DNA of 64,000 nt, taken from positions 832,001 through 896,000 of the forward strand of contig CAVYTU010000015.1 of NCBI GenBank assembly GCA_963771465.1, given 5' to 3'. The stretch comes from an uncultured delta proteobacterium (lineage in GTDB: Bacteria; Desulfobacterota; Binatia; UBA9968). Of the stretch, positions 1-64,000 are shown one piece after another. The translations under genes were made by a program, and so were the position numbers. Each line of letters opens with the position of its first letter. The stretch's first letter is position 1. The notes under the pieces are model-generated. The model worked only from the letters and a program-made list of their open reading frames with translations, had not been told where the DNA came from and did not search any database.

Positions 1-780
1 CGAAAGATCGCTGCCGTAAATGGCTTGCGACGTTCTGGGCTTGCGCCGCGCGCCACGCTTCTGGATCAGTTCGCGCCAGCGCCCAGAATCGAAGTTCTTG
101 AATTTCTCGAACGCGAAGTGACGCCCCATACCGGGCGCGATGTCGAGCGCCATCTGCGCCGCCTCCAATAGGATCGTTCCGCTACCGCACATCGGATCGA
201 GTAAAGGAACGCCCGGAGTCCATCCGGCCAGGCGGAGCATCCCGGCGGCAAGATTTTCTCTCAGCGGTGCTTCGCCGGTCGCGATGCGCTGGCCGCGCTT
301 GAACAACGGTTCGCCGGTGGTGTCGAGATAAAGCGTAAACTCGCGCTCGGTCAGATGGCCTTGGATCGGAATATCCGGCGCGCGCGTGTCCACGCTCGGC
401 CGGCGGTTCGAAAGTTTACGAATTTTGTCACACACCGCGTCTTTGATTTTGAGTGTAACGAAATTGAGACTCGTCAACGGGCTTTTGGTCGCGGAAATAT
501 CGACGCGAATCGTGCACTCTGGATCGAACCAATCCGTCCACGGCAACGCGAATGCCGTGCGGTACACATCGTCCTCACTGCGGTACACGCTCGTTGCCAC
601 CTGCCATAACACCCGGCTGGCGATGCGGCTCTCAAGATTGACTCGGTGGCAGAGGATAAAATCGCCGACGAATTGAACGCCGCCGCCCACCGCATGCATT
701 TTTTCTGCGTGGAGTTGGCGCAGCTCGTCAACCAACAGCAGCTCCAAACCGCGTGGACAAGTCGCGAAGAAGTTTTCCAT
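1..780 (-). CDS. rlmL: THUMP-domain class I SAM-dependent RNA methyltransferase (RlmL-like, 23S rRNA m2G2445 family), 3' end outside window
   Basis: Manual minus-strand translation from ATG at 780: MENFFATCPRGLELLLVDEL...NLESRIASRVL...LYLDTTGEPLFKRG...APLRENLAAGML...LLDPMCGSGT. It is absent from the ORF track because there is no stop in the window. Confidence 0.85.
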   Translation of the reverse strand, partial: MENFFATCPRGLELLLVDELRQLHAEKMHAVGGGVQFVGDFILCHRVNLESRIASRVLWQVATSVYRSEDDVYRTAFALPWTDWFDPECTIRVDISATKSPLTSLNFVTLKIKDAVCDKIRKLSNRRPSVDTRAPDIPIQGHLTEREFTLYLDTTGEPLFKRGQRIATGEAPLRENLAAGMLRLAGWTPGVPLLDPMCGSGTILLEAAQMALDIAPGMGRHFAFEKFKNFDSGRWRELIQKRGARRKPRTSQAIYGSDLS

Positions 781-813
781 CAGAGATTATCGCAATGTTA
801 TTCAGCCAGAAAT

Positions 814-843
814 AAAAAGGGCAACCCAATGGTTGCCCTTTTT
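814..843 (-). terminator. Intrinsic terminator, potentially bidirectional, after the RRM gene
   Basis: AAAAAGGGCAACC-caat-GGTTGCCCTTTTT perfect stem with A/T tracts on both sides. Confidence 0.8.
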
Positions 844-867
844 GCAGTTAATTCGTTAAAGAAAAAA

Positions 868-1209
868 CTACCAGCGGTTACCCCGGCCACCGCCGTCACG
901 ATTACCCCGGCCACCACCACCACCGCGATTGCCACCGCCACCACCGAAGCCTTCGCGCTTCGCCATTGGCTTGGCCTCGTTGACCGTCAACGAACGCCCT
1001 TCGAACTGCGTGCCGTTGAGGCTGTCGATGGCCTTTTGCGCTTCGCTGGCCGAGCTCATCTCGACGAAGCCGAAACCGCGCGATTGACCGGTGAATTTAT
1101 CGGAAATCACGCTGGCGGATTCCACCGTGCCATGTTCCGAAAAGATTTCCTGCAAGCGGTCGCCCGTAACTGAATACGGCAAACCACCAACGTATAATTT
1201 ACTACCCAT
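868..1209 (-). CDS. RRM (RNP-1) RNA-binding protein with Gly/Arg-rich tail
   Basis: RNP2 KLYVGGL, RNP1 RGFGFVEM, C-terminal RGG repeats; AGGAGGAG RBS upstream. Confidence 0.95.
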   Translation of the reverse strand: MGSKLYVGGLPYSVTGDRLQEIFSEHGTVESASVISDKFTGQSRGFGFVEMSSASEAQKAIDSLNGTQFEGRSLTVNEAKPMAKREGFGGGGGNRGGGGGRGNRDGGGRGNRW

Positions 1210-1550
1210 GTTCTCCTCCTATTAGAGAATGTTATGGTCTTTGACCCTGAGAAATGAACTGCTAATGGCTACCGAACATGGGGCTAACTGCTAAACCGCT
1301 CGCTGATCGGATTTTCCTTTAGGATCTGTTCGCAAGGAGAGACTGACAGGGGCCTTCAAGCCTGATTCTGTCCTCTATCAGAAGGCCGTTTACTGATGAA
1401 GATGATAAACAGTAACCGCTCGCCTTGGTATTGTCAACCTGCATGCCAAAGAAATGTTCCTGGAGGCTGACGCCGCGAAATCGGCTTGCATCCCGTAGGG
1501 CGCCCACATAATAATGCGGCGGCAGTTACGGGTAGACGCTGGGAGGTGCG

Positions 1551-2531
1551 ATGAAAATAATTGCGATTGCCATTGGGATAGCTCTGAGCTGCATGCTGAA
1601 GTTTATCACGCCGGCCAATAGCTTGGCTCAGGAACGCGTGCGCATCGGCGTGCCTTTGTTCCCGACCGTTTCCTTTCCGGTTTTGATCGCGCAGGAAAAA
1701 GGTTTCTTTGAGCGAAATGGTTTGAAAGCGGAGATCATCCGCATCAACAGCGAGCCGACGACCTATCAAGCGCTAATCTCCGGCGACATCGATGCGACGT
1801 CGGGCGCGCCCACCGGGCTCGTGCAGTCAAACATTCAGGGCGTACCGGTGGTTTCGCTCGGCAGCTGGGACAACTTGGTTTCTTATACGATGGCGACTCG
1901 GGAGAAAGTCGATGATCTATCGCAACTCCGCGGTAAGAAAGTCGGCATCAATCGCCTCGGCGGCAAATCGTCGTTAGTTCTCCGTGTCATGCTCGAAGAC
2001 GCCGGTCTCAACACTTCGAAGGATATCACCTTGCTGCAACTCGGCGGCTCGCAGGAAAGACTGGCGGCGCTCATGCGCGGCGGCATCGACGCGGCGCCGG
2101 TGGATTTTGTCTTCGAGCCGAAAATGAAACAGCTAGGCTTTCACCTGGTCACCGCCAAAAAGACCGCCTTTATGAACGGCCCGATCACAGTCACCGTGGC
2201 CCAGTTGAAAGCGAACCGCGGCAAATGGCTTAAGTTCGTCAAAGCCTATCTGGAAGCCACCCATTACATGACGACCAACCGTGAAGGCGCCACGGACGTT
2301 CTCAAAAAAATCATCCAGACTGACGAGCGAGAAACCCTCGACCACGGTTACGAACAAATGCGCGCCCGCGCCACCGTCGATCTGGTGGCGCCCGAGCCGG
2401 CCATCGAAAATCTGGTGAGGATGATGACCTATGTCGACAAGCGGGCGGCCACCGTCGACCGCAGCAAGCTCGTCGATTACTCAATCCTGAAAGAACTTGC
2501 AGCGACCAGACAACTGCCGGTGAAAAAGTAG
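1551..2531 (+). CDS. ABC transporter substrate-binding protein, NMT1/THI5/SsuA-like
   Basis: Signal peptide; AQEKGFFERNGL, LRGKKVGI, RLAALMRGGIDA motifs. Confidence 0.85.
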   Translation: MKIIAIAIGIALSCMLKFITPANSLAQERVRIGVPLFPTVSFPVLIAQEKGFFERNGLKAEIIRINSEPTTYQALISGDIDATSGAPTGLVQSNIQGVPVVSLGSWDNLVSYTMATREKVDDLSQLRGKKVGINRLGGKSSLVLRVMLEDAGLNTSKDITLLQLGGSQERLAALMRGGIDAAPVDFVFEPKMKQLGFHLVTAKKTAFMNGPITVTVAQLKANRGKWLKFVKAYLEATHYMTTNREGATDVLKKIIQTDERETLDHGYEQMRARATVDLVAPEPAIENLVRMMTYVDKRAATVDRSKLVDYSILKELAATRQLPVKK

Positions 2532-2588
2532 CGAAGTGCACTGGCGACTCCAGTACTCCATCCTGCATAATGAGGACCGTTCCTCGCA

Positions 2589-4067
2589 ATGAGTGAAATA
2601 TCTTTCATCGACACCACCCTGCGTGACGGCCAGCAAAGCCTCTGGGCGCTCGGCATGAAGACCGACGCCATGCTCGGCGCGGCGCACGATATGGATCGCA
2701 TCGGTTTCGAGTCGATGGAGTTCTTCGTCTCGATCATGATCAAGAAGTACGTCCGCGAGCTCAAGGAAAATCCTTGGACTTGGCTCCGCGAAGGAACGAA
2801 ACTTTTTCGCCGCACGCGACTGCGCAACCACGGCGGGCTGCACGGTTCCGGCGCCATGGAAAAGTTGCCGCAGTCGGCGATGAAGCTTTTCGCCGAACGC
2901 GTTGTCTCGTACGGCGTCACCATGACGCGCACGTCGAATTGCTGGAACGACTTCGAAGAGCTGCGTGGCGAAGTTATCGAGCTTCGCCAGATCGGCATGG
3001 ACACCGTCGTCAATCTCATCTACACGGTCTCGCCGCGCCATAGCGACGAATACTACGCGCAAAAAACCCGCGACGCCGCAGCCATCAGTCCCTACCGCAT
3101 CTGTTTCAAAGACGTCGGCGGCTTGCTGACACCCGAGCGCGCTCGAACGCTAATCCCCGCGATCATGCAAAACGCCGGCAAGGTTGCAGTCGAATACCAC
3201 GCCCACTGCAACAACGGCCTGGCACCGCTGTGTTATCTCGAAGCGATCAAACATGGCATCACCTCGCTGCACACGGCGATCCCGCCGCTCGCCAATGGCT
3301 CGTCGCAGCCGTCGATCTTGAACATGGCGAGGAATCTCCGCGCCTTGGGTTACACGCCGGTAGTCGATGAGCAAGCAGTTAAACCCGTTGTAGAATATTT
3401 TACCGCCATCGCCAAACGCGATGGCTTGGCGATCGGCAAGCCGTTCGCTTACGACGAGTCGCAGTATCGCCATCAAGTGCCTGGCGGCGTGATTTCCAAT
3501 CTGCGCCATCAGCTCAAGCTCGTCGGCAAAGAGGACAAGCTCGCCGAAACACTCGAAGAAGCCGCGCGCGTGCGCGCCGACTTCGGTTATCCGATCATGG
3601 TTACGCCGCTGTCACAGTTCGTCGTCAGCCAAGCGGCCATCAACGTGATCGTTGGCGAGCGCTACAAAGAAGTCACCGACCAGGTGATTCAATACGCGCT
3701 CGGCATCTGGGGCAAGGAAGCACCCTCACTGATCGATCCCGACGCCAAAGATAAAATATTGAATCGCCGGCGCGCCAAGGACTGGCAAAACTGGTCGCCG
3801 TCCGATTTGAGCTTGCAGCAAGTCCGGCAAAAACTCGGTGGAACCGTCTCCGACGAAGAACTCTTGCTGCGCGTCTACGCCGGTCCGGATGCGGTCGATG
3901 CGCTGATGACCAACGGCGCGCCGAAAGCGAAGCTGAATGCCAAAGGGCCGCTGATGAATTTGATCGAAGAGTTGACCAAGAAAAAAGACTTCGGTCACAT
4001 CTACATTCGCAGAGACGGCGTGTCGCTTACGTTGCGAAGGTCCGCCGAATCGTCTCATAGTCATTGA
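2589..4067 (+). CDS. Pyruvate carboxylase subunit B / oxaloacetate decarboxylase alpha-like carboxyltransferase, no biotinyl domain
   Basis: DTTLRDGQQS, CFKDVGG, HAH, HQVPGGVISNL, GYPIMVTPLSQ motifs. Confidence 0.85.
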   Translation: MSEISFIDTTLRDGQQSLWALGMKTDAMLGAAHDMDRIGFESMEFFVSIMIKKYVRELKENPWTWLREGTKLFRRTRLRNHGGLHGSGAMEKLPQSAMKLFAERVVSYGVTMTRTSNCWNDFEELRGEVIELRQIGMDTVVNLIYTVSPRHSDEYYAQKTRDAAAISPYRICFKDVGGLLTPERARTLIPAIMQNAGKVAVEYHAHCNNGLAPLCYLEAIKHGITSLHTAIPPLANGSSQPSILNMARNLRALGYTPVVDEQAVKPVVEYFTAIAKRDGLAIGKPFAYDESQYRHQVPGGVISNLRHQLKLVGKEDKLAETLEEAARVRADFGYPIMVTPLSQFVVSQAAINVIVGERYKEVTDQVIQYALGIWGKEAPSLIDPDAKDKILNRRRAKDWQNWSPSDLSLQQVRQKLGGTVSDEELLLRVYAGPDAVDALMTNGAPKAKLNAKGPLMNLIEELTKKKDFGHIYIRRDGVSLTLRRSAESSHSH

Positions 4068-4165
4068 CACTGCAATGGGACGACGCGGCGTCGTTTAGCG
4101 AACATGGTCCATTTTTTTCTTCTTTGCGTTCTTTGCGCCTAATTTTTTTTCCATCTGGAGCTTCA

Positions 4166-5605
4166 ATGAACTACGACGGCTTGCGCGATTGGCTCGACAA
4201 AGTCGACGCCCTCGGCGAACTCACCACGTTGGAAAACATTGACTGGAACTTGGAGATGGGAGCCGTCGTCGACGTGCTCTACCGCGAGCACCCGCCCTAC
4301 CCGCCGGCGTTGATCTTCGACCGCATCAAAGACCACCAGCCTGGCTATCGCGCGCTGTTCGGCCATTTTGCCTCGCCTAAGAGAATCGCGCTTACGCTTG
4401 GCGTCACCGAAGCATTCGATCACGTGCTGGAATTCACCCGCATCTATCACCAACGCATGAAGCGTTCGACGCCGCTACGCATGGAGGAAGTGAAGAGTGG
4501 CGCGGTGCATGAAAACGTCGAGGCGGATGCAGACGTAAATCTATTAAAATTTCCCGCGCCGTTGTTACATGAGAAAGATGGCGGCCGTTACCTTGGCACG
4601 GGCCATCTGGTCATCACCAAAGATCCCGACTCCGACTGGATCAATGTCGGCACCTACCGGATCATGTCGCAGGATCATAACACGCTTAGCATCTACATCG
4701 GTCCCGGGAAGCACGCCTTCATTCACAAACAGAAATATTTTGAGAAAAACCAAGCGATGCCCGTGAACGTCGTTCTCGGCAGCGATCCGCTCGATTGGTT
4801 CGCCGCATCATGTCCGGTGCCGGCGGGAATCAGTGAATTCGACTACGCCGGGGGCTTGCGAGGGACACCAACGAAAGTCATTCGCAGCGGCATCACCGGT
4901 TTGCCCTATCCCGCCGACGCGGAGATCGTTCTGGAAGGCGAAATTCGGCCGGGAGAATTCAAAGAAGAAGGCCCGTTCGGCGAGTGGCCAGGCTATTACG
5001 CCAGTCCGAAAAGTTTGGAACCCTTCATCCGCGTCAAAAGAATCCTGCATCGCAACAACCCCATCGTCTCCTGCGCCAATCCGGCGCGCCCGCCGCACAC
5101 GCTCACCTTGCTGCGCGCGATCACACGTTCCGCGCATCTCTGGGAGGAAATCGAGAAAGCCGGCATTCCCGATGTCCAAGGCGTCTGGTCGCACGAGCCC
5201 GGCCCGCGGCAGTTCACCGTCGTCGCCATCAAGCAGCGCTATCCCGGTCACGTAAAACAGGCCGGCGTCATCGCCTCGCAATGTTTTTCCGGCGGCTATC
5301 AAAACCGCTTCACCATCGTCGTCGACGACGATATCGATCCGACTAGAATCGACGACGTCGTTTGGGCGCTCTCCACACGCTGCGATCCTGGAGAAGATAT
5401 CGACATCCAGCGCCGCAGTTGGTCGAGCGCGCTCGACCCGATGATTCATCCCGACTCGAAAGTGTTTTTAAATTCGCGCGCGGTCATCGATGCCTGCCGG
5501 CCCTTTGAATGGATGGATAAATTTCCCGAAGTCGCCGAAACCAGCCGCGATTTACGCAAAGCCGTGCTCAGCAAGTTTGGCCGTGGCTTTTTCGGACTCA
5601 AATAA
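4166..5605 (+). CDS. UbiD family prFMN-dependent (de)carboxylase
   Basis: DGGRY, NVGTYR, EIVLEG, EGPFGEWPGYY, VVDDDID motifs; start placed at MNYDGLR after GGAG RBS. Confidence 0.9.
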   Translation: MNYDGLRDWLDKVDALGELTTLENIDWNLEMGAVVDVLYREHPPYPPALIFDRIKDHQPGYRALFGHFASPKRIALTLGVTEAFDHVLEFTRIYHQRMKRSTPLRMEEVKSGAVHENVEADADVNLLKFPAPLLHEKDGGRYLGTGHLVITKDPDSDWINVGTYRIMSQDHNTLSIYIGPGKHAFIHKQKYFEKNQAMPVNVVLGSDPLDWFAASCPVPAGISEFDYAGGLRGTPTKVIRSGITGLPYPADAEIVLEGEIRPGEFKEEGPFGEWPGYYASPKSLEPFIRVKRILHRNNPIVSCANPARPPHTLTLLRAITRSAHLWEEIEKAGIPDVQGVWSHEPGPRQFTVVAIKQRYPGHVKQAGVIASQCFSGGYQNRFTIVVDDDIDPTRIDDVVWALSTRCDPGEDIDIQRRSWSSALDPMIHPDSKVFLNSRAVIDACRPFEWMDKFPEVAETSRDLRKAVLSKFGRGFFGLK

Positions 5606-5760
5606 TTATTTACTGCAAGCGGTCGCCCTTTCTCAAAATAGCGACCAACTCAACAATTTTAATAGTATTGGGGAATTTTTACGCTGGCCAATGCAGGAAT
5701 TTCTCCTATGTCCGAGCTACTGAGAAATTCGCAATCTCTGGAATTTCAACCGGTTCCCAC

Positions 5761-5776
5761 TGGCCCGAGGATTGCT
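5761..5776 (+). promoter_or_regulatory. sigma54-like -24/-12 promoter
   Basis: TGGCCC-N5-TTGCT, 27 nt upstream of the ATG at 5803. Confidence 0.55.
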
Positions 5777-5802
5777 CCTCTTAGCCCGTGGGAGGAAAAA
5801 CT

Positions 5803-6081
5803 ATGAAATACGGAATTTTTGCAATTATTCTCGTGTTTCTCCTCAGCGCTGTTCCAACGTCTGCTTTTGACGTGAAAAACAACGAGCCCGAAGAGCGCAG
5901 TTTGCGCATCGAGCTGGAAGCGGTTCCAGCGCCAGTGCAACAGGACTTTGACAAGTATATCCAAGATCTTGCAGCCTCGGCGCAGAGGGATACGCGCGCG
6001 GAAGAACAAGCGCGAAAAGAGCAAGTCGCTAAAGACTACCAAAGAAAAGTGTTAAACCCGATGGTGCTATTCAGCTGGTAG
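5803..6081 (+). CDS. Small secreted hypothetical protein
   Basis: GGAGGA RBS; MKYGIFAIILVFLLSAVPTSA signal peptide. Confidence 0.65.
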   Translation: MKYGIFAIILVFLLSAVPTSAFDVKNNEPEERSLRIELEAVPAPVQQDFDKYIQDLAASAQRDTRAEEQARKEQVAKDYQRKVLNPMVLFSW

Positions 6082-6109
6082 CCGGCCTTGTTTGCGTCGT
6101 GGTTCGGAC

Positions 6110-6836
6110 TCATTCCTTCATCTTCGAATAACTGTTCACCGTCGCGTGCAGGTTGCGCGCGAAATCGGTTGCAGCCTGAGGGGTCATTTCGAAAGCGGTC
6201 TTGGCGTATTCTTTCGCGGCGAGGAGCGCGGGCAACGGGGTTTTCTTGAACTGAGTAATAAGTTTGGCAACGCTTGCGTCCAATTCGCTTGCCGGCGCAA
6301 CACTGCTCACGAGACCATAGGCGAGCGCCGTATGCGCGTCGACTTCCTCGGTGGAGTAAATCATGTAGGTTGCGGCCTTGCGTGACAGCCGATCGACCAA
6401 CGCGGAGAAAGCGATCGTCGGCATGATCCGATGCGCCATCTCGGGAAAGGAAAACTTCGCCTTGTCGCTGGCGATGGTGATGTCGCACAGCGCTGCGAGG
6501 GCGCAGCCCAGCCCGGCGGCGCGTCCTTGCACGACGCCAATGATCGGCGCCTTGCAGTTGCGAAACGAGCCGTAGAGATTGAAGATCGTCTCGGCCCGCT
6601 CCCGCACACCATAAGCTTCGAGCACCGGGCCGGGCGCGCCCATGGCCGCCCGGCCGAGACAGAAGTCATCGCCCGCGCCTTTGAAGACGACGGCGCGGGA
6701 GTCCGCCGATGCGGCGTTGAACATTTCCGTCACCTGCGCCCAGACTTCATCGGTCTGGCGATTTCCCGCTTCGGGTCGATTGAGAGTGATCGATCGTAAC
6801 ATCGCCATCTTTTTCCTTGAGTACTGCGTCTGCCAT
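6110..6836 (-). CDS. Enoyl-CoA hydratase/isomerase family protein; apparent +1 frameshift near 6793
   Basis: ITLNRPEAGN, FCLG, AAGLGCAL, FSFPE motifs. The AGGAGG RBS and MADAVLKEKDGDVT start at 6836 are out of frame with the body by one base. Confidence 0.85.
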
Positions 6837-7077
6837 CGTGCCTCCTCAACTTTCTATCTGATCGAAATTGGAATATCAGCTATCACGGGAACAATTTGCC
6901 GGTCAACTAAATCACGATCACAGGTTTTCAAACAACGTAGTTTAAGTCTCCGAGTCATTTAAGTCTCAAACTATCGTGCCGCCTGATTGACACTCACAAA
7001 GCCTAATTGTTATAGCCAGTCAGGTCGTCGCATACGCATTAACTTAAGCTCGATAAAAAGTGACCGAGGGAGTAATC

Positions 7078-7997
7078 ATGGCAACCGATAGCATGCAGCA
7101 TCATGAGCAAACGTCGGCAGTCAAAGGGCCGCTCGTCTGGCTCGACATGGATCAGCGAGGGCTTGACGACGCCTATGACCAGACCGTTTACGCGCCCAAT
7201 CAGCCTTTGCTCGCCGCGCGCCGCAAAATCGCCAGCGAGTCGGTATTGAAACGATTTCCACCCCTGCGCCGCGCTTACGGCTCCAAGTGAAATTGAAAAA
7301 CTCGATATCTACAAAACCGCCAAACCCAACGCGCCGGTGATGGTCTTCACCCACGGCGGCGCCTGGCGCAATGGCACGGCCAAGGATGCCGCCTTTCAAG
7401 CCGAAATGTATATGAACGCCGGAGCCAATCTCGTCATTGTCGACTTCGTGCAAGTTCAAGATGCCGGCGGCAGCTTGCTGCCGATGATTCACCAAGTCCG
7501 TAGCGCCGTCGCCTGGGTTTACAAAAATAGCGCGAGCTTTCGGCGCCGACCCCGATCGTATTTTTGTTTCCGGCCAGTCATCCGGCGCCCACCTCACCGG
7601 CTGCCTACTGGTCACCGACTGGCAAAAGGAATTCGGCGTGCCGACAAACGTCATCAAAGGCGGATTGCTGGTTAGCGGCATGTATGACTTGAAGCCGGTA
7701 CGATTATCGAAGCGCAGCAAGTACGTGAATTTCACCGATGAGATCGAACAAGCGCTTAGCTCCCAGCGCCATCTCGATAAACTGAACGCGCCGATCATCG
7801 TCGCCTACGGCACCCAGGAGACGCCGGAGTTCCAGCGCCAGAGCCGCGACTTCGCCGCCGCAGTTAAAGCCGCCGGCAAACCGGTCGAGTTGATCGTGGG
7901 CGAAGGGTTCAATCATTTCGAGATGCAAGAAACACTCGGCAATCCCTACGGCATCGCCGGCCGCGCCGCGCTCAAGCTGATGAACCTGAATATTTGA
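7078..7997 (+). CDS. Alpha/beta hydrolase (arylformamidase/esterase-like); two apparent frameshifts (~7283, ~7540)
   Basis: Three ORF pieces join into one protein: LDDAYDQ...YG.SEIEKLDIY, HGGAW oxyanion motif, GQSSGAHL nucleophile elbow, SGMYDL, NHF. Confidence 0.8.
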
Positions 7998-8075
7998 CCG
8001 TAGAAGATTAGAGCGACCACAAAGAGAACAAAGCGCGATTCATCGCGCCCTCGGAGATTTTGCACAGGAGGAATC

Positions 8076-8615
8076 ATGAGCCGCATTCCCCACGCGAAGC
8101 GCGATGAATTGTCGCCGGAGCATCAACAAATCTGGGATCACATCCACGCTGTGCGAAGCGGCGGCGGCGGACCCTATTCGATGTTGCTCCATGTGCCGGC
8201 GCTAGCCGGCTACGTCGCGGCCACCGAAGATTATTTTCGCCTGGATTCGGCGCTCAGCGACGCCGACCGCGAGATCGTCATTCTCGCCGCGGCGCGCGAG
8301 TTGGGCGCGCACTATCCGTGGATGCGCCACGAGGCGCGCGCCCGTCAAGTCGGCGTGCGATCGGAAGTGATCGAGACGTTGCGCGGCAAGAACTCGCTCG
8401 CCGGTTTTACACCGCGCGAGAAGCTTTTGGCCGAAATTCCTCTGAGCCTCTTGCGCGAGCACGGCTTGTCGGATGAATTGTTCGCGCGCGCGGAACGTGA
8501 GCTAAACCGGCGGCAGCTCGTCGAAGTCATCGCGCTGGTCGGGCACTACAGCACTATCGGTTTTGTCGCCAACACTTTCCAAATACCTGCGCCCGAGGGC
8601 AGCCGGACTTTCTAG
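8076..8615 (+). CDS. Carboxymuconolactone decarboxylase (CMD/AhpD-fold) family protein, Cys-free
   Basis: GPYSMLLH, REIVILAAARE, YPWMRHE, LVEVIALVGHY. Confidence 0.85.
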   Translation: MSRIPHAKRDELSPEHQQIWDHIHAVRSGGGGPYSMLLHVPALAGYVAATEDYFRLDSALSDADREIVILAAARELGAHYPWMRHEARARQVGVRSEVIETLRGKNSLAGFTPREKLLAEIPLSLLREHGLSDELFARAERELNRRQLVEVIALVGHYSTIGFVANTFQIPAPEGSRTF

Positions 8616-8625
8616 AAAGGCAAAT

Positions 8626-9165
8626 ATGAGCAAACTACCCAACGCGACACGCGAATCCATGACGGCGGAACAACAGAAAATCTGGGACAAGATCCACGAA
8701 GGCCGAACCGGCGGCGGCGGGCCCTATTCCATGTTGATGCACTCGCCGGCGATGGCCGAGCACTTCGCCGGCACGGAAGATTACTTTCGTAATCACTCGC
8801 TGTTGCCCGACGCCGACCGCGAGATCATCATCCTCACTGCCGCCCGCGAGGTGGAAGCGCATTACGCCTGGACCCGACACGAAATTCGCGCCCACAAAGT
8901 CGGCATTCGTCCGGAAACCATCGAAGCGCTGCGCGCCCGCGCCGGACTCGATGAATTTAGCGGCAAAGAGAAGTTGCTGGTCGAATTCACTCGAACACTC
9001 ATGCGCGAGCATTTTCTGTCGGATGAATTGTTCGCTCGCATGGAAACCGAATTCGGCCAGGCGAAGTTCATCGAAACCGTCGGCCTGCTCGGCCACTACA
9101 TCACCATCGGTACGGTAATTAGAATGTTCGACGTCAGACCGCCGGAAGGAAGCAAAACGTTTTAG
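8626..9165 (+). CDS. CMD/AhpD-fold family protein, tandem paralog of the upstream gene
   Basis: Same length and motifs (GPYSMLMH, REIIILTAARE, YAWTRHE, GHY); start MSKLP after AAAGG. Confidence 0.85.
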   Translation: MSKLPNATRESMTAEQQKIWDKIHEGRTGGGGPYSMLMHSPAMAEHFAGTEDYFRNHSLLPDADREIIILTAAREVEAHYAWTRHEIRAHKVGIRPETIEALRARAGLDEFSGKEKLLVEFTRTLMREHFLSDELFARMETEFGQAKFIETVGLLGHYITIGTVIRMFDVRPPEGSKTF

Positions 9166-9269
9166 TTTCGGAAATTAAGAATTCGCTGAAAATTATTCAC
9201 CACTCTTCTCCGTCATACCGGCGAACGCCGGACTCCATCCCTGCTGCGCTTAAAAGATTGTATCGCAAT

Positions 9270-9347
9270 GTCCTGCTGAACGCAGCGAAGCAAGTGCATT
9301 GTTTTTCGACATCGGAAAAAGACATGCTTCGCTATCCTTAGGATGAC
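9270..9347. repeat. Degenerate REP-like long inverted repeat between convergent genes
   Basis: Arms GTCCTGCTGAACGCAGCGAAGCA and TGCTTCGCTATCCTTAGGATGAC, with inner TTTTTCGA/TCGGAAAAA pairing. Confidence 0.55.
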
Positions 9348-9437
9348 TACTGTAGGACTGTGTGCATTGCGACTCAGTCGCTTGATAGAGGAAGACGTTC
9401 GCAGGATTTTCACCGGCGGAGAAACGCCAGCTAACCC

Positions 9438-10517
9438 TCAATCGCGCGCCAAGTAGGCGCCGTGCAACCCCTCGTTGGTTCCCAGTTCTTGGCGCAACTG
9501 CTCCGCGTCTGCGCGCGCCGTCAAGCGGCCAACGCGCACGCGATACCAGGTTTTGCCATTCACCTCGGTCGCGACCAGGTAAACTTCATTGCCCTTTGCG
9601 CTCAGCCGCTGCGCCATCATCGTTGCGACATCTTTCTCGACTGACGCGGCAACCTGCACTGACCATGGCTTGTCTCTGTCGGCGCCGTGCGACGCTGGCG
9701 CGACATCCACGTTCTTCGACGTTGTCGTGGCGCCGCTTCCATGGCCGACATTCGCGTTCCCTATGCCCGTCTCCGCCTGTGGCGATGTTGGACTCGATGC
9801 CGGCGACGCTTCCGGAACTTCTGGTTTCATCGCCAGCAGCGCGATCTTGCTGTTGGCCGCTTCGTTCGCCGCCGTGATTGCAGAATTACTTGGTGGCGCA
9901 CGATCGAGCGCCGGCTGCTTCGCCAGCGGAGCTACGAGTGGGACCCGTGCCTTTGGTTTTTCGATCACAGCAACCGTCCTTTTTTGAATATTCATTCCCG
10001 TGAGAATGCCAAGATAAAAAATAACGCCCGTGCTAACGACAAACGCTGCCGCAAACCCCACGCCCCGCGCGTGCCCGAAATAAAAACGTCGACGGACCTT
10101 TGGCGCGATTTGCTCGTTAAGTAAGTTCTGCTCCTGCGAATTGAGTTCATTTTTATCCGCCCAAGCCCTGAAGAACGCTTCAATCGCGCGGTCGTCGAGT
10201 GGTAGCGCAAGGTTGTCCGATAACGCCAACTCGTTTTGTCGCACCGGCTGATACTGCTGGATCAATGCCTCGGCGTTGCGCCCGCGCAACTCGGCCGGGC
10301 AAGTTTTGAACATAAAGCCGGTCGGCTGAAAGCGCGGCGATCGAGATTTATCGCGATCTAAATGCCGCAGCAAAGCTTCGCGAATATTATCAGCTTCGCC
10401 AATGAAGAGTTGGTAGTCAAAATTGTACAGTCCATACACGCCGGACACCGCAGGTGCGAAAGCGTGGATCGCTTCCTCCTCGAAACCATAGTATCGTCCG
10501 TCCGGCTGCCAAGTCAT
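9438..10517 (-). CDS. Membrane protein: N-terminal GIY-YIG-like domain, single TM helix, Pro/Ala/Ser linker, C-terminal SPOR domain
   Basis: SGVYGLY...FIGEADNIREALLRH; TM VGFAAAFVVSTGVIFYLGILTG; SPOR WSVQVAAS...WYRVRVG. Confidence 0.75.
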   Translation of the reverse strand: MTWQPDGRYYGFEEEAIHAFAPAVSGVYGLYNFDYQLFIGEADNIREALLRHLDRDKSRSPRFQPTGFMFKTCPAELRGRNAEALIQQYQPVRQNELALSDNLALPLDDRAIEAFFRAWADKNELNSQEQNLLNEQIAPKVRRRFYFGHARGVGFAAAFVVSTGVIFYLGILTGMNIQKRTVAVIEKPKARVPLVAPLAKQPALDRAPPSNSAITAANEAANSKIALLAMKPEVPEASPASSPTSPQAETGIGNANVGHGSGATTTSKNVDVAPASHGADRDKPWSVQVAASVEKDVATMMAQRLSAKGNEVYLVATEVNGKTWYRVRVGRLTARADAEQLRQELGTNEGLHGAYLARD

Positions 10518-10582
10518 GCTAATCCCTCACTACGTTGAGATGTAATGCGGTACTAATCTTTGTCATAAATTTTCGTTCCTGG

Positions 10583-11773
10583 CTAGACAATCGATACGAG
10601 CCCATGATCGCGAATAAACAACGGCTCACAACCAGTCTCGTGGATAATCACGGCGCCGCCCGAAGAAAATTGTATCCGTTCATCCGCCGTCATCGCCATC
10701 GGCTTCCAGATAAACACGTTGCCTGCTTCGATGCGCAAGTCACGCGCGCCCTTACCTTCGAAACGGCGATTGAAGAGCGGCCCGTCGTCACCATAACCGC
10801 AGCCCTGCAATTGCATCACTGTCTTCATACCGCGCCGCGCGCCGAAGCCGTTGACGAAATCGGCGAGTTGGCCGAATGTCATGCCCGGCTTGAGCAACGC
10901 CAAACCCTGCCGATAAACTTCCCCATGTAATGCGATGACCGGCTGCCATTCACTGCGCACCTTACCGAGCAGGACCGGCTGGCAAACTTGCGTCAGTTGG
11001 GCTCCCATGATCGCATGAATCTCATTGGTGAGCAGCGCGTTCGCCTCAAAGCGTCGGCCCAGCGGCGGGTTAGTGTAGCGCTTCGGTTTCGCCGTGTTGA
11101 TGCCATCGATGGTCAACGTCATCGGAAAATACTCGCTGCGTTCCTCCAGCATACGCGCCAGGACGGCCGCATAGACCAGACCCGCGTCCGCACCAGGCCG
11201 CGCCAGTGTGATCAGCTCGTCGAGCCCAGCGTTGGCGACTTGAGCTGAACGTCGGACATTTTCAATCTCCTCAGCGCTCTTCACATAGCGCACTTTGCCG
11301 ATAACGTCGGTGGCGTCGGCGAAATGCGCGTTGGGCAATTTGCCCATCACATGTTCGAGCGCGGTATGATTGGCCACTCCTTCGATCGACCGACAGTGGG
11401 TCAGTAAGCCGCCTTTGAGGCCGGCAACGCCGACCCGCGCGGTATGCATACCGAGATCGAGCAGCGCCTCCGCCATCGGCTCGGCCCACTCGCGGCCGGT
11501 CTGCCAAGGGTCGGGGATCCAGGAATTGTTCGACCGCCGATCGGCGACCACGATCGGCGCGCGGCCATCGGTCGGCAGCGCTAGCGCCGAGCAGCGTAGC
11601 TGCGTCATATAGCGCGCGTCGACGCCGTCGCCCAGCGGCACGAGAATACAGTCGAAGCCGGCTTGGCTTGCGTTGGCGCGCACGGCCTCCCAACGCCGGT
11701 CGCGCTCCCCGATCGAATAGCCGTTCCAGATATGAACCGTCGCACCGGCGCCCGGCGGAGTTGTCCAAGGCAT
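10583..11773 (-). CDS. M24 (creatinase/Xaa-Pro peptidase) fold protein with non-canonical metal site
   Basis: YSIGERDRRW N-terminus, RYVKSAEEI, pita-bread C-domain; start MPWTT after AAGGAG. Confidence 0.75.
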   Translation of the reverse strand: MPWTTPPGAGATVHIWNGYSIGERDRRWEAVRANASQAGFDCILVPLGDGVDARYMTQLRCSALALPTDGRAPIVVADRRSNNSWIPDPWQTGREWAEPMAEALLDLGMHTARVGVAGLKGGLLTHCRSIEGVANHTALEHVMGKLPNAHFADATDVIGKVRYVKSAEEIENVRRSAQVANAGLDELITLARPGADAGLVYAAVLARMLEERSEYFPMTLTIDGINTAKPKRYTNPPLGRRFEANALLTNEIHAIMGAQLTQVCQPVLLGKVRSEWQPVIALHGEVYRQGLALLKPGMTFGQLADFVNGFGARRGMKTVMQLQGCGYGDDGPLFNRRFEGKGARDLRIEAGNVFIWKPMAMTADERIQFSSGGAVIIHETGCEPLFIRDHGLVSIV

Positions 11774-11792
11774 TACGAAATCTCCTTCGATG

Positions 11793-11872
11793 AAAGGATA
11801 AAGGCGGAAGGATAAAGAACGGAAAACCAGCAACAGCGGTGAGCCGAGATTATCCTTTATCCTTTATCCTTT
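11793..11872. repeat. Intergenic inverted array of AAAGGAT/ATCCTTT heptamers
   Basis: AAAGGATAAAGGCGGAAGGATAAAG ... TTATCCTTTATCCTTTATCCTTT. Confidence 0.6.
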
Positions 11873-13099
11873 AGCTTATCGACACCATTCCCGGCGTGCG
11901 TTTGACCAGCGGCTCGCCGCCTTTTTCGCTGCACAGCACACAGCCGCCCCAACTGGTATCGAAAGTGCCGTCGGCGCTGTGGGCGATCGGCTTGACGATA
12001 AACACGTTGCCTTTTTCAATCCTAACGTCGCGATTACGCGCGCCATGATTTTGCGGTGTAAAAAGAGGCCCGTCGTCGCCGTAGCCGCGCCCATGCATCA
12101 GCAGCTGGCTCTTCATGCCGCGTTTGGCGCCGAAGTTATTGATGATATCCATGAACTCGGCAAACGGCCGGCCGGGCGTGAGATATTCCAAACCGGCGTA
12201 ATACATTTCCCGCTGCATCTCGATGGCCGGCTTCCAGGAATCAGGAATCGGCCCGAGCAAGATCGGTTGCTGTTCCTGCGCGATCAAACCGCCGAAGACA
12301 GCGTCGACTTCGTTGGCGATGCGATACATCGGCTTGCAGCGTTCGTCCTTCGGTGGGATCTTCGAAGCGCGGCAAGCGGCCGCTGCCGTTGAGTCCGCTG
12401 TAAAACGCCATCGGATAATACTCGCTGCCGAGCTCGATCATGCGCTGCATCACCCGCGTGTAGAGCAGTCCTTCGTCCATGCCCGGCCGCGCCAACTCGA
12501 TCATCTTGTCGATACCCGCCGCGGCGATCGCCGCGCCTCGTCTAAGGCAGGCGATTTGTTCTTCGCTTTTGACGTATCGCGCATAGCCGATCACCTCGGT
12601 GCCGTTTTCAAAATTGGCGTTGGGCAAACGGTGGAGCACTTCGGCGTAGGAACTGTGATTAACCACACCGTGAAACGCCCGGCCATGGGTGTAAAAACCG
12701 CGCCGGATGCCCGACACGCCGATGCGCGCGCGCTCCATGCCGGCATCGATCAACGCTTGCGCCATGCTCTCACCCCAGGAATTTTCCATTGGCCGAAACT
12801 CTGGAATCCAGCCATTGCCATCTTCTTGACCGTCTCCGAGATCGGAAATGACGATCGGCTGGCGTCCATCGGTGGGCAAGATCACCGCGGCATTATCGAG
12901 ATGCGTCAGAAAACGGCAATCGGACCTGGTGCCGCGGCGCCTGTTCTAAGGATAAATGCAAATTGCGTCCATCGACACACAACGGCACGAAGATGCACTC
13001 GAAGCCCGCCTTCGCCGCGTTGTCGCGCACGCGCTGCCAGCGCCAATCGCGCTCGGCTAATGAATAACCACTCCAATTAATATCAGCCGCTGCTTCCAT
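11871..13099 (-). CDS. M24 fold protein, tandem paralog; two apparent frameshifts (~12935, ~12335)
   Basis: ORF pieces 12893-13099, 12241-12885 and 11871-12329 align colinearly with the 10583-11773 paralog (YSLAERDWRW, LPTDGR, RYVKSEE, GYGDDGP). Confidence 0.75.
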
Positions 13100-13162
13100 C
13101 GCTGCTGCTCCTCATGGGTCATCGTCGCAAGATAGTGGCGCTAGAAAATCCCAAATTTGTGG

Positions 13163-13633
13163 TTAATCCCCTTCTTCCTCCCCGAGCATGGTGCCGCGGC
13201 AGCGCCGCGCGCCGCACAAACAGGCGTGGTCGCGCTTGGCCTTCTTGGTATGGCGCTCGCCGATTTGCAGATTGTAGTCGTAGGCGAGTTCCTCTCCCGG
13301 CTTGATGTCGCGGCGCGCTTCGATGAACACTCGATGATCTTCTTCTTCGATCTCGCAGTTGGGCGCGCAGGAGTGATTGATCCAGCGCGCCGAGTTGCCG
13401 CCGCGCGTGGCATCGATGACGAACCCGTCGTCGACGGAAAAGAGCATCGTATGGGAGGAATTCTCATGCAGCCGGCCAAAGCGCCGGTCGGCTTCTTTGT
13501 CGGTGATGAGCTTCCCTTTGTATTCAATAATCCTGGTGCCCTTTGGAATCCGCCGCAGGGCAAACACGCCGCGTCCATGGATCGGCGAGGTGCGCACGCC
13601 AATGCGGCGGCGTTTATTTTTGCTTACAGCCAT
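13163..13633 (-). CDS. SET domain protein-lysine N-methyltransferase with post-SET CxCx4C
   Basis: SPIHGRGVFA, ARWINHSCAPNC, GEELAYDY, CLCGARRC. Confidence 0.93.
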   Translation of the reverse strand: MAVSKNKRRRIGVRTSPIHGRGVFALRRIPKGTRIIEYKGKLITDKEADRRFGRLHENSSHTMLFSVDDGFVIDATRGGNSARWINHSCAPNCEIEEEDHRVFIEARRDIKPGEELAYDYNLQIGERHTKKAKRDHACLCGARRCRGTMLGEEEGD

Positions 13634-13672
13634 CTTTCCTTTCAGGAATTCGCTACCAACCTTGGCTCTCGT

Positions 13673-15106
13673 TTAACGATCGTCCTCCATCCCCTTGACG
13701 AACTGCATCATCCGCTCAGCCGGTGCCTTGTCTTGGTATTGGCCGAACAGCCGTTGGCGCATGCGGTCGACTTCGCCGCTCTGCAAGCGCTCGTATAATT
13801 GGCTGCGCTTGCCGAACGGCGTCATCACCATATCCGCGGCGATCGCCATCAGACGTAAATGGTCCTTGGTATTCGGCGCGCCGCCGCGAAAGTAGCGCTC
13901 GACAAATGGACCAAGCTCCGTGCTCTGCAGATCCGACGCGCCGCCGCTGAGCATCAATGTGCTCGTGAGCAAAGCTTCCATCGTCTGCTCGGCGCGGTCG
14001 GAAGCTTCGATGCTGTGGACGCGGTACGCCGCACTCAACAACGGCGCCCAGGTGCCGCCGCCGGCAGCGTACCCATTAGACTCACCGACTTGAATGCACG
14101 ACCGGAGAATCTCGATATCCTGAATCAAACTCGACAAAAGAATTTGCGACGGTAGGCTGGTGTTGCGCTTGGCGTATTGGGTCAGCAACTGAGCAACGCC
14201 CAAGAACGCTTCAAGCTTCGTCACTAACCGAAGCATGGTCGAATACTGCCCCCAGGTGTGAATGTACATGATTCCTGACAGCAGCTTGGGATCTTTGTAA
14301 ACGAACAGCCGTTCCCACGGCACCACGACGTCATCGAAGATCAGCGCCGCATCGACTTCGTCGAAGCGCGTCGTCAGCGGCTGGCGCTCGGGGTCAGCGT
14401 TCTCGGCGTAAAGATCGCGACAGAGAATTTTCAGACCCTTGGTGTTCATCGGAATGGCGAACGCCATAGCATAGTCAGCTTCATCCGGCTCCCGCGGCCG
14501 ATTGGGATAAACGATCACTTCGTCGGCGATCGGCGCCAAGGTCGCCAAAGTGCGCAGGCCGCGCACCACTGGGCCTTCTTTGGTTTCGCCGACGATGTGC
14601 AGAATCAAGTCGGGATCATCCTGCTTCCCTACGGGCCTCGTGCGGTCATAATATTGGTCGGTCAGCGCGTGGGTGAGACAAAGATCGTTGCGGCTGACGT
14701 AGCGATGATAGGCGCGCGCATTGTCGGCCCACTGTTCGTTGGTCTTTTCGATCACATGGGTCCAGTCGAGCAATCCGACGATCAACTCCGCGACGAATTC
14801 CGGATAGCGCCCCATCTGGCCAAACGTTTGTTGCGCCCAGAATTCGATATTGCGCCGCTTGAGCAGCAGCTCCTGATGATTTTTTGGCGGCAGGTAACTG
14901 TACGAGATACGCTCGCCGTCGTGCTCGCAGGTCATGATGTCGCGATACTCCGGGGTATGCTGCTTGTCGTACATGTCGGCGAGCGTCTTGATCGTGCCGG
15001 TAAAACCCGTGTGTGCGGTCACGTCGACGATGCGCTTGCCCGCATGCCAAACCTCCCGGCCATCGCGCAACGCCTTGATATAATCGGCCCCTCGTCTTAC
15101 CGCCAT
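13673..15106 (-). CDS. 4-hydroxyphenylacetate 3-hydroxylase (HpaB) family flavin-dependent oxygenase component
   Basis: GADYIKALRDGREVW, GQMGRYPE, LATLAPIADE, RFDEVDAALIFDDVVVPWERLF. Confidence 0.9.
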   Translation of the reverse strand: MAVRRGADYIKALRDGREVWHAGKRIVDVTAHTGFTGTIKTLADMYDKQHTPEYRDIMTCEHDGERISYSYLPPKNHQELLLKRRNIEFWAQQTFGQMGRYPEFVAELIVGLLDWTHVIEKTNEQWADNARAYHRYVSRNDLCLTHALTDQYYDRTRPVGKQDDPDLILHIVGETKEGPVVRGLRTLATLAPIADEVIVYPNRPREPDEADYAMAFAIPMNTKGLKILCRDLYAENADPERQPLTTRFDEVDAALIFDDVVVPWERLFVYKDPKLLSGIMYIHTWGQYSTMLRLVTKLEAFLGVAQLLTQYAKRNTSLPSQILLSSLIQDIEILRSCIQVGESNGYAAGGGTWAPLLSAAYRVHSIEASDRAEQTMEALLTSTLMLSGGASDLQSTELGPFVERYFRGGAPNTKDHLRLMAIAADMVMTPFGKRSQLYERLQSGEVDRMRQRLFGQYQDKAPAERMMQFVKGMEDDR

Positions 15107-15422
15107 GAAAAACGACCTCCAACCTTGTTGCTGCTTGTTAGAGCACGAAGATTTATAGCGTTAATCTTGCACCGCAAGCAAGCTTACGATGGAACGGTTG
15201 CGCGCAACATTGCTGGCGCCAGTGCCGAGAGTGTCGTTGTAAGGAATGACCCGCATGCACGCGTCAAATTAAGACGCGGCAAGGGTCAATACTCGAAGGA
15301 AGTTGAAAAGATATCGCGTCGATTTATCACGAGGCGACGCTCAGCTTGGAACGATTTCCCTTAGTTTGATTTGCATTCTTTGCGGTCAATTCTCCAATCC
15401 TCAGTTTATAACTGTCTCGATC

Positions 15423-15857
15423 TTAATTCTTCTTCCCCGGCTCGGCCTGATAGCCTTGGTCCTTCCATTTGCTCACCGGGCAAAATGTCGTGCTCTGAAA
15501 ACCCATCTCTTCTGCTAGCTTCGCAGCCTGCGAGCTTTGCGCTCCGGTGCCTCAGGTGAAAACGATATAGGTTTCCTTGGACATTTTCTTGAGATGGCCT
15601 TCAAGTTCTGCCAACGGAATATTGATCGCGCCGGGAATAGTTTCTTTTTCGAAACTGGCCGCAGCGCGCACGTCGATGATCAACATTTTGCCGGCATCGA
15701 GTCGTTTCTTTAATTCCTCGGCCGGTGTTTGCTTGGCGCCAACGGCCCATTTCGTCTGGGGATCGACCGGGTAGCGCGGTTGCGCCTGGGCGGCGAATGA
15801 GGGTTGAGCCCACAATATTAGTGCGGTCAGACTCGCGCCTGCGACAAATGATCTCAC
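15423..15857 (-). CDS. Secreted rhodanese-domain selenoprotein (Sec at TGA 15552-15554), 144 aa
   Basis: GTG start after AAAGGAG; signal peptide; IIDVR..IPGAINIP..IVFT-TGA-GTGAQSSQAAKLAEEMGF..WKDQGY continues in frame for 42 codons to TAA at 15423, completing the rhodanese fold. The TGA is at the catalytic Cys position. Confidence 0.85.
15517..15536 (-). promoter_or_regulatory. Putative bacterial SECIS hairpin for the rhodanese UGA
   Basis: AGCUCGC-AGGCU-GCGAAGCU starting 16 nt after UGA; G-containing apical loop. Confidence 0.7.
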
Positions 15858-15892
15858 AAATACTCCTTTCTCAATTTGACCAAGAAGCTTAC

Positions 15893-16414
15893 TCAATCCC
15901 GATCCGACATTTCAAACGCCAGCGTCGCGTAACGCATAAAAACGCCGCCGCGCGGTTCCGCCAGCGGGCCGTTAGCCACTAAGCAAGCAATCACATGCTT
16001 GGCGCCGGGCTGCGCTTTGGTGCTCACCTCTACTCTCTGTTGTGCGTTGATGCCGACGATCGTCCCTGCCGGCCGTTCGAGCTGGCCATCGACCCAAATC
16101 TCACCGTAGTTATCAACGTTGGTCTCGAACCATACGCGGTAATCGCGCAACGCCAGGCCATTCACCTGCTCGGGCAACTCGACGGTAATCCGATACCAAG
16201 CAAAGGTAAAACCCTTGGAAATACTTCTGCGAATATCGGCACACAGGTTCCATCCCGAATCATCGAAGTCAGCCAAACGGGGCGGCGCTGCCAATAGCTG
16301 TGCGGTGAGACCTTCGTTCGGCTGGCCGGGCACCAATCCGGGACCGATGCGCCACTGTCCTTTCACCTTTCGACAATCCTCCGCGCTATTCAAATCCAAC
16401 GCGACCCTCGGCAT
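15893..16414 (-). CDS. Hypothetical protein with a galactose-binding/GH2 N-terminal-like jelly-roll fold
   Basis: FDDSGW, FAWYRITVELP, VDNYGEIWVDG; start MPRVAL after AAGGAGG. The longer ORF N-terminus merely translates the palindromic repeat. Confidence 0.65.
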   Translation of the reverse strand: MPRVALDLNSAEDCRKVKGQWRIGPGLVPGQPNEGLTAQLLAAPPRLADFDDSGWNLCADIRRSISKGFTFAWYRITVELPEQVNGLALRDYRVWFETNVDNYGEIWVDGQLERPAGTIVGINAQQRVEVSTKAQPGAKHVIACLVANGPLAEPRGGVFMRYATLAFEMSDRD

Positions 16415-16460
16415 GGATGCCTCCTTAGACCCAATTTTTGCGGCAATGCGAAAATTTTTT

Positions 16461-16542
16461 TCACCACGAAGTTCACGAAGGACACGAAGGCTTCGGATGA
16501 CCAATACTCCGAACTTCGTGCTCTTCGTGTGCTTCGTGGTGA
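16461..16542. repeat. Intergenic nested palindrome of CACGAAG/CTTCGTG units
   Basis: TCACCACGAAGTTCACGAAGGACACGAAG ... CTTCGTGCTCTTCGTGTGCTTCGTGGTGA. Confidence 0.8.
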
Positions 16543-16583
16543 TTACGATCTTTGCCTTTTTGCTTGCTGCTATGCCGCGCTCG

Positions 16584-17936
16584 TTAACCTCGAAGAATCT
16601 CCGTCAGCGACCTTACGTTCTCTACTTTTTCCAAGCCTTCGATCTGCGCCAACGCGCGCTCAGCAGCGTCAGCGCTCAAAGTTTCGCGCGCGCACTGGGT
16701 AAACTTACCTCTCAGCTCGTCTTCCGACATGGGAAACTCCGAGCTGCCCCTGGAATGCTGCGCTTCGCGAGTAAGCACCTTGCCGTCCTTCAAGCGCACC
16801 GTGACGCGGCACGGGCGTCCGCCGGGGTCGGTTTTTCTCAGATTATTATCGAGATTCATTTGCACTCTTTCGGCCAACTTCAAAACATTCCGGTCACGCA
16901 CGGCGGCGTCGGTGAATGCATGCAACGACACCTCGCCGTCGATTAGCGCCCGCGCCACCAAGTAGGGCATGCAGAATTTCCCCTGGATGCTTGTTTGCGG
17001 CACTTTGAAAACGATTCGCTCGAAGGTGTGCTTGACGACATCGACGTCGACGCGCTCGACCATCTCCGGCGTCAAGCCGTTTTTAGCTCTGAATTCCAAG
17101 ATGGAATCGATCACCTGGTGGGTAAGTCCACCGCAAGGATAAGGCTTGATACGGATGCCGTCGCTGAGCAAGGCATACGATTGGCCCAACTCTTCGATCG
17201 GCTTCTCGTCGATGGGCGTACCTTGATGCAAAACTTTGTAAAAGCCAAAGCCTGATTCGATCGCTTTGCCGTTGGCGGTGTATCCGCCGGCCGCGAGCTT
17301 GGCGGCGAGCACGCCGTTGCGCGCGCCGAGACCGGCATGCAACGGTTTGGTCATGGTGCCAAAGTTTGCGACGATGCCGCCGGCCATCGATGCCGACATG
17401 CCGAGCGCCATCTCAACCTGCGATGCGTTGAGACCGAGCAATTTCGCGCATGCGGCCGCGGCGCCAAAAACACCTACCGTGCTCGGCGCGTGCCAACCGT
17501 CATGTTCGCTGTCGCGCAGGGAATGCACGATCTTAGCCGTAACCTCGTAACCGGCGGCGTAGGCTTCGATAATCTGCCGGCCGCTGGCGCCGAGCGCTTC
17601 ACCCAGAGCAAAAGTCGCCGGAATGATCGGCGAGGTCGGCTGGCCCATCAATGTGAAGCTGTGATCGAAATCCATCGCGTGGGCCGCCGTGCCATTGGCC
17701 AGCGCGGCGTTGAGCGCGGAAGATTTGAATCCTTGACCGATGACCGTGGTTTCTTCCTTAGCCTGTTCCAGGCGGGCAATCTCGGCGCAAATCTTTGCGT
17801 CCTCTTCTTTGCTGCCGGCAAGGGCCACGCCGAGGCAATCGCGCACCGCTACTTTGGCCGTCTCAATTGCCTTTGGCGGTAGGTTTTCATACTTCGCACT
17901 AACAACGAATTGAGCGATCTTTGCAGTTACGTCCAT
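16584..17936 (-). CDS. MmgE/PrpD family protein
   Basis: DCLGVALAGS, NGTAAHAMDFDH, GTMTKPLHAG, IKPYPC. Confidence 0.92.
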   Translation of the reverse strand: MDVTAKIAQFVVSAKYENLPPKAIETAKVAVRDCLGVALAGSKEEDAKICAEIARLEQAKEETTVIGQGFKSSALNAALANGTAAHAMDFDHSFTLMGQPTSPIIPATFALGEALGASGRQIIEAYAAGYEVTAKIVHSLRDSEHDGWHAPSTVGVFGAAAACAKLLGLNASQVEMALGMSASMAGGIVANFGTMTKPLHAGLGARNGVLAAKLAAGGYTANGKAIESGFGFYKVLHQGTPIDEKPIEELGQSYALLSDGIRIKPYPCGGLTHQVIDSILEFRAKNGLTPEMVERVDVDVVKHTFERIVFKVPQTSIQGKFCMPYLVARALIDGEVSLHAFTDAAVRDRNVLKLAERVQMNLDNNLRKTDPGGRPCRVTVRLKDGKVLTREAQHSRGSSEFPMSEDELRGKFTQCARETLSADAAERALAQIEGLEKVENVRSLTEILRG

Positions 17937-18028
17937 AATTCCTCCTCACTAAATTCGGAATGGCAGATTTAATATCTCATCTGGCAGCGCGCAACATTTG
18001 AAGGCGCGAAATGTGGCGGCACATAGTC

Positions 18029-19114
18029 TCAACCACCAAGAATTTTTCGCGCCTGCTCGATCACTTCAGCCGGTTGACCCAAAACTTCTTTGACCAGCGC
18101 TTCCAAGTCCTCACCCGATGCATATTCCACTTCCATGCGGCTCCGCTTCGCTTCAGCCAAGAGCTCGGGATCTTTGAGGACGTTGCGAAAGCTGTCACGC
18201 AGCAGCTTCACTCGATCGGCCGGCGTCCCTGGCGTCACCATGACGGGCCGGCCGAATTCACCGCCGGAGAGGAGCGCTTGCGCCACTCGCCGCTTGGCGC
18301 TGGGAACCTTGAATTCCTCTAACACCTCGTAGACCGTCGGCGCTTCGGGCGCGCGCGGATCCCGTTTGCGCCCCGACTGAAGTAAATGCAGGTCGAAGCC
18401 CTTCTTATGCCACGAGGTGAACGGCTCTCGGCCAAAGTGCGCCGCCAAGGTATGAGCACGGCAGACTATCTCTCCTTTTTCGACCGCCAGGTCCGCTTCG
18501 GTTCCGCCTGGATATCCGGAAACCGAATTGAACTTTGCGCCCACCGTAAGCTCGAGCACCTTTCCGACGATGTAATCGGAGCTATTGGTTCCCGATCCGC
18601 CGCAACTGGGCGGGGTTTTAGCTTTGACGATGTCACCGATGCTTTTAAACGGTGTATCGGCGCGCATGTAGAACATGATCGAGTCCTGCGATGACGAGCC
18701 GAGCCAATGAAATTTGCGCAGGTCGAATTTCACTTCCTTCCGGCCGATCAGCTGCTCGATGTAGATGCTGTTATTCGGCAGCACGACATGGAGACCGTCC
18801 GGCTTTACAACGCCGTAAACATAATTCATCGCCGTCAGCGATGCCGCGCCTGCCATATTCTGCACAATGACGTTGGGGTTGCCCTCGATATACTTGCCCC
18901 AATAGCGCGCGATCAGCCGACCCCAGACATCGTAGAAGCCACCGGGCGCAGAACCCACAACGAATCTCAGTGTCTTGCCCCTGTAAAAAGGCTCGGCCTG
19001 AGCGCGACCGAGAGAGACGGGAAGAGCGCAAAGTGTCAGAACCCCAACTCCGATAAAAAACGCCAAGGCTTTCGATCGGAACTTCGACATTGTGACAAAC
19101 TTCATCCGAATCAT
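18029..19114 (-). CDS. Tripartite tricarboxylate transporter substrate-binding protein (TctC/Bug family); start uncertain
   Basis: FYRGKTLRFVVGSAPGGFYD, VQNMAGA, GYPGGTEADLAVEKGE, PGTPADRV. Confidence 0.88.
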   Translation of the reverse strand: MIRMKFVTMSKFRSKALAFFIGVGVLTLCALPVSLGRAQAEPFYRGKTLRFVVGSAPGGFYDVWGRLIARYWGKYIEGNPNVIVQNMAGAASLTAMNYVYGVVKPDGLHVVLPNNSIYIEQLIGRKEVKFDLRKFHWLGSSSQDSIMFYMRADTPFKSIGDIVKAKTPPSCGGSGTNSSDYIVGKVLELTVGAKFNSVSGYPGGTEADLAVEKGEIVCRAHTLAAHFGREPFTSWHKKGFDLHLLQSGRKRDPRAPEAPTVYEVLEEFKVPSAKRRVAQALLSGGEFGRPVMVTPGTPADRVKLLRDSFRNVLKDPELLAEAKRSRMEVEYASGEDLEALVKEVLGQPAEVIEQARKILGG

Positions 19115-19214
19115 GTGCGCGAGCCTAGTCGAAGTTCCGCCGATCTGTCAACTTACAATGCGTCGACGCGCGCGGCTTTTCATGCTACCGATGAGCAGTC
19201 ATTCGCCGCTCGCC

Positions 19215-20853
19215 ATGGAAAGGGACACCGCCCAACAATCTCGCGCCAACGTCGCCCGCAACGCCGGTATCGTCAGCTTGGCCGTGATGGCAAGCCGCGT
19301 CCTTGGTCTGGTGCGCGATCAAGTCTTTGCCGCGCTGTTCGGCGCGGGACTGCAATACGACGCCTTTCTCACCGCCTTTCGCGTGCCCAATTTACTGCGC
19401 GATCTGCTCGCCGAAGGCGCGCTTTCGGCCGCATTCGTGACGACCTTCACGCAAACTCTGCAAAGCCAAGGCAAAGAGGCAGCGGTTCGCCTGTCCAACC
19501 GCGTTGCCACACTTATCATTGCGATCATTGCCGCGCTTTCCATCCTGGCTTGGTTTTTCACGCCTGAAATCGTCCGCCTCCTCGCGCCGGGATTTTTTGC
19601 CGTGCCGGGAAAAGCTGAGCTGACCATCGATCTCACCCGCATCATGATGCCATTTCTGTTACTGATCGCGCTTGGCGGCGCAAGCGATGGGCATGCTCAA
19701 TGCGTTTAATATTTACGGCGTGCCGGCGCTCGCTTCGGCATTTTTTAACGTTGGCTCCATCGTCGGTGGATTGCTGCTCGGTTTTCTGCTCGGTCCGACC
19801 GTCGGCCTGAGTGCCATCGCCGGCATGGCTTACGGTGTTGTCATTGGCGGATTTCTGCAGCTCGCTGTGCAATGGCCGAGCCTCAAGCGCTGTGGTGTAA
19901 CCTATCGGCCCGCTATCAGTGTCCGTGACCCTGGCGTGCGCCAAATCATTCTTCTCATGGGCCCGGCGATCATCGGCACCGCCGCCGTGCAGATCAATGT
20001 CTTCATCAATACCAACTTCGCCTCGGCGATCGTCGATCCAAGCACCGGCGCGGTAATCAACGGTCCGGTGTCTTGGTTGAATTATGCGTTCCGCTTTATG
20101 CAGTTTCCCATTGGCGTTTTCGGCGTCGCCGTCGCCACCGCGACCCTGCCGACTCTCTCACGCAGCACGGCGAGTCCTGATTACGTTGATTTTCGCCGAA
20201 CTCTGGTTCACTCGCTGACGCTAGTTTTTCTTTTATGCATACCTTCGGCGGTAGGCCTGGCCGTCTTGGCAAAGCCGATCGTCGCGCTGGTCTTCGAGCA
20301 TGGAGCGTTCAACGCCTTCGACACGGCGCAAACAGCGAAGGCGCTAACGGCTTATGCCATCGGCCTCGCCGGCTACGGCGCGATCAAAGTGCTCTCGCCG
20401 GCATTTTACGCACTCAACGACGCGCGCACGCCGATGCTGATCAGCCTCGCTTCCATCGCCGTCAACTACGTTATGAACTCGCTGTTGGTAAACCGTTTCG
20501 GCCACGTCGGTCTGGCGTTTTCCACATCCGCCGTAGCGTTGGTCAATTTTTTGCTGCTGGCGCTTTTCATGCGCCGGCGCTTGGGGCGTCTCGACGGCCG
20601 CCGCCTCGGCGCTGCGATACTGCGTATCTGCGCCGCGGCGATCCCTGTGGCGATCGTCGCGTGGTTGGCGAACGAGTTCGCCAGCGCTCTACCACTGCAA
20701 GGTATCCTTCGCGAATTCGTCCAAGTGGCCACAGCGATTGTTCTAGCCGCAGTGACATTCTATTTAGGCTGCCGCCTCTTGAAGATTGAAGAATTGAACG
20801 AAGCCATCACCGCGATCGGTGGTCGGCTGCTGCGCTCGCGGCGGAATAAATAG
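19215..20853 (+). CDS. murJ: Lipid II flippase MurJ (MviN); apparent +1 frameshift near 19672
   Basis: SRVLGLVRD, AFRVPNLLRDLLAEGALSAAFV, YAFRFMQFPIGVFG, FEHGAF, FYALNDARTP; two ORFs join at ALLA/AQAMG. Confidence 0.9.
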
Positions 20854-20946
20854 AAGTTTCGCCTTTCATCCACCAACACGCGCGCGAAAACGCCGTTGAC
20901 AACTTTGTTGTCGCCGTTTAACAATTCATTGATCGAAGGAGGCGTC

Positions 20947-21447
20947 ATGCCCAAAGTCACATCCCTCGGACACATGGGTTTTTACGTGCGCGATATCGAG
21001 CGCTCGGTCGCTTTCTACCGCGACATTCTCGGACTCAAAATCAGCGACCGCAGCCCGCGCGGCGCGGTGTTCATGACCGCTCAAGACCGCTTGGCCGAAC
21101 ATCACGAGCTTTATCTGGCGCCGGGGCGAAATGATGACGGCAAGGCGAATGTTTTGCAGCAAATCTCCTTCCGCTGCTCCACCGTCGCCGATGTCAAGGA
21201 GTTCTATCGTATATTTGTCGAAAACAAGGTGCCGATTAACCGCTGCGTCAGCCACGGCAACACCGTCAGCATTTACGCCGAAGATCCCGACGGCAACCCG
21301 GTCGAAGTGTATTGGCCCAACGGCGTCGACGTGCCGCAACCGTTTGGCAAGCCGATGGATTTGTCGAAGAGCGAAAGCGAAATCATGGCGCAGCTCGAAA
21401 ATATCCTTGCGGAATGGCGCGCCAGTCACACGGGAGCGGTAAGTTAG
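20947..21447 (+). CDS. VOC (glyoxalase/extradiol dioxygenase) family protein
   Basis: LGHMGFYVRDIERSVAFYRDILGL, SIYAEDPDGNPVEVY. Confidence 0.9.
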   Translation: MPKVTSLGHMGFYVRDIERSVAFYRDILGLKISDRSPRGAVFMTAQDRLAEHHELYLAPGRNDDGKANVLQQISFRCSTVADVKEFYRIFVENKVPINRCVSHGNTVSIYAEDPDGNPVEVYWPNGVDVPQPFGKPMDLSKSESEIMAQLENILAEWRASHTGAVS

Positions 21448-21477
21448 AGATTCGCGATAGAGACAGGCAACGGCAAT

Positions 21478-22470
21478 ATGCGAGTCGACATTCACAGTCA
21501 CACCGCTCCGGCATCGTATGTTGAAGCGATCCGGCGCGATCCGAAAAGCATGGGCTGCCGCATCGAGAAAGACGCCCAGGGACACGAAGCGATCGTCCAG
21601 GACAACGGCCGCTCGACGCGCTTGCGCACCAATTTGATCGATCCGGAGCTGCGCCTTCGCGAGATGGCCGCCGAGCAAGTGGACGTGATCGTCGAATCGC
21701 TCCTGCCGCCGCTGTTGCCGCTGTGGGCGCCCACCGCCATGGGCGTACGCGTTTGCCAAGTGGTCAACGATGCGGTGGCCGCGGATGCCGCGCGCTTTCC
21801 ACGACGTATGGTGGCCATGGGCATCGTGCCGTTTCAGGATGCCGGCGAGGCGGTGCGCGAGCTCGACCGGGTGGTCAAACAGCACCGTATGAAGTCAGTG
21901 CTCATTCCCGCCAGCCATGCCGGCAAAAATCTCGACGAGCCGGAATTTTTTCCGTTCTTCGAGCGCGCCCAGGAATATGGCGTGCTGGTTTTTATCCATC
22001 CCCACGAAGTCGCCGCCGCCGATCGATTGAAAAAATACGCCCTGGGAAACTTGATCGGCAATCCGTTGGAAACCACCATCGCGCAGGCGAGTCTGATCTT
22101 TGGCGGCGTGCTCGAACGCTTGCCGGGACTGAAGGTTTGTTGCGCTCATGGCGGCGGCTATTCGCCGTGGATTCGCGGCCGCTGGCGCCACGGCCACGGC
22201 AGCCGTCACGAAGCGCGCGACACGATATCCAGACCCGTCTACGAATACTTAGGCCGCCTGTATTTCGACAGCTGCATCTTCGATTCGGCGTCGCTGGAAT
22301 TTCTGATTGAAACCATGGGCGCCGACCATGTTCTCCTCGGCACCGACTATCCCACGCCGATGATGGATGCGGGTCAGGTTGCCGTCATGGACAAGATCAC
22401 CGGACTCAGCGCGGAAGACAAAGAATATGTCATGGGCGGCAATGCCGCGAGACTGCTTGGATTGCAGTAA
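21478..22470 (+). CDS. Amidohydrolase_2 family protein (ACMSD-like decarboxylase/hydratase)
   Basis: DIHSH, FIHP, IGNPLETT, AHGGG, GTDYP. Confidence 0.9.
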   Translation: MRVDIHSHTAPASYVEAIRRDPKSMGCRIEKDAQGHEAIVQDNGRSTRLRTNLIDPELRLREMAAEQVDVIVESLLPPLLPLWAPTAMGVRVCQVVNDAVAADAARFPRRMVAMGIVPFQDAGEAVRELDRVVKQHRMKSVLIPASHAGKNLDEPEFFPFFERAQEYGVLVFIHPHEVAAADRLKKYALGNLIGNPLETTIAQASLIFGGVLERLPGLKVCCAHGGGYSPWIRGRWRHGHGSRHEARDTISRPVYEYLGRLYFDSCIFDSASLEFLIETMGADHVLLGTDYPTPMMDAGQVAVMDKITGLSAEDKEYVMGGNAARLLGLQ

Positions 22471-22559
22471 CCGTGGCGGCTTATTGAGATGACCGAGGCT
22501 AACCAAACGAAATCTCATCTCCCAAGCAAATAACCTCGGAGAAAATCGGAAGGTGTTTG

Positions 22560-23129
22560 ATGCCACATATTCCCTACGTCGATCCTGACAATGTTGCGGA
22601 CCCGGAGATCAAAGGCTATCTAGAGCGCGCGCGCCGCGAAGGCACACCGCGCCCCGAAAGCCAGGCGGTGCGCGCCAACGTGCCCAACGTCATCCGCGCT
22701 TTCTCCCAAGCGTGGGATCTCACCTTTCGTAACGGTGTCGTCGATCACTCTCTCAAAGAGCTTTGCCGGGTTTACGTTTCCAAGTCGATCGATTGCGAAT
22801 ATTGAGGCGTGCAGCGCTCCGTCCAGGCTGGACGGCAAGGACTCACCGAAGCGAAGTACGACGAGCTGCTCAACTTCGCCGACTCAGACAAATTCACCGA
22901 GCGGGAGAAAGTCGCATTGACTTATACCAGCGCCATCGCCTGGAACTCCGAGATCGCCGACGACGCACTGTGGGCAAAATTGCACCAGCACTTTTCGAAT
23001 CCCGAATTGGTCGAGCTCGGCTTTTTCATCGGCCTGACGCTTGGCCAACAGCGCTGGATCAAAACCCTCGGCATCGAGCACGGCGCCGTGCTCGGCGATA
23101 CCACAACCGGTTTGGCGCCGGCGAAGTGA
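22560..23129 (+). CDS. AhpD/CMD-family selenoprotein with CxxU motif (Sec at TGA 22803-22805), 189 aa
   Basis: ORFs 22557-22805 and 22809-23129 are in the same frame, separated only by TGA-GGC. LKELCRVYVSKSIDCEY-U corresponds to the AhpD CxxC, and the C-half FTEREKVAL..LHQHFSNPELVEL completes the fold. Confidence 0.88.
22803..22845 (+). promoter_or_regulatory. Putative bacterial SECIS element for the AhpD-like UGA
   Basis: Upper stem CCGUCC-AGGCU-GGACGG (22819-22835); UGAG can pair with CUCA at 22842-22845. Confidence 0.72.
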
Positions 23130-23233
23130 GCAGCTCACCACGAAGCAACGAAGATTTGGCCGCAAATAACGCAGTTAGGATCGGGCTTGTCGCCGCGAGT
23201 TCGTCTATGGATTCACCAACGCGTACTGCCGGC

Positions 23234-24901
23234 TCAACGCAGCCGATCGGCGATTTTCGAAACATCGTCAACCGCATAGATCGCCAGCGCTTCGCGCCGG
23301 TTGCGCACGGTCAATTCGTGGCGTGGCAAATCGGCAATACTCAATCCCGATTGCTGCGCGACGACTTCCGAGATCACCATTTGACACTGATATTCCTTCG
23401 TCGAATCCTGCAAGCGGCTGGCGACGTTGACGGTGTCGCCGATGGCGGTCAGGTGGATTGAGGCGCCGTAACCCATACGTCCGACGACGGCCGGCCCACA
23501 GTGAATACCGACGCCGATCCGTAGCGGCTCGTCGAGATCTTCGGCGAGCATGCGGCTGAGCGCGTCGACTTGTTCAACCATCGCTTGGGCGGCGGCTAAC
23601 GCTTGACGGCAACCTTCCTGCGGCCCGCTGTCGACACCGAACAACGCCATCACGCCGTCGCCAATAAATTTGTCGACAATGCCACCAGCCTTGGTAATCG
23701 CCGCGCCGACCGATTCGAAATAACGGTTCAGCAGGAACACCAAATCGTAAGGTAGTTTATGCTCGGCGATCCCCGTAAACGTGCGCAGATCGGCGAACAA
23801 GACGGCGATCGTGCGCTCCTGGCCGGCGAGATACGCCGGCTGCGCATAACCGTCGCTCGCCTGCGCATCGGCGGGGAGTAGCCGGGTGGCGGTCACATCG
23901 GTCGTCGGTCTAAGTTGGCACGCCAGCCGCACGTTCGCAGCCGCGCCGACGCGCTGAAGCACTTTCAATTCACCGGCACTCGGCGGCGGTAAGGTGGACA
24001 ATCCTTGCGACACACGGATGCGGCAAGTCGAGCAGCGTCCTCGACCGCCGCACACCGACGCATGGGGAATCCCCGCCAACCGGCTCGCTTCGAGGACGGA
24101 AAAGCCGCGTGGCGCCAGCACTTCCCTGCCGTCGGCATAGCTGATGCAAATTTGGCTGCTCCGCTCGTAAAGAGAACGCGCGACGCGCGCCAAGAGCGCC
24201 AGTGTGATGGCGACGGCGAAGGTGATCAGCGCGCCGTCGTTGACGAGATAGATGATTTGGCGTTCGCTGCGCGGTGGAATTTTGGCCGCGGTGAGAAATC
24301 GCTCGACCCAGTCCGGCTGGCGGGCGATCAGGTTCGACAATTCGCGGCCGGCGTTGACGAACCCCATCAATCCGCACAGCGGAATGAGCAATGCCAGGAC
24401 AAGAAAGTAAGGCGCGACGCGCGGGTACCAAGGTTTCAATCTCAACCAATAATGAAAGCCGATGCAGCCGTGCGTCCATGCGACGAGAATCAGTATCGAC
24501 TGTCTCAATCCATCCATCGGCGAGGCATGCCAAAGCGTCAGAACGATCAACGCGTAGGAATCATCGATGCCGAAAAGCTCGTGGTTCAAGCGCGTGCCGA
24601 CGATGTGAATCGACAGCAGCAGCGGAATCGTCAAGCCGAAGAGCAATTGCAGCATCTCCGCCAGCGCCATGCGCAGGTGCCGGCGTTGATAGAGCGCCCA
24701 GATCGCGAGACTGAGATGCGTAAGCAAAGCACCGTATAGCGCCAATGTGCCGATCGGATTGCGCCAGAGCAACAAAAACCACTGCCGCCCCCACTCCATC
24801 GCGTCGAGGGAGATCAAACCGAGCCCGTGATTGAGCAGATGCGTCGATAGATAGGTCAGCAGAATCAGACCGGTAACCAGGCGTGTGCGGCGAACGTTCA
24901 T
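23234..24901 (-). CDS. Membrane-bound class III adenylate cyclase with 2Fe-2S ferredoxin domain (CyaC-like)
   Basis: His-bearing TM helices; HASVCGGRGRCSTCR...RLACQ; FADLRTFT, DKFIGDG, TAIGDTVNVASRL. Confidence 0.92.
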   Translation of the reverse strand: MNVRRTRLVTGLILLTYLSTHLLNHGLGLISLDAMEWGRQWFLLLWRNPIGTLALYGALLTHLSLAIWALYQRRHLRMALAEMLQLLFGLTIPLLLSIHIVGTRLNHELFGIDDSYALIVLTLWHASPMDGLRQSILILVAWTHGCIGFHYWLRLKPWYPRVAPYFLVLALLIPLCGLMGFVNAGRELSNLIARQPDWVERFLTAAKIPPRSERQIIYLVNDGALITFAVAITLALLARVARSLYERSSQICISYADGREVLAPRGFSVLEASRLAGIPHASVCGGRGRCSTCRIRVSQGLSTLPPPSAGELKVLQRVGAAANVRLACQLRPTTDVTATRLLPADAQASDGYAQPAYLAGQERTIAVLFADLRTFTGIAEHKLPYDLVFLLNRYFESVGAAITKAGGIVDKFIGDGVMALFGVDSGPQEGCRQALAAAQAMVEQVDALSRMLAEDLDEPLRIGVGIHCGPAVVGRMGYGASIHLTAIGDTVNVASRLQDSTKEYQCQMVISEVVAQQSGLSIADLPRHELTVRNRREALAIYAVDDVSKIADRLR

Positions 24902-25142
24902 GAATTGGGCGCCAATCTACTACGAGTCCGCGCCTCGGTCCATGTTGTTGTATGACAGCGCGGCAAAATTCACATGGCTGTCGTTCATTCGGCATCCGAT
25001 CTATTGCCTAATGGCTGTTGCCCATTGCCTTCTTGCTGTTGACTCCCTCTACGAACTCGTCCTATTTATGAACCGACCATTTTCATAAGAGAAATTTTTT
25101 GAGCGCGCTCGCGCGGCCGGGCCAGACCAAAGGAGCCAAATC

Positions 25143-26279
25143 ATGCGAGACGGATTTAAGATCATCGACGCTGACCGCCATGTGCTCGAGCCGTCGGATC
25201 TGTTCGCCAAGTATTTGCCGGAAAAATTTCGCAGCCGCGTCGACATCCAAGGACCGAATCAGTCCTATCGTCGCGTCGATGGCGAGCTGATCTCTGACGC
25301 CGACAAACTGCGCGACGTCAGCAAGCAAGAGGACTTTGGCTTTACCTTCGCGGCCTCGAAAAAGTGGCGCGAGACTTTCGCCGACGCGCTGGCGTCGAAG
25401 TTCGACACCGCGTCCAATGTCCGCGACATGGACAAAGAGGGCGTCGATGTCGGCGTGCTTTTTCCCACCGTCGGCCTCTACATCATGTGGCGCGACAACC
25501 TCGATCCCGACCTTAACGCCGCCATCTGCCGCGCCTACAACACTTGGCTGTCAGACTACTGCAGCGACAGTAACAAGCGGCTCTACGGCGTCGCGCTGAT
25601 CCCATTGCAAGATCCCAAGCGCGCGGTCGCAGAGCTCAAGTACGCCAAAGAGAAACTTGGCTTGGTCGGCATCTTCTGGCGGCCGAATAAATTATCTGGG
25701 CGGACGATGTCGAGCCCGGACTATGATCCGATCTATGAAACGGCCGCCGATCTCGGCGTCACCGTGTGCGTCCACGAAGGCGCGCGCACCGTGCTGCCGC
25801 AAGCGGGTTCGGATCGCTACAGTGAATTTGGCCGTCATATCGCCTGTCATCCCCTCGAACAGATGCTCGCGTCGTTAAATCTTTGCGCCGACGGAGTTTT
25901 AGAAAAATTTCCCGCGCTCAAAGTCGCCCATTTGGAATCGGGCTGCGGCTGGGTGCCGTTTTGGTTGGAACGCATGGATGAACACTGGGAACATGAGGGG
26001 CATGGCCAAGCCAAGACGACCAAAGAAAAACCGAGCTACTATTTCAAACGGCAATGCTGGACGAGTTGCGAAGCCGGCGAAGAGCTGGCGCCGGTTTATG
26101 TCGAGCATGTCGGCGCCGATTACTTATTGGTCGCGACGGATTATCCGCACAGCGATTGCATCGGTAAATTCCCCGATCGTACCGTCGGCGATCTCACCAA
26201 AAACGAACATCTCTCACAAGAAGCGCGGCGGAAAATTTTATGGGACAATCCGAAGCGCTTTTACGGACTGGAGGTTTAA
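25143..26279 (+). CDS. Amidohydrolase_2 family protein
   Basis: IIDADRHVLEP, CRAYNTWL, VHEG, LESGCGWVP, ATDYPH. Confidence 0.9.
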   Translation: MRDGFKIIDADRHVLEPSDLFAKYLPEKFRSRVDIQGPNQSYRRVDGELISDADKLRDVSKQEDFGFTFAASKKWRETFADALASKFDTASNVRDMDKEGVDVGVLFPTVGLYIMWRDNLDPDLNAAICRAYNTWLSDYCSDSNKRLYGVALIPLQDPKRAVAELKYAKEKLGLVGIFWRPNKLSGRTMSSPDYDPIYETAADLGVTVCVHEGARTVLPQAGSDRYSEFGRHIACHPLEQMLASLNLCADGVLEKFPALKVAHLESGCGWVPFWLERMDEHWEHEGHGQAKTTKEKPSYYFKRQCWTSCEAGEELAPVYVEHVGADYLLVATDYPHSDCIGKFPDRTVGDLTKNEHLSQEARRKILWDNPKRFYGLEV

Positions 26280-26284
26280 GTCAC

Positions 26285-27310
26285 ATGGGTAAGTTTCACG
26301 TAGTGTATTTCGGCAGCAACGACGTGCCGGTCGATTTGCTCAAGCCGATCTTGGCTGAGATCGACGCAGACATGACCATCAGGCGGCCGACCACCGATGC
26401 GGAAGTGATTGAAATGGGCAAGGACGCCGACGGCATCATCATGCACGGCTCGGTGCCGCTGTCGCGGGAGATCATTTCGCAGTTAAAGCGCTGTAAAGTC
26501 GTCTGCCGCACCGGCGTCGGCGTCGATCGAATGGATCTCAAAGCCGCCCAAGATCACGGCATGATTATCTGCAACGCGGCGGGCTGTAATTCCATCGAAG
26601 TCGCCGAGCAAGCGATCGGCTTGCTGATCGCCATCTCGCGCAAGCTCATGCGCATGAACCAATACGTCCATGACGGCAAGTGGAAGCGACACACCGCGGA
26701 ATTGCACGCCTACCGCGGCCGGGTTTATCGAATTCAAGGTCGGACGATGGGCATTGTCGGCCTCGGCCACGTCGGCAAACAAGTTGCGCCGCGCGCCCAA
26801 GGCATGCGCTTGAACGTGCAAACCTTCGATCCCTATCTCGATGAAAAAACCGCCAAAGAATACGGCGTAAAGATGGTGTCCTTCGAGGAGTTGGTGAAAA
26901 CTTCCGACTTCATCAGCGTGCATGCGCCACTGACTAAACAAACCCGCCACATGTTCAGCACGGCGCAGTTCAAGGCGATGAAAAAGACCGCCTACCTTAT
27001 TAACTGCGCCCGCGGCGGCCTAGTGGATTCCGATGGCTTGTACGATGCCCTGGTGGCAGGCGAACTAGCGGGCGCCGCTCTTGACGTAACCGAACCGGAA
27101 CCATTGCCGTCCGATCACAAACTGCTAACACTCCCCAACGTCATCGTCACGTGCCATACCGCGGCGAATTCAGACGAGTCGTACGCTGACTGCCAGAGCC
27201 ACGCAGCGAGAGAAGTTGTCGGTGTGTTAAGCGGCAAAGGTCCGACAACTGAGATCAAAGATCCGTGGCTGTTGGCCGAAGCGCAGGAGGAGGGGTTTGG
27301 CGGAGTGTAA
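26285..27310 (+). CDS. D-isomer specific 2-hydroxyacid dehydrogenase (CtBP/SerA-like)
   Basis: RTGVGVD, GIVGLGHVG, INCARGGLVD, ALDVTEPEPL. Confidence 0.92.
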   Translation: MGKFHVVYFGSNDVPVDLLKPILAEIDADMTIRRPTTDAEVIEMGKDADGIIMHGSVPLSREIISQLKRCKVVCRTGVGVDRMDLKAAQDHGMIICNAAGCNSIEVAEQAIGLLIAISRKLMRMNQYVHDGKWKRHTAELHAYRGRVYRIQGRTMGIVGLGHVGKQVAPRAQGMRLNVQTFDPYLDEKTAKEYGVKMVSFEELVKTSDFISVHAPLTKQTRHMFSTAQFKAMKKTAYLINCARGGLVDSDGLYDALVAGELAGAALDVTEPEPLPSDHKLLTLPNVIVTCHTAANSDESYADCQSHAAREVVGVLSGKGPTTEIKDPWLLAEAQEEGFGGV

Positions 27311-27484
27311 GAAGGATGCTGTGGAGTTGTATTTCCAATACCTGGAATGTTGCTTAAACAGTCTAAAGTTGGATTGCAACGATCGAGTCATGACCGCTCG
27401 CAACAATCTAATCGAGGCCGATCATTGTTGGGTGATTTGTGGCGATATACACGCTGATCAATCACTTCAGAGGAGAGCCTTGTC

Positions 27485-28480
27485 ATGAATCGATTTAAAT
27501 CTTCGATCCTGGGATTTTCTCTTTTATTGGTAATCGGCAGCATTGCTCAACCCGTTTCATCGCAAGAGACTAAGCGCTTCCACTTCGCAGTCAGCACCCC
27601 GGTCCACTACCTGCCCATTTGGGTCGCAAAGGATATGGGACTCTATTCAAAGCACGGAATCGATGTGGAGGTCATTTGGATTCGCAGCGGCGCCATGGCA
27701 ACGCTTGGGATCGTCAGCGGGCAGTTGCCGCTTTCCGGTGTCGGCGCGGCATCGGTGGTCGCCGCCAGGGCAGAAGGAGCGGATATTGAACTGCTCGCCT
27801 GTCCGTTGGATGGGGACGTGGTTTATTTCATCGCCCGGCCGGAGATTAAATCACCCGAGCAGCTTAGGGGAAAGGCAACCGCGGTTACGCGTTTGGGCAC
27901 GAGCGTGCATTTTTACCTGCGCACCGCGCTAAAGCAGCTTGGTATGGACGCGGACAAAGACATGACGATCCTGCAACTGGGCATCGGGGCCGAGATCGCC
28001 TCGGCATTGGAGTCGGGGAGAATCGCCGCTGCCACCCTGAGTTTTCGTGACTCCTTATCGTTTGTGGAGCGCGGTTGGCCGATATTGGTGGATCTGACGA
28101 ACTCGATCAAATATCCTCCCTCGTGTGTGGCCAGCACCAAAAGTTTTGTCCGCAACAATCCGAATACGGTCGAGCGCTTCTTGAAAGCGTACACCGAAGC
28201 GATTCACGTGATTAAAACTAACCCGGCCCTCGCCAAACGGGTTTATGCCAAGACCTACCGAGAGTCGGACACGCGGGTTATCGACAAGGTTGTGGACCAT
28301 TACGCCGTAATATTCAAATCGATTCCAACGATTCCTCAGGGCGGCCTGGAGACCGTGATCCGCGACTTGGCGTCGAGAAAACCGTTGGCAAAAGAGTTTT
28401 TGCAGCCAGACCTTTACAAGGACGACGCTCCGTTGCAGAAACTCATTAAGGAAGGTTGGTTCGAACAGCTGCGAAAGTGA
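27485..28480 (+). CDS. ABC transporter substrate-binding protein, NMT1/THI5-like
   Basis: Signal peptide; LPIWVAKDMGLY, IKSPEQLRGK. Confidence 0.85.
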   Translation: MNRFKSSILGFSLLLVIGSIAQPVSSQETKRFHFAVSTPVHYLPIWVAKDMGLYSKHGIDVEVIWIRSGAMATLGIVSGQLPLSGVGAASVVAARAEGADIELLACPLDGDVVYFIARPEIKSPEQLRGKATAVTRLGTSVHFYLRTALKQLGMDADKDMTILQLGIGAEIASALESGRIAAATLSFRDSLSFVERGWPILVDLTNSIKYPPSCVASTKSFVRNNPNTVERFLKAYTEAIHVIKTNPALAKRVYAKTYRESDTRVIDKVVDHYAVIFKSIPTIPQGGLETVIRDLASRKPLAKEFLQPDLYKDDAPLQKLIKEGWFEQLRK

Positions 28481-28599
28481 TCGCGCGTCGATTCGAGGAG
28501 CGGTTCGTCTTACACGCCGCCAAAACCTTCGTCCAGCCCGCAGTTCAGCCCAACTGATCCGAGACACGGCGAATTCGCTATTGAAATTATAGATTCATC

Positions 28600-28770
28600 G
28601 CTGCTTGCTGATGAATCGTACGTCGATTGTCAAAGCCGCGCTGGCATATCTCGATCCGGAAAGCTGGAGCCGAAAGTGTATTCTAAACGTGGCACGCATG
28701 GGAAAATTTTCAAGCGACCGGACGATCTCAGAATACGCGCGGGAAATTTGGCAAGTAAAACCGGTCGCGG
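28600..28770 (+). pseudogene. glgP: Isolated C-terminal remnant of glycogen/starch phosphorylase
   Basis: [11 protein letters not shown] then, after a frame change, [36 protein letters not shown]; the rest of the ~800-aa gene is absent. Confidence 0.8.
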
Positions 28771-29076
28771 TAAAATACTCCCGGCTGTTCAGCGACAGTG
28801 AATCCGCCAACGATGAACGCCTAAGAATCGCTCGACCACTGATCAGAGAAGATACCGGCGGATCACAAACTGATCGCCGTACCCAACGTCATTGTCACTT
28901 ACCACTGCGGCGGCCTCCGACAAATCCTATATCGAGTGCGAACCCCGCGCGGCAAGTGAAGTCGTCGGTGTTCTATGCACCATTGGCCCGAATCATATTG
29001 ACTGAGCCTTTGCTTTGCTCAATTACCTATTGCGTAGGATAGTATCGATGGTGAATATACTTTGAGGATTATTCGG

Positions 29077-30291
29077 ATGGCCCCAACTTGCATCATTATC
29101 GCCGGCGCTGGTCCTGTCGGAGTCGTCTCGGCACTCGCTCTCGCGCAGCACGGCTACGCGGTCACGTTGCTCGAAGCGGACACCGTAATCGACGACAACC
29201 CGCGGGCGGCGACGACCCATCCGTCAACCTTAGAAATGATCGCAAGGGTTGGGCTCGTCGATCAGTTCATCAAAGAAGGTCTCGTCGCGCGCTATTTTCA
29301 GTTCTGGGATAAGCCGAGCCGAACGAAGGTTGTCGAGTTCGATCACGAGCTGCTGCGCGATGAAACGCCATACCCTTTCGTTGTCCAAACTGAACAGCAT
29401 AAGCTCGCGCGTATGGGCATCGAGCGGCTGAAAAGTTTCGCCCATGTCGACGTGCGATTTTCTACTCGGGTCACCGGCGCAACCCAAGACACCGACGGCG
29501 CAACCGTATCGGCGAACGGACCGAACGGATTAGAAATTCATCGGGGCGATTGGGTGATCGGCGCAGACGGGGGTCGCAGCACGGTGCGCAAAGCGCTCGA
29601 GATCGAATTCGAAGGCTTCACGTGGCCGGAAAACTTTCTCGTGTTGACCACCACGGAAGATTTTCAACAATTGCTCGGCGGCTGTTGTTATCGCAACTAT
29701 CTCGCCGACCCGGATGAATGGACGAATCTTTTCAAAGTCGCCGGTGACGACGGCAAAGGGCGTTGGCGCGCAGTGTTTCCGACAAAAGTCGAAGAAAGCG
29801 ACGAGCAAGCGCTCGGCGACGAGTCGACATACTCGCGCCTGCAACGCGTCTACCCGTTGAATCGCAAATACAACGTCGTGCATCGCAATCTCTACAAAGT
29901 TCATCAGCGTGTCGCCGCCACTTTTCGCAAGGGCCGGGTCATTCTCGCCGGCGATTCGGCGCACGTCAACAACTCGGTGGGCGGGTTGGGTCTTAACAGC
30001 GGCATCCACGATGCCATGGAGCTTGTCGACACCTTGCACCAGATCATCACCAAACAAGCCGATGATTCCTTGTTAGACCGTTATTCACGCCGGCGGCGCA
30101 TGAGCAATATCGAGTCGGTCCAGGAGCAAACCATCGCCAATAAAAAACGCCTCGAAGAGCGCGATCCCGCGGCGCGCCAAGCCAAGTTCGACGAACTGCG
30201 CGCGATCGCGGAAGATCCGAAAAGGCACAAGGAGTTCTTGTTACGCACCTCGCTGATTGCCAGCATGCGCAAGGCGCAAAGCATGGATTGA
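29077..30291 (+). CDS. FAD-dependent monooxygenase (MhpA/FAD_binding_3 family)
   Basis: IAGAGPVG, IGADGGRSTVRK, LAGDSAHVN..GGLGLNSGIHDA. Confidence 0.92.
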   Translation: MAPTCIIIAGAGPVGVVSALALAQHGYAVTLLEADTVIDDNPRAATTHPSTLEMIARVGLVDQFIKEGLVARYFQFWDKPSRTKVVEFDHELLRDETPYPFVVQTEQHKLARMGIERLKSFAHVDVRFSTRVTGATQDTDGATVSANGPNGLEIHRGDWVIGADGGRSTVRKALEIEFEGFTWPENFLVLTTTEDFQQLLGGCCYRNYLADPDEWTNLFKVAGDDGKGRWRAVFPTKVEESDEQALGDESTYSRLQRVYPLNRKYNVVHRNLYKVHQRVAATFRKGRVILAGDSAHVNNSVGGLGLNSGIHDAMELVDTLHQIITKQADDSLLDRYSRRRRMSNIESVQEQTIANKKRLEERDPAARQAKFDELRAIAEDPKRHKEFLLRTSLIASMRKAQSMD

Positions 30292-30462
30292 GCAACTGCC
30301 AACCCTCGTGGTTCTTTTCCAACATCGCGCGCGGCAGAAGAATTCGAACTCAATTGTTACGTCTCTAACACAAAAATGTCCGGTTCCGGCCCTTCTAAGG
30401 CTGTTCTAAGGAATATCTGAGCCAACGCTGCGACATCTAGGCATGTCCGCCCCTAATTAAAG

Positions 30463-30478
30463 AGGCATGAGGCTTGCT
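30463..30478 (+). promoter_or_regulatory. sigma54-like -24/-12 promoter
   Basis: AGGCAT-N5-TTGCT just upstream of the CDS at 30498. Confidence 0.5.
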
Positions 30479-30497
30479 CCTTTAGTTCCCCATCGAG

Positions 30498-31079
30498 GTG
30501 AAGCCAATGCAGCCGTTGCAAAAATTCCGGTTCTTTCTAGCCGTTGTTGTCACGCTTCCCGTCGTCCCGGCGATTGCACAGACCGACGTAGACGAATACT
30601 ACCGGCAGTGGATCGACTATCGTAATGGCGAGATCTCGGTCGCTTTCGAAGACACGCCGCTCCAGTTCGCGCTCCATGCCTTTCAAGCCCGCACGGGATT
30701 TCAGCTCGTCGTACCGACACCCATCGAACGGAAGGTTGTCAGTCTGCGCATCGACCGCCAACCGCTGGAGCCGGCGGTGCGTTCGTTGATATCCACCATC
30801 GGTTTTAGAAACTTCGCCGTTATGTACGACGACAACGGCCGGCCGCGCCGAGCGGTCGTTCTCGGCGCGCAACCGCTGCCCGTGCCAATTGTCGAATTAG
30901 CCGTAGCGCCTTTAACCTTGCCGGAACGGGACCGGCTTAAGAAAGATATGGAGCAATGGAGCAAATTGAAGTTGGAAGAACGCGGCAAGATCGAAGACCG
31001 CCTGAAAAGCTTGCCACCCTCCGACGATCGAGAAATCTTGGTGAAAGAGTACGGCCGCCAGCTCTTGGAAGCCAAATAG
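30498..31079 (+). CDS. Secreted hypothetical protein with STN/secretin-N-like domain
   Basis: Signal peptide; ISVAFEDTPLQFAL...TGF...VSLRIDRQPLEPAVRSL resembles N0/STN domains. Confidence 0.55.
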   Translation: MKPMQPLQKFRFFLAVVVTLPVVPAIAQTDVDEYYRQWIDYRNGEISVAFEDTPLQFALHAFQARTGFQLVVPTPIERKVVSLRIDRQPLEPAVRSLISTIGFRNFAVMYDDNGRPRRAVVLGAQPLPVPIVELAVAPLTLPERDRLKKDMEQWSKLKLEERGKIEDRLKSLPPSDDREILVKEYGRQLLEAK

Positions 31080-31111
31080 CCAGGATCTTTTAACCCGTCA
31101 TCATTTTCAAA

Positions 31112-32266
31112 TCATCCGCCCCACAATTCTTTGCTCGCGATGCGCGCGCCTTCGGCCATCGCTTGAAACTTCGCCCAGCCCACTTGTGGATGACCGACGC
31201 GCGAGCCGATGCCGCAGTCGGTGCCGGCGATGATGTTTTCGCGGCCGAGGATTTTAGCGTAGCGCACCAAACGGTCGGCGATCGCTTGGGGATGTTCGAT
31301 GAAATCACTGTAGTGGCCAATCACACCGGGCATGAGCATCTTGCCATCGGGCAGTTTCACTTCTTGCCAGACGCGCCACTCGTGATCGTGACATGGGTTC
31401 GACGCTTCGATGGAGTAAGCGCTGGCGCGCACCTTAAGAATCAGATCGACGATATCCTTGAGCGGGATATCGTACTTGTGCGGTCCATGGTAACTGCCCC
31501 AACACATGTGAAAGCGGATACGATCTTCCGGCAGGCCTTTCAAGGCGTGATTCAACACATCGATGCGCAGCTCCTGATACTTGCGATAATCGGCCAGGCT
31601 CATCGCCGGATGCATCTGCCACGCATCGGCCAAGTCCGGATCATCGATCTGCAGCACAAATCCCGCGTCGACGATCGCTTGGTACTCGACACTCATCGCC
31701 TCGGCGATGGCATAAAGATATTCCTCGTTGGTTTTGTAAAATTCATTTTTCATCCAGTGCTCCATGGTGCCCGGAGCTACGGCCGGTAGAAATGCTTCGG
31801 CGCAATGCTTCCCTTGGAGAGCGGCCTTCAAATTGGCGATATCGGCATTCACTTCATCTTGACCGATATATTTCAACGGCTCGACGCAGTAGAACACTCG
31901 CGCATGATGACCGATGGAAGTTCGGCCGCCGCGGTTAAAATACTCGGTAAATTCTTTCATATCGCGGCCAAAGATCGACGTGGGTTTGAAATCCGCACCG
32001 GCCTCTCGTTCGACGAAGCCGCCAAGCCGTTCCTTGGTATAACGTGAAAAATTCGACTTGCCCAATTCGCCGTCGTTGACCACGTCGATGCCGCACTCGA
32101 TTTGCTTGGCGACCACTTCAGCCACTGATTCGCGCGTGCGCTGGGCAAGCGCATCAGCATTGTACGGCTTGCCGTCATTGCGCGCCACCAGCATTTCCAT
32201 CAAATCTTGGGGCCGCGCCAGGCTGCCGACGTGGGAAATCAGAATTCGCTCCGTGCTATGTTTCAT
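31112..32266 (-). CDS. Cobalamin-independent methionine synthase II family (single-barrel MetE-like) protein
   Basis: SHVGSLARP, DVVNDGE, LQIDDP, HMCWG, IAGTDCG. Confidence 0.9.
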   Translation of the reverse strand: MKHSTERILISHVGSLARPQDLMEMLVARNDGKPYNADALAQRTRESVAEVVAKQIECGIDVVNDGELGKSNFSRYTKERLGGFVEREAGADFKPTSIFGRDMKEFTEYFNRGGRTSIGHHARVFYCVEPLKYIGQDEVNADIANLKAALQGKHCAEAFLPAVAPGTMEHWMKNEFYKTNEEYLYAIAEAMSVEYQAIVDAGFVLQIDDPDLADAWQMHPAMSLADYRKYQELRIDVLNHALKGLPEDRIRFHMCWGSYHGPHKYDIPLKDIVDLILKVRASAYSIEASNPCHDHEWRVWQEVKLPDGKMLMPGVIGHYSDFIEHPQAIADRLVRYAKILGRENIIAGTDCGIGSRVGHPQVGWAKFQAMAEGARIASKELWGG

Positions 32267-32375
32267 GCTTCGTTCTCCCCTGGCAGATAGTTGGAGTGGT
32301 AGAGAATTGCAGTAATGGCGGTCCGAATACCCAACACGCCAATTTATTTGTCTATGTCACCTGTAAAGTCTCCGC

Positions 32376-33848
32376 CTATCGTTTCGCCGCCGAAACTTTT
32401 CTTTCCATCACATACTTCATCAAGAACGGCCAGACCTGCGTCGCGTCCGCCAGCATCTCGGCGTAGATGCCGTTTTTGTCGGCCTTACGCCATGATTCGT
32501 TTTCGGAGTAGGTGCAGCCAGAGAGATGGCCGAAGTGGGGCTTGTCGGGGCAAATTCTCACGCCGTAGCTGAAGCGGCGATTGGGAAAGGTCGGACCCAA
32601 GCGCTCGTTGACGATCTCGATCAGCGGCGCGACGTTTTGCACGTTGTTGCGCGGCACGCCGCCGCCGATGGAAAATATGCCAAAGCGCTTCGAGCCCGTC
32701 ACCAAGCGAATCAATTCTTTGCTATCGCGCTCCAAGTCCATCAAGATCGGCTTCTTGCCGCGCCGCCGCCGTTTGATGTTGTGAATATAAATGTCGTTAC
32801 CCAGTTCGGAATCGACGAACGCCGGCACGAAAACGGGAACGTCACGGAGAAATGCCGACTTCAGAATGCCGCGATCGTTGGGATAGCTTTCCGCAAGATG
32901 CTTGCCGATTAGTTTATTGAGCGCCGTCGGGCTGAGCATGGCTTTGCCATTGATCTTCTCGACCACTTTGCCGATGACTTCCTCGACCGTATCGAGATTT
33001 GTCTCCGGTTCCAAAGTGTCGGTCACGCGGTTGAGCTTGCGCCGAGCCAGTTCCGTGTCGTCGTACTTGGGATTGTATTTATAGTGCTTGAGTCCGATCG
33101 ACGACACCAAGCCATGAGCCATCAGCGCGCCGGTGGAAGAGATCGCGTGGATCAAACCCAGCTCGATCATGTCGCAAATGATCAAGTCCATCTTGCCGAC
33201 CGTCATGGCGCCGCTGACGGTGAGAAAGCGCACGCAGTGCTTATCGTTCATCATCGCTTCCAGCGCCTTTGCGCCGCGGGCGACGTGCGCGGCCAGCCCG
33301 CCATGGGCAGCGAGACCGGAAACAAACGAAGTGACCGAACTGCGGCGGCCGTTCAACCACTCATCGAGCGCGGCGTAAATCACCGGCATTACAAAACGCG
33401 GATCGGCGAACACCGCGTCGGGGAAAAAACCGTCGCGCACTTGTCCGGGGCGTGCCATGTCGAACGGGTTGATGAATATTGCCCGCTTGGGCTTTTTAAA
33501 CATCGCTTCGCCGTCGCGCTCGGAGAAAGCACCGATGACGATAACGTTTTCACCGCGAGTTTTTTGTTTGGCGTAAGCCGCCGGTCGAACCATGCGCTTG
33601 CACCAACCGTTGGCGACAAATTTTTTGAGCAAGCGCCCGAGCGGCGAGCTATCAATACCGTCGTAGATCAGCAGCGGTTTAATATCGGCTAAGGCCATGT
33701 CGCGCATCGTCGTCGCGACTTCGCCCAGCATGCGCGCGCCGAAAGCGCAGTAGCGCATAGCGTCGACGATGTCGCCGACGCTATGGCACGTCTGTAGATC
33801 GAGTGATTTCAGTTCTTCGAATTGCAATGTTTTTGCCGAATGTTTCAT
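32376..33848 (-). CDS. Deoxyhypusine synthase-like protein with extra N-terminal DHS-like module
   Basis: LTVSGAM, STGALMAH, PVFVPAFVDSELG, IGGGVPRN, GHLSGCTYSENESWRK, ADATQVWP. Confidence 0.88.
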   Translation of the reverse strand: MKHSAKTLQFEELKSLDLQTCHSVGDIVDAMRYCAFGARMLGEVATTMRDMALADIKPLLIYDGIDSSPLGRLLKKFVANGWCKRMVRPAAYAKQKTRGENVIVIGAFSERDGEAMFKKPKRAIFINPFDMARPGQVRDGFFPDAVFADPRFVMPVIYAALDEWLNGRRSSVTSFVSGLAAHGGLAAHVARGAKALEAMMNDKHCVRFLTVSGAMTVGKMDLIICDMIELGLIHAISSTGALMAHGLVSSIGLKHYKYNPKYDDTELARRKLNRVTDTLEPETNLDTVEEVIGKVVEKINGKAMLSPTALNKLIGKHLAESYPNDRGILKSAFLRDVPVFVPAFVDSELGNDIYIHNIKRRRRGKKPILMDLERDSKELIRLVTGSKRFGIFSIGGGVPRNNVQNVAPLIEIVNERLGPTFPNRRFSYGVRICPDKPHFGHLSGCTYSENESWRKADKNGIYAEMLADATQVWPFLMKYVMERKVSAAKR

Positions 33849-33951
33849 AGGAATAAGTTTGTGCTTGGTAACATGGCGACCGCGTGCAGTCAATTTCGTG
33901 CGGCCCATGGAAGATGAAAAATGGGTAAACTGTCCGTGCCAGCTAAACGCA

Positions 33952-34986
33952 TCAGCGCAACCCAGCCAGCACCAACTTGGCGCAGCGCTCCATCGACTTC
34001 AGTACTTTGTCTTGACCCAGGCCGCCGAAATGAAAAGTCAGACCGATATGCGTCGTGCCGACGACCTCGATGATACGCTTGATGATTCGCGCGCAAGTTT
34101 CCGGCCCGCCGAACACGCCGCGGCTGTCGCGCACCATGGCATCGTAACTCAGGTGCGGCAAGATCCGCTCGTGGGCCGGCGTTCCAGGCGCGGCGCCCAC
34201 CGCATCCAAGGCAAAACCGCGCCAGCGATGCCAGTGCTCGATGACATCGGCTTTTGCTTGTTCATCGCTTTCGGCGACGTAGACAGGATACATGGTGAAC
34301 ACGTCTTTATCGTCAACCGAATGGCCGGCGGCGCTGAGCGCGGACTGATACATTTCGACGCGCGGGCGCTGCTCTTCGTTGGTGGCGATCCACGGCAAGG
34401 TCATTAAATGGTGGCCGCGCGTGCCGATCATGTTAAAACTTTCCGGGTCGCGGTTCGCGGTGATGTAGATCGGCGGATGGGGTTGCTGCAACGGCTGCGG
34501 ATAGACTCGCAGCTTGGGGAATTGGTAATGCTCTCCCTGCCACTCGAATTCCGCGCCGCTCCACGCGCGCACGATGATGTCGAGAGCTTCGGGCAATCTT
34601 TTCTGCGCATCGTTCCAATCGTAGCCGAACACCGCGTATTCGGTCGGATGCATGCCGCGGCCGGCGCCGAAGTTAAGCCGTCCGGCAGAGAGCTGATCGA
34701 CCATGGCGAACTCTTCGGCGATGCGCAGCGGATTATGCATGGGAATAATCGACACCGCCGCGCCCAAGCGCATTCTCTTGGTCCGTTGCGACGCCGCCGC
34801 GAGGATCACCGACGGACTCGGCATCTGGCCGCCGAAGTGGCGAAAGTGATGTTCCGTTACCCACAGGGAATCGAAGCCCAGCGATTCCGCCCCATCGATT
34901 TGCTCGAGCCACTTCGAATAGACTTCCCGGCTCCCGCCGTCGTGCTCGGGAACATAGGTGTTAAGAATGTAATAGCCGAATTTCAC
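33952..34986 (-). CDS. LLM class flavin-dependent oxidoreductase (luciferase-like)
   Basis: GFDSLWVTEHHF, NPLRIAEEFAMVDQLSAGRL, PQPLQQPHPPI; start placed at GTG (MKFG). Confidence 0.92.
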   Translation of the reverse strand: MKFGYYILNTYVPEHDGGSREVYSKWLEQIDGAESLGFDSLWVTEHHFRHFGGQMPSPSVILAAASQRTKRMRLGAAVSIIPMHNPLRIAEEFAMVDQLSAGRLNFGAGRGMHPTEYAVFGYDWNDAQKRLPEALDIIVRAWSGAEFEWQGEHYQFPKLRVYPQPLQQPHPPIYITANRDPESFNMIGTRGHHLMTLPWIATNEEQRPRVEMYQSALSAAGHSVDDKDVFTMYPVYVAESDEQAKADVIEHWHRWRGFALDAVGAAPGTPAHERILPHLSYDAMVRDSRGVFGGPETCARIIKRIIEVVGTTHIGLTFHFGGLGQDKVLKSMERCAKLVLAGLR

Positions 34987-35239
34987 GCGCGAAGGCTTTC
35001 TTTCAATAACAACCAGCATGCTGGTAGCCCGGCCGAATATGCCGATGAAAGTATGAGGAATTCCTCGTCGGGTCAAGCAACGCAGTCAGGCAACAAACTC
35101 TTTTTTACCGAAGGAATCATCGTCAATGTGCAGCACCAACTCGCCCGTTGTGACGAATGGTGAAAGTCTAATTTTTCATAGATTTGCAATCGTACGGCAA
35201 AGTAGGATTATTATGCATTGACGAGCCAAGGAGAATGGA

Positions 35240-36115
35240 ATGAATCGAATTAAGACTTTGCGCGCTTACGGTGTCGCCATTGTGTGGTTTGCTCTCGCGG
35301 CGGGCCAGGCCATGGCTCAGGAGCTCAGCAAGCTGCCCTATGTGCCGACCCCGCAGATCGTTGTCGATGAAATGCTGAAGATGGCCAACGTCACGGCCAA
35401 AGATTTTGTTATCGACCTCGGTTCCGGCGACGGCCGGATGGTTCTCACCGCAGCCAAAACCTTCAAAGCCAATGGTCTTGGCGTCGACATCGATAGCAAG
35501 CTGGTCGAGCTGTCGAACAGCACCGCCAAGTCGCAAGGACTCGATGAGCGCGCCAAGTTCATCGAGCAAGACATGTTCAAGGCTGACATCAGCAAGGCGA
35601 CGGTGGTCACGCTCTACGTCCTGCCGGACTTCATGGAAAAGCTTCGCCCGAAGCTATTAAAAGAATTGAAACCCGGCACGCGCATCGTCGCCCATGATTA
35701 TTACATGAGCGGCTGGTATCCCGACCGGCAAGCAGCACTCACGGTGCCGGAGAAAGTCGCCGCCAACGGCACCGATAAGGCTTATCTTTATCTATGGATT
35801 GTGCCGAGCGTGGTCAGTGGACACTGGCGCATGGAACTCGATCTCGGTGCCGGCAAGCCGCTACCCGTCGTTCTGTCGTTCAATCAAGAGCACCAAATAA
35901 TCAATGCCGCCGCGGAAACCATACTTGGTTCGCTCAAAGTCGAAGGCGCGAAGCTCCAAGGCGAAGAGTTGGATTTTTTTCTCACCGTCGGCCCAACGAA
36001 TTATCGTTTTACTGGTCGAGTTCAAGGCGACAAGCTCGAAGGCGTGGCCGTTTCGGGAACGACACCGAAACCGATCCCTTGGCGCGCAACCAAGCTGGCG
36101 CTGGACCGAAAATGA
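35240..36115 (+). CDS. Class I SAM-dependent methyltransferase with signal peptide and C-terminal beta-rich domain
   Basis: PYVPTPQ, IDLGSGDGR, GVDID, LKPGTRIVAHD. Confidence 0.88.
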   Translation: MNRIKTLRAYGVAIVWFALAAGQAMAQELSKLPYVPTPQIVVDEMLKMANVTAKDFVIDLGSGDGRMVLTAAKTFKANGLGVDIDSKLVELSNSTAKSQGLDERAKFIEQDMFKADISKATVVTLYVLPDFMEKLRPKLLKELKPGTRIVAHDYYMSGWYPDRQAALTVPEKVAANGTDKAYLYLWIVPSVVSGHWRMELDLGAGKPLPVVLSFNQEHQIINAAAETILGSLKVEGAKLQGEELDFFLTVGPTNYRFTGRVQGDKLEGVAVSGTTPKPIPWRATKLALDRK

Positions 36116-36235
36116 ATTTGACATCGCCGCCGAGGTTTCGTAGGGAATAGGAGATAGTCGCGGCTCAACAACCGCTTTGCGAAACTCGACGATTGCGAAG
36201 CAAGACTAAACAAGTTGAAAGCGAGGAACTAGAAT

Positions 36236-37294
36236 ATGAGTACAGCGCCTTCTATCTACACGCCGGAAACCGTTTTGGCCGGTGAAAAAATCATCTCGGC
36301 CGACTCGCACATTCAAGAACCGGAAGATTTGTGGATTGATAATCTGTCGCCATCGTTGAAAGACAAGTATCCCAAATTCCCCAAGCGCAACTCGCCCGGT
36401 GAAAAACCCGGTGGCCGGGATCCCAAGGCGCGCATCAGTGAGATGGAAACCGACGGTGTGTCGGCGGAAGTGCTTTACCCGACTCTTGGATTGCGCCTGT
36501 TCGCGATGGAAGATGCCGAGTGCCAGGAGGCGTGCTTTCAGATCGCCAACGATTGGATGATCGACTACTGCAAAGTGACACCCGGCCGGCTGATCGGCAT
36601 CCCGATGATCTCGCTCTACAACACCAAGAACGCAATCAAAGAACTGGAGCGGTGTAAAAAAGCTGGCATGATCGGTTGCTTGATCTGGCAAGTGCCGCCG
36701 GACCATCTGCCGTTTTCGAGCGACTACTACGATCCGTTCTGGGAAGCGGCGGCTGAACTGAACATGCCGGTGAACCTGCACATCCTCACCGGTTTCAACT
36801 ACAGCCGCTTCGAGCGCAAGGGACTCGACACCTATAAAACTGCCGTCAACGACAAAGTCAACGATGCGGCTAACACGTTATTCGACATCGTCTTCACCGG
36901 AGTGCTATCGCGGTTCCCGAAATTAAAAATCGTTTACGTCGAGAACGAGTGCGCCTGGCTGCCGTTCTACACCCATGAATGGGACAAGTATTACGTCCGG
37001 TTCAAAACCAAAGTGCCGCTGCCATTCATGAAAAAATTACCCGGTGAATACATCAATGAACAGGTTTACGCGACGTTCTTTAGCGACCCATGCGGCGGCC
37101 AGCTCATGAATCGTTTCGGCCAGGACACGTTCATGTGGTCCAATGATTATCCCCACGCCGCCTCGCCATGGCCGCACTCGCGCAAGGTGATCGCCGAGGA
37201 GCTCGGCCACTTGCCGAAAGACGTGCTGCGCAAAGTGGTGCGCGAGAATGTTATCAAGCTGTACGATCTGAAGATTGACGGGATAAATAATTGA
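36236..37294 (+). CDS. Amidohydrolase_2 family protein
   Basis: ISADSHIQEP, YDPFWEAA, NLHI, WSNDYPH. Confidence 0.9.
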   Translation: MSTAPSIYTPETVLAGEKIISADSHIQEPEDLWIDNLSPSLKDKYPKFPKRNSPGEKPGGRDPKARISEMETDGVSAEVLYPTLGLRLFAMEDAECQEACFQIANDWMIDYCKVTPGRLIGIPMISLYNTKNAIKELERCKKAGMIGCLIWQVPPDHLPFSSDYYDPFWEAAAELNMPVNLHILTGFNYSRFERKGLDTYKTAVNDKVNDAANTLFDIVFTGVLSRFPKLKIVYVENECAWLPFYTHEWDKYYVRFKTKVPLPFMKKLPGEYINEQVYATFFSDPCGGQLMNRFGQDTFMWSNDYPHAASPWPHSRKVIAEELGHLPKDVLRKVVRENVIKLYDLKIDGINN

Positions 37295-37368
37295 CGCCTT
37301 GCGGGCATTGGGTATCGAGTTAAACGAAGTGAAAATTCAGCAATAGCCGCAACGAAAGGAAAAACTCC

Positions 37369-37862
37369 ATGCAAAAAAGCGTAACCGCAGCTGTATTTAA
37401 GAATTACGACCAACCTAAAACTCGGCTCTTTTCCCTGAAGACGCCGTATATGGAACAAGGACGCGTCACCCAGCTGGTCGCCGAGACGCCCAATATGTGG
37501 ATCCACACCAAGGTCAACGCCGAGGGCGGTGAGAACGAGATCCACAAACATCTCGACGAAGACCATGCGTTCATCGTGCTCGAAGGCCAGATGAGCGTGT
37601 TCGATGAAAAAGGCGGCGAGATCGAAGTGAAACAGTATCAGGGCGTGATGATCCCCAAAGGCGCCTATTATCGTTATCACAACACTGGCGATAGCAATCT
37701 CGTCGTCATTCGCGTCGGCGCCGGATGAAAGGCCAACAGCAAGGCGGCCAAGAGATGCGCCTGGGCGCCGACGGCAAGCCGCTGGTCAGCGGCACCCCGG
37801 AGAACCGCAACAAGCCACCGATTGAAATGGTCGGCAAGTTCTTCGCCGAAGCGGCGGGGTGA
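37369..37862 (+). CDS. Cupin domain protein; probable -1 frameshift at ~37724 (alternatively ends at 37728 followed by a coupled 45-aa ORF)
   Basis: GGENEIHKHLDEDHAFIVLEG, IPKGAYY; protein-like tail MKGQQQGG...GKFFAEAAG at 37725-37862 in another frame, just before the terminator. Confidence 0.8.
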
Positions 37863-37897
37863 CTAAACTCAGAATCTCACGACAAGTCTGTTACAGG

Positions 37898-37931
37898 AAC
37901 GGGTCACTCTTATGAGCGACCCGTTTTTTTT
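37898..37931 (+). terminator. Intrinsic terminator
   Basis: AACGGGTCACTC-ttat-GAGCGACCCGTT followed by T-tract. Confidence 0.85.
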
Positions 37932-38046
37932 GAAAAGGATTGACCCAGTATATCGAGCCTTCTCATCACGCCGATAAAAAAGATTTTTACTTTGCGTTGA
38001 TTGTGCCCTTTGTGGTTAGAATCTCCGAAGCAGGGGAGGAACGCGT

Positions 38047-39132
38047 ATGCCGATCATCGACGCCGACACTCACATCGACGAAACCGAGGCGACTTGGGAG
38101 TATCTGCGCGACTTTGAGCAGGAGTTCAAACCGATCACCCAATATCCCGGCCGCGCTGATCCGGGCAAAAGACCGTCGCGCTACTGGTTGGTCGACGGCC
38201 ACCGCCAGATGCGTTTCGTCCGTGATGACGGCAACACGCGCACCACTGTCGAAACTCGCGAGCTGTTGGACGTTCAAGCGCGCCTGCGTGATATGGATGC
38301 CATGGGCACCCAAGTGCAGGTGCTTTATCCGACTTTATTCTTGATGGAAGCCACCGAGCGCGCGGAAGTCTCCACCGCGCTCAGGCGTAGTTACAACCGC
38401 TGGCTCGCCGATCGCTGCGCCGAATCCCACGGCCGCTTACGTTGGGTCTGTCTGCCGCCGCTGATGAACATGGAAGAAACAATCCAGGAGTTGCAATTCG
38501 CCAAAAACCACGGTGCTTGCGGCATTCTTAAGAAAGGCGATTTGGAAGCGGGCAAGTGGCCCGCCGATCAGTATTTCAATCCGCTCTATGAAGAAGCCAA
38601 TCGACTCGATTTGCCGATCTGCGTGCACATCGGCTCCGGCACACCGGACTTCGTGCCGGCGCGCGAATTCTCCTTGGGCTCGTTCATGCGTTCGCAGTTG
38701 CCGACCGTGCACGCCTTTCACACGATCATCCGCCATCAACTGCCGGTAAAATATCCTAAGCTCCGTTTCGGAATTATCGAAGCCGGCTGCTCGTGGATTC
38801 CGTTCATCGCCTGGGAGCTCAAGCGGCGCATGGAAAAAGCCGCCGACGGCGCCGGCTCGTTCAGCCAGTTCGCCCGCTACACGCTGTCATCAGAATTACT
38901 CAAAGCCAATCGCATGTACGTCACCTGCCAAGTCGACGAAGACCTGCCGTATATTCTCAAAGTCGCCGGCGAAGATAGCTTGATGGTCGGCTCCGACTAC
39001 ACCCACCGCGATTCGTCCATGGAATACGAATTTCCGCGCCTGCTCAAAGAACGCGCGGACCGCGGAGAGATCGAGCAATCGGCCGTGCAGAAAATATTAT
39101 ACGATAACGCCAAAGCGTTTTACGGGCTGTAG
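38047..39132 (+). CDS. Amidohydrolase_2 family protein
   Basis: IIDADTHIDE, RSYNRWLAD, CVHIG, IEAGCSWIP, GSDYTH. Confidence 0.9.
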   Translation: MPIIDADTHIDETEATWEYLRDFEQEFKPITQYPGRADPGKRPSRYWLVDGHRQMRFVRDDGNTRTTVETRELLDVQARLRDMDAMGTQVQVLYPTLFLMEATERAEVSTALRRSYNRWLADRCAESHGRLRWVCLPPLMNMEETIQELQFAKNHGACGILKKGDLEAGKWPADQYFNPLYEEANRLDLPICVHIGSGTPDFVPAREFSLGSFMRSQLPTVHAFHTIIRHQLPVKYPKLRFGIIEAGCSWIPFIAWELKRRMEKAADGAGSFSQFARYTLSSELLKANRMYVTCQVDEDLPYILKVAGEDSLMVGSDYTHRDSSMEYEFPRLLKERADRGEIEQSAVQKILYDNAKAFYGL

Positions 39133-39180
39133 AACATCCGAAGGAACCAACCAACTGCGTCTGCTTTATCCGAAGAGCTG

Positions 39181-39951
39181 TCACGCCTTCCGCGTCGCCG
39201 CAAGCTTCTGGTAATTCCACGTTCCTTCGCGTTGTGGCGCACGGCCCTTGAGGACATTCTTGAAATGCGGATGTTCGGAAAGCGGTGTGCGATTCGACAT
39301 GTCGTCAATCAAATTGTTAGGCAAACAATTGTAATCCTTGCCTTGCGCGGAGTACGCCAGGTAATTCATGCGCGCCTGTTCTTCCAAGTGCGCCATGCCC
39401 ATGACCGCTTCTGAAAGATTCTTTCCCGTCGTTACCGCGCCGTGGCCGTAAAGCAGCATCGCTTGACTTTCACCTAGCAAGTTTGCCACCTCCATGCCTT
39501 CAGCATCGCTCTGAATCGTTTTAACGTGGGGATAAATTGGCAGCGCTCGGCGCACCAGCTGCGCTCCTTCCTGACACATCGGCTTTAACGTACCGGTCAA
39601 GATGCTCATGAGAATCGTGTAGCGCGGATGCACATGCACGACCGCCTGCACGTTCGGATGGGTCTTGTAGATGCAGGCGTGAATTTTAACTTCCGAGCAC
39701 TGCGTCAGTCCGGCACGCCCGCCGATCAAAAATCCCTCGGTATCGCACATCACCATATCGTCGGGCTCCATCACGGACAGCGCGTCGTATTCATACTCGC
39801 GGCCTTTGACGAAAAAATGTTTGGGCTCCGCGGGAACGCGCATACTCGCATGCCCGAGCGCAGCCGTGAACCCGGTTGCTAATCCAAGGTTAGCGAGCAC
39901 GCGGTTCGCCGCCGCCACCTCGCGCTTTACGTCTTCAATATCTAAGGCCAT
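39181..39951 (-). CDS. Class II aldolase/adducin family protein
   Basis: GHASMR, SEVKIHACIY, VHVHP, LYGHGA. Confidence 0.9.
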   Translation of the reverse strand: MALDIEDVKREVAAANRVLANLGLATGFTAALGHASMRVPAEPKHFFVKGREYEYDALSVMEPDDMVMCDTEGFLIGGRAGLTQCSEVKIHACIYKTHPNVQAVVHVHPRYTILMSILTGTLKPMCQEGAQLVRRALPIYPHVKTIQSDAEGMEVANLLGESQAMLLYGHGAVTTGKNLSEAVMGMAHLEEQARMNYLAYSAQGKDYNCLPNNLIDDMSNRTPLSEHPHFKNVLKGRAPQREGTWNYQKLAATRKA

Positions 39952-40047
39952 TGCTTGCTCCTTCTATTACATGTTCTGTTCAGACGAATGAGTCGTGCCA
40001 AAATTTATTATTATTTGTCATTTTTGATTTCAATCCAAAATCCAAAA

Positions 40048-41004
40048 CTATTTGATTCCCATCTCCCTCAACGCCTCTCTGACCAGCGACAGATCGGCGA
40101 CTTCATTGAATGGAACCTCGCGAGTAATTTTGAGCGTCTGCTTTCTCTCTTCGATCGTCACGCGCAACCCTTTTTCACAAATGTCAGGATCCTCATTGTA
40201 GACTTTAACCACGCCGTCATAGGTCGCCGCGGCGACATCTTTCTTAACCTTCAGCCAGTCCATGATGAACTGAATCGTGCCGTCGCGATTGCCGCGAATG
40301 TAGCGGTTGGCCTTGATGCCCGCCTTGATGACGCGCTTGATTTCATCTGGCTTGTCTTGGATTTTTTTGATCCCGGCGACCAAACCCGTCTCGGGGAAAA
40401 TGAGAATGTCCTCGGCCCTCACAAGAATGTTAAACCCCAGCTTCTTCGCCTCGGCATCCAACGGCGGCGCCAGCACCGCGGCATCGAGCAAGCCCTGGGT
40501 CAGTCTGATGAAACGAGATTCGACTGCGCCGACGGCGACAAACTTCATGTCTTTATCGGGATCGAGACCAAAATGCTTGCCCATCAACCGCGCCGCGAAG
40601 ATCGAACCGCCGGCAAAGGTGGAAACGCCGATGGTCTTGCCTCTGAGCTCCTGGACTGACTTGATCTCGGGCCGAGCCACCATGGAGAGCACCGGCGCCG
40701 GCACGAAGCAGGCCACGACCTTAACCGGCAATCCAGAGATCGCGCCGCCAAGAGTCATGCCGGTGCCGTAATCCAGATCGCCACTGCTCAACGCCGCCCC
40801 GGTCGCGCCGCCGGTGACGCGAATAATCTCGGAGTCGATTCCCTCTTCTTTAAGGAACCCTCTTTTGTGTGCCAAGGGAAATGTCATGAACTGGCCGCTC
40901 AAGTTGCCGATGCTGATGCGAATCTTGTCGGCCGCATCGATCGCGGCCGTGAAGGTAGAAAGCATGAGCAAAACCAACCAAAGCTTAAGCAAAGTAGAGT
41001 GCAT
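40048..41004 (-). CDS. ABC transporter substrate-binding protein, NMT1/THI5-like
   Basis: Signal peptide; LAHKRGFLKEEG, IKSVQELRGKTIGV. Confidence 0.85.
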   Translation of the reverse strand: MHSTLLKLWLVLLMLSTFTAAIDAADKIRISIGNLSGQFMTFPLAHKRGFLKEEGIDSEIIRVTGGATGAALSSGDLDYGTGMTLGGAISGLPVKVVACFVPAPVLSMVARPEIKSVQELRGKTIGVSTFAGGSIFAARLMGKHFGLDPDKDMKFVAVGAVESRFIRLTQGLLDAAVLAPPLDAEAKKLGFNILVRAEDILIFPETGLVAGIKKIQDKPDEIKRVIKAGIKANRYIRGNRDGTIQFIMDWLKVKKDVAAATYDGVVKVYNEDPDICEKGLRVTIEERKQTLKITREVPFNEVADLSLVREALREMGIK

Positions 41005-41150
41005 GGCGCCTCCGCTATCTACTGCCATCCGCCGCCGAGTGAATGTCTGAGTCTGTAAACTAGAAAGTTGAGAATGGCATCGAGTGAACTTGCGAAGGCA
41101 TCCGACCGCTCGTCAAATACCATTTCACAATCCACATCGTTCAGACGTGC

Positions 41151-42239
41151 TCACCGCAAAAACTCTTTCTCAAAAAAATCCGACCATTCGTTGCTCTTAT
41201 CGAATAGTATTTCCGGCCCCAGATAATTCACTTTTTTGAAGCGCACGCCGGGTTTCAAGTCGGCTTGCAGCGCGGCAACCTCGGGATGGGCGGGCAAATA
41301 ATTGGCCGCTTGAAATACCCGCTGTCCTTTGCGCGAAAGCATGAAGTCGAGAAACAGCATCGAGGCGTGCGGATGGGGCGCATGCTTGGCGATGCCAACG
41401 GCATTGTTTGTTGCGGTCACCGGCTCGAGCGGATGCCACTCCACCGGCGCGCCAGCGGCTTTGCTGATGTAAGCGTGGTGATTGAAAATCTGGATCGCCA
41501 TCGGATACTCGCCGGCGATGACGAGGTCGAGTATCTGGCGCGCGCTGGCCGTGCTCTTGGCGATATTTTGCTGCTTCAACTTTTGCAAATACGATTTACC
41601 CGCTTCCTGACCCTTGGAGATGAGAATGTTGCCGATAAACTGCGGCGCGCCCGACCCGCGGCTCGTCGACCACAGGGTCTGGCCGCGCCAACGCGGATTG
41701 AGCAAGTCTTCGTAGCTTTTCGGCAGCTCGTTGGGTTTGACCAGGCGTGTGTTGTAACCGAGTGTCATGAAGTAGACGTTGGTGCTACCCCAAAAACCTT
41801 TCGGATCTTTGAGTTCCGGCGGATACTCAGCAATCGGCGGCGAGTAAAATCGTTGCATCAGTCCGGCGCGCTGCAAGATCGTCGCCGCCGAGCTGCCGCT
41901 CACCAGATCGACTTCGTAGCGTTTGGACTGATACTCGGCGAGCATCCGCTGCGCCAAGCGTTCAGCGTTGGCACGAAAGAAGTCCACTTGAATGAATGGA
42001 TATTCTTTTTCAAAAGCATCCTTCACCGGCCGCACAACCTGGTCGACGATCAGGCCGGTATAGAACATCATCTTGCCTTCCTTCTTGGCGCCTTCGATGA
42101 GAATCTTCTCGCGGTTGGGCGATTTCATCAGCGCGATCTCTTCGACCGATGCCGCAAACGAGATCGAACGAGACAATCCCACGATCGCGATGTAGCATGC
42201 CGACAATAACCGCCCGAGCCGATACCGATTCGCTATCAT
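41151..42239 (-). CDS. Extracellular solute-binding protein (Fe3+/thiamine SBP-like)
   Basis: GAKKEGK, YNTRLV, PKSYEDLLNPRWRG, APHPHASMLFLDF. Confidence 0.85.
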   Translation of the reverse strand: MIANRYRLGRLLSACYIAIVGLSRSISFAASVEEIALMKSPNREKILIEGAKKEGKMMFYTGLIVDQVVRPVKDAFEKEYPFIQVDFFRANAERLAQRMLAEYQSKRYEVDLVSGSSAATILQRAGLMQRFYSPPIAEYPPELKDPKGFWGSTNVYFMTLGYNTRLVKPNELPKSYEDLLNPRWRGQTLWSTSRGSGAPQFIGNILISKGQEAGKSYLQKLKQQNIAKSTASARQILDLVIAGEYPMAIQIFNHHAYISKAAGAPVEWHPLEPVTATNNAVGIAKHAPHPHASMLFLDFMLSRKGQRVFQAANYLPAHPEVAALQADLKPGVRFKKVNYLGPEILFDKSNEWSDFFEKEFLR

Positions 42240-42530
42240 ATTGCCTCCTTTTTATTTTAGGAGCTTCGTCTGCGGGACCGCTTTTAGAGTGCCTGAACGA
42301 GAAACCAAAAATCGATTTAGCCAGATTTTGATCATGCGCACCGAATTCTTAGATTCTCGCTGCCTAACGCCTCAATCGCTATCGTCGCACGCTAGTCCCG
42401 CCGTTGGCCGCCTGTCAAGTTTCGTTCGCAGTAAAACACGCTTCTCACACGCAGGTTTCTGTTGTCTGGTAGATAATTCATGCTATGTTCCGGCGAAATA
42501 AGATGATCGATAACCTAGCAAGGAGGCAAC

Positions 42531-43694
42531 ATGCCCGGCGCACTTGAAGACATTCGCGTGATTGATTTTACCCATGCACTCAACGGCCCGTTCTGCACCA
42601 TGATGCTCGGTCACTTGGGCGCGGAGATTATCAAGATTGAACCGCCCGCGGGCGACGGCTTTCGCCGTTCTTGGATGCCGCCCAACACCAAAGTCGACGC
42701 CTACGAATTTTTGTGGGTCAGCGCGAACAAGAAAAGCGTCGTGCTCAACCTAAAAGATCCACGCGGCGCGGATTTGGCGCGCCAGTTAATTGCGAAAGCC
42801 GATGTCGTGGTGGAAAACTATCACACCGGGACGATGGAAAAATTTGGTCTGGGTTATGAAGATTTAAAAAAGATCAATCCGCGCATCATCTATTCATGCT
42901 CGCGCGGCTTCGGCGAGACGGGGCCGTACAAAGACTACGGCAGCACGGCGCACACCAACAACAGCATGACCGGTTGGACCCACACCGGCTGGGGTTACAA
43001 CAAGGCTCCGGGAACCAAAGCGATAGGTATCGGCGACGAAGCCGCCGGCGTCAGCATGGTGTGCGGCATCCTCGCCGCGCTGCACGCGCGCGAACGTACC
43101 GGCGAGGGCCAAAAAATCGTCGTGTCGATGCAAGAAGCGTTGCTCGGTTTCATGATCAGCGAGTTTCATGAACACTTCATTGGCATTGAGATTGGCAACA
43201 AGCCCGTGCCGGCGGCCGACGGCTTTTTCACGCTGCGCGTGCCGGACTTGAGCGACGCCGGTTGGGCCAAGCTTACCAAACTCATGGGCCGCGAGGATTT
43301 GCTTCAAGATGCACGATTCGCGACGGCGGCTGCGCGAAAACAGCATCGCTCTGAATTGTACGAGCTGGTCAAAACGTGGGTGAGCAGCAAAACTCGCCAG
43401 GAACTGTGGAACGGACTACGCGCCATCGACTATTTCGGCGCGCCAGTGTTGTCGATGGGCGAAGTGATTGACGACCCGCATATCAAAGAGCGAAACGCGT
43501 TTATCGATAGAAATCATCCGACCGCCGGGCCGACGAAATTGCTCGCGCCGTGGATTCACATGTCGAAGACGCCGGCGAGCATCCGCACCGACTCCCCTGC
43601 GCTTGGCCAGCATACGGATGAAGTGTTGGGCGGGGTTCTCGGCTTGAGCGCAAATGAGCTAAACGATTTACACACGCAAGGCATCGTCAAATAA
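42531..43694 (+). CDS. CoA-transferase family III (CaiB/BaiF)
   Basis: LEDIRVIDF, GPFCTMML, IKIEPP, NKKSVVLNLK, catalytic D in GIGDE, PALGQHT. Confidence 0.93.
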   Translation: MPGALEDIRVIDFTHALNGPFCTMMLGHLGAEIIKIEPPAGDGFRRSWMPPNTKVDAYEFLWVSANKKSVVLNLKDPRGADLARQLIAKADVVVENYHTGTMEKFGLGYEDLKKINPRIIYSCSRGFGETGPYKDYGSTAHTNNSMTGWTHTGWGYNKAPGTKAIGIGDEAAGVSMVCGILAALHARERTGEGQKIVVSMQEALLGFMISEFHEHFIGIEIGNKPVPAADGFFTLRVPDLSDAGWAKLTKLMGREDLLQDARFATAAARKQHRSELYELVKTWVSSKTRQELWNGLRAIDYFGAPVLSMGEVIDDPHIKERNAFIDRNHPTAGPTKLLAPWIHMSKTPASIRTDSPALGQHTDEVLGGVLGLSANELNDLHTQGIVK

Positions 43695-43783
43695 GCCATA
43701 GTTCGGATTGCCGTAAAACTTTCATTTCATGAAAGTCTTCGGTTGCGGCGCGTCGAAGAAGGCGTCGAGAAGTTCTAACTTAG

Positions 43784-45457
43784 CTAGTTGGGCTTCCAGA
43801 TAGCGGTCAGGCGGAAAATTTCCGCGTCGCGGAAAACTTGCAGCAAAGCGCCGTCGATCAATCCCTGTTTCGCTTCATCGTGCAGAATATCGAGCGCCTG
43901 ATCCCAAGGCACGGCCTTTTTATAGGGCCGGTCCTGGGCCGACAGCGCATCGTAAATATCCGAGATCGTCATCATCTTCGATTGGAACGGGATCACCGGC
44001 GCGGCTAAGTTATGCGGGTAACCGGTGCCGTCAAGTTTTTCGTGATGCGCCGATGCGATCGCCGGTATGTTTTTGATCTCCCGAGTCCAGGGAATTTGCG
44101 ACAGGAAACTCAAGGTATGACCGACATGCTGCTCGATTTGCCGGCGTTCAACTTCGTCTAAGTTGCCGCGGCGAATCGACAGCATGCTAACTTCCTGGAG
44201 CGTGAGTAGCGGTTTACGCCGACCCTTACTATCGACGTAGTCGCGAGATGCGACCTCGGCCAAGCGCTCGAAATTGCCTTCGCGCAACACGGTCGGTTCG
44301 TTGCATTTCACGATGAAGCCGAGAAAGTCATCGATCTCGCGCAGATTGGCTTCAAGCTCGCGTTGGAAGTCATTTTGGCGCAGCAAAAACTCTTCGCGGC
44401 CGCGCTCCAGAAGATAGGCCAGCTTGCGCTCGCTCTGTTCATACTCAAACGCCTTGCGCGCGTAGGCGAAACGCTGCTTCACCAGCTCGAGTTGCAGGGG
44501 GTAAAGCTTCTTGGCTTTGACCAGCACTTCTTCGCGCACGCCGACTTTGCCGAAATCATGCAGCAGCGACGCGTAACGGATCTCCTTCATCTCAGCCCGG
44601 CTAAAACGAATATCACGAAAGACTCCACCGTCAGCCCGATCCACCGCCTCGGCCAATCCGATCGTCAAGTCGGCGACGCGAAACGAATGGCCCGAGGTCG
44701 CCGGGTCGCGCGACTCGATGGCGCCCACCGAAGCGCGGACGAAGCCTTCGAAGAGAGTTTCGATGCTCTCGTCGAGCCGGTTGTTCTCGATCGCCACCGC
44801 CGCTTGGCTCGCCAAGGAATCGAGCAATGGCCGGCAATGCGCCGGATAAGGCACAAACCCTTCGTCGCGCTCGTTGTCCACGTGAGCGCCGTGCGCGCGC
44901 TTACAATTGATCAGTTGGACGACGCCGACAATTTCTCCCTGAGGATTTTTTATCGGCACGATGAGCATTGACTTTGACCGGTAACCGCTCTGCTCGTCGA
45001 ATTTGTGATTAAAATGAAACGGCAGCGAAGCCGGAATAGCGTAGACGTCCTGCAAGTCAATCGCTTCGCCGGTAAGCGCGACGTAGCCGGCGAGGCTCGT
45101 GCTGTCGATCGGCAATAGCGATTCTCTGAATTCCACCGCGGTGCTGTCGTTCTGGGTAATTTTGAAACGCAGCCGCCGCTCGCCGCGTTCGTTCTCTTCA
45201 ATCAGATAAAGCGAACCGGCATCGCTGGCGGTAATTTCGCGGCACTTTTGCAGAATGATGCGCAGTAGCGAATCCCGATCGCGCTGCGTCGAAAGCGCGA
45301 TGCCGATCTCGTTCAGCTGCTCGATTTCCCAACGGGCGCGCTCGAGTTCCTGCTCCAGGTCAGCCTCACGGCGCGCGCTTGCTGCGCTGAACGTGCTCGC
45401 TTTGATTGCGAGATTTGTCTGAGTTGATTGTGGGGATAAATCCCGGCGCTGAGACAT
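43784..45457 (-). CDS. GAF + HD-GYP domain protein (putative c-di-GMP phosphodiesterase)
   Basis: GAF with DAGSLYL, YRSKSML; GHSFRVA, LLHDFGKVG, HHEKLDGTGYP, DRPYK. Confidence 0.92.
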   Translation of the reverse strand: MSQRRDLSPQSTQTNLAIKASTFSAASARREADLEQELERARWEIEQLNEIGIALSTQRDRDSLLRIILQKCREITASDAGSLYLIEENERGERRLRFKITQNDSTAVEFRESLLPIDSTSLAGYVALTGEAIDLQDVYAIPASLPFHFNHKFDEQSGYRSKSMLIVPIKNPQGEIVGVVQLINCKRAHGAHVDNERDEGFVPYPAHCRPLLDSLASQAAVAIENNRLDESIETLFEGFVRASVGAIESRDPATSGHSFRVADLTIGLAEAVDRADGGVFRDIRFSRAEMKEIRYASLLHDFGKVGVREEVLVKAKKLYPLQLELVKQRFAYARKAFEYEQSERKLAYLLERGREEFLLRQNDFQRELEANLREIDDFLGFIVKCNEPTVLREGNFERLAEVASRDYVDSKGRRKPLLTLQEVSMLSIRRGNLDEVERRQIEQHVGHTLSFLSQIPWTREIKNIPAIASAHHEKLDGTGYPHNLAAPVIPFQSKMMTISDIYDALSAQDRPYKKAVPWDQALDILHDEAKQGLIDGALLQVFRDAEIFRLTAIWKPN

Positions 45458-45621
45458 AAAGAGGAACCCGACAAGGAAACCTATCTGAAAACCAGCCATA
45501 GCGTCAACCTGTCACACGAGGTGCGCGACTTGGTACGATTTGCCTGGCATTGATGGCGTGTTTTCTCCCTTGCTTGCCGAGAAACTGCGACACCGCGCGC
45601 TCACATTCATGGGGCGGAGTT

Positions 45622-45637
45622 CGGCATGGATTCTGCT
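45622..45637 (+). promoter_or_regulatory. sigma54-like -24/-12 promoter
   Basis: CGGCAT-N5-CTGCT upstream of the GH44 gene. Confidence 0.4.
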
Positions 45638-45700
45638 CATTTCCCTGCGCATCGCAGCATTCTTATGTCGCCAACCAATCCATCGATGGAAGTAAGCTTC

Positions 45701-47893
45701 ATGCGCATCGCAATTCAATCCTTTCTGTCTCGTTTGATCATCGCAATATTTCTTTTCTGCGCCGCGAGTGTAAGCGCGCAGAACGCGCCGGTAACGATCA
45801 ACGTCGACGCCAATTTGAACCGCCGGCCGATCAATCCGAATATTTACGGCGTCGCCCATGCCACGACGGCGCAGTTAAACGATTTGAACAGCCCGCTCAA
45901 CCGCAACGGCGGCAACAACACGACACGCTATAACTGGCAGCTGAACGCCGACAATCGCGCCAACGATTGGTACTTCCAGAGCATTGCCGAACCGAGCGCT
46001 GTCGCCGGCGAGCGTGGCGATACATTTATAGCCAACGCCAAAGCTGCCAACGCGCAGGCGATGCTGACGATTCCGATGATCGATTGGGTCGCCAAGCTCG
46101 GTGCGAATCGCAGCAAGCTCGCAAGTTTTTCCATCGCCAAATACGGCGCGCAAACCGGCAACGACTGGCAGTGGTTTCCCGACGCGGGCAACGGCATCCG
46201 CACCAATGGCCAGTACGTCACCGGCAACGATCCTAACGACGCTAACGTGCCGTCGAACTCGACATTCCAACAAGGCTGGACGCAGCACTTGGTCAATCGC
46301 TGGGGCACGAACTCCGACCGGCGGTTTGCGCTACTACATTCTCGACAATGAACCGAGCATCTGGCACGCCACCCATCGCGACGTCCATCCCACCGGCGCG
46401 ACCATGGATGAGATCAAAAATAAGCTCATCGACTTACGCCGGCAAGATCAAAACCGTCGATCCGTCAGCGCTGGTCGTCGGTCCGGAAGAATGGGGTTGG
46501 AGCGGTTACACGTTGAGCGGCTTCGATCAGCAGTACGGCAGCCTGCACGGCTGGAGCAATTTGCCCGATCGTAACAACCACGGCGGCTGGGATTATCTGC
46601 CATGGCTGCTCGATCAGCTGCGGCAAAATAATTTGGCTACCGGTAAACGATTACTCGATATTTTCACCGTGCATTATTATCCGCAGGGCGGCGAGTTCAG
46701 CAACGACACTTCCAGTGCCATGCAGCTTCGGCGCAATCGCTCGACGCGCTCGCTCTGGGATCCGAACTACGTCGACGAAACCTGGATCAACGATCGCGTG
46801 CAGTTGGTGCCGCGGCTGCGCAGCCTGGGTGAATAGCTACTATCCCGGCACACTCACCGGCATCACCGAATACAACTGGGGCGCCGAAAATCATATCAAC
46901 GGCGCCACCGCGCAAGCCGACATCTATGGCATCTTCGGCCGCGAAGGTTTGGACATGGCGGCGCGCTGGACGACACCGGATGCGACCACGCCGACGTACA
47001 AGGCGATGCAAATGTATCGCAACTACGACGGCAACAAATCGACGTTCGGCGACATGAGCGTCGCCGCCACCGGGCCAAATCCGGATAATGTCGCCGTCTT
47101 CGCCGCAGAGCGATCCGCAGACGGCGCGCTGACGATGATGGCCATCAGCAAATTTCTTTCAGGCACCACCGCAGCAACCATCAATCTCGCCAATTTCCCG
47201 CACAACGGCAGCGCTCAAGTGTGGCAGCTGACCGCGGCGAATACGATCAATCATTTAAGCGACGTCAATTTCATCGGCGGCGGTTTTAATTTCACCCTGC
47301 CGGCCCAGAGCATCACGCTGTTCGTATTGCCTGCGGCGAGCGGCAACCAGTCGCCGGTGGCGGCGCTGTCCGCTCAACCCAGTTCCGGCCCGGCGCCGTT
47401 GAATGTTTTTTTTAATGCTAGCGGCTCATCCGATCCGGACGGATCGATCGTCTCCTATGCGTGGAATTTTGGCGACAGCGCCACAGCATCAGGAGCGGCA
47501 GCCAATCACAGCTACAGCGCGCCGGGAAGCTATATCGCCCGCCTTACGGTTACGGACAACCAGGGCGCGAGCAGCTCGATGACGACGACGATCGAGGTTA
47601 ACGCCGATTTACCGAGCGCGCCAAGCAATCTTGCGGCAAGCACGCTATCACGCAGTCAAATCAATTTGAGCTGGACCGACAACGCTAACAATGAGAACGG
47701 CTTTAAAATCGAGCGCTGCGCCGGTGTGACGTGTTCCAACTTCTCACAAATCGCCAGCGTAGGCGTCAATGTGACGAATTTTTCGAACAGCGGGCTCAAG
47801 CGCAACACCGCCTATCGTTATCGTCTGCGCTCCTACAGTGTCTCGGGAAATTCGCCTTATTCAAATATTGCCGGCGCTAAAACGACGAAATGA
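45701..47893 (+). CDS. Secreted glycoside hydrolase family 44 with PKD and FN3 domains; three apparent +1 frameshifts (~46314, ~46434, ~46825)
   Basis: INPNIYG, GGNNTTRYNW, YILDNEP, HYYPQ, GITEYNWG; PKD SSDPDGSIVSYAWNFGD; C-terminal FN3. Confidence 0.88.
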
Positions 47894-48062
47894 TTTCGGT
47901 CAAAGCAAGAACAGAGTCAAACTCGGCAAACCTGCCCGTGGCTGCCGAGAGGCAAGTCAAAAACCACGTCACCTGGCGAAGCTTTGCCATGACTGTCCAT
48001 CTTCGAGCCCCCGAAAATTAGTCGGAGCAAAACATTTTGTGACAACCCGGGTCAACGTCGCA

Positions 48063-48078
48063 TGGCACGGCTCCTGCT
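48063..48078 (+). promoter_or_regulatory. sigma54-like -24/-12 promoter
   Basis: TGGCAC-N5-CTGCT upstream of the metalloprotease gene. Confidence 0.6.
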
Positions 48079-48188
48079 CATGTTCCCGACACTTCCGAGA
48101 TCGTGAGCGAACTGCGCACCAAGAAGATTTTCGGTAACCGAGGAAATTGATCGAACCCCATAGGTAAAATTGAGAAAGGACAAGATTC

Positions 48189-50009
48189 ATGAAAACATTC
48201 GGCACACTGCGGCAACGGGTCTCGCTATTCGCGAGCATGGCGGCAATATTTCTCGCCGTCGCCTTGGCCCAGGCGCAAAACCAGCCGCATCTTTTTCGTC
48301 AGGCGCCTACATCAACTCCACCGGGGCGTAATGCCACCGCTGCCTTTATTGGTGATATTGACTCGGCTCTACTGTCAGCAGCGCTCGACGGTCTGACGAT
48401 CTCGCTTCCCGGTAAGCCGGACATCTCAGTCCAACGCCACAGTCACGTACAACGCGGCGGCGATAACCTCGTGTGGCGCGGCAAGATTGCAGACGACAGC
48501 AGAAGCAGGGTCACTTTGACCTACCATGAAGGTTTGCTGTTTGGCCGTATCGAAAGTGGTAGCGATATCTTCTCGATCCGCACCGGCGCCAACGGTCGGA
48601 CGATCATCGAACGAATCGATACCGATAGTTTCAAACCGGAGTGGGGCCATGATCATGCGACCCATGGTCATGATCGTATTCCCCCAGCCACTGGCGCCGC
48701 TCCGTCTCAAAGTAGCAGCTCCAGTGGTAGCACTATCCAGTCGACAGCCGCGGACGGTACCGTCGAAATCACGCTCTTATCAGTCTATACACCACAAGCC
48801 CGCACCGGCGCGGGCGGTCCGACACAGATCCAGGCACAGATACAGGCGGCAGTGGATCAAGCCAACACGGCGTTCATCAATAGTCAGATGACTGCTCGAT
48901 TTTTTCTGGCGCACAGCGCTGAGGTCGCCTATAACGATACCGGCAATATGAATTCCGACTTGGATTGGGTGACGGCTGACGCTGGTGTCGCCGGGCTGCG
49001 CAATACTTATTCGGCAGACATGGTGTCATTAATCGTTGAAAACGGTGGACCGTACTGCGGTATCGGTTGGGTCCAACGTAATCCCGGCAGTGGCTTTTCC
49101 GGTTATGCCTTTCAAGCCACCGACCGCGGCTGCTTACCGAACAGCACCTTTGCCCACGAGCATGGCCACAACATGGGCATGGAGCATAATCCCGAGAACA
49201 GCAGCGTTGGCCACAATCCCGCCGCTGCCTCGTACGATTTCTCCTTCGGCCATTGGGTCAGCGGCTCGTTTGCCACGATCATGACTTACAATTCAATCTG
49301 CCCGGTTTACTGCCCGCGGATTCTGAATTTTTCCAATCCCGAGGTGCTCTACAATGGATTGCCGACGGGTATTCTGAATCAGCGTGACAACTCCCAGACC
49401 GGCGATTTAACGGCGCCGATCATCGCCGCATTTCGCGCCGGCGGCGGTTCGGGAACCAATAACCCGCCGGTGTTCACCAGTGATCCGATCGCAAAACCTA
49501 ACGCTACTCAAGGCCAGTCGTACTCCAGCAGCATCGCCAGCAATGCCAGCGATCCTGATGCCGATCCGCTCAGCTTCGCCAAGACCGCTGGTCCAGCATG
49601 GCTCTCAGTAGCCGCCAATGGTGGCTTGAGCGGAACACCGGGCTCCGCCAATGTCGGTTTAAATAGTTTCACAGTCAGCGTGTCGGACGGCCGAGGCGGT
49701 TCGGATACGGCAACGTTGCAAATCACCGTCATCGCGCCCTTAACCGCGCCGACCAATCTCGTCGCCACTCCCGGCGCGAAGCAGATTAACCTAACCTGGT
49801 CTTTTGCCGGCAGCGGCATCAGTGGTTTCAAAATCGAGCGCTCGACCAATGGCAAGAGCTACTCGCAATTCACCACCGTCGACGCCGCAACCACCAGTTA
49901 TCTCAACACCGGTCTGCGCTCCGGGCGCAAATACTACTATCGAGTACGCGCCTATACCGGCTCAACCAACTCCGGATACTCCAATATCGCAAGCGCGACG
50001 GCAAATTAG
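48189..50009 (+). CDS. Secreted reprolysin-like (M12B-type) zinc metalloprotease with Ig-like and FN3 domains
   Basis: Signal peptide; HEHGHNMGMEH zinc motif, TIMTY Met-turn; DPDADPLSF..GPAWL..LSGTP Ig-like domain; FN3. Confidence 0.9.
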   Translation: MKTFGTLRQRVSLFASMAAIFLAVALAQAQNQPHLFRQAPTSTPPGRNATAAFIGDIDSALLSAALDGLTISLPGKPDISVQRHSHVQRGGDNLVWRGKIADDSRSRVTLTYHEGLLFGRIESGSDIFSIRTGANGRTIIERIDTDSFKPEWGHDHATHGHDRIPPATGAAPSQSSSSSGSTIQSTAADGTVEITLLSVYTPQARTGAGGPTQIQAQIQAAVDQANTAFINSQMTARFFLAHSAEVAYNDTGNMNSDLDWVTADAGVAGLRNTYSADMVSLIVENGGPYCGIGWVQRNPGSGFSGYAFQATDRGCLPNSTFAHEHGHNMGMEHNPENSSVGHNPAAASYDFSFGHWVSGSFATIMTYNSICPVYCPRILNFSNPEVLYNGLPTGILNQRDNSQTGDLTAPIIAAFRAGGGSGTNNPPVFTSDPIAKPNATQGQSYSSSIASNASDPDADPLSFAKTAGPAWLSVAANGGLSGTPGSANVGLNSFTVSVSDGRGGSDTATLQITVIAPLTAPTNLVATPGAKQINLTWSFAGSGISGFKIERSTNGKSYSQFTTVDAATTSYLNTGLRSGRKYYYRVRAYTGSTNSGYSNIASATAN

Positions 50010-50033
50010 TCGCCAACGATAAATCAGCACTCC

Positions 50034-50069
50034 ACCGGCTCGGCGTAAACCGCCGAGCCGGTTTTTTTT
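50034..50069 (+). terminator. Intrinsic terminator
   Basis: ACCGGCTCGGCG-taaac-CGCCGAGCCGGT followed by T-tract. Confidence 0.9.
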
Positions 50070-50406
50070 CGCATTCATCCGAATCCCTCAGTTAGGGTAT
50101 CCCGTGCGCCGAGCGAGGTGCGATCCTGGAGTAGTGAAGACACCTAACGCTGCGGCCGCAAAGTCAATTTCTTGGCAAGCAGTTCCAATGGCAATTAAAG
50201 ATTACTCGCTGGATAACGATGTCGGTTGCCTGCTCAGAGGCGCAGGCCCATTGTCTTCACTGCGGAAGGATTGCGCCTCGCTCGCTGCTGCAATTCTCGC
50301 GGAATGCGGGCTCTCCTAGAAATCCTCCCCAGCGCGACCTAGCCGTGGACATTTTCCCTCCCATAGCATAAGAAAATTGGCACGGATGCTGAGGGAAGTC
50401 TGTTAA

Positions 50407-51099
50407 ATGGACAGCGAACAGCTCAAACAAGACATTGTCACCGCAAGTCACATTCTGCATCAGCAAGGCATCGCCGCCGCCTTCGGCCATGTGAGCGCGC
50501 GCATTCCCGGCACGGACACGTTTATCTTTCCGCCGCGCATGAGCCCGGCGCTGGTGCGGAAAGATAATCTGTTGACCCTTGATGTCGACGGCAATCAGCT
50601 GTCGGGCGACGGCCGGCCCAATACCGAATTTTGGATTCACGCGCGCATTTACAAAGCGCGTCCCGATGTCCAGTCAGTCTGCCATGTCCATCCGCCGAGC
50701 TGCGTCGTGCTCGGCTCCCTCGGCGAAACCATTCGCCCACTGCACGCCTCCGGCGCCGTTTTTAAGAATGACGTGCAAGTCTTCGATGCGATCACCTTGA
50801 TTCGCACCCGTGAGCTCGGCGACGATGTGGCCAAAACATTGGGCCAGCATGGCGCCATGATTTTGCGCGGCCACGGCGTCAACGTCGCCGACAAAGATAT
50901 TCGGCGCGTCTGCATCATGACGCTGTGGATGGAAGAGGCGGCGAATTATCAGCTGCGCGCCATGTCGGCCGGCAAGCCGCGCTACTTTACGCCCGAAGAA
51001 TTGGCTGTCATTTACCCGCAAGTCTCCGGTGAAGAAGTATCCAACCGGGCGTGGGAGTATTTCAGCAGCCGGGTCGAATCGTTGGCGCGCGCGACTTGA
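50407..51099 (+). CDS. Class II aldolase/adducin family protein
   Basis: FGHVSAR, EFWIHARIY, CHVHP, LRGHG. Confidence 0.9.
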   Translation: MDSEQLKQDIVTASHILHQQGIAAAFGHVSARIPGTDTFIFPPRMSPALVRKDNLLTLDVDGNQLSGDGRPNTEFWIHARIYKARPDVQSVCHVHPPSCVVLGSLGETIRPLHASGAVFKNDVQVFDAITLIRTRELGDDVAKTLGQHGAMILRGHGVNVADKDIRRVCIMTLWMEEAANYQLRAMSAGKPRYFTPEELAVIYPQVSGEEVSNRAWEYFSSRVESLARAT

Positions 51100-51154
51100 C
51101 TGCTCTTCAGCGCTGACGCGATAGTGTCCAAGCGGGAACGAGAGGAACGACTCT

Positions 51155-51838
51155 ATGGCATTAAAACATCACGAGCTGCGCCAAGCGGTGATCGATGGCG
51201 CGAACTCTTTAATCAACGCCGGCGCGATCTCCATGAGCCATCACGGCAACTTTAGCGTGCGCGTGCCCGGCACGGATACGATTCTTCTGACAGCGACGAG
51301 CTCATTCGACAATCTTAAACCTGAGAACCTCGCACTGCTCGATCTCGACGGCAAACTGATCGAAGGCGAAATCAACCCGACCAATGCGGAAATCGTTCAC
51401 ATGCACGCCATCGTCTACAAGGAACGACCTGAAACTGGCGCGGTGGTTCACACTCACTCGACCTACGCGACCAGCTTCGCGATCGCGAGCCGCGCCCTCG
51501 GCTGCTCCTACGAGGCGCTGGTGCGAAACGACATGGCGGCCGGCGTGCCGCTCGCCAAGTACGGCCCGCGCGGGTCGGCAGAGTCGGTGTCGAATATTGC
51601 CGACGCACTGAGCGCGACGAAAAATACCAAAGCCGTGCTGCTGGAAAATCACGGCGTGCTCGCCTTCGGCGCCAACCCCGCAGCCGCGGCGCGTGCGAAC
51701 CTAATCGTCGAGGAAGCGGCACAGATGGCGATCTTCGCCGAAGTGCTCGGTGGCGCCAAGAATATTCCCATGGAATTACTGCAAGCCAGCGTCGGCCGCA
51801 GAGACGCATTCGCCCGCGCGGGCGTGCAGAAAGCATGA
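51155..51838 (+). CDS. Class II aldolase/adducin family protein
   Basis: GNFSVR, MHAIVY, VHTHS, LLENHGV. Confidence 0.9.
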   Translation: MALKHHELRQAVIDGANSLINAGAISMSHHGNFSVRVPGTDTILLTATSSFDNLKPENLALLDLDGKLIEGEINPTNAEIVHMHAIVYKERPETGAVVHTHSTYATSFAIASRALGCSYEALVRNDMAAGVPLAKYGPRGSAESVSNIADALSATKNTKAVLLENHGVLAFGANPAAAARANLIVEEAAQMAIFAEVLGGAKNIPMELLQASVGRRDAFARAGVQKA

Positions 51839-51871
51839 ACGTCATCTACCGAACCAGAAAGGAACTAGAAC

Positions 51872-52735
51872 ATGGAAATGACCGCAAGTGAAAAACGCAA
51901 AGCATTGAAGGCGATGATGCAGCAGTCCGTCTGCCATCTGGCGCCGAGCTGCAACGACGGCATTCAAGCGCGCTTGGTCGAGTGGCTCGGCTTTCCCCTC
52001 GTGCATATTTCCGGCAGCGGCCAACACCGCTCTCAAGGCTTCGCCGACGCGGGGTTACTAACGCTGACGGAAATGATCAACAAAGCGCGCGAAATCGCCG
52101 ACTCGGTGAACATTCCCATCGTCAGCGACGCGGAAACGGGTTACGGCAACGCGGTCAACGTCTATCGCGCCGTCAGAGAATTCGACCGCGCCGGCGTCGC
52201 CGCGATCCACATCGAAGACCAAATGACGCCCAAGCGCGCCGGCCACGAAGGTTTCGACGTCGGTCTGATCTCGCGCCAGGAATTCGTCGCCAAAATCAAA
52301 GCCGCGGTCGACGCGCGGCGCGATGAGAATCTCGTCATCATCGCCCGCTCGGAAGCCAAAGATTCGCTGCAAGAACGTCTCGAACGCACGCAAGCGTGCA
52401 TCGAAGCCGGCGCCGACGCTTCATGGGTGAGCGCGCGCACGGAAGAAGAGGTTCTCGCCTATGCGAAGCTTGGCAAGCCGCTGGTCGGCGTGCCGCCGCG
52501 CGGCGTGATGCCGATCCAGCGTTGGGGCGAGTTGGGCGGCCGTGTCGGCTGCATTCCAACCGTGCTGCAAGTCGCCATGCTGCACGGCATGCGCCAATGT
52601 CTGGAGGAATTGAAAAAAAGCGGCACCGAAGCTGCGTACTTCAAAAACACGCCGGGCATCGACGACACGCGCAAGTGGTACGCCAATCTCGGCAACGCGG
52701 AACTCAAAGAGCTGGAAAAAAAGTATGGTTATTAA
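51872..52735 (+). CDS. Isocitrate lyase/PEP mutase family protein (KRAGH loop, no catalytic Cys)
   Basis: SDAETGYG, IHIEDQMTPKRAGH, IIARSEA. Confidence 0.9.
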   Translation: MEMTASEKRKALKAMMQQSVCHLAPSCNDGIQARLVEWLGFPLVHISGSGQHRSQGFADAGLLTLTEMINKAREIADSVNIPIVSDAETGYGNAVNVYRAVREFDRAGVAAIHIEDQMTPKRAGHEGFDVGLISRQEFVAKIKAAVDARRDENLVIIARSEAKDSLQERLERTQACIEAGADASWVSARTEEEVLAYAKLGKPLVGVPPRGVMPIQRWGELGGRVGCIPTVLQVAMLHGMRQCLEELKKSGTEAAYFKNTPGIDDTRKWYANLGNAELKELEKKYGY

Positions 52736-52796
52736 ACCGCTAGCGCAACACGATCCATCCGCGTTAGCGCCGCATTCGAACCGAACAGGAGAGCAT

Positions 52797-53795
52797 ATGC
52801 TGAAAGCAAGAAATCTTGCCGGGATGTTTTTTGCCCTAGCGCTATCACTAGCCGCTACGCAATCGGCGCTGGCCCAATTGACGAAGATCAGCGTCGGCTA
52901 CAGCGCCATCAGCGGCGACGCTTTGCCGGCGTGGCTCGCCAAAGACGCCGGCATCTTCGAAAAGAACGGTCTCGATGTCCAGCCGGTTTTCTTCACCGGC
53001 GGCACCACCGCGGTCATGGCCTTAGTCTCGGCCGACACGCCGATCGCGCAGTTGGCTGGACCGGCGGTGGTGAATTCGGTGATGGCCGGCTCCGACGCCA
53101 CGATTATCGCCGGCGGCGTGACATCACTGAATTACTATCTGCAAAGCCGGGCCGACATCAAAACCCCCGAACAACTGAAAGGCGGCTCAGTCGCCATCAG
53201 CCGTTTCGGCTCGTCGTCGGATTTCATCGCCCGCTACGCGCTGACGAAAATCGGCTTGACGCCCGGCAAAGATGTCACTATCGTGCAGATCGGCAGCACC
53301 ACGGCGCGCGTCGACGCGGTCATCGCCGGGCGCGTGCAGGCCACTGTCGTCAATCCACCGGCGAGCATCATCGCGCAAAAGCGGGGTATGAATACGCTGG
53401 CCGACCTGCCCAAACTCGGACTGGTCTATCAACACACCGCCGCCGCCACATCGAAAAAATATATTCGCGAACATCGCGACGTCGTCCGGCGCTACGTGAA
53501 ATCACAGATCGAGGCTGTCCATCGAATTTATACCGACAAAGAAAGCGCGATCAAAGCCTTGGCGCGCTTTATCGGCCGTACCGTCGAGCGCGATGTCTTG
53601 GAAAAAACCTGGGAGAATCTCTTAAACGAAGCGGTGCTACCGAGAAAGCAATATCCGTCGATCGAAGGTCTAAAAACCATTCTCGCCTCCGAACCGAAAG
53701 CCAAGTCACACAATCCCGAAGACTATTTCGACGCCAGCTTTGTTCGGGAGTTGGATCTGAGCGGCTATACCGATAGCCTCTACAAAAAACGCTAA
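52797..53795 (+). CDS. ABC transporter substrate-binding protein, NMT1/THI5-like
   Basis: Signal peptide from MLKARN; WLAKDAGIFEKNGLDV, IKTPEQLKGG. Confidence 0.88.
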   Translation: MLKARNLAGMFFALALSLAATQSALAQLTKISVGYSAISGDALPAWLAKDAGIFEKNGLDVQPVFFTGGTTAVMALVSADTPIAQLAGPAVVNSVMAGSDATIIAGGVTSLNYYLQSRADIKTPEQLKGGSVAISRFGSSSDFIARYALTKIGLTPGKDVTIVQIGSTTARVDAVIAGRVQATVVNPPASIIAQKRGMNTLADLPKLGLVYQHTAAATSKKYIREHRDVVRRYVKSQIEAVHRIYTDKESAIKALARFIGRTVERDVLEKTWENLLNEAVLPRKQYPSIEGLKTILASEPKAKSHNPEDYFDASFVRELDLSGYTDSLYKKR

Positions 53796-54052
53796 CTGGG
53801 ATTATTCATACTACGAGGAAAATAAAATGACAGAGTGTCGATCGCGGTGGAACCCCAAAGAAGGAAAACGTCGAGCGAAGGCGTCAGCGCCAAATGTATC
53901 ATCGTGATGTTCGGTGCTCGGCACGATGATAAACCTTTTCACAGCTAATTTCACCGCAGATCGCTTCGCTTGCCGCTGCAAGGCAGAGCCGCTCCGCCTT
54001 CGCTTCGCGGAAGGGTTTCGCCGCGAGCGCGTTTTAACGCGAATAATTCGGG

Positions 54053-54853
54053 CTAACAAGACGTCAATTGTTTGCCGGCGTCGTGATCCGCGCCGCGATA
54101 GCGCCAGCGCAAGAGCCGTCGCTCGACGGCTTCCGCGCCCATGAACAGCACCAGCACAAAGGCCATGATGAGAAAGATAAGTCCCATGGTCAGGGCGGCG
54201 TTGTACGTACTCTGAGCGAACTGGAGCAGATAACCGAGCCCACGGGTCGCCGCTACGAACTCGCCGACCACGGCGCCGGTAAAAGCAAATCCAACTGCGA
54301 CTTTCAGGCTCCCCAACACCCACGCGGTAACCGACGGAATATAGACTTCGCGCAGCAACACCAAGCGGCCGCCGCCGAGGGTGCGCACCCGGTCGACCAG
54401 CAACTGATTGACGTCGCGGATGCCGCTATAAACGGCGAAGAAGATCAACACCGCGACCAGCACCACGGCCAAGGCGATTTTCGAAGGCAGTTCGATGCCG
54501 AGCCAAATGACGAATAGCGGCGCGAGGATCACCCGTGGGATCGCGTTCAGCAGCATCATGATCGGTTCGAGAATATCGGCGAGCAGCGGAACAAGCGCGG
54601 CGGCAAAGCCGAGCACGATGCCAAGCGCCAAGCCAATCACCAGGCCCGCGAGCGCGGCGCTAAAGGTCGCCTGCAAGTGACCGAGAATCGTGCCCTCGGC
54701 AAACAGGGTGAAAACCACTCGCAGTATGTCACTGGGCGCCGGCACATAAAAAGGATTGACGATGCCGACGCGGGCGCACACTTCCCAGAGCGCGGTAAGC
54801 ATCGCCAGCGACAGCAGCCGGCGCACCCAAATTTTATCCAACTGTGATTTCAT
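54053..54853 (-). CDS. ABC transporter permease (NitT/TauT family)
   Basis: PAPSDI, IPRVILAPLFVIWLG, GAVVGEF..GLGY. Confidence 0.92.
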   Translation of the reverse strand: MKSQLDKIWVRRLLSLAMLTALWEVCARVGIVNPFYVPAPSDILRVVFTLFAEGTILGHLQATFSAALAGLVIGLALGIVLGFAAALVPLLADILEPIMMLLNAIPRVILAPLFVIWLGIELPSKIALAVVLVAVLIFFAVYSGIRDVNQLLVDRVRTLGGGRLVLLREVYIPSVTAWVLGSLKVAVGFAFTGAVVGEFVAATRGLGYLLQFAQSTYNAALTMGLIFLIMAFVLVLFMGAEAVERRLLRWRYRGADHDAGKQLTSC

Positions 54854-55608
54854 GCCGCGCCCTCGAGTTGCGGCAGGCTCATCACCTCGGACATGTCATG
54901 CCAAAGTTGCTCAAGCAGAGGAGCAAAACTCGGATGGCGGCGGCAGGCGAAAATATCGCGCGGTCGGGGAATCGACACCTCATACGAGGTTTGGACTCGC
55001 GCCCTCGGACCCTGCGAAAGCAGATAGACCGTGTCGGAGACGGTCAACGCTTCTTCAAGATCATGGGTCACCAAGAGCACGCTCAAGTGCTCGCGCTCCA
55101 CCCAGTTTAATAGTTCCTGGGTGATGCGCGTTCGAACGATCGCATCGAGCGCCGCGAAAGGCTCGTCCATCAGCAGCAATTTTGGCTTCAAGGCGAGGAT
55201 CTGCGCGATGGCGACCCGCTTTCTTTGCCCGCCCGAGAGTTCGTGAGGAAAACGCCCACCTAAGCCTTCGAGTCCAAGTCGCGTAAGCCATGCGTCGGCT
55301 TCGGCGTGCGCGTTACTTTTGGTGAGTTTCCGAATGCGCAAACCGAGCGCGACGTTTTCCCGGGCCGTACGCCAAGGCAAAAGCGCATCGTCCTGAAACA
55401 GAAAACCAAGCGACTCGCGGCTGCCATTCAATTCGATATGGCCGGCGCGCGGCGTGAGCAGGCCATTCACCGCGCGCAGAATGCTGGTCTTGCCGGAGCC
55501 CGATGGCCCGACCAGACTGACGAATTTCCCCGCGGCAACTTCGAGGCTAACTCCTTCGATAACCGGTTCTTGCCCATAACCCAAGGCGAGATCTGAGACG
55601 CGAAGCAC
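54850..55608 (-). CDS. ABC transporter ATP-binding protein (NitT/TauT family)
   Basis: GPSGSGKT, LSGGQRKR, LLMDEPFAALD, VTHD. Confidence 0.95.
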   Translation of the reverse strand: MLRVSDLALGYGQEPVIEGVSLEVAAGKFVSLVGPSGSGKTSILRAVNGLLTPRAGHIELNGSRESLGFLFQDDALLPWRTARENVALGLRIRKLTKSNAHAEADAWLTRLGLEGLGGRFPHELSGGQRKRVAIAQILALKPKLLLMDEPFAALDAIVRTRITQELLNWVEREHLSVLLVTHDLEEALTVSDTVYLLSQGPRARVQTSYEVSIPRPRDIFACRRHPSFAPLLEQLWHDMSEVMSLPQLEGAA

Positions 55609-56673
55609 TTAATTCCCGACTATCGATAAATCGAGCAAGGGTTTGAAATCGACGGATGCAGCCAGCAGACCTGCGGCCTTATGGGCTTCCACGACGCGAG
55701 TAACGGCAGCGGTATCGATTTTGACGTTGTCGGGATAAAGAGATCGCCGGTAGCGCTCCAGAATCCCGGTAAGCCGATCCCGATTGGCACCGGTGATGAG
55801 CTCTTTAGGCAGCGCAGCCACAGCTTCCTTAGTAGGTATGTTGCGCGTGTCTTGCAATCCCTTCGCGAGCGCGCGGGCAAGCCGACCCATTTCGTCGCGC
55901 CGCTGCTGACGTTCCTCGAGGCGCACGGCCACGCCCATAAATTCGTACGCCCCGCCGAGATACCGGTTCGCTTCCTCGATGTTCATTACATTAGCGATCA
56001 CACCACCACCCGCGCCGGTGATTAGAGTCAATGCTGGCTCTTGCACCATACCCGCATCGACTTGTCCAAGCCGGAGCGCATCATAAAGGTTGGGGCCGAG
56101 AGTCGCGAAGCGCACCCGGTCTGGATCAGCACCCGCCCGCTTCATAAGGTGAATGACTAAGATGTGGTCGCCGTTGCCCAGACCCGAGACCCCCACCGTC
56201 CGGTTCTCAATATCCTTCAGGCTCCGTATCTCTTTCGCCGTTTTCGGGCCGGTTGCGAGGGCAAAAAGCGGCAATCTTCCGGTCGAGGCGAAGCGGGCTA
56301 TTTTGGCACCGTGGGCAAAGGCCTGAAGCGCCACATCAAAAGAAGTCCCCGCGTAGTCCACCGCGCGCCCGACCAGCGCCTGCATCGCCACGTTGCCGCC
56401 GCGGGTGTATACCAGCCTGACATCGAGCCCTTCCTCGGCAAAATGTCCTCGCGCTCTGGCTACCTCGTAGGGTACGACGCAGAGGAGCTGCCCGCAGAAT
56501 GCGAGCAATACTTGCCGGCCTTGACCGTGGGCATTTTTCTTGGAGACGAACATGATGCCGCTCGTCAAACCTGCCAGGCGCTTTAATGCCGTGCGTCTGC
56601 CAATTTGTTTATCGGCGCCCGTGATTTCGGCTTCTTCGGAAAAATCAGGCGTTAACTTTTCACAACAATCCAT
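55609..56673 (-). CDS. ABC transporter substrate-binding protein with Tat-like signal and Cys motifs
   Basis: GRRTALK twin-arginine motif, AFCGQLLCVVP, GHFAEEGLDV. Confidence 0.85.
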   Translation of the reverse strand: MDCCEKLTPDFSEEAEITGADKQIGRRTALKRLAGLTSGIMFVSKKNAHGQGRQVLLAFCGQLLCVVPYEVARARGHFAEEGLDVRLVYTRGGNVAMQALVGRAVDYAGTSFDVALQAFAHGAKIARFASTGRLPLFALATGPKTAKEIRSLKDIENRTVGVSGLGNGDHILVIHLMKRAGADPDRVRFATLGPNLYDALRLGQVDAGMVQEPALTLITGAGGGVIANVMNIEEANRYLGGAYEFMGVAVRLEERQQRRDEMGRLARALAKGLQDTRNIPTKEAVAALPKELITGANRDRLTGILERYRRSLYPDNVKIDTAAVTRVVEAHKAAGLLAASVDFKPLLDLSIVGN

Positions 56674-56904
56674 CTTGATCTCCCTTCACGACGAGAGTTG
56701 CGATATACCCTGTCGCAGGATTTCCGAGACGGTTAAAATACAACAAACGGCTCAAAAGACAAACCGTAATCGAGGAGCGGCCTGCCGGTTCAAAGCAAAT
56801 CGCTCTGACACGGTTGCGATCCGTGAAAACCGATTATAAAGTTTGCCACTCGACCGGCTCGATCATCCGCCACCAACGCCGCAGTCGCGGCCATAGGAGT
56901 CACC

Positions 56905-57654
56905 ATGAGCGACTATCAACAACTAGCCAGTGATTTGATGACCTCATTGGCGTTGACCCAACCGCCCATCGCCATAGCGTTCGCCGACGCGCCGCCGCTG
57001 AATGTACCGCCGTTCGATGGTGTCGTTCCTGCCGGTTGCTCCTTTTGGCAGCAGGCGGCGGCGAGAATGTTTTATACCTCGGCCCAAGATCACGAGCTTT
57101 GCGCCATCGGCGTCCATACGCACCATTTGGCCGAGCCGTCGGCGACGCATCAAACGGAGTTACACGACGTGCTGCAGGTGATGAGTGGACTCGATTACGT
57201 GCGCGCCGACGAGATCGCGGCGATTCCCGTCGTCGAGTGCAAAGTGAAGCATGTCGTCTATGGCCCTCTGGCGGAGTTCTCGAGTGCTCCTGAAGTCGCG
57301 CTGCTTTTCGCCCATGCTCAACAAGGACTGATCATCAGCGAAGCGGTCAGCCGCGTCGACAAGGGGATTCCGCCGGCCATGGGGCGGCCGGCCTGCGCCG
57401 TCGTGCCGCAGGTGATCAATCAAGACCGCGCGGCCATGAGTCTCGGCTGCTGCGGCGCGCGCGCTTACCTCGACATTTTGGCCGACAGCGTCGCCATGTG
57501 GGCGTTTCCCGGCAGTAAGCTTGAGCAATACTGCGCCGAAATCGTCAACCTCGCCCGCGCCAACCAAACGCTGGCAACCTTTCACACGCGGCGCAAAGAA
57601 GATGTCGCGTCCGGCAAGCGTCCGACGGTGCGTCAATCTCTGGATCGGCTTTAA
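56905..57654 (+). CDS. DUF169 family protein (Cys-rich, uncharacterised)
   Basis: PPIAIAF, AGCSFW, LCAIG, YGPL, RPACA, SLGCCGAR. Confidence 0.8.
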   Translation: MSDYQQLASDLMTSLALTQPPIAIAFADAPPLNVPPFDGVVPAGCSFWQQAAARMFYTSAQDHELCAIGVHTHHLAEPSATHQTELHDVLQVMSGLDYVRADEIAAIPVVECKVKHVVYGPLAEFSSAPEVALLFAHAQQGLIISEAVSRVDKGIPPAMGRPACAVVPQVINQDRAAMSLGCCGARAYLDILADSVAMWAFPGSKLEQYCAEIVNLARANQTLATFHTRRKEDVASGKRPTVRQSLDRL

Positions 57655-57684
57655 TCCTCGAAGAAATTCAGCCGAGGCCGGCCG

Positions 57685-58764
57685 ATGAAATTCGCCCACT
57701 TCTCTCATGTCTGGAACAAGCCCGGCATGAACCCGGCTGGGCGCTACGCGCAACTGTGGCGCGAATTGGCGCTAAGCGACGAATTGGGCTTCGACTACGG
57801 TTTCTGCGTCGAGCATCATTTCAATCCCAACGAAAGCTGGATGCCGTCGCCGTCGATCTATTGTGCCGCGGCAGCGGCACACACGCGCCGGCTGCGCGTC
57901 GGCACCATGGGCAATGTCGTGCCCCTCTACGATCCGCTGCGAATAGCCGAAGACGCCGCCGTGCTCGACAACCTCGCCAACGGTCGCTTCGAACTGGGCC
58001 TGGTTTCAGGCATCGTGCCGGATTTCTTCGGACCCTACGGCGCTGATTTTAACAATCGCCGCGCGCTCACCCACGAAGCGCTGTTATTCATCAAGCAAGC
58101 GCTGGCGAGCGACGGCGCGTTTTCCTTCGCCGGGGAATCGCGCCACTATGAAAACGTCACACTCGGGGTAAAGCCGCTGCAGAAGCCCCATCCACCGATC
58201 TGGATTCACTCGCGCGACAACGACACCCTGGCGCTGCTGGCGCGCGAAGGCGTGCACACCGGTTATCTCTTTTTGGTGCCGCGCAACGAAGTCGCACCGC
58301 GCTATCGCGAATATTTGCGCCTGTGGAAGGAAGCGCGTCACCCCGGTAAGCCCAATATCGGTTACTGGGTGTTAGTCTACGTCGATGAGACCGATGAAAA
58401 AGCCGTGGCCAAAGCGAAACCGCATTTCGAACATTGCTTCACCCATGTCTTCGGCACGAGAGCCGACGGTGGCATCGGCTATCTCAGGTTGGCGGAGAAC
58501 CACGCCAAGCGCGGCAATCCGGGCGGCGCCGAGATCGCCCGTCACGCCATCGATGTCGAATTTCTGCGCGCGCGCAATCTCGCCTTCGTCGGCTCGCCCA
58601 AGACCGTCATCGCCCAGATCAAGCAAGCGGCCAGCGAAGGAGTGTTCAACACCGTCATGGGCGAGTTCAACATCGGCGCCATCGAAGAAGCCGATCTGAT
58701 GCGCTCGATCAAACTGTTCGGCAGCGAAGTGATCCCGGCACTGCGCCAATTCGAGCCGTACTGA
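57685..58764 (+). CDS. LLM class flavin-dependent oxidoreductase
   Basis: MKF, DELGFDY..VEHHF, DPLRIAED..LDNLANGR, KPLQKPHPPIW. Confidence 0.92.
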   Translation: MKFAHFSHVWNKPGMNPAGRYAQLWRELALSDELGFDYGFCVEHHFNPNESWMPSPSIYCAAAAAHTRRLRVGTMGNVVPLYDPLRIAEDAAVLDNLANGRFELGLVSGIVPDFFGPYGADFNNRRALTHEALLFIKQALASDGAFSFAGESRHYENVTLGVKPLQKPHPPIWIHSRDNDTLALLAREGVHTGYLFLVPRNEVAPRYREYLRLWKEARHPGKPNIGYWVLVYVDETDEKAVAKAKPHFEHCFTHVFGTRADGGIGYLRLAENHAKRGNPGGAEIARHAIDVEFLRARNLAFVGSPKTVIAQIKQAASEGVFNTVMGEFNIGAIEEADLMRSIKLFGSEVIPALRQFEPY

Positions 58765-58878
58765 GCGATCGCGATAATGTACCAAATCGGCTTACGCCAC
58801 GTCGAAGGAGTTGGGCAATAAAGTTCAGTAACCAGCGGCGGAACTTTCACACGGAGATAAAAACTGGAGAGCTAAATT

Positions 58879-58915
58879 TCCCAGGTCGCCGCAGTTTCGC
58901 CGCGGCGACCTGGGA
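58879..58915. terminator. Strong GC hairpin between convergent genes (terminator-like)
   Basis: TCCCAGGTCGCCGC-N9-GCGGCGACCTGGGA; weak U-tract. Confidence 0.55.
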
Positions 58916-58932
58916 GGCGTGGTTCGTAAGCG

Positions 58933-59250
58933 CTAATCACGATGGCGATCATCCCGGTCACGGTACACATGCCGGTTGTCTCGTCTGTCCCTCTGGATAT
59001 CATCCAAGATCGCCTGAATCTCGGCCTGATCCTGAGCGAGCCTTCTCCGGCTAGCGTGATGACGCAGGTCATACCTGAGCTTTGCTCTTGCTCGTTCCAA
59101 CCGTGCGCGATCGCCGCCTAACTCGCCGTAATTCCCGTATCTCTGATTCTGATTCCCCCATTCTCGATCGGTCGCAAGAGCCGGTGCGACAGAGGCTAGC
59201 AGAGTTCCGGCAATCAAACCGCCCAACACCACATTTTTTACCTTGTTCAT
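58933..59250 (-). CDS. Small secreted Arg/Asp-rich hypothetical protein
   Basis: AGGAGGAG RBS; signal peptide ending APALA; charged helical body. Confidence 0.7.
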   Translation of the reverse strand: MNKVKNVVLGGLIAGTLLASVAPALATDREWGNQNQRYGNYGELGGDRARLERARAKLRYDLRHHASRRRLAQDQAEIQAILDDIQRDRRDNRHVYRDRDDRHRD

Positions 59251-59535
59251 CTAAATCTCCTCCTGTTAGTTGTTGCCACCACCCGCCTCAATTCCCTCAC
59301 CTTGTTAGACGGGAATGGGACGAAAGGTTTACAGGGCGATAGCGGATCAGCCAGCAGGAAGCTGCCCAATTGGTAAACAAATGTTTGGCGTGAATAACTT
59401 AGTGACCGGCAACGTCTAAGGTTGCTCCGAGACGCGCCACCGTCGGTTAGGCGGTCTCTTAGATGGGAAAATTACCCGGATGGCTTGACGCGGTTCTTTC
59501 GGAGCAATCCGGGCTCATGACACTTTCCACTCTCT

Positions 59536-60525
59536 TTACTCTCCCTCTTCCCGATACAACGCCAGCGCTTCTGTCGCAGGCCGATCGCTGATCGAAAACA
59601 GGATCGCGTCATCACTTGTAGTATTTTCGTGCGAGTGCCATTGCCACGACGGCACGACGAAAATATCGCCTTTGCCCCAGTTGAACTCATTGGCCGATAC
59701 TTTGGTCATGCCACTGCCGCGGAAGGAATAATAAACGGTCGTGCTGGTGTGGCGGTGCGACTTGGTTTTTTCCTTGGGCCGAAGCAACTGGATCGAGCAT
59801 GAGCAGGTCGGTAGCGTGTGGCCGCCGTCCACCGGGTTGGCATATTCCAAGAGAATGCCGTCGTAAGGATCGCCGGCGCTTTCTTTCAAGCCCTGCAGAG
59901 TCGCGTTGGTCTCTTTCCAGGGATAACGGTACGGCGGTGCCTGAAATGAATTTCTGATCCACGACGGGCGCGCGTGGGAGAAAACTTTCGCCGAGTAACT
60001 TTCCGGCTTTTCCACCGGCTGCTGGGCCGCTTTGAAATTCTCCTGGATCATCGCGCCCAGATGCGTCACCAAGCGCACGTCCAAACCATCGAGCCACATA
60101 ACGGGCTCGGTGGCGTCATTGAAGTGATCATGCCACGTCCAGTTCGGCGTGGTGATGAAATCGCCTTCGAACATGGGAAAGCGTTCGCCTTCAACGATGG
60201 TGTAAGCCTTGGGTGTGCCTTTGACGATAAAACGGACCGCCGCTGCGGTGTGCCGATGCGCCGCAGCGACTTCACCCGGCTTCACCAGTTGCACGGAAAT
60301 ATGCACGGTGTTGGTCATGCCGGCGGACAATCCGGGATTGCGCATCTGAATCGTCCTTCGCCCGGCTTCACCCGTGGTGATCAACTCGCCCGACCAGTTG
60401 AGCGCCTGCATGATTTCTTCGCCCTTCCATAAATAAGGCTTGACGCTCTGCGACCATTCCGAGTGCTCCCAATGGCCTTTGAGATTTCGTTCTTTCATCC
60501 ACTGACTGAGTTCTTGCAAATCCAT
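59536..60525 (-). CDS. Gentisate 1,2-dioxygenase-like bicupin
   Basis: AHRHTAAAVRF, TPNWTWHDH, WLDGLD, YANPVDGG, HRHT, VPSWQWHSH. Confidence 0.9.
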   Translation of the reverse strand: MDLQELSQWMKERNLKGHWEHSEWSQSVKPYLWKGEEIMQALNWSGELITTGEAGRRTIQMRNPGLSAGMTNTVHISVQLVKPGEVAAAHRHTAAAVRFIVKGTPKAYTIVEGERFPMFEGDFITTPNWTWHDHFNDATEPVMWLDGLDVRLVTHLGAMIQENFKAAQQPVEKPESYSAKVFSHARPSWIRNSFQAPPYRYPWKETNATLQGLKESAGDPYDGILLEYANPVDGGHTLPTCSCSIQLLRPKEKTKSHRHTSTTVYYSFRGSGMTKVSANEFNWGKGDIFVVPSWQWHSHENTTSDDAILFSISDRPATEALALYREEGE

Positions 60526-60658
60526 TAGCATCCTCCACTGCGTGCCAAAGCCCCGCTTATAGTAATTCCATATAAACGGCGCTTGACGCTGTCAAGCTGC
60601 AACAGGATTTCGCGGCCAAATGAAGCCGCAGTCAGGAGTGCGAGCAAAACCGTGGGAT

Positions 60659-61042
60659 TCAAAACTGACGAAAAATCTTGAAATAGCCCAATCCGGAGAT
60701 AGAACGGCGCGCGTTCTGCCATACGCTGGTTTTCCGCTTGTCGATCTCATCGAGATTCGGCGTACTTTTTTCTTCCGCATCGTCGAGCGCGCGATCGACG
60801 ATCGCCCGAGCCGCTACGAGTGCCCACTGATCCGCCTTGAGTTTACTGTTAAAAGTTAGCTGCTCGGCGCCGAGGCAGTGCGCGAAGCTATGGATCCACA
60901 TGCGACGCAAGCCGCTTTCGGTGGGCAGCCAAAGACATGCCTCGGGCGACCAGGTGTGCGGCGCGATCTCATAAGAGGCGGCGCGGATGCCGCAGCCGCG
61001 GTGCTTCATACAATCAAGAATCAGTTCTTCGGCCGAAATCAC
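60659..61042 (-). CDS. Hypothetical protein
   Basis: GTG start 8 nt after AAGGAG RBS; no recognised domain. Confidence 0.5.
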   Translation of the reverse strand: MISAEELILDCMKHRGCGIRAASYEIAPHTWSPEACLWLPTESGLRRMWIHSFAHCLGAEQLTFNSKLKADQWALVAARAIVDRALDDAEEKSTPNLDEIDKRKTSVWQNARRSISGLGYFKIFRQF

Positions 61043-61089
61043 TATATCGTCTCCTTGTCATCGACCCTTCAGCTGCACTTAGGGCTATG

Positions 61090-61105
61090 CGCAATCTGCG
61101 TACCA
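61090..61105 (-). promoter_or_regulatory. sigma54-like -24/-12 promoter
   Basis: Minus strand TGGTAC-N5-TTGCG, about 50 nt upstream of the 61042 start. Confidence 0.5.
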
Positions 61106-61257
61106 AAAGCCATGCCAATGTTTTGGACCATTTAGCGGTGGAGCGCAGCGCCGGCCCGCGTAAAAATGTTAGCCTGCGGTAATAATTGCCGTCGATCTAG
61201 CTCCGTTTGACAGGTCGCGCCAATAATGGAAACTGCTAGCCACGAGAGGTAATTTGC

Positions 61258-62493
61258 ATGAATCGATGTGATTCCGCGCGGCGATTACTAATTCTGATCG
61301 CAGGATTATTTCTGTTGTCCGGTTGTCTGATCGATCAGATTGGCGGCGCTTTCAGCAAGCAACCGGAAGAGCTTGAGCGTAATGGATCGGCAACGGCACT
61401 GAAACTTATCGAGCAATCCTTTGAAGGTATCGATCCGACACGGATCGTCGATTTTCACACTCACATCCTCGCCATCGGCACCAGCGTGCGCGATGCTTTC
61501 GTAAATCCGAAAATGCGCAGCGGCGTAAATCTCGAACGGCTGAAGTTTTTAATTTATGTCAGCGCCGTTGGGGTAAAAAACATCGATGACGCCGATCGGG
61601 AATATGTCGCGCGCTTGATCCGGCTCGCCCGCGGCGTCCGACGCCAAGGGAAATACCGCATCTTGGCGTTCGACAAACATTACAACCAAGACGGCAGCGT
61701 CAATCTCGCCAAGACCAGCATGTACATTCCCAATCAGTACGTCGTCGATCTGGCGCGGCAATATCCAGAGATATTTTTACCGGTGATTTCCGTTCACCCC
61801 TACCGGCCGGATGCGATTCAGGAATTGGATAGTTGGGCCAAGGCCGGCGTGAAATACGTCAAGTGGCTGCCCAACGCCATGGGCATGGACCCGGCGAGCA
61901 AGTCAGTTGAACCGTTCTATCGCATGATGAAAGAGCGCAATATGATTCTCTTGTCCCACGCCGGCGAAGAACAAGCGGTGGAAGCGGACGAAGATCAGGG
62001 ACTCGGCAATCCGCTGCGCTTGCGCAAACCTTTGGACATGGGCATCCGCGTGATCATCGCCCACGCCGCGAGTCTCGGCACTTGCGACGACCTCGATCGT
62101 CGCGAAGCAAAGAAGGCTGACTGTTTCGACTTATTTCTGCGTCTGATGGACGAAACGAAATATGCAGGCCTCGTCTTCGGTGAGATCTCGGGAATGCTTC
62201 AGTTCAACCGTATGCCGGTGCCCTTCTCAACCTTGCTCAAGCGCCAAGATTTGCACTCGCGTCTGGTCAACGGCAGCGATTATCCGCTGCCGGCAATCAA
62301 TGCGCTCATTCGTACCCGTTCCCTCGCCAGCGATGGCTTCATCACGAGCGAAGAAAGAACGGCGCTCAACGAAATCTACGACTACAATCCGCTGCTGTTC
62401 GATTTCGTGCTGAAACGTACCATGCGCCATCCGGAGACCAAGCAGCAGTTAGCGCCGTCGGTTTTCATGGAGAATCCTGGGCTGGAAAACTGA
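61258..62493 (+). CDS. Amidohydrolase family lipoprotein
   Basis: Lipobox LSGC; VDFHTH, SVHPYR, SHAGEE, IAHAAS, NGSDYP. Confidence 0.88.
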   Translation: MNRCDSARRLLILIAGLFLLSGCLIDQIGGAFSKQPEELERNGSATALKLIEQSFEGIDPTRIVDFHTHILAIGTSVRDAFVNPKMRSGVNLERLKFLIYVSAVGVKNIDDADREYVARLIRLARGVRRQGKYRILAFDKHYNQDGSVNLAKTSMYIPNQYVVDLARQYPEIFLPVISVHPYRPDAIQELDSWAKAGVKYVKWLPNAMGMDPASKSVEPFYRMMKERNMILLSHAGEEQAVEADEDQGLGNPLRLRKPLDMGIRVIIAHAASLGTCDDLDRREAKKADCFDLFLRLMDETKYAGLVFGEISGMLQFNRMPVPFSTLLKRQDLHSRLVNGSDYPLPAINALIRTRSLASDGFITSEERTALNEIYDYNPLLFDFVLKRTMRHPETKQQLAPSVFMENPGLEN

Positions 62494-62652
62494 GGAAGAT
62501 AGAGACTAAGGATCTGATGATACGCCGTATTCTCAACTTGCTAGAGGATAGCGACAGATGACGCCGATGCAATGCTCTCTCATTCTCCTTGACGCCCCAG
62601 GTGAATCTCACTATTTTAGGCCACCTTTGAGAGCTCTGGCTGAAACTATTTC

Positions 62653-63453
62653 ATGTCCATCTTGACGCTCTGCAACGTCAGTAAAGTTTTCGGCGATGCT
62701 GGCAACGGCGCGGAGCTCATCCCTGCCGTCAACGACGTTTCACTCGATGTTCAAGCGGGCGAGTTTTTCTCCATCATCGGCCCGTCGGGGTGCGGCAAGT
62801 CGACGTTGCTCAGAATTATCGGCGGTTTGATTGCCGCCACGGCGGGAGAATTGACCGTTGGCACCGAGGAAGTCACCGGCCCGCATCCTTGGCTGGGCAT
62901 GGTGTTCCAAGAAGAATCCACTTTTCCCTGGCGCACGACGTTGGGAAACGTCGAGTTCGGCCTGGAAATGCGCGGGGTGGCGCAAGAGACGCGGCGTAAG
63001 CAGGCGCGCGCCATGATTCATCTGGTCGGTTTGTCGGGATTCGAAGATCGTTATCCGTCGGAACTTTCCGGCGGCATGAAGCAGCGTGTCGCCATTGCGC
63101 GCGCGCTCGTACTCGAGCCTAAAATATTGCTTATGGACGAGCCCTTCGGCGCGTTGGACGAGCAGACACGAATCATTCTCGGCGAAGAGCTGCTAAAAAT
63201 TCGCGCTCAGCTCAAGCAAACGATTATCTTGGTCACGCATAATATCAACGAGTCGGTGCAGCTCTCCGACCGCGTCATGATCATGACCGCGCGACCGGGC
63301 AGAATAAAAGAAATCGTCGCCATCGACTTGCCGCAGCCGCGCGACTCATCGATCATCTCTTCCGACCGCTTCGGCAAATTGGTGGCACAAGTCTGGGGCG
63401 CGCTCAGGGAAGAGTCGATTAGGAGTTTCAAACAAGCCGAGCAAAGAGCGTAA
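62653..63453 (+). CDS. ABC transporter ATP-binding protein (NitT/TauT family)
   Basis: GPSGCGKS, LSGGMKQR, LLMDEPFGALD. Confidence 0.95.
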   Translation: MSILTLCNVSKVFGDAGNGAELIPAVNDVSLDVQAGEFFSIIGPSGCGKSTLLRIIGGLIAATAGELTVGTEEVTGPHPWLGMVFQEESTFPWRTTLGNVEFGLEMRGVAQETRRKQARAMIHLVGLSGFEDRYPSELSGGMKQRVAIARALVLEPKILLMDEPFGALDEQTRIILGEELLKIRAQLKQTIILVTHNINESVQLSDRVMIMTARPGRIKEIVAIDLPQPRDSSIISSDRFGKLVAQVWGALREESIRSFKQAEQRA

Positions 63454-63465
63454 GGAGATTCGCCG

Positions 63466-64000
63466 ATGAAAAAATATTTCGTCTTGGGCTTATCGATTCT
63501 CTTCGTCTTATTTCTAGTCGCGTCTGCTTCTTGGGCCGCCGCCGCGCGCACTAAAATCATCGTCGTCGTGCCGCATCGCGTGTTCTTCACCGTCGCGCTG
63601 CCGGTCTACGTCGCTCAGGAAAAAGGTTATTACCGGGAGAACAATATCGACGTCGACGCCGTCTTCACTCGCGGCGGCGGCGAGAACGTTCAAGCCGTCG
63701 TTTCCGGTGACGCCCAAATCGGCCTCGGCACCGGAACGGTGGCGGTGATCAGCGCCTTTGTCCGCAAGGCGCCGATCAAAATCGCCGGCGCCGAGATCAC
63801 GGGCATGGATACGTTTTGGTACGTGCAGAGCAATACCGCGATCCGTAAGCTCGAAGATCTCGCCGGCAAGAAAATCGCCTTTAGCCGGCCTGGCTCTTCC
63901 AGCCACATGGCCGTGCTGGCGATCGCCGACCAGCTCAAAGCGAAAGGTTTGAAACCGAGCGAAGCCGTGTCCTTGGGCGGCTATCCCGAAGCTTATATCG
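63466..64000 (+). CDS. ABC transporter substrate-binding protein, 3' end outside window
   Basis: AAGGAG RBS; MKKYFVLG signal peptide; LPVYVAQEKGYY, LEDLAGKKIAF. Confidence 0.85.
   Translation, partial: MKKYFVLGLSILFVLFLVASASWAAAARTKIIVVVPHRVFFTVALPVYVAQEKGYYRENNIDVDAVFTRGGGENVQAVVSGDAQIGLGTGTVAVISAFVRKAPIKIAGAEITGMDTFWYVQSNTAIRKLEDLAGKKIAFSRPGSSSHMAVLAIADQLKAKGLKPSEAVSLGGYPEAYI

Follow-up and report, generated by a model that had tools for sequence, protein, structure and literature searches.

Background

PspE, the periplasmic thiosulfate sulfurtransferase of E. coli (PDB 2jtq), and Sud (PDB 1qxn) are small single-domain rhodaneses, both of them located in the periplasm, and both rely on Cys at the position where the gene described here carries selenocysteine (Sec).

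Rhodanese-related sulfurtransferases that contain Sec have also been described. A survey of the Sargasso Sea already lists them (PMC1088965), they are abundant in Olavius symbionts (PMC1976440), and reviews from 2022 and 2026 distinguish several Sec-rhodanese forms, including UxxG forms that are set by domain and motif only and are named “form 2” and “form 4” rhodanese-related sulfurtransferase (PMC9312934, PMC13188914); the premise of our first-pass annotation that bacterial Sec-rhodaneses exist is thus in print. The term “signal peptide” has 0 occurrences in the main text of either review, and the searched texts of both (PMC13188914, PMC9312934) hold no description of a second conserved Cys in Sec-rhodaneses. 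Two rhodanese-domain selenoprotein families are additionally represented by curated models, namely NF041203 (rhodanese_LYCAU), with the Sec motif CxU, and NF045694 (TsoB), a rhodanese/DsbD fusion-like protein with the motif UxxxxU (motifs per PMC13188914).

Selenoproteins outside the cytoplasm have precedents as well. DsbA-like and DsbG-like selenoproteins were on record in 2005 (PMC1088965), and MccSep of Geobacter sulfurreducens is a purified periplasmic multihaem selenoprotein with a cleaved signal peptide, whose Sec and Cys jointly act on polysulfide (10.1101/2025.11.18.688581). A 2022 preprint further describes selenoproteins of an ABC-transport system whose partner proteins carry lipoprotein signal peptides.

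Here, we analyze a gene at 15423-15857 of a 64,000-nucleotide stretch of DNA (hereafter the window), which very probably encodes a genuine Sec-decoded rhodanese, as judged from comparative sequence evidence. With its U-G-T-G motif and a PF00581 domain, the protein belongs with the UxxG forms by their published definition (PF00581 plus Sec in UxxG; PMC13188914, PMC9312934), a placement made by domain and motif, and it resembles these forms in its PF00581 domain (COG0607/PspE-like in the scheme of the reviews) and in having Sec at the catalytic position. It differs from PspE and Sud both in the catalytic residue and in a conserved N-terminal extension, PRYPVDPxTxWAxGAK, which those two proteins lack. 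MccSep sets a precedent for an exported selenoprotein and for extracytoplasmic Se/S chemistry, but it has an unrelated, haem-dependent fold, and we claim no homology to it.

Results

An open reading frame continues through an in-frame UGA

Features of the locus are collected in Table 1. The frame runs to ...YIVFT, meets TGA as codon 102, and then continues as GTGAQSSQ...EPGKKN to its terminator, giving a read-through product of 144 aa, compared with 101 residues if translation were to stop at the TGA. Orthologues start with ATG at the position matching the GTG, with a GGAG-type motif at the matching place before it. Re-reading the minus strand reproduced the coordinates, residue numbers, 42-residue extension and 16 nt hairpin spacing given in the first-pass annotation, which had been made from the sequence alone.

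Table 1 Features of the seleno-rhodanese locus, in window coordinates
Feature	Position	Strand	Remarks
Shine-Dalgarno-like AAGGAG	15863..15868	minus	5 nt ahead of GTG start; read directly
Seleno-rhodanese, complete CDS	15423..15857	minus	144 codons and TAA stop (15425-15423); GTG start at 15857 (15857-15855)
Predicted Sec-type signal peptide, residues 1-22	15792..15857	minus	basic residue 2, hydrophobic core, S-F-A before the cut
Rhodanese homology domain PF00581, residues 46-122	15492..15722	minus	Pfam match spanning the TGA
UGA selenocysteine codon (predicted), residue 102	15552..15554	minus	first residue of the active-site loop U-G-T-G-A-Q-S
Post-UGA codons (42), residues 103-144	15426..15551	minus	remainder of the loop, helix 106-117, strand 123-125, helix 128-133
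SECIS-like hairpin AGCTCGCAGGCTGCGAAGCT	15517..15536	minus	20 nt, 8 pairs, one bulged A, GGC loop
Cys126 codon, F-C-P motif	15480..15482	minus	takes the first position of the usual GG motif

By our own arithmetic, the chance of a 42-codon stretch staying open is about 0.13, and the open codons by themselves are weak evidence for read-through; the case for a sense TGA carries weight because the same codon is TGA across orthologous loci (see below). The codon itself is secure. A TGC or TGT in the reads at this position would have told against selenocysteine, but contigs from one soil DNA run and two metatranscriptome libraries bridge the codon with no listed difference there, and sequencing error is therefore excluded. 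It is possible that the bridging DNA run is the source sample itself, and contigs assembled from an RNA library are no proof of transcription.

Upstream of the gene lie a 203-aa ORF (173 aa in relatives) with no Pfam match and an MmgE/PrpD gene, and downstream an HpaB-type monooxygenase gene and a SET-domain gene. This order is common only to the 6 closest loci, with distant orthologues having other neighbours, and no conserved functional partner was found in the gene neighbourhood among the orthologous loci compared; a promoter and terminator scan of 15050-16650 likewise found nothing. The gene behaves as a stand-alone unit, whose context gives no clue to its substrate. Sequencing runs containing the stretch come from soil, rhizosphere and freshwater-sediment metagenomes, across 18 studies.

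The UGA is conserved at codon 102, with Cys as its counterpart

We searched the read-through protein against 61 related genomes (the window's own genome included) and obtained 14 orthologous genes, again counting its own, at 64-99% identity. Thirteen of the 14 carry one in-frame TGA, which local alignment always places at the codon equivalent to 102, and the remaining one, from another genus, has no TGA and carries CGA. Within the genus, only 12 of the 30 other genomes searched, many of them incomplete, yielded an orthologue, and G005 and G035, among the 61 genomes, had none. A scan of GTDB species representatives, which overlaps the 61-genome set and is hence not independent of it, returned 23 orthologous loci, with codon 102 being TGA in 21, TGC in 1 and CGA in 1. 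Going by record titles, the loci come from “uncultured delta proteobacterium”, Candidatus Binatia and Thermodesulfobacteriota MAGs, together with Vicinamibacterales/Vicinamibacteria (Acidobacteriota) and one Candidatus Acidiferrales MAG. Four orthologues also use TGA as the gene's own terminator, and TGA is therefore not reassigned genome-wide. Damaged-looking orthologues, such as L058 with CGA (Arg) at the site, L056 with an extra TAA five codons earlier and L067 with a frameshift just past the TGA, reflect either errors in the MAGs or lineage-specific decay.

A protein database search with the read-through query gave 357 matches among 391 candidates. Among the 120 matches listed, 105 are 88-123 aa long and extend over no more than the first 59-70% of the query, and the one short relative inspected (P0020) stops exactly at ...IVFT; with 105 of the 120 listed relatives being short, databases therefore contain the family largely as fragments that lack an active site. 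The 15 longer proteins among the matches listed have Cys (13) or Trp (2) at residue 102, and an alignment of 16 database homologues correspondingly gives Cys in 13 and W in 2, with 1 truncated. Homologue P0001 reads W at its terminal stop as well as at residue 102, and both W homologues are therefore taken as TGA translated by the gene caller. The homologue comparison proposed at the outset thus finds TGA (21 of 23 loci) or Cys (13 full-length proteins) at this residue.

The exceptions to TGA do not follow the state of the Sec machinery. The genome with the Cys form (L065) has both selB and tRNA-Sec, so that loss of the Sec trait does not account for the Cys at this locus. The genome with the Arg form (L058) has selB and a tRNA-Sec match of 46.6 bits, just below the 47-bit cut-off, while in the genome of L054 tRNA-Sec was found and selB falls below its cut-off. 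After checking these other genomes, we rejected machinery state as the cause of the non-TGA exceptions.

Codons beyond the UGA are constrained, and a hairpin is frozen where TGA is present

The selection analysis took in 17 sequences with TGA, from the window and 16 further loci, and left out L056 (extra stop), L058 (CGA), L065 (Cys), L067 (frameshift) and the partial loci L069, L071 and L072. In these sequences, pN/pS is 0.34 at mature residues 27-101 and 0.27 at residues 103-107 plus 115-144. The codons past the TGA are therefore translated and constrained, and the homologue alignment likewise shows the post-TGA segment, whose conservation the first reading had left to be checked, to be conserved.

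The hairpin begins at the 16th base past the UGA and overlaps codons 108-114. Of the 23 loci, 20 carry the identical 20-mer, 2 have a remodelled version that forms a perfect stem, and the single Cys form has a scrambled one. Among the 17 TGA sequences, codons 109-113 each use a single codon in all 17, compared with only 1 of 86 degenerate columns outside codons 108-114 being invariant in codon use, and pS is 0.15 in the hairpin vs. 0.65-0.77 elsewhere. Two Vicinamibacterales loci alter both flanks (Ser AGC to TCT; Leu to Ile), yielding the perfect stem, and the 45-nt fold of L068 reaches -18.7 kcal/mol (z = -2.46). The locus with Cys, by contrast, has 5 synonymous changes within the seven hairpin codons, which destroy the stem. 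At the CGA (Arg) locus the hairpin is intact, suggesting a recent change or an assembly error there. The host genome's own selD also has a similarly built hairpin after its UGA, with 8 pairs closing a 3-nt loop whose first base is G.

Folding energy does not add to this picture. The window hairpin alone has -7.7 kcal/mol (z = -1.07, with 31 of 200 shuffles folding equally well), its 45- and 81-nt contexts do not outperform shuffles (z = +0.59 and +0.55), and the minimum-energy folds of those contexts pick pairings other than the hairpin. With 81, 45 and 20 nt post-UGA all not significant against shuffles, folding energy was dropped as evidence for a SECIS element. In the hairpin alignment, RNAalifold counted no base pair with double-sided compensation, pairing in the acidobacterial variant is retained only via a register shift, and an Rfam scan of 15400-15620 (E up to 10) returned no SECIS family and one chance lncRNA match. 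The locus thus has, soon after the UGA and inside the reading frame, the kind of stem-loop that is expected of a selenoprotein gene, with a stability not above that of shuffles and no Rfam match, and the SECIS case rests on conservation that tracks the TGA, not on energy. The SECIS-like hairpin noticed in the first reading is borne out in this form, with synonymous sites frozen only where TGA is present.

The host genome encodes the selenocysteine machinery

The host genome (6.9 Mb, 19 contigs, 99.4% complete) contains a tRNA-Sec (76.7 bits vs. a 47-bit cut-off; ARAGORN anticodon tca), selA (536.9 bits, above the curated cut-off), selB (358.6 bits vs. a 242-bit cut-off) and selD (376.3 bits, above the curated cut-off), the last of which has its own in-frame TGA and is itself Sec-containing. 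The genes selA, selB and selD are clustered on contig 14. Absence of this machinery from a near-complete genome had been named beforehand as an observation that would undermine the Sec reading; selA, selB, selC and selD are all found.

The read-through protein has a predicted rhodanese fold with probable Sec at the catalytic position

Pfam Rhodanese (PF00581) matches the read-through protein with E = 4.1e-18 (66.1 bits vs. a cut-off of 22.2). AlphaFold2, run with a 34-row alignment, gives a mean pLDDT of 89.2, with values of 97-98 over nearly all of the mature domain, and places Sec102 directly after strand 98-101 and before the helix, strand and second helix of the post-UGA segment. The top Foldseek matches are all rhodanese domains, including 3tp9, 6mxv, 3ilm and human TSTD1, with GlpE lower down, and rmsd is 1.7-2.1 A for the top-ranked ones; PDB sequence matches include PspE (at 3.8e-16), GlpE and Sud. 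In the profile alignment, 1yt8, 6mxv and 3tp9 have their catalytic Cys opposite residue 102. Two further statements of the first-pass annotation, that the TGA occupies the catalytic Cys position and that read-through completes the fold, accordingly hold: solved rhodaneses have their catalytic Cys at the position of residue 102, the Pfam match crosses the TGA, and the segment beyond it adds helix, strand and helix. The loop has six residues, a length that we take to be that of sulfurtransferase-type rhodaneses.

None of the curated NCBIfam models reaches its cut-off. The best match is PspE, where NF007627 and TIGR02981 score 44.4 vs. 102 and 40 vs. 126.3, respectively. The rhodanese_LYCAU (seleno)protein model NF041203 scores 34.4 vs. 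115 and requires CxU, compared with UxxG here, and the TsoB model NF045694 scores 17 vs. 805, the locus encoding a single domain with one Sec vs. a rhodanese/DsbD fusion with two. Taken from these sequence comparisons, the seleno-rhodanese would work like PspE yet lies outside the PspE family.

The N-terminus has the layout of an export signal

By inspection, all 10 complete N-termini share a basic, hydrophobic and small-x-small layout, followed by a conserved mature start, (A/Q)QQPRYPVDP. The leader has a pN/pS of 0.63, vs. 0.27-0.34 in the mature part, and an AlphaFold2 pLDDT of 54-58. From this layout and its conservation we infer that the protein is likely exported. The Sec-type signal peptide that had been predicted from the window alone is thereby made likely, by inspection and by conservation across the complete N-termini. 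The description of an exported selenoprotein as unusual is not upheld, given the published precedents of MccSep (10.1101/2025.11.18.688581) and the DsbA-like and DsbG-like proteins of the 2005 list.

A single conserved cysteine replaces the first glycine of the GG motif

Cys126 is the sole Cys in the protein. F125, C126 and P127 are nearly invariant, each being present in at least 90% of the rows of the homologue alignment, in Sec and Cys forms alike, and Cys126 is kept in L035, a 42%-identical TGA homologue from another family of the order, where the neighbouring residues differ. Measured from the invariant Trp131, Cys126 occupies the site where solved rhodaneses have the first Gly of GG, in support of the earlier observation that a lone Cys replaces this motif. 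The match to PspE ends before the GG motif, so that GG is shown only in the other solved rhodaneses. In the AlphaFold2 model, Cys126 directly follows strand 123-125 just as Sec102 directly follows strand 98-101; these two strands are, we assume, neighbours in the rhodanese topology, which would bring Sec102 and Cys126 close to each other.

Discussion

We consider it highly likely that the locus encodes a 144-residue PspE-like selenoprotein with a Sec-pathway signal peptide, SECIS-directed UGA decoding and Sec102 as its nucleophile. The product would be a single-domain rhodanese that, given the N-terminal signal peptide, is most likely periplasmic. Codon 102 would be decoded as selenocysteine by the host's SelA, SelB, SelD and tRNA-Sec, with the short in-CDS hairpin, 16 nt past the UGA, directing the decoding. 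Sec102, opening the six-residue sulfurtransferase-type loop, would stand in for the nucleophilic Cys. As to the chemistry, we infer that the selenolate may accept sulfane sulfur (or selenium) as an Se-S(H) adduct and then pass the atom on. Cys126, in place of the first Gly of GG at the end of the neighbouring strand, probably adjoins Sec102 and may resolve the adduct as a selenenylsulfide.

Other readings of the UGA fit the data poorly. If it were a true stop, the gene would yield an inactive 101-residue rhodanese fragment, or be a pseudogene, with a downstream frame open by chance, and both the short lengths of most listed relatives (105 of 120 at 88-123 aa, covering 59-70% of the query) and the chance of about 0.13 for 42 open codons agree with this. 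It is nevertheless the least credible of the alternatives, with next to no probability in our estimate: purifying selection acts on the codons past the TGA (pN/pS 0.27), these codons are conserved in two phyla, judging by record titles, and encode helix, strand and helix of the fold, and a 101-residue product would lack the whole active-site loop. We discarded this reading as contradicted by the Cys homologues, the 21 of 23 loci with TGA, the frozen hairpin and the pN/pS of 0.27. Decoding by a standard tRNA (Trp, Cys or Arg), giving a full-length protein without selenium, is scarcely more plausible. One orthologue does have Arg (CGA) at the site with the hairpin intact, and the case for selenium is a sequence-based one. 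Against it stand the full Sec machinery, a selD gene that itself uses UGA, and a hairpin frozen only in TGA forms, which near-cognate read-through does not require; the site is moreover that of a catalytic Cys with Cys homologues, the classic signature of a selenoprotein. The location of the enzyme leaves somewhat more latitude. An uncleaved membrane anchor, or the lack of any export signal, would leave the enzyme membrane-tethered or cytoplasmic, and the absence of defined structure for residues 1-22 in the AlphaFold2 model and a signal-peptide call made by inspection would be compatible with that. We regard it as improbable, since all 10 complete N-termini share the basic, hydrophobic, small-x-small layout followed by QQPRYPVDP..., and since the leader evolves fast (pN/pS 0.63), like cleaved leaders.

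The role of Cys126 is where the readings lie closest together. The exported Sec-rhodanese may be a plain PspE/Sud-like carrier of sulfane sulfur (or selenium), with Cys126 being structural or substrate-binding, and we see this as a serious contender with a little under an even chance. Solved single-domain rhodaneses need one catalytic Cys, the nearest curated model is PspE, and FCP is equally conserved in Cys forms, as a purely structural replacement of GG would look. On the other side, the sole other Cys (besides the Sec at the Cys position) sits directly after strand 123-125 as Sec102 does after strand 98-101, and C126 is kept in the 42%-identical L035 despite differing neighbours, at a site where ordinary rhodaneses have GG. 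These placements make it a tentative possibility that Cys126 redox-partners with Sec102 as a selenenylsulfide; that the two would form a catalytic selenenylsulfide pair within the rhodanese fold, making a self-resolving Se/S redox enzyme, seems rather unlikely.

The enzyme type is already known, Sec-rhodaneses (UxxG) and exported selenoproteins both being in print, and the present locus changes neither known Sec decoding nor what rhodaneses are. It is a comparatively proven case of a selenoprotein cut short by routine annotation, and it adds a soil lineage to the known Sec-rhodaneses, comprising Binatia-like “delta proteobacterium” MAGs and Vicinamibacterales (by record titles). Because the compact SECIS comes with a natural control, being frozen in TGA forms, remodelled in some with pairing retained and scrambled in the Cys form, it is useful for training SECIS detectors. 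Two traits of the subfamily stand out, namely predicted export and the FCP cysteine, and the small, probably exported enzyme is a candidate for a two-chalcogen active site. If the Sec102-Cys126 pair were true, a periplasmic sulfur carrier would become a self-resolving Se/S redox enzyme, with roles such as sulfide release from thiosulfate or polysulfide, or selenium handling outside the cytoplasm. It would then occur widely among Binatia-like and Acidobacteriota bacteria of soil, yet be missing from annotations, since gene callers end the protein after 101 residues.

Further selenoprotein candidates in the genome and its relatives

Outside the window, our analysis of the same genome identified an in-frame TGA close to the N-terminus of selD (…AAG-U-AAKLGP…), with a clean hairpin of 8 bp and a 3-nt loop beginning 25 nt downstream of this codon. 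The selD of this genome is a selenoprotein gene as well.

Searching the genome for rhodaneses, we also found five matches within 17 kb of contig 19, all on the same strand, a grouping which may represent a sulfur-metabolism cluster. Among the matches listed from this search, none other than the window rhodanese carried an in-frame TGA. In relatives, we additionally observed another, distinct type of rhodanese with a TGA, such as that at locus L046, in which the TGA falls at the catalytic position and is followed by A-C (…VVFY-U-A-C-P-H-H…). This protein also has a signal-like N-terminus, and among NCBIfam models it scores best against NF041203, reaching 50.4 bits where the cut-off is 115. Searching related genomes with the read-through rhodanese returned approximately 25 more weak matches in other relatives, each with one in-frame TGA.

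Coordinates of features in the window, the rest of its genome and a related genome
Feature	Location	Strand	Remarks
Rhodanese-like matches (five)	own genome, contig 19, about 118254-135058	one strand	without internal stops
selD	own genome, contig 14, 200711-201637 (locus L019)		TGA at locus base 1531
Second rhodanese, different from the window's	L046 (G034:C149), locus coordinates 1492-1938	minus	in-frame TGA
Upstream ORF	window 15893-16504	minus	directly upstream of rhodanese
Bacterial SET-domain protein, 156 aa	window 13163-13633	minus	PF00856, E=5.6e-28

Variation and neighborhood of the window rhodanese

Three orthologues of the window rhodanese appear damaged: L058 (= L029, from genomes G031/G062) has CGA (Arg) in place of TGA, with the hairpin unbroken; L056 (= L025) has an additional TAA five codons ahead of the TGA; and L067 has a one-base insertion shortly downstream of it. 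These defects could be either MAG consensus errors or real decay, which are indistinguishable here. In a related strain, represented by record 10 of metatranscriptome run X15, one base is inserted and another is deleted three bases away (window 15539-15542). Both changes fall in codons 106-107, a variable stretch that separates the UGA from the hairpin; together they restore the reading frame, and the hairpin is unaffected.

The upstream ORF, which had no Pfam matches, stops 36 nt short of the start codon of the rhodanese gene, and is 81-91% identical across the six closest loci, with a length of 203 aa in the window vs. 173 aa in relatives. The SET-domain protein is likewise kept in four close relatives (87-91% identity).

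Finally, the leaders of the two forms differ, with Sec forms having a short, Lys/Arg-type leader and Cys-containing homologues (P0013, P0019, P0023-P0027, P0029 and P0033) a longer one that includes a twin-arginine-like stretch (…Y-R-R-T-I-L…); Cys and Sec forms may each use a separate export route.

Follow-up and report, generated by a model that had tools for sequence, protein, structure and literature searches.

The bacterial SECIS (bSECIS) model given in the Fig. [quoted passage not shown] According to the same legend, the loop has G in its first two positions and follows the pattern N1-G-[G|U]-N-N2, in which N1 and N2 pair. This model was applied in PMC1088965. Two described selenoprotein families are closest to the genes considered here, namely the CMD/AhpD-like proteins with a CxxU motif (Sargasso Sea families, PMC1088965; a table in PMC13188914) and the UxxG rhodanese-related sulfurtransferases (PMC1088965; forms 2 and 4 of PMC13188914). 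As to the RNA element, the TGA of Escherichia coli fdhF (NC_000913.3) is followed by 16 nt and then by CAGGTCTG.

The window, by which we mean the whole 64,000-nt stretch of DNA that was analysed, contains two unrelated genes on opposite strands, each with an in-frame TGA followed by a hairpin with the same loop. We estimate a probability of about 0.93 that both are selenoprotein genes, each UGA being served by an ordinary bacterial SECIS, and that AGGCU is one variant of the published loop consensus. The features are listed below, with the stop codon included in the end of each gene.

22560..23129, plus strand: predicted CMD/AhpD-like selenoprotein gene, PF02627 across the TGA
22803-22805, plus strand: predicted Sec codon UGA of the AhpD-like gene, then GGC; TGA kept in homologous loci
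22819..22835, plus strand: predicted AhpD-like SECIS hairpin CCGUCC-AGGCU-GGACGG, 6 pairs
15423..15857, minus strand: predicted small rhodanese-domain selenoprotein gene, PF00581 across the TGA
15554-15552, minus strand: predicted Sec codon UGA of the rhodanese gene, then GGC; TGA kept in orthologues
15517..15536, minus strand: predicted rhodanese SECIS hairpin AGCUCGC-AGGCU-GCGAAGCU, 7 pairs, one bulged A

With its TGA read as Sec (U), the plus-strand gene forms an ORF at 22557-23129, and the ATG at 22560 is preceded by GGAAGG. Its predicted product belongs to the CMD/AhpD-like proteins and carries a CxxU redox motif. PF02627 spans the TGA (residues 44–124, E 9e-7) and scores 29.2 bits, above the gathering cut-off of 23. 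The motif reads C-E-Y-U and occupies the CxxC site, its first Cys being invariant. The TGA is kept in 80/80 loci from public genomes, and five homologues at 53–58% identity carry TGC or TGT at the same position. The protein thus resembles the CMD/AhpD-like CxxU selenoproteins, as far as the two sources describe them, in having PF02627, Sec as the second residue of a CxxC-type motif, and Cys homologues. Matches to curated NCBIfam models stay below their cut-offs (59.2 vs 310 bits for NF053654, a YciW-related (seleno)protein, and 26.4 vs 81.8 bits for TIGR01926).

The minus-strand gene, read in the same way, forms an ORF at 15423-15896. The likely start is the GTG at 15857-15855, with AAGGAG 5 nt upstream; both this start and the plus-strand one were read from the sequence. 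Its product would be a small, single-domain rhodanese of the UxxG form, with Sec at the position of the catalytic Cys; a signal peptide is probably present, and the protein is probably exported. PF00581 matches residues 59–135 and spans the TGA (E 5e-18, 65.8 vs a cut-off of 22.2 bits), and within the CxxGxR[ST] loop U occupies the position of the catalytic Cys. Among 13 orthologous loci from related genomes, 12 have TGA and one has CGA at this codon; four distant homologues (L185-L188) have TGT or TGC. In two of these (L185 and L186) the active-site loop is C-H-T-G-E-R-S, whose Cys aligns with the U of U-G-T-G-A-Q-S in the window. PF00581, UxxG and the replacement of Cys by Sec at the catalytic position are likewise features of the UxxG sulfurtransferase selenoproteins, within what the cited forms describe; the loop of the window rhodanese differs from that of the Cys homologues in having Gln instead of Arg. 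Among curated NCBIfam models, no selenoprotein model is reached at its cut-off (34 vs 115 bits for NF041203, rhodanese_LYCAU (seleno)protein), and the best match is PspE, at 44 vs 102 bits.

Both UGAs are followed by GGC and then, at the tip of a hairpin, by CAGGCTG, which reads CAG GCT (Gln-Ala) in both genes. The preliminary description had reported this arrangement, with spacings of 18 and 21 nt and differing stems, and our coordinates confirm it. In the AhpD-like gene, 18 nt separate the TGA from the heptamer at 22824-22830, and the loop starts 19 nt after the UGA. In the rhodanese gene, the interval is 21 nt, the heptamer lies at 15530-15524, the loop starts 22 nt after the UGA, and the stem AGCUCGC / GCG-A-AGCU contains the bulged A. 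Both hairpins fall wholly inside the bSECIS model as the legend gives it. The 5-nt loop AGGCU (GGC if A-U closes) fits the published pattern as A-GG-C-U, the stems are 6 and 7 pairs long, the first loop base lies at 19 and 22 nt, and the UGAs align with Cys of homologues in a genome that has selA, selB, selD and tRNA-Sec. The exposed GGC sets these loops apart from the GU-containing ones that are commoner in this genome. The 27-nt stretches fold at −10.3 kcal/mol (AhpD-like, z −0.93) and −8.7 kcal/mol (rhodanese, z −0.45), within the model's threshold, although neither beats shuffled sequence, as 34/200 and 72/200 shuffles, respectively, fold equally well. For the rhodanese, the minimum-energy folds of 45- and 60-nt stretches choose other pairings. 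No Rfam family reaches its gathering score in the window, and around both hairpins a search with E up to 10 yields chance-level, unrelated matches only.

The closest described element is that of E. coli fdhF, whose apex GCAGGUCUGC compares with GCAGGCUGC in the rhodanese and CCAGGCUGG in the AhpD-like gene. All three expose GG at the tip, about 19–24 nt after the UGA. Compared with fdhF, the window loops are 1 nt shorter, have GGC for GGU, and place the first G at 21 and 24 nt after the UGA instead of 19. For E. coli SelB, a bulged U and the U that follows GG are of importance.

Conservation indicates that the hairpins are under selection. In the AhpD-like stem, 3/7 pairs show both-sided changes (13 cells), and 0/500 shuffles match the covariation score. 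Third-codon-position entropy drops to 0.23 in this hairpin from 1.28 in the flanks, and a comparable hairpin is absent from 4/5 Cys homologues. The loop is CAGGCTG in 64/80 loci; the variants are CAGGCCG (11), CAGGGTG (3), CAGGGCG (1) and CGGGCCG (1), so that GG is always kept. A 48%-identical homologue (L081) again has TGA, 18 nt and CAGGCTG, placed on the different stem CUGCA/UGCAG. The rhodanese hairpin is identical in the window copy and its 13 orthologues (rows 1–14 of alignment A2), with an entropy of 0.10 vs 0.92 in the flanks; covariation within the genus was looked for and none was seen, because the hairpin is invariant there. In L183, titled Vicinamibacterales, the loop is kept and the lower stem is changed to UCUUCGC/GCGAAGA.

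The genome encodes the machinery for Sec. selA, selB and selD are adjacent at C14:197319-201637, all over curated cut-offs, the selD gene itself contains a TGA, and tRNA-Sec is located on C13. The suggestion of a large selenoproteome in this organism holds, as the scan accepted at least 30 selenoprotein genes, a hand-picked lower bound. G-loop hairpins with a score >=15 follow 24/29 accepted Sec-TGAs, a partly circular figure because some candidates had been chosen from a ranking by hairpin score before Pfam confirmation, compared with 92/1354 true stops and 601/6000 out-of-frame TGAs. Several candidates were left out of the count. L043 (C14:609948-610862), with a UxxC-like motif and an AGGCA-loop hairpin, is no selenoprotein gene, as its relatives' matches end at residue 289-291, with TAA there in two. 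Eight hand-picked candidates (L041, L042, L045, L046 and L047-L050) match no Pfam family. The paralogues of the Amdase-like L044 show W, L or other residues at the TGA, never Cys, and L051 has a penicillin-amidase N-terminus across its TGA. A tblastn search for Sec/Cys paralogues within the genome (X at the TGA, 4333 queries) was too noisy, because paralogous families also matched in antisense and out of frame, and was therefore unused for the counts. No paper naming the lineage is among the literature matches listed for Binatia or Binatota with selenoproteins, and the review PMC13188914 mentions Binatia 0 times. Both genes may already be catalogued in BSepDB (PMC13326102) or deep-Sep (PMC12013277).

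Taken alone, neither the heptamer count in the window nor the hairpin stability is more than chance: CAGGCTG occurs 8 times compared with 6.4 expected, and 28/100 shuffles reach 8. The combination of an in-frame TGA, coding sequence on both sides and a CAGGCTG hairpin is beyond chance. The whole 6.9 Mb genome has 50 copies of CAGGCTG with >=3 further stem pairs. Of these, only the two in the window genes were judged to have an in-frame TGA 10–33 nt upstream whose flanks both show clear coding potential. Two more rows (C8, C13) score weakly positive on either side of the TGA. The 204 genome matches to TGA-N(12-30)-CAGGCTG include no further convincing selenoprotein gene.

The TGAs might instead arise from sequencing error, mark lesions in pseudogenes or be real stops between two short genes, and MurJ nearby, split into 19092-19709 and 19672-20853, is probably a broken gene. 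This reading is extremely improbable. One domain runs across each TGA, coding potential is positive on either side of both, the hairpins are selected, and it is refuted by the conservation of TGA in 80/80 and 12/13 independent assemblies. A genome-wide reassignment of TGA to Trp or Gly (codes 4 or 25), for which no support was found, has a vanishingly small chance, as 1525 long, strongly coding frames terminate in TGA, the aligned residue of homologues is Cys, and tRNA-Sec and SelB are present. The Sec machinery, the Cys-aligned and conserved TGAs, the freezing of synonymous sites and the AhpD-like covariation together identify the two hairpins as SECIS elements of the SelB type that follow genuine Sec codons, and the earlier view that this is an element of the SelB-recognised type, not sequencing error, is borne out. 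The preliminary description had gone further and proposed that CAGGCUG with TGA-GGC is a lineage-specific consensus, which the organism's SelB would require. The same heptamer on unlike stems in two unrelated genes speaks for it, as does the AGGY-loop hairpin, found after 3/29 Sec-TGAs, two of the three being the genes that had suggested the motif, compared with 3/1354 true stops and 104/50194 out-of-frame TGAs. Against it, CAGGCUG occurs in only 2/30 accepted selenoprotein genes, leaving 28/30 without the motif. Known selenoprotein genes lacking it had been named beforehand as the test that could refute the proposal, and in this genome the fdhA-like gene has the loop GGUUU and selD has GUU; further loops include GGC, GUG, GUC, AGUU and AGGUC, among others. 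Moreover, the general pattern in the PMC13188914 legend already includes the motif, E. coli fdhF carries GCAGGUCUGC where the rhodanese carries GCAGGCUGC, and orthologues at 72–84% identity with the motif are titled Rokubacteria, Actinomycetota, Burkholderiales and others. TGA-GGC also falls away as part of an RNA signature, since the Gly codon varies in its third base among the 80 loci (C 43, G 31, A 5, T 1). A lineage-specific consensus is therefore very improbable.

A further possibility is that the fdhF-like apex C-AGG(C/U)(U/C)-G forms a distinct high-affinity class of SECIS, so that the identity of the two loops is no coincidence, and that it works with many SelBs, aiding gene movement between phyla. 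The constancy of the loop in most AhpD-like loci and in all rhodanese rows, the GG common to all variants, the survival of the loop through stem replacement in L081 and L183, and an apex almost equal to that of fdhF are consistent with it. In addition, records whose titles name several phyla share 72–93% identity in the AhpD-like protein. However, loop positions 4 and 5 vary, and the same SelB serves mostly other loops in this genome. By a rough count of about 190 fitting heptamers, about 16 elements and about 120 pairs, one chance identity would be likely. The titles of metagenome-assembled genomes are also unreliable: L101 (Chloroflexota) and L102 (Verrucomicrobiia) are the same contigs as G006 and G025, which the genus grouping of genomes assigns to the window's own genus. 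A spread at the phylum level is not established from titles that conflict in this way with the genus grouping. We regard such a class as unlikely. The related proposal that C-AGG(C/U)N-G is a portable, broadly recognised loop class, that the AhpD-like gene spread among soil and groundwater phyla with its element frozen since many SelBs accept it, and that the shared loop reflects selection for the class instead of coincidence, is quite doubtful. Under the preferred reading of two ordinary bacterial SECIS elements, the shared loop is a real but ordinary finding, because it is one variant of an already published consensus.

In the proposed mechanism, each SECIS would be a short, G+C-rich hairpin embedded in the gene's coding sequence, with GG exposed in a small apical loop about 20–24 nt past the UGA. 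By analogy with the E. coli paradigm, we infer SelB binding and actual Sec insertion at both sites: SelB with GTP and Sec-tRNA(Sec) would bind the loop via its C-terminal domain and bring Sec to the ribosomal A site on arrival of the UGA, in competition with RF2. The C-AGGCU-G apex represents one of the forms that the general bacterial SECIS loop may take (N1-G-G-N-N2, where N1 pairs with N2); it is under strong selection within each gene family and is neither a genome consensus nor special to the lineage, and the GGC of TGA-GGC is simply the Gly codon after Sec.

Knowledge of Sec decoding is unchanged by these genes. The published bacterial model accommodates the hairpins, and both proteins belong to families already listed as containing selenoproteins. 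For annotation, gene callers that treat TGA as a stop would split both genes, plus about 28 others in the genome, and recognising the Sec genes restores a set of redox and sulfur-transfer proteins in an uncultured lineage. The records nearest to this lineage bear the titles Candidatus Binatia or delta proteobacterium, and the bacterium is of soil type. The sequence comparisons provide a clean natural case of an RNA element shaping its host peptide: Sec forms have S-V-Q-A-G-R, whereas Cys forms have other residues.

Both window genes carry an in-frame TGA inside a conserved domain, followed by a hairpin with the apex CAGGCUG:

22557 to 23129, plus strand: AhpD-like reading frame with the TGA read through (ATG at 22560)
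22803-22805, plus strand: in-frame TGA of the AhpD-like gene, GGC next
22824-22830, plus strand: CAGGCTG, 18 nt between TGA and heptamer
15896 to 15423, minus strand: rhodanese reading frame with the TGA read through
15554-15552, minus strand: in-frame TGA of the rhodanese gene, GGC next
15530-15524, minus strand: CAGGCTG, 21 nt between TGA and heptamer

In each gene the heptamer is read as codons CAG GCT and forms a hairpin tip, CCGUCC-AGGCU-GGACGG in the AhpD-like gene and AGCUCGC-AGGCU-GCG(A)AGCU in the rhodanese gene. With TGA translated as U, the products contain a PF02627 carboxymuconolactone-decarboxylase/AhpD domain (E 9e-7, residues 44-124) and a PF00581 rhodanese domain (E 5e-18, residues 59-135), both with the TGA inside the domain. 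U is the second of the redox pair in the AhpD-like motif C-E-Y-U and the first residue of the rhodanese loop U-G-T-G-A-Q-S. The same positions hold TGC/TGT in five AhpD-like homologues of 53-58% identity and in distant rhodanese homologues, where Cys heads the catalytic loop C-H-T-G-E-R-S. Neither protein belongs to a curated NCBIfam family, the best matches being YciW-related (seleno)protein (59 versus 310 bits) and PspE (44 versus 102 bits). AhpD-like, CMD-domain (CxxU) and rhodanese-related selenoproteins are known from the Sargasso Sea (PMC1088965, in excerpt), and CxxU and UxxG forms of these families are tabulated in excerpts of a review (PMC13188914).

The window's own genome encodes selA, selB and selD side by side (C14:197319-201637; 614, 359 and 376 bits, all over curated cut-offs), selD containing a TGA of its own, and ARAGORN places a tRNA-Sec on contig C13. 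Elsewhere TGA is a normal stop, terminating 1525 long, strongly coding frames. We infer that Sec is inserted, and SelB bound, at the two window genes.

The AhpD-like TGA is present in 80 of 80 loci returned from public genomes and in 22 loci of the window's genus (leaving aside the G005 row), most of which are from the same assemblies as among the 80. Mean third-codon-position entropy is 0.23 in the hairpin versus 1.28 in the flanks. Three of the seven stem pairs are altered on both sides (13 cells: C-G to U-A in nine rows, U-A to C-G in three, C-G to A-U in one), and the covariation score was reached by 0 of 500 shuffles. The apices of the 80 loci are CAGGCTG (64), CAGGCCG (11), CAGGGTG (3), CAGGGCG (1) and CGGGCCG (1), so that GG is fixed and loop positions 4-5 are free; the A-U closure of the loop is dispensable. 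Among the five Cys homologues, four lack a comparable hairpin, and the hairpin of the fifth, whose loop is 8 nt long, is unrelated.

For the rhodanese gene, TGA is found in 12 of 13 orthologous loci. The hairpin is identical in all 14 aligned rows, with the preceding 15 nt and the following codons variable (entropy 0.10 in the hairpin versus 0.92 in the flanks). A Sec homologue at 42% identity (L096) has a different hairpin. In one locus (L090:1810-1884; also L179) the Sec position reads CGA (Arg) and the SECIS hairpin is intact, which could reflect recent loss or an assembly error. For the window gene the likelier start is a GTG codon (15857-15855), preceded by AAGGAG. Directly upstream, a 203-aa reading frame (15893-16504, minus strand) overlaps the annotated TTG start; a Pfam search of it gave no match.

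Taken singly, heptamer count and hairpin stabilities are unremarkable: the window contains 8 copies of CAGGCTG versus 6.4 expected, and the isolated hairpins are no better than shuffles (AhpD-like, -10.3 kcal/mol, z -0.93; rhodanese, -8.7 kcal/mol, z -0.45), longer stretches around the rhodanese hairpin adopting other folds. [quoted passage not shown] The A-GG-C-U loop, at 19 nt (AhpD-like) and 22 nt (rhodanese), fits this excerpted model exactly. The loop also resembles the apex of E. coli fdhF (NC_000913.3), in which TGA is followed after 16 nt by CAGGTCTG, with the apex GCAGGUCUGC.

The preliminary description was accurate in every sequence detail (TGA-GGC, spacings of 18 and 21 nt, CAGGCTG at the hairpin apex, differing stems), and had proposed a lineage-specific SECIS consensus. 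CAGGCUG is not the SECIS consensus of this organism: two known selenoprotein genes of the same genome lack it, the fdhA-like gene having the loop GGUUU and selD GUU. This is the outcome that the preliminary description had itself named as refuting the idea. GGC is the best hairpin loop in six genes, four GRDB paralogues and the two window genes; other best loops include GUG, GUU, GGUUU, GUC, AGUU and AGGUC. Counted from the UGA, the first G of the loop comes 17-27 nt downstream in 27 of 28 scored hairpins and 34 nt downstream in one. G-loop hairpins (score >=15) are strongly enriched after Sec-TGAs (24/29, versus 92/1354 true stops and 601/6000 out-of-frame TGAs), a comparison made partly circular by the way candidates were chosen. 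An AGGY-loop hairpin follows 3/29 Sec-TGAs versus 3/1354 true stops and 104/50194 out-of-frame TGAs; with the window genes left out, the first figure is 1/27. Nor does TGA-GGC hold as part of the signal, since the third base of the Gly codon varies in the AhpD-like family (GGC 43, GGG 31, GGA 5, GGT 1) and the 14 rhodanese loci even include AGT and CAG (one each, beside GGC 7 and GGG 5). The G-loop search fits no hairpin in GRDA (C12:167439-167891) and an AhpC-TSA gene (C11:241794-242408), with scores of 2 and 6; GRDA has a possible hairpin <10 nt from the UGA.

The identical apices might still mark a preferred loop class. Within each family the loop is tightly conserved, even when the stem is replaced: in L081, a 48%-identical AhpD-like homologue from a different family within the order, CAGGCTG again follows the TGA after 18 nt but caps another stem, and rhodanese locus L183 retains UCGC-AGGCU-GCGA with an altered lower stem. 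The likeness to fdhF points the same way. However, by rough estimate ~190 heptamers fit the pattern and closing pair, and ~16 such elements in the genome give ~120 pairs, so one chance identity would not be surprising, and we consider a preferred loop class unlikely.

The large selenoproteome hinted at earlier was borne out, with at least 30 genes. The scan sought in-frame TGAs flanked both 5' and 3' by sequence with coding potential. At least 12 open codons lay on each side of 85,664 TGAs; 301 of these passed the hexamer score (best frame, both sides), and 39, selected by hand for a redox motif or for their hairpin score, were scanned. Twenty-seven were accepted on a Pfam domain across the TGA (20/20, then 7/10); a PrdB-like candidate was accepted via NCBIfam, and the two window genes bring the total to 30, a lower bound from a sample biased by hand-picking. 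These are GRDB (4), GRDA (1), PrdB-like (1), UGSC (3), rhodanese (5), CMD (3), AhpC-TSA/redoxin (8), and DsbA, OsmC, MetE-like, FdhA-like and SelD (1 each). The record-holding selenoproteomes cited in PMC13188914 (in excerpt) have 57 and 63 genes, which makes 30 large but not exceptional. The last nine candidates gave a spanning match in two and no match in the Pfam scan in seven. The two, not counted, have the TGA inside an Amdase-like domain (L044, C15:912812-913078; paralogues have W, L and others there, never Cys) and a penicillin-amidase domain (L051, C9:2793-3500); pseudogene, error and Sec are all candidate explanations.

Sec codons occur in four GrdB-family, one GrdA and one PrdB-like gene (C17:161494-162789, C15:777163-778182, C11:115161-116447, C13:124779-126080, C12:167439-167891 (GRDA) and C15:394271-395059). 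The MetE-like gene L030 (C19:30453-31553, PF01717) has its TGA in H-L-U-R-G-N. Among the matches listed, and leaving aside G005, the TGA recurs in 14 of 17 relatives of >=58% identity, including three genomes of another family; it is in none of the listed paralogues of <=45% identity. Neither PF01717 nor 'methionine synthase' appears in the excerpted review PMC13188914, and L030 may represent an undescribed selenoprotein family. The base after the 30 accepted Sec-UGAs (including C15:394739) is C in 10, G in 12, A in 8 and T in none, versus T after 363 of 1354 true TGA stops (27%), a possible sign that strong termination contexts are avoided.

The neighbours of the window genes (HpaB-like, MmgE/PrpD, TctC, MurJ, glyoxalase, amidohydrolase, cyclase) do not form a selenoprotein operon. 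In four genomes of the genus (G003, G004, G014, G020) the two genes nevertheless share a contig, separated by 5.8-6.3 kb. Records titled Chloroflexota (L101) and Verrucomicrobiia (L102) are contigs grouped in the window's own genus (G006, G025), so the depositor labels of these MAGs are unreliable as taxonomy. MurJ (19092-20853, plus strand) is split by a frameshift or assembly error into overlapping frames, 19092-19709 and 19672-20853, matching profile positions 1-113 and 113-437.
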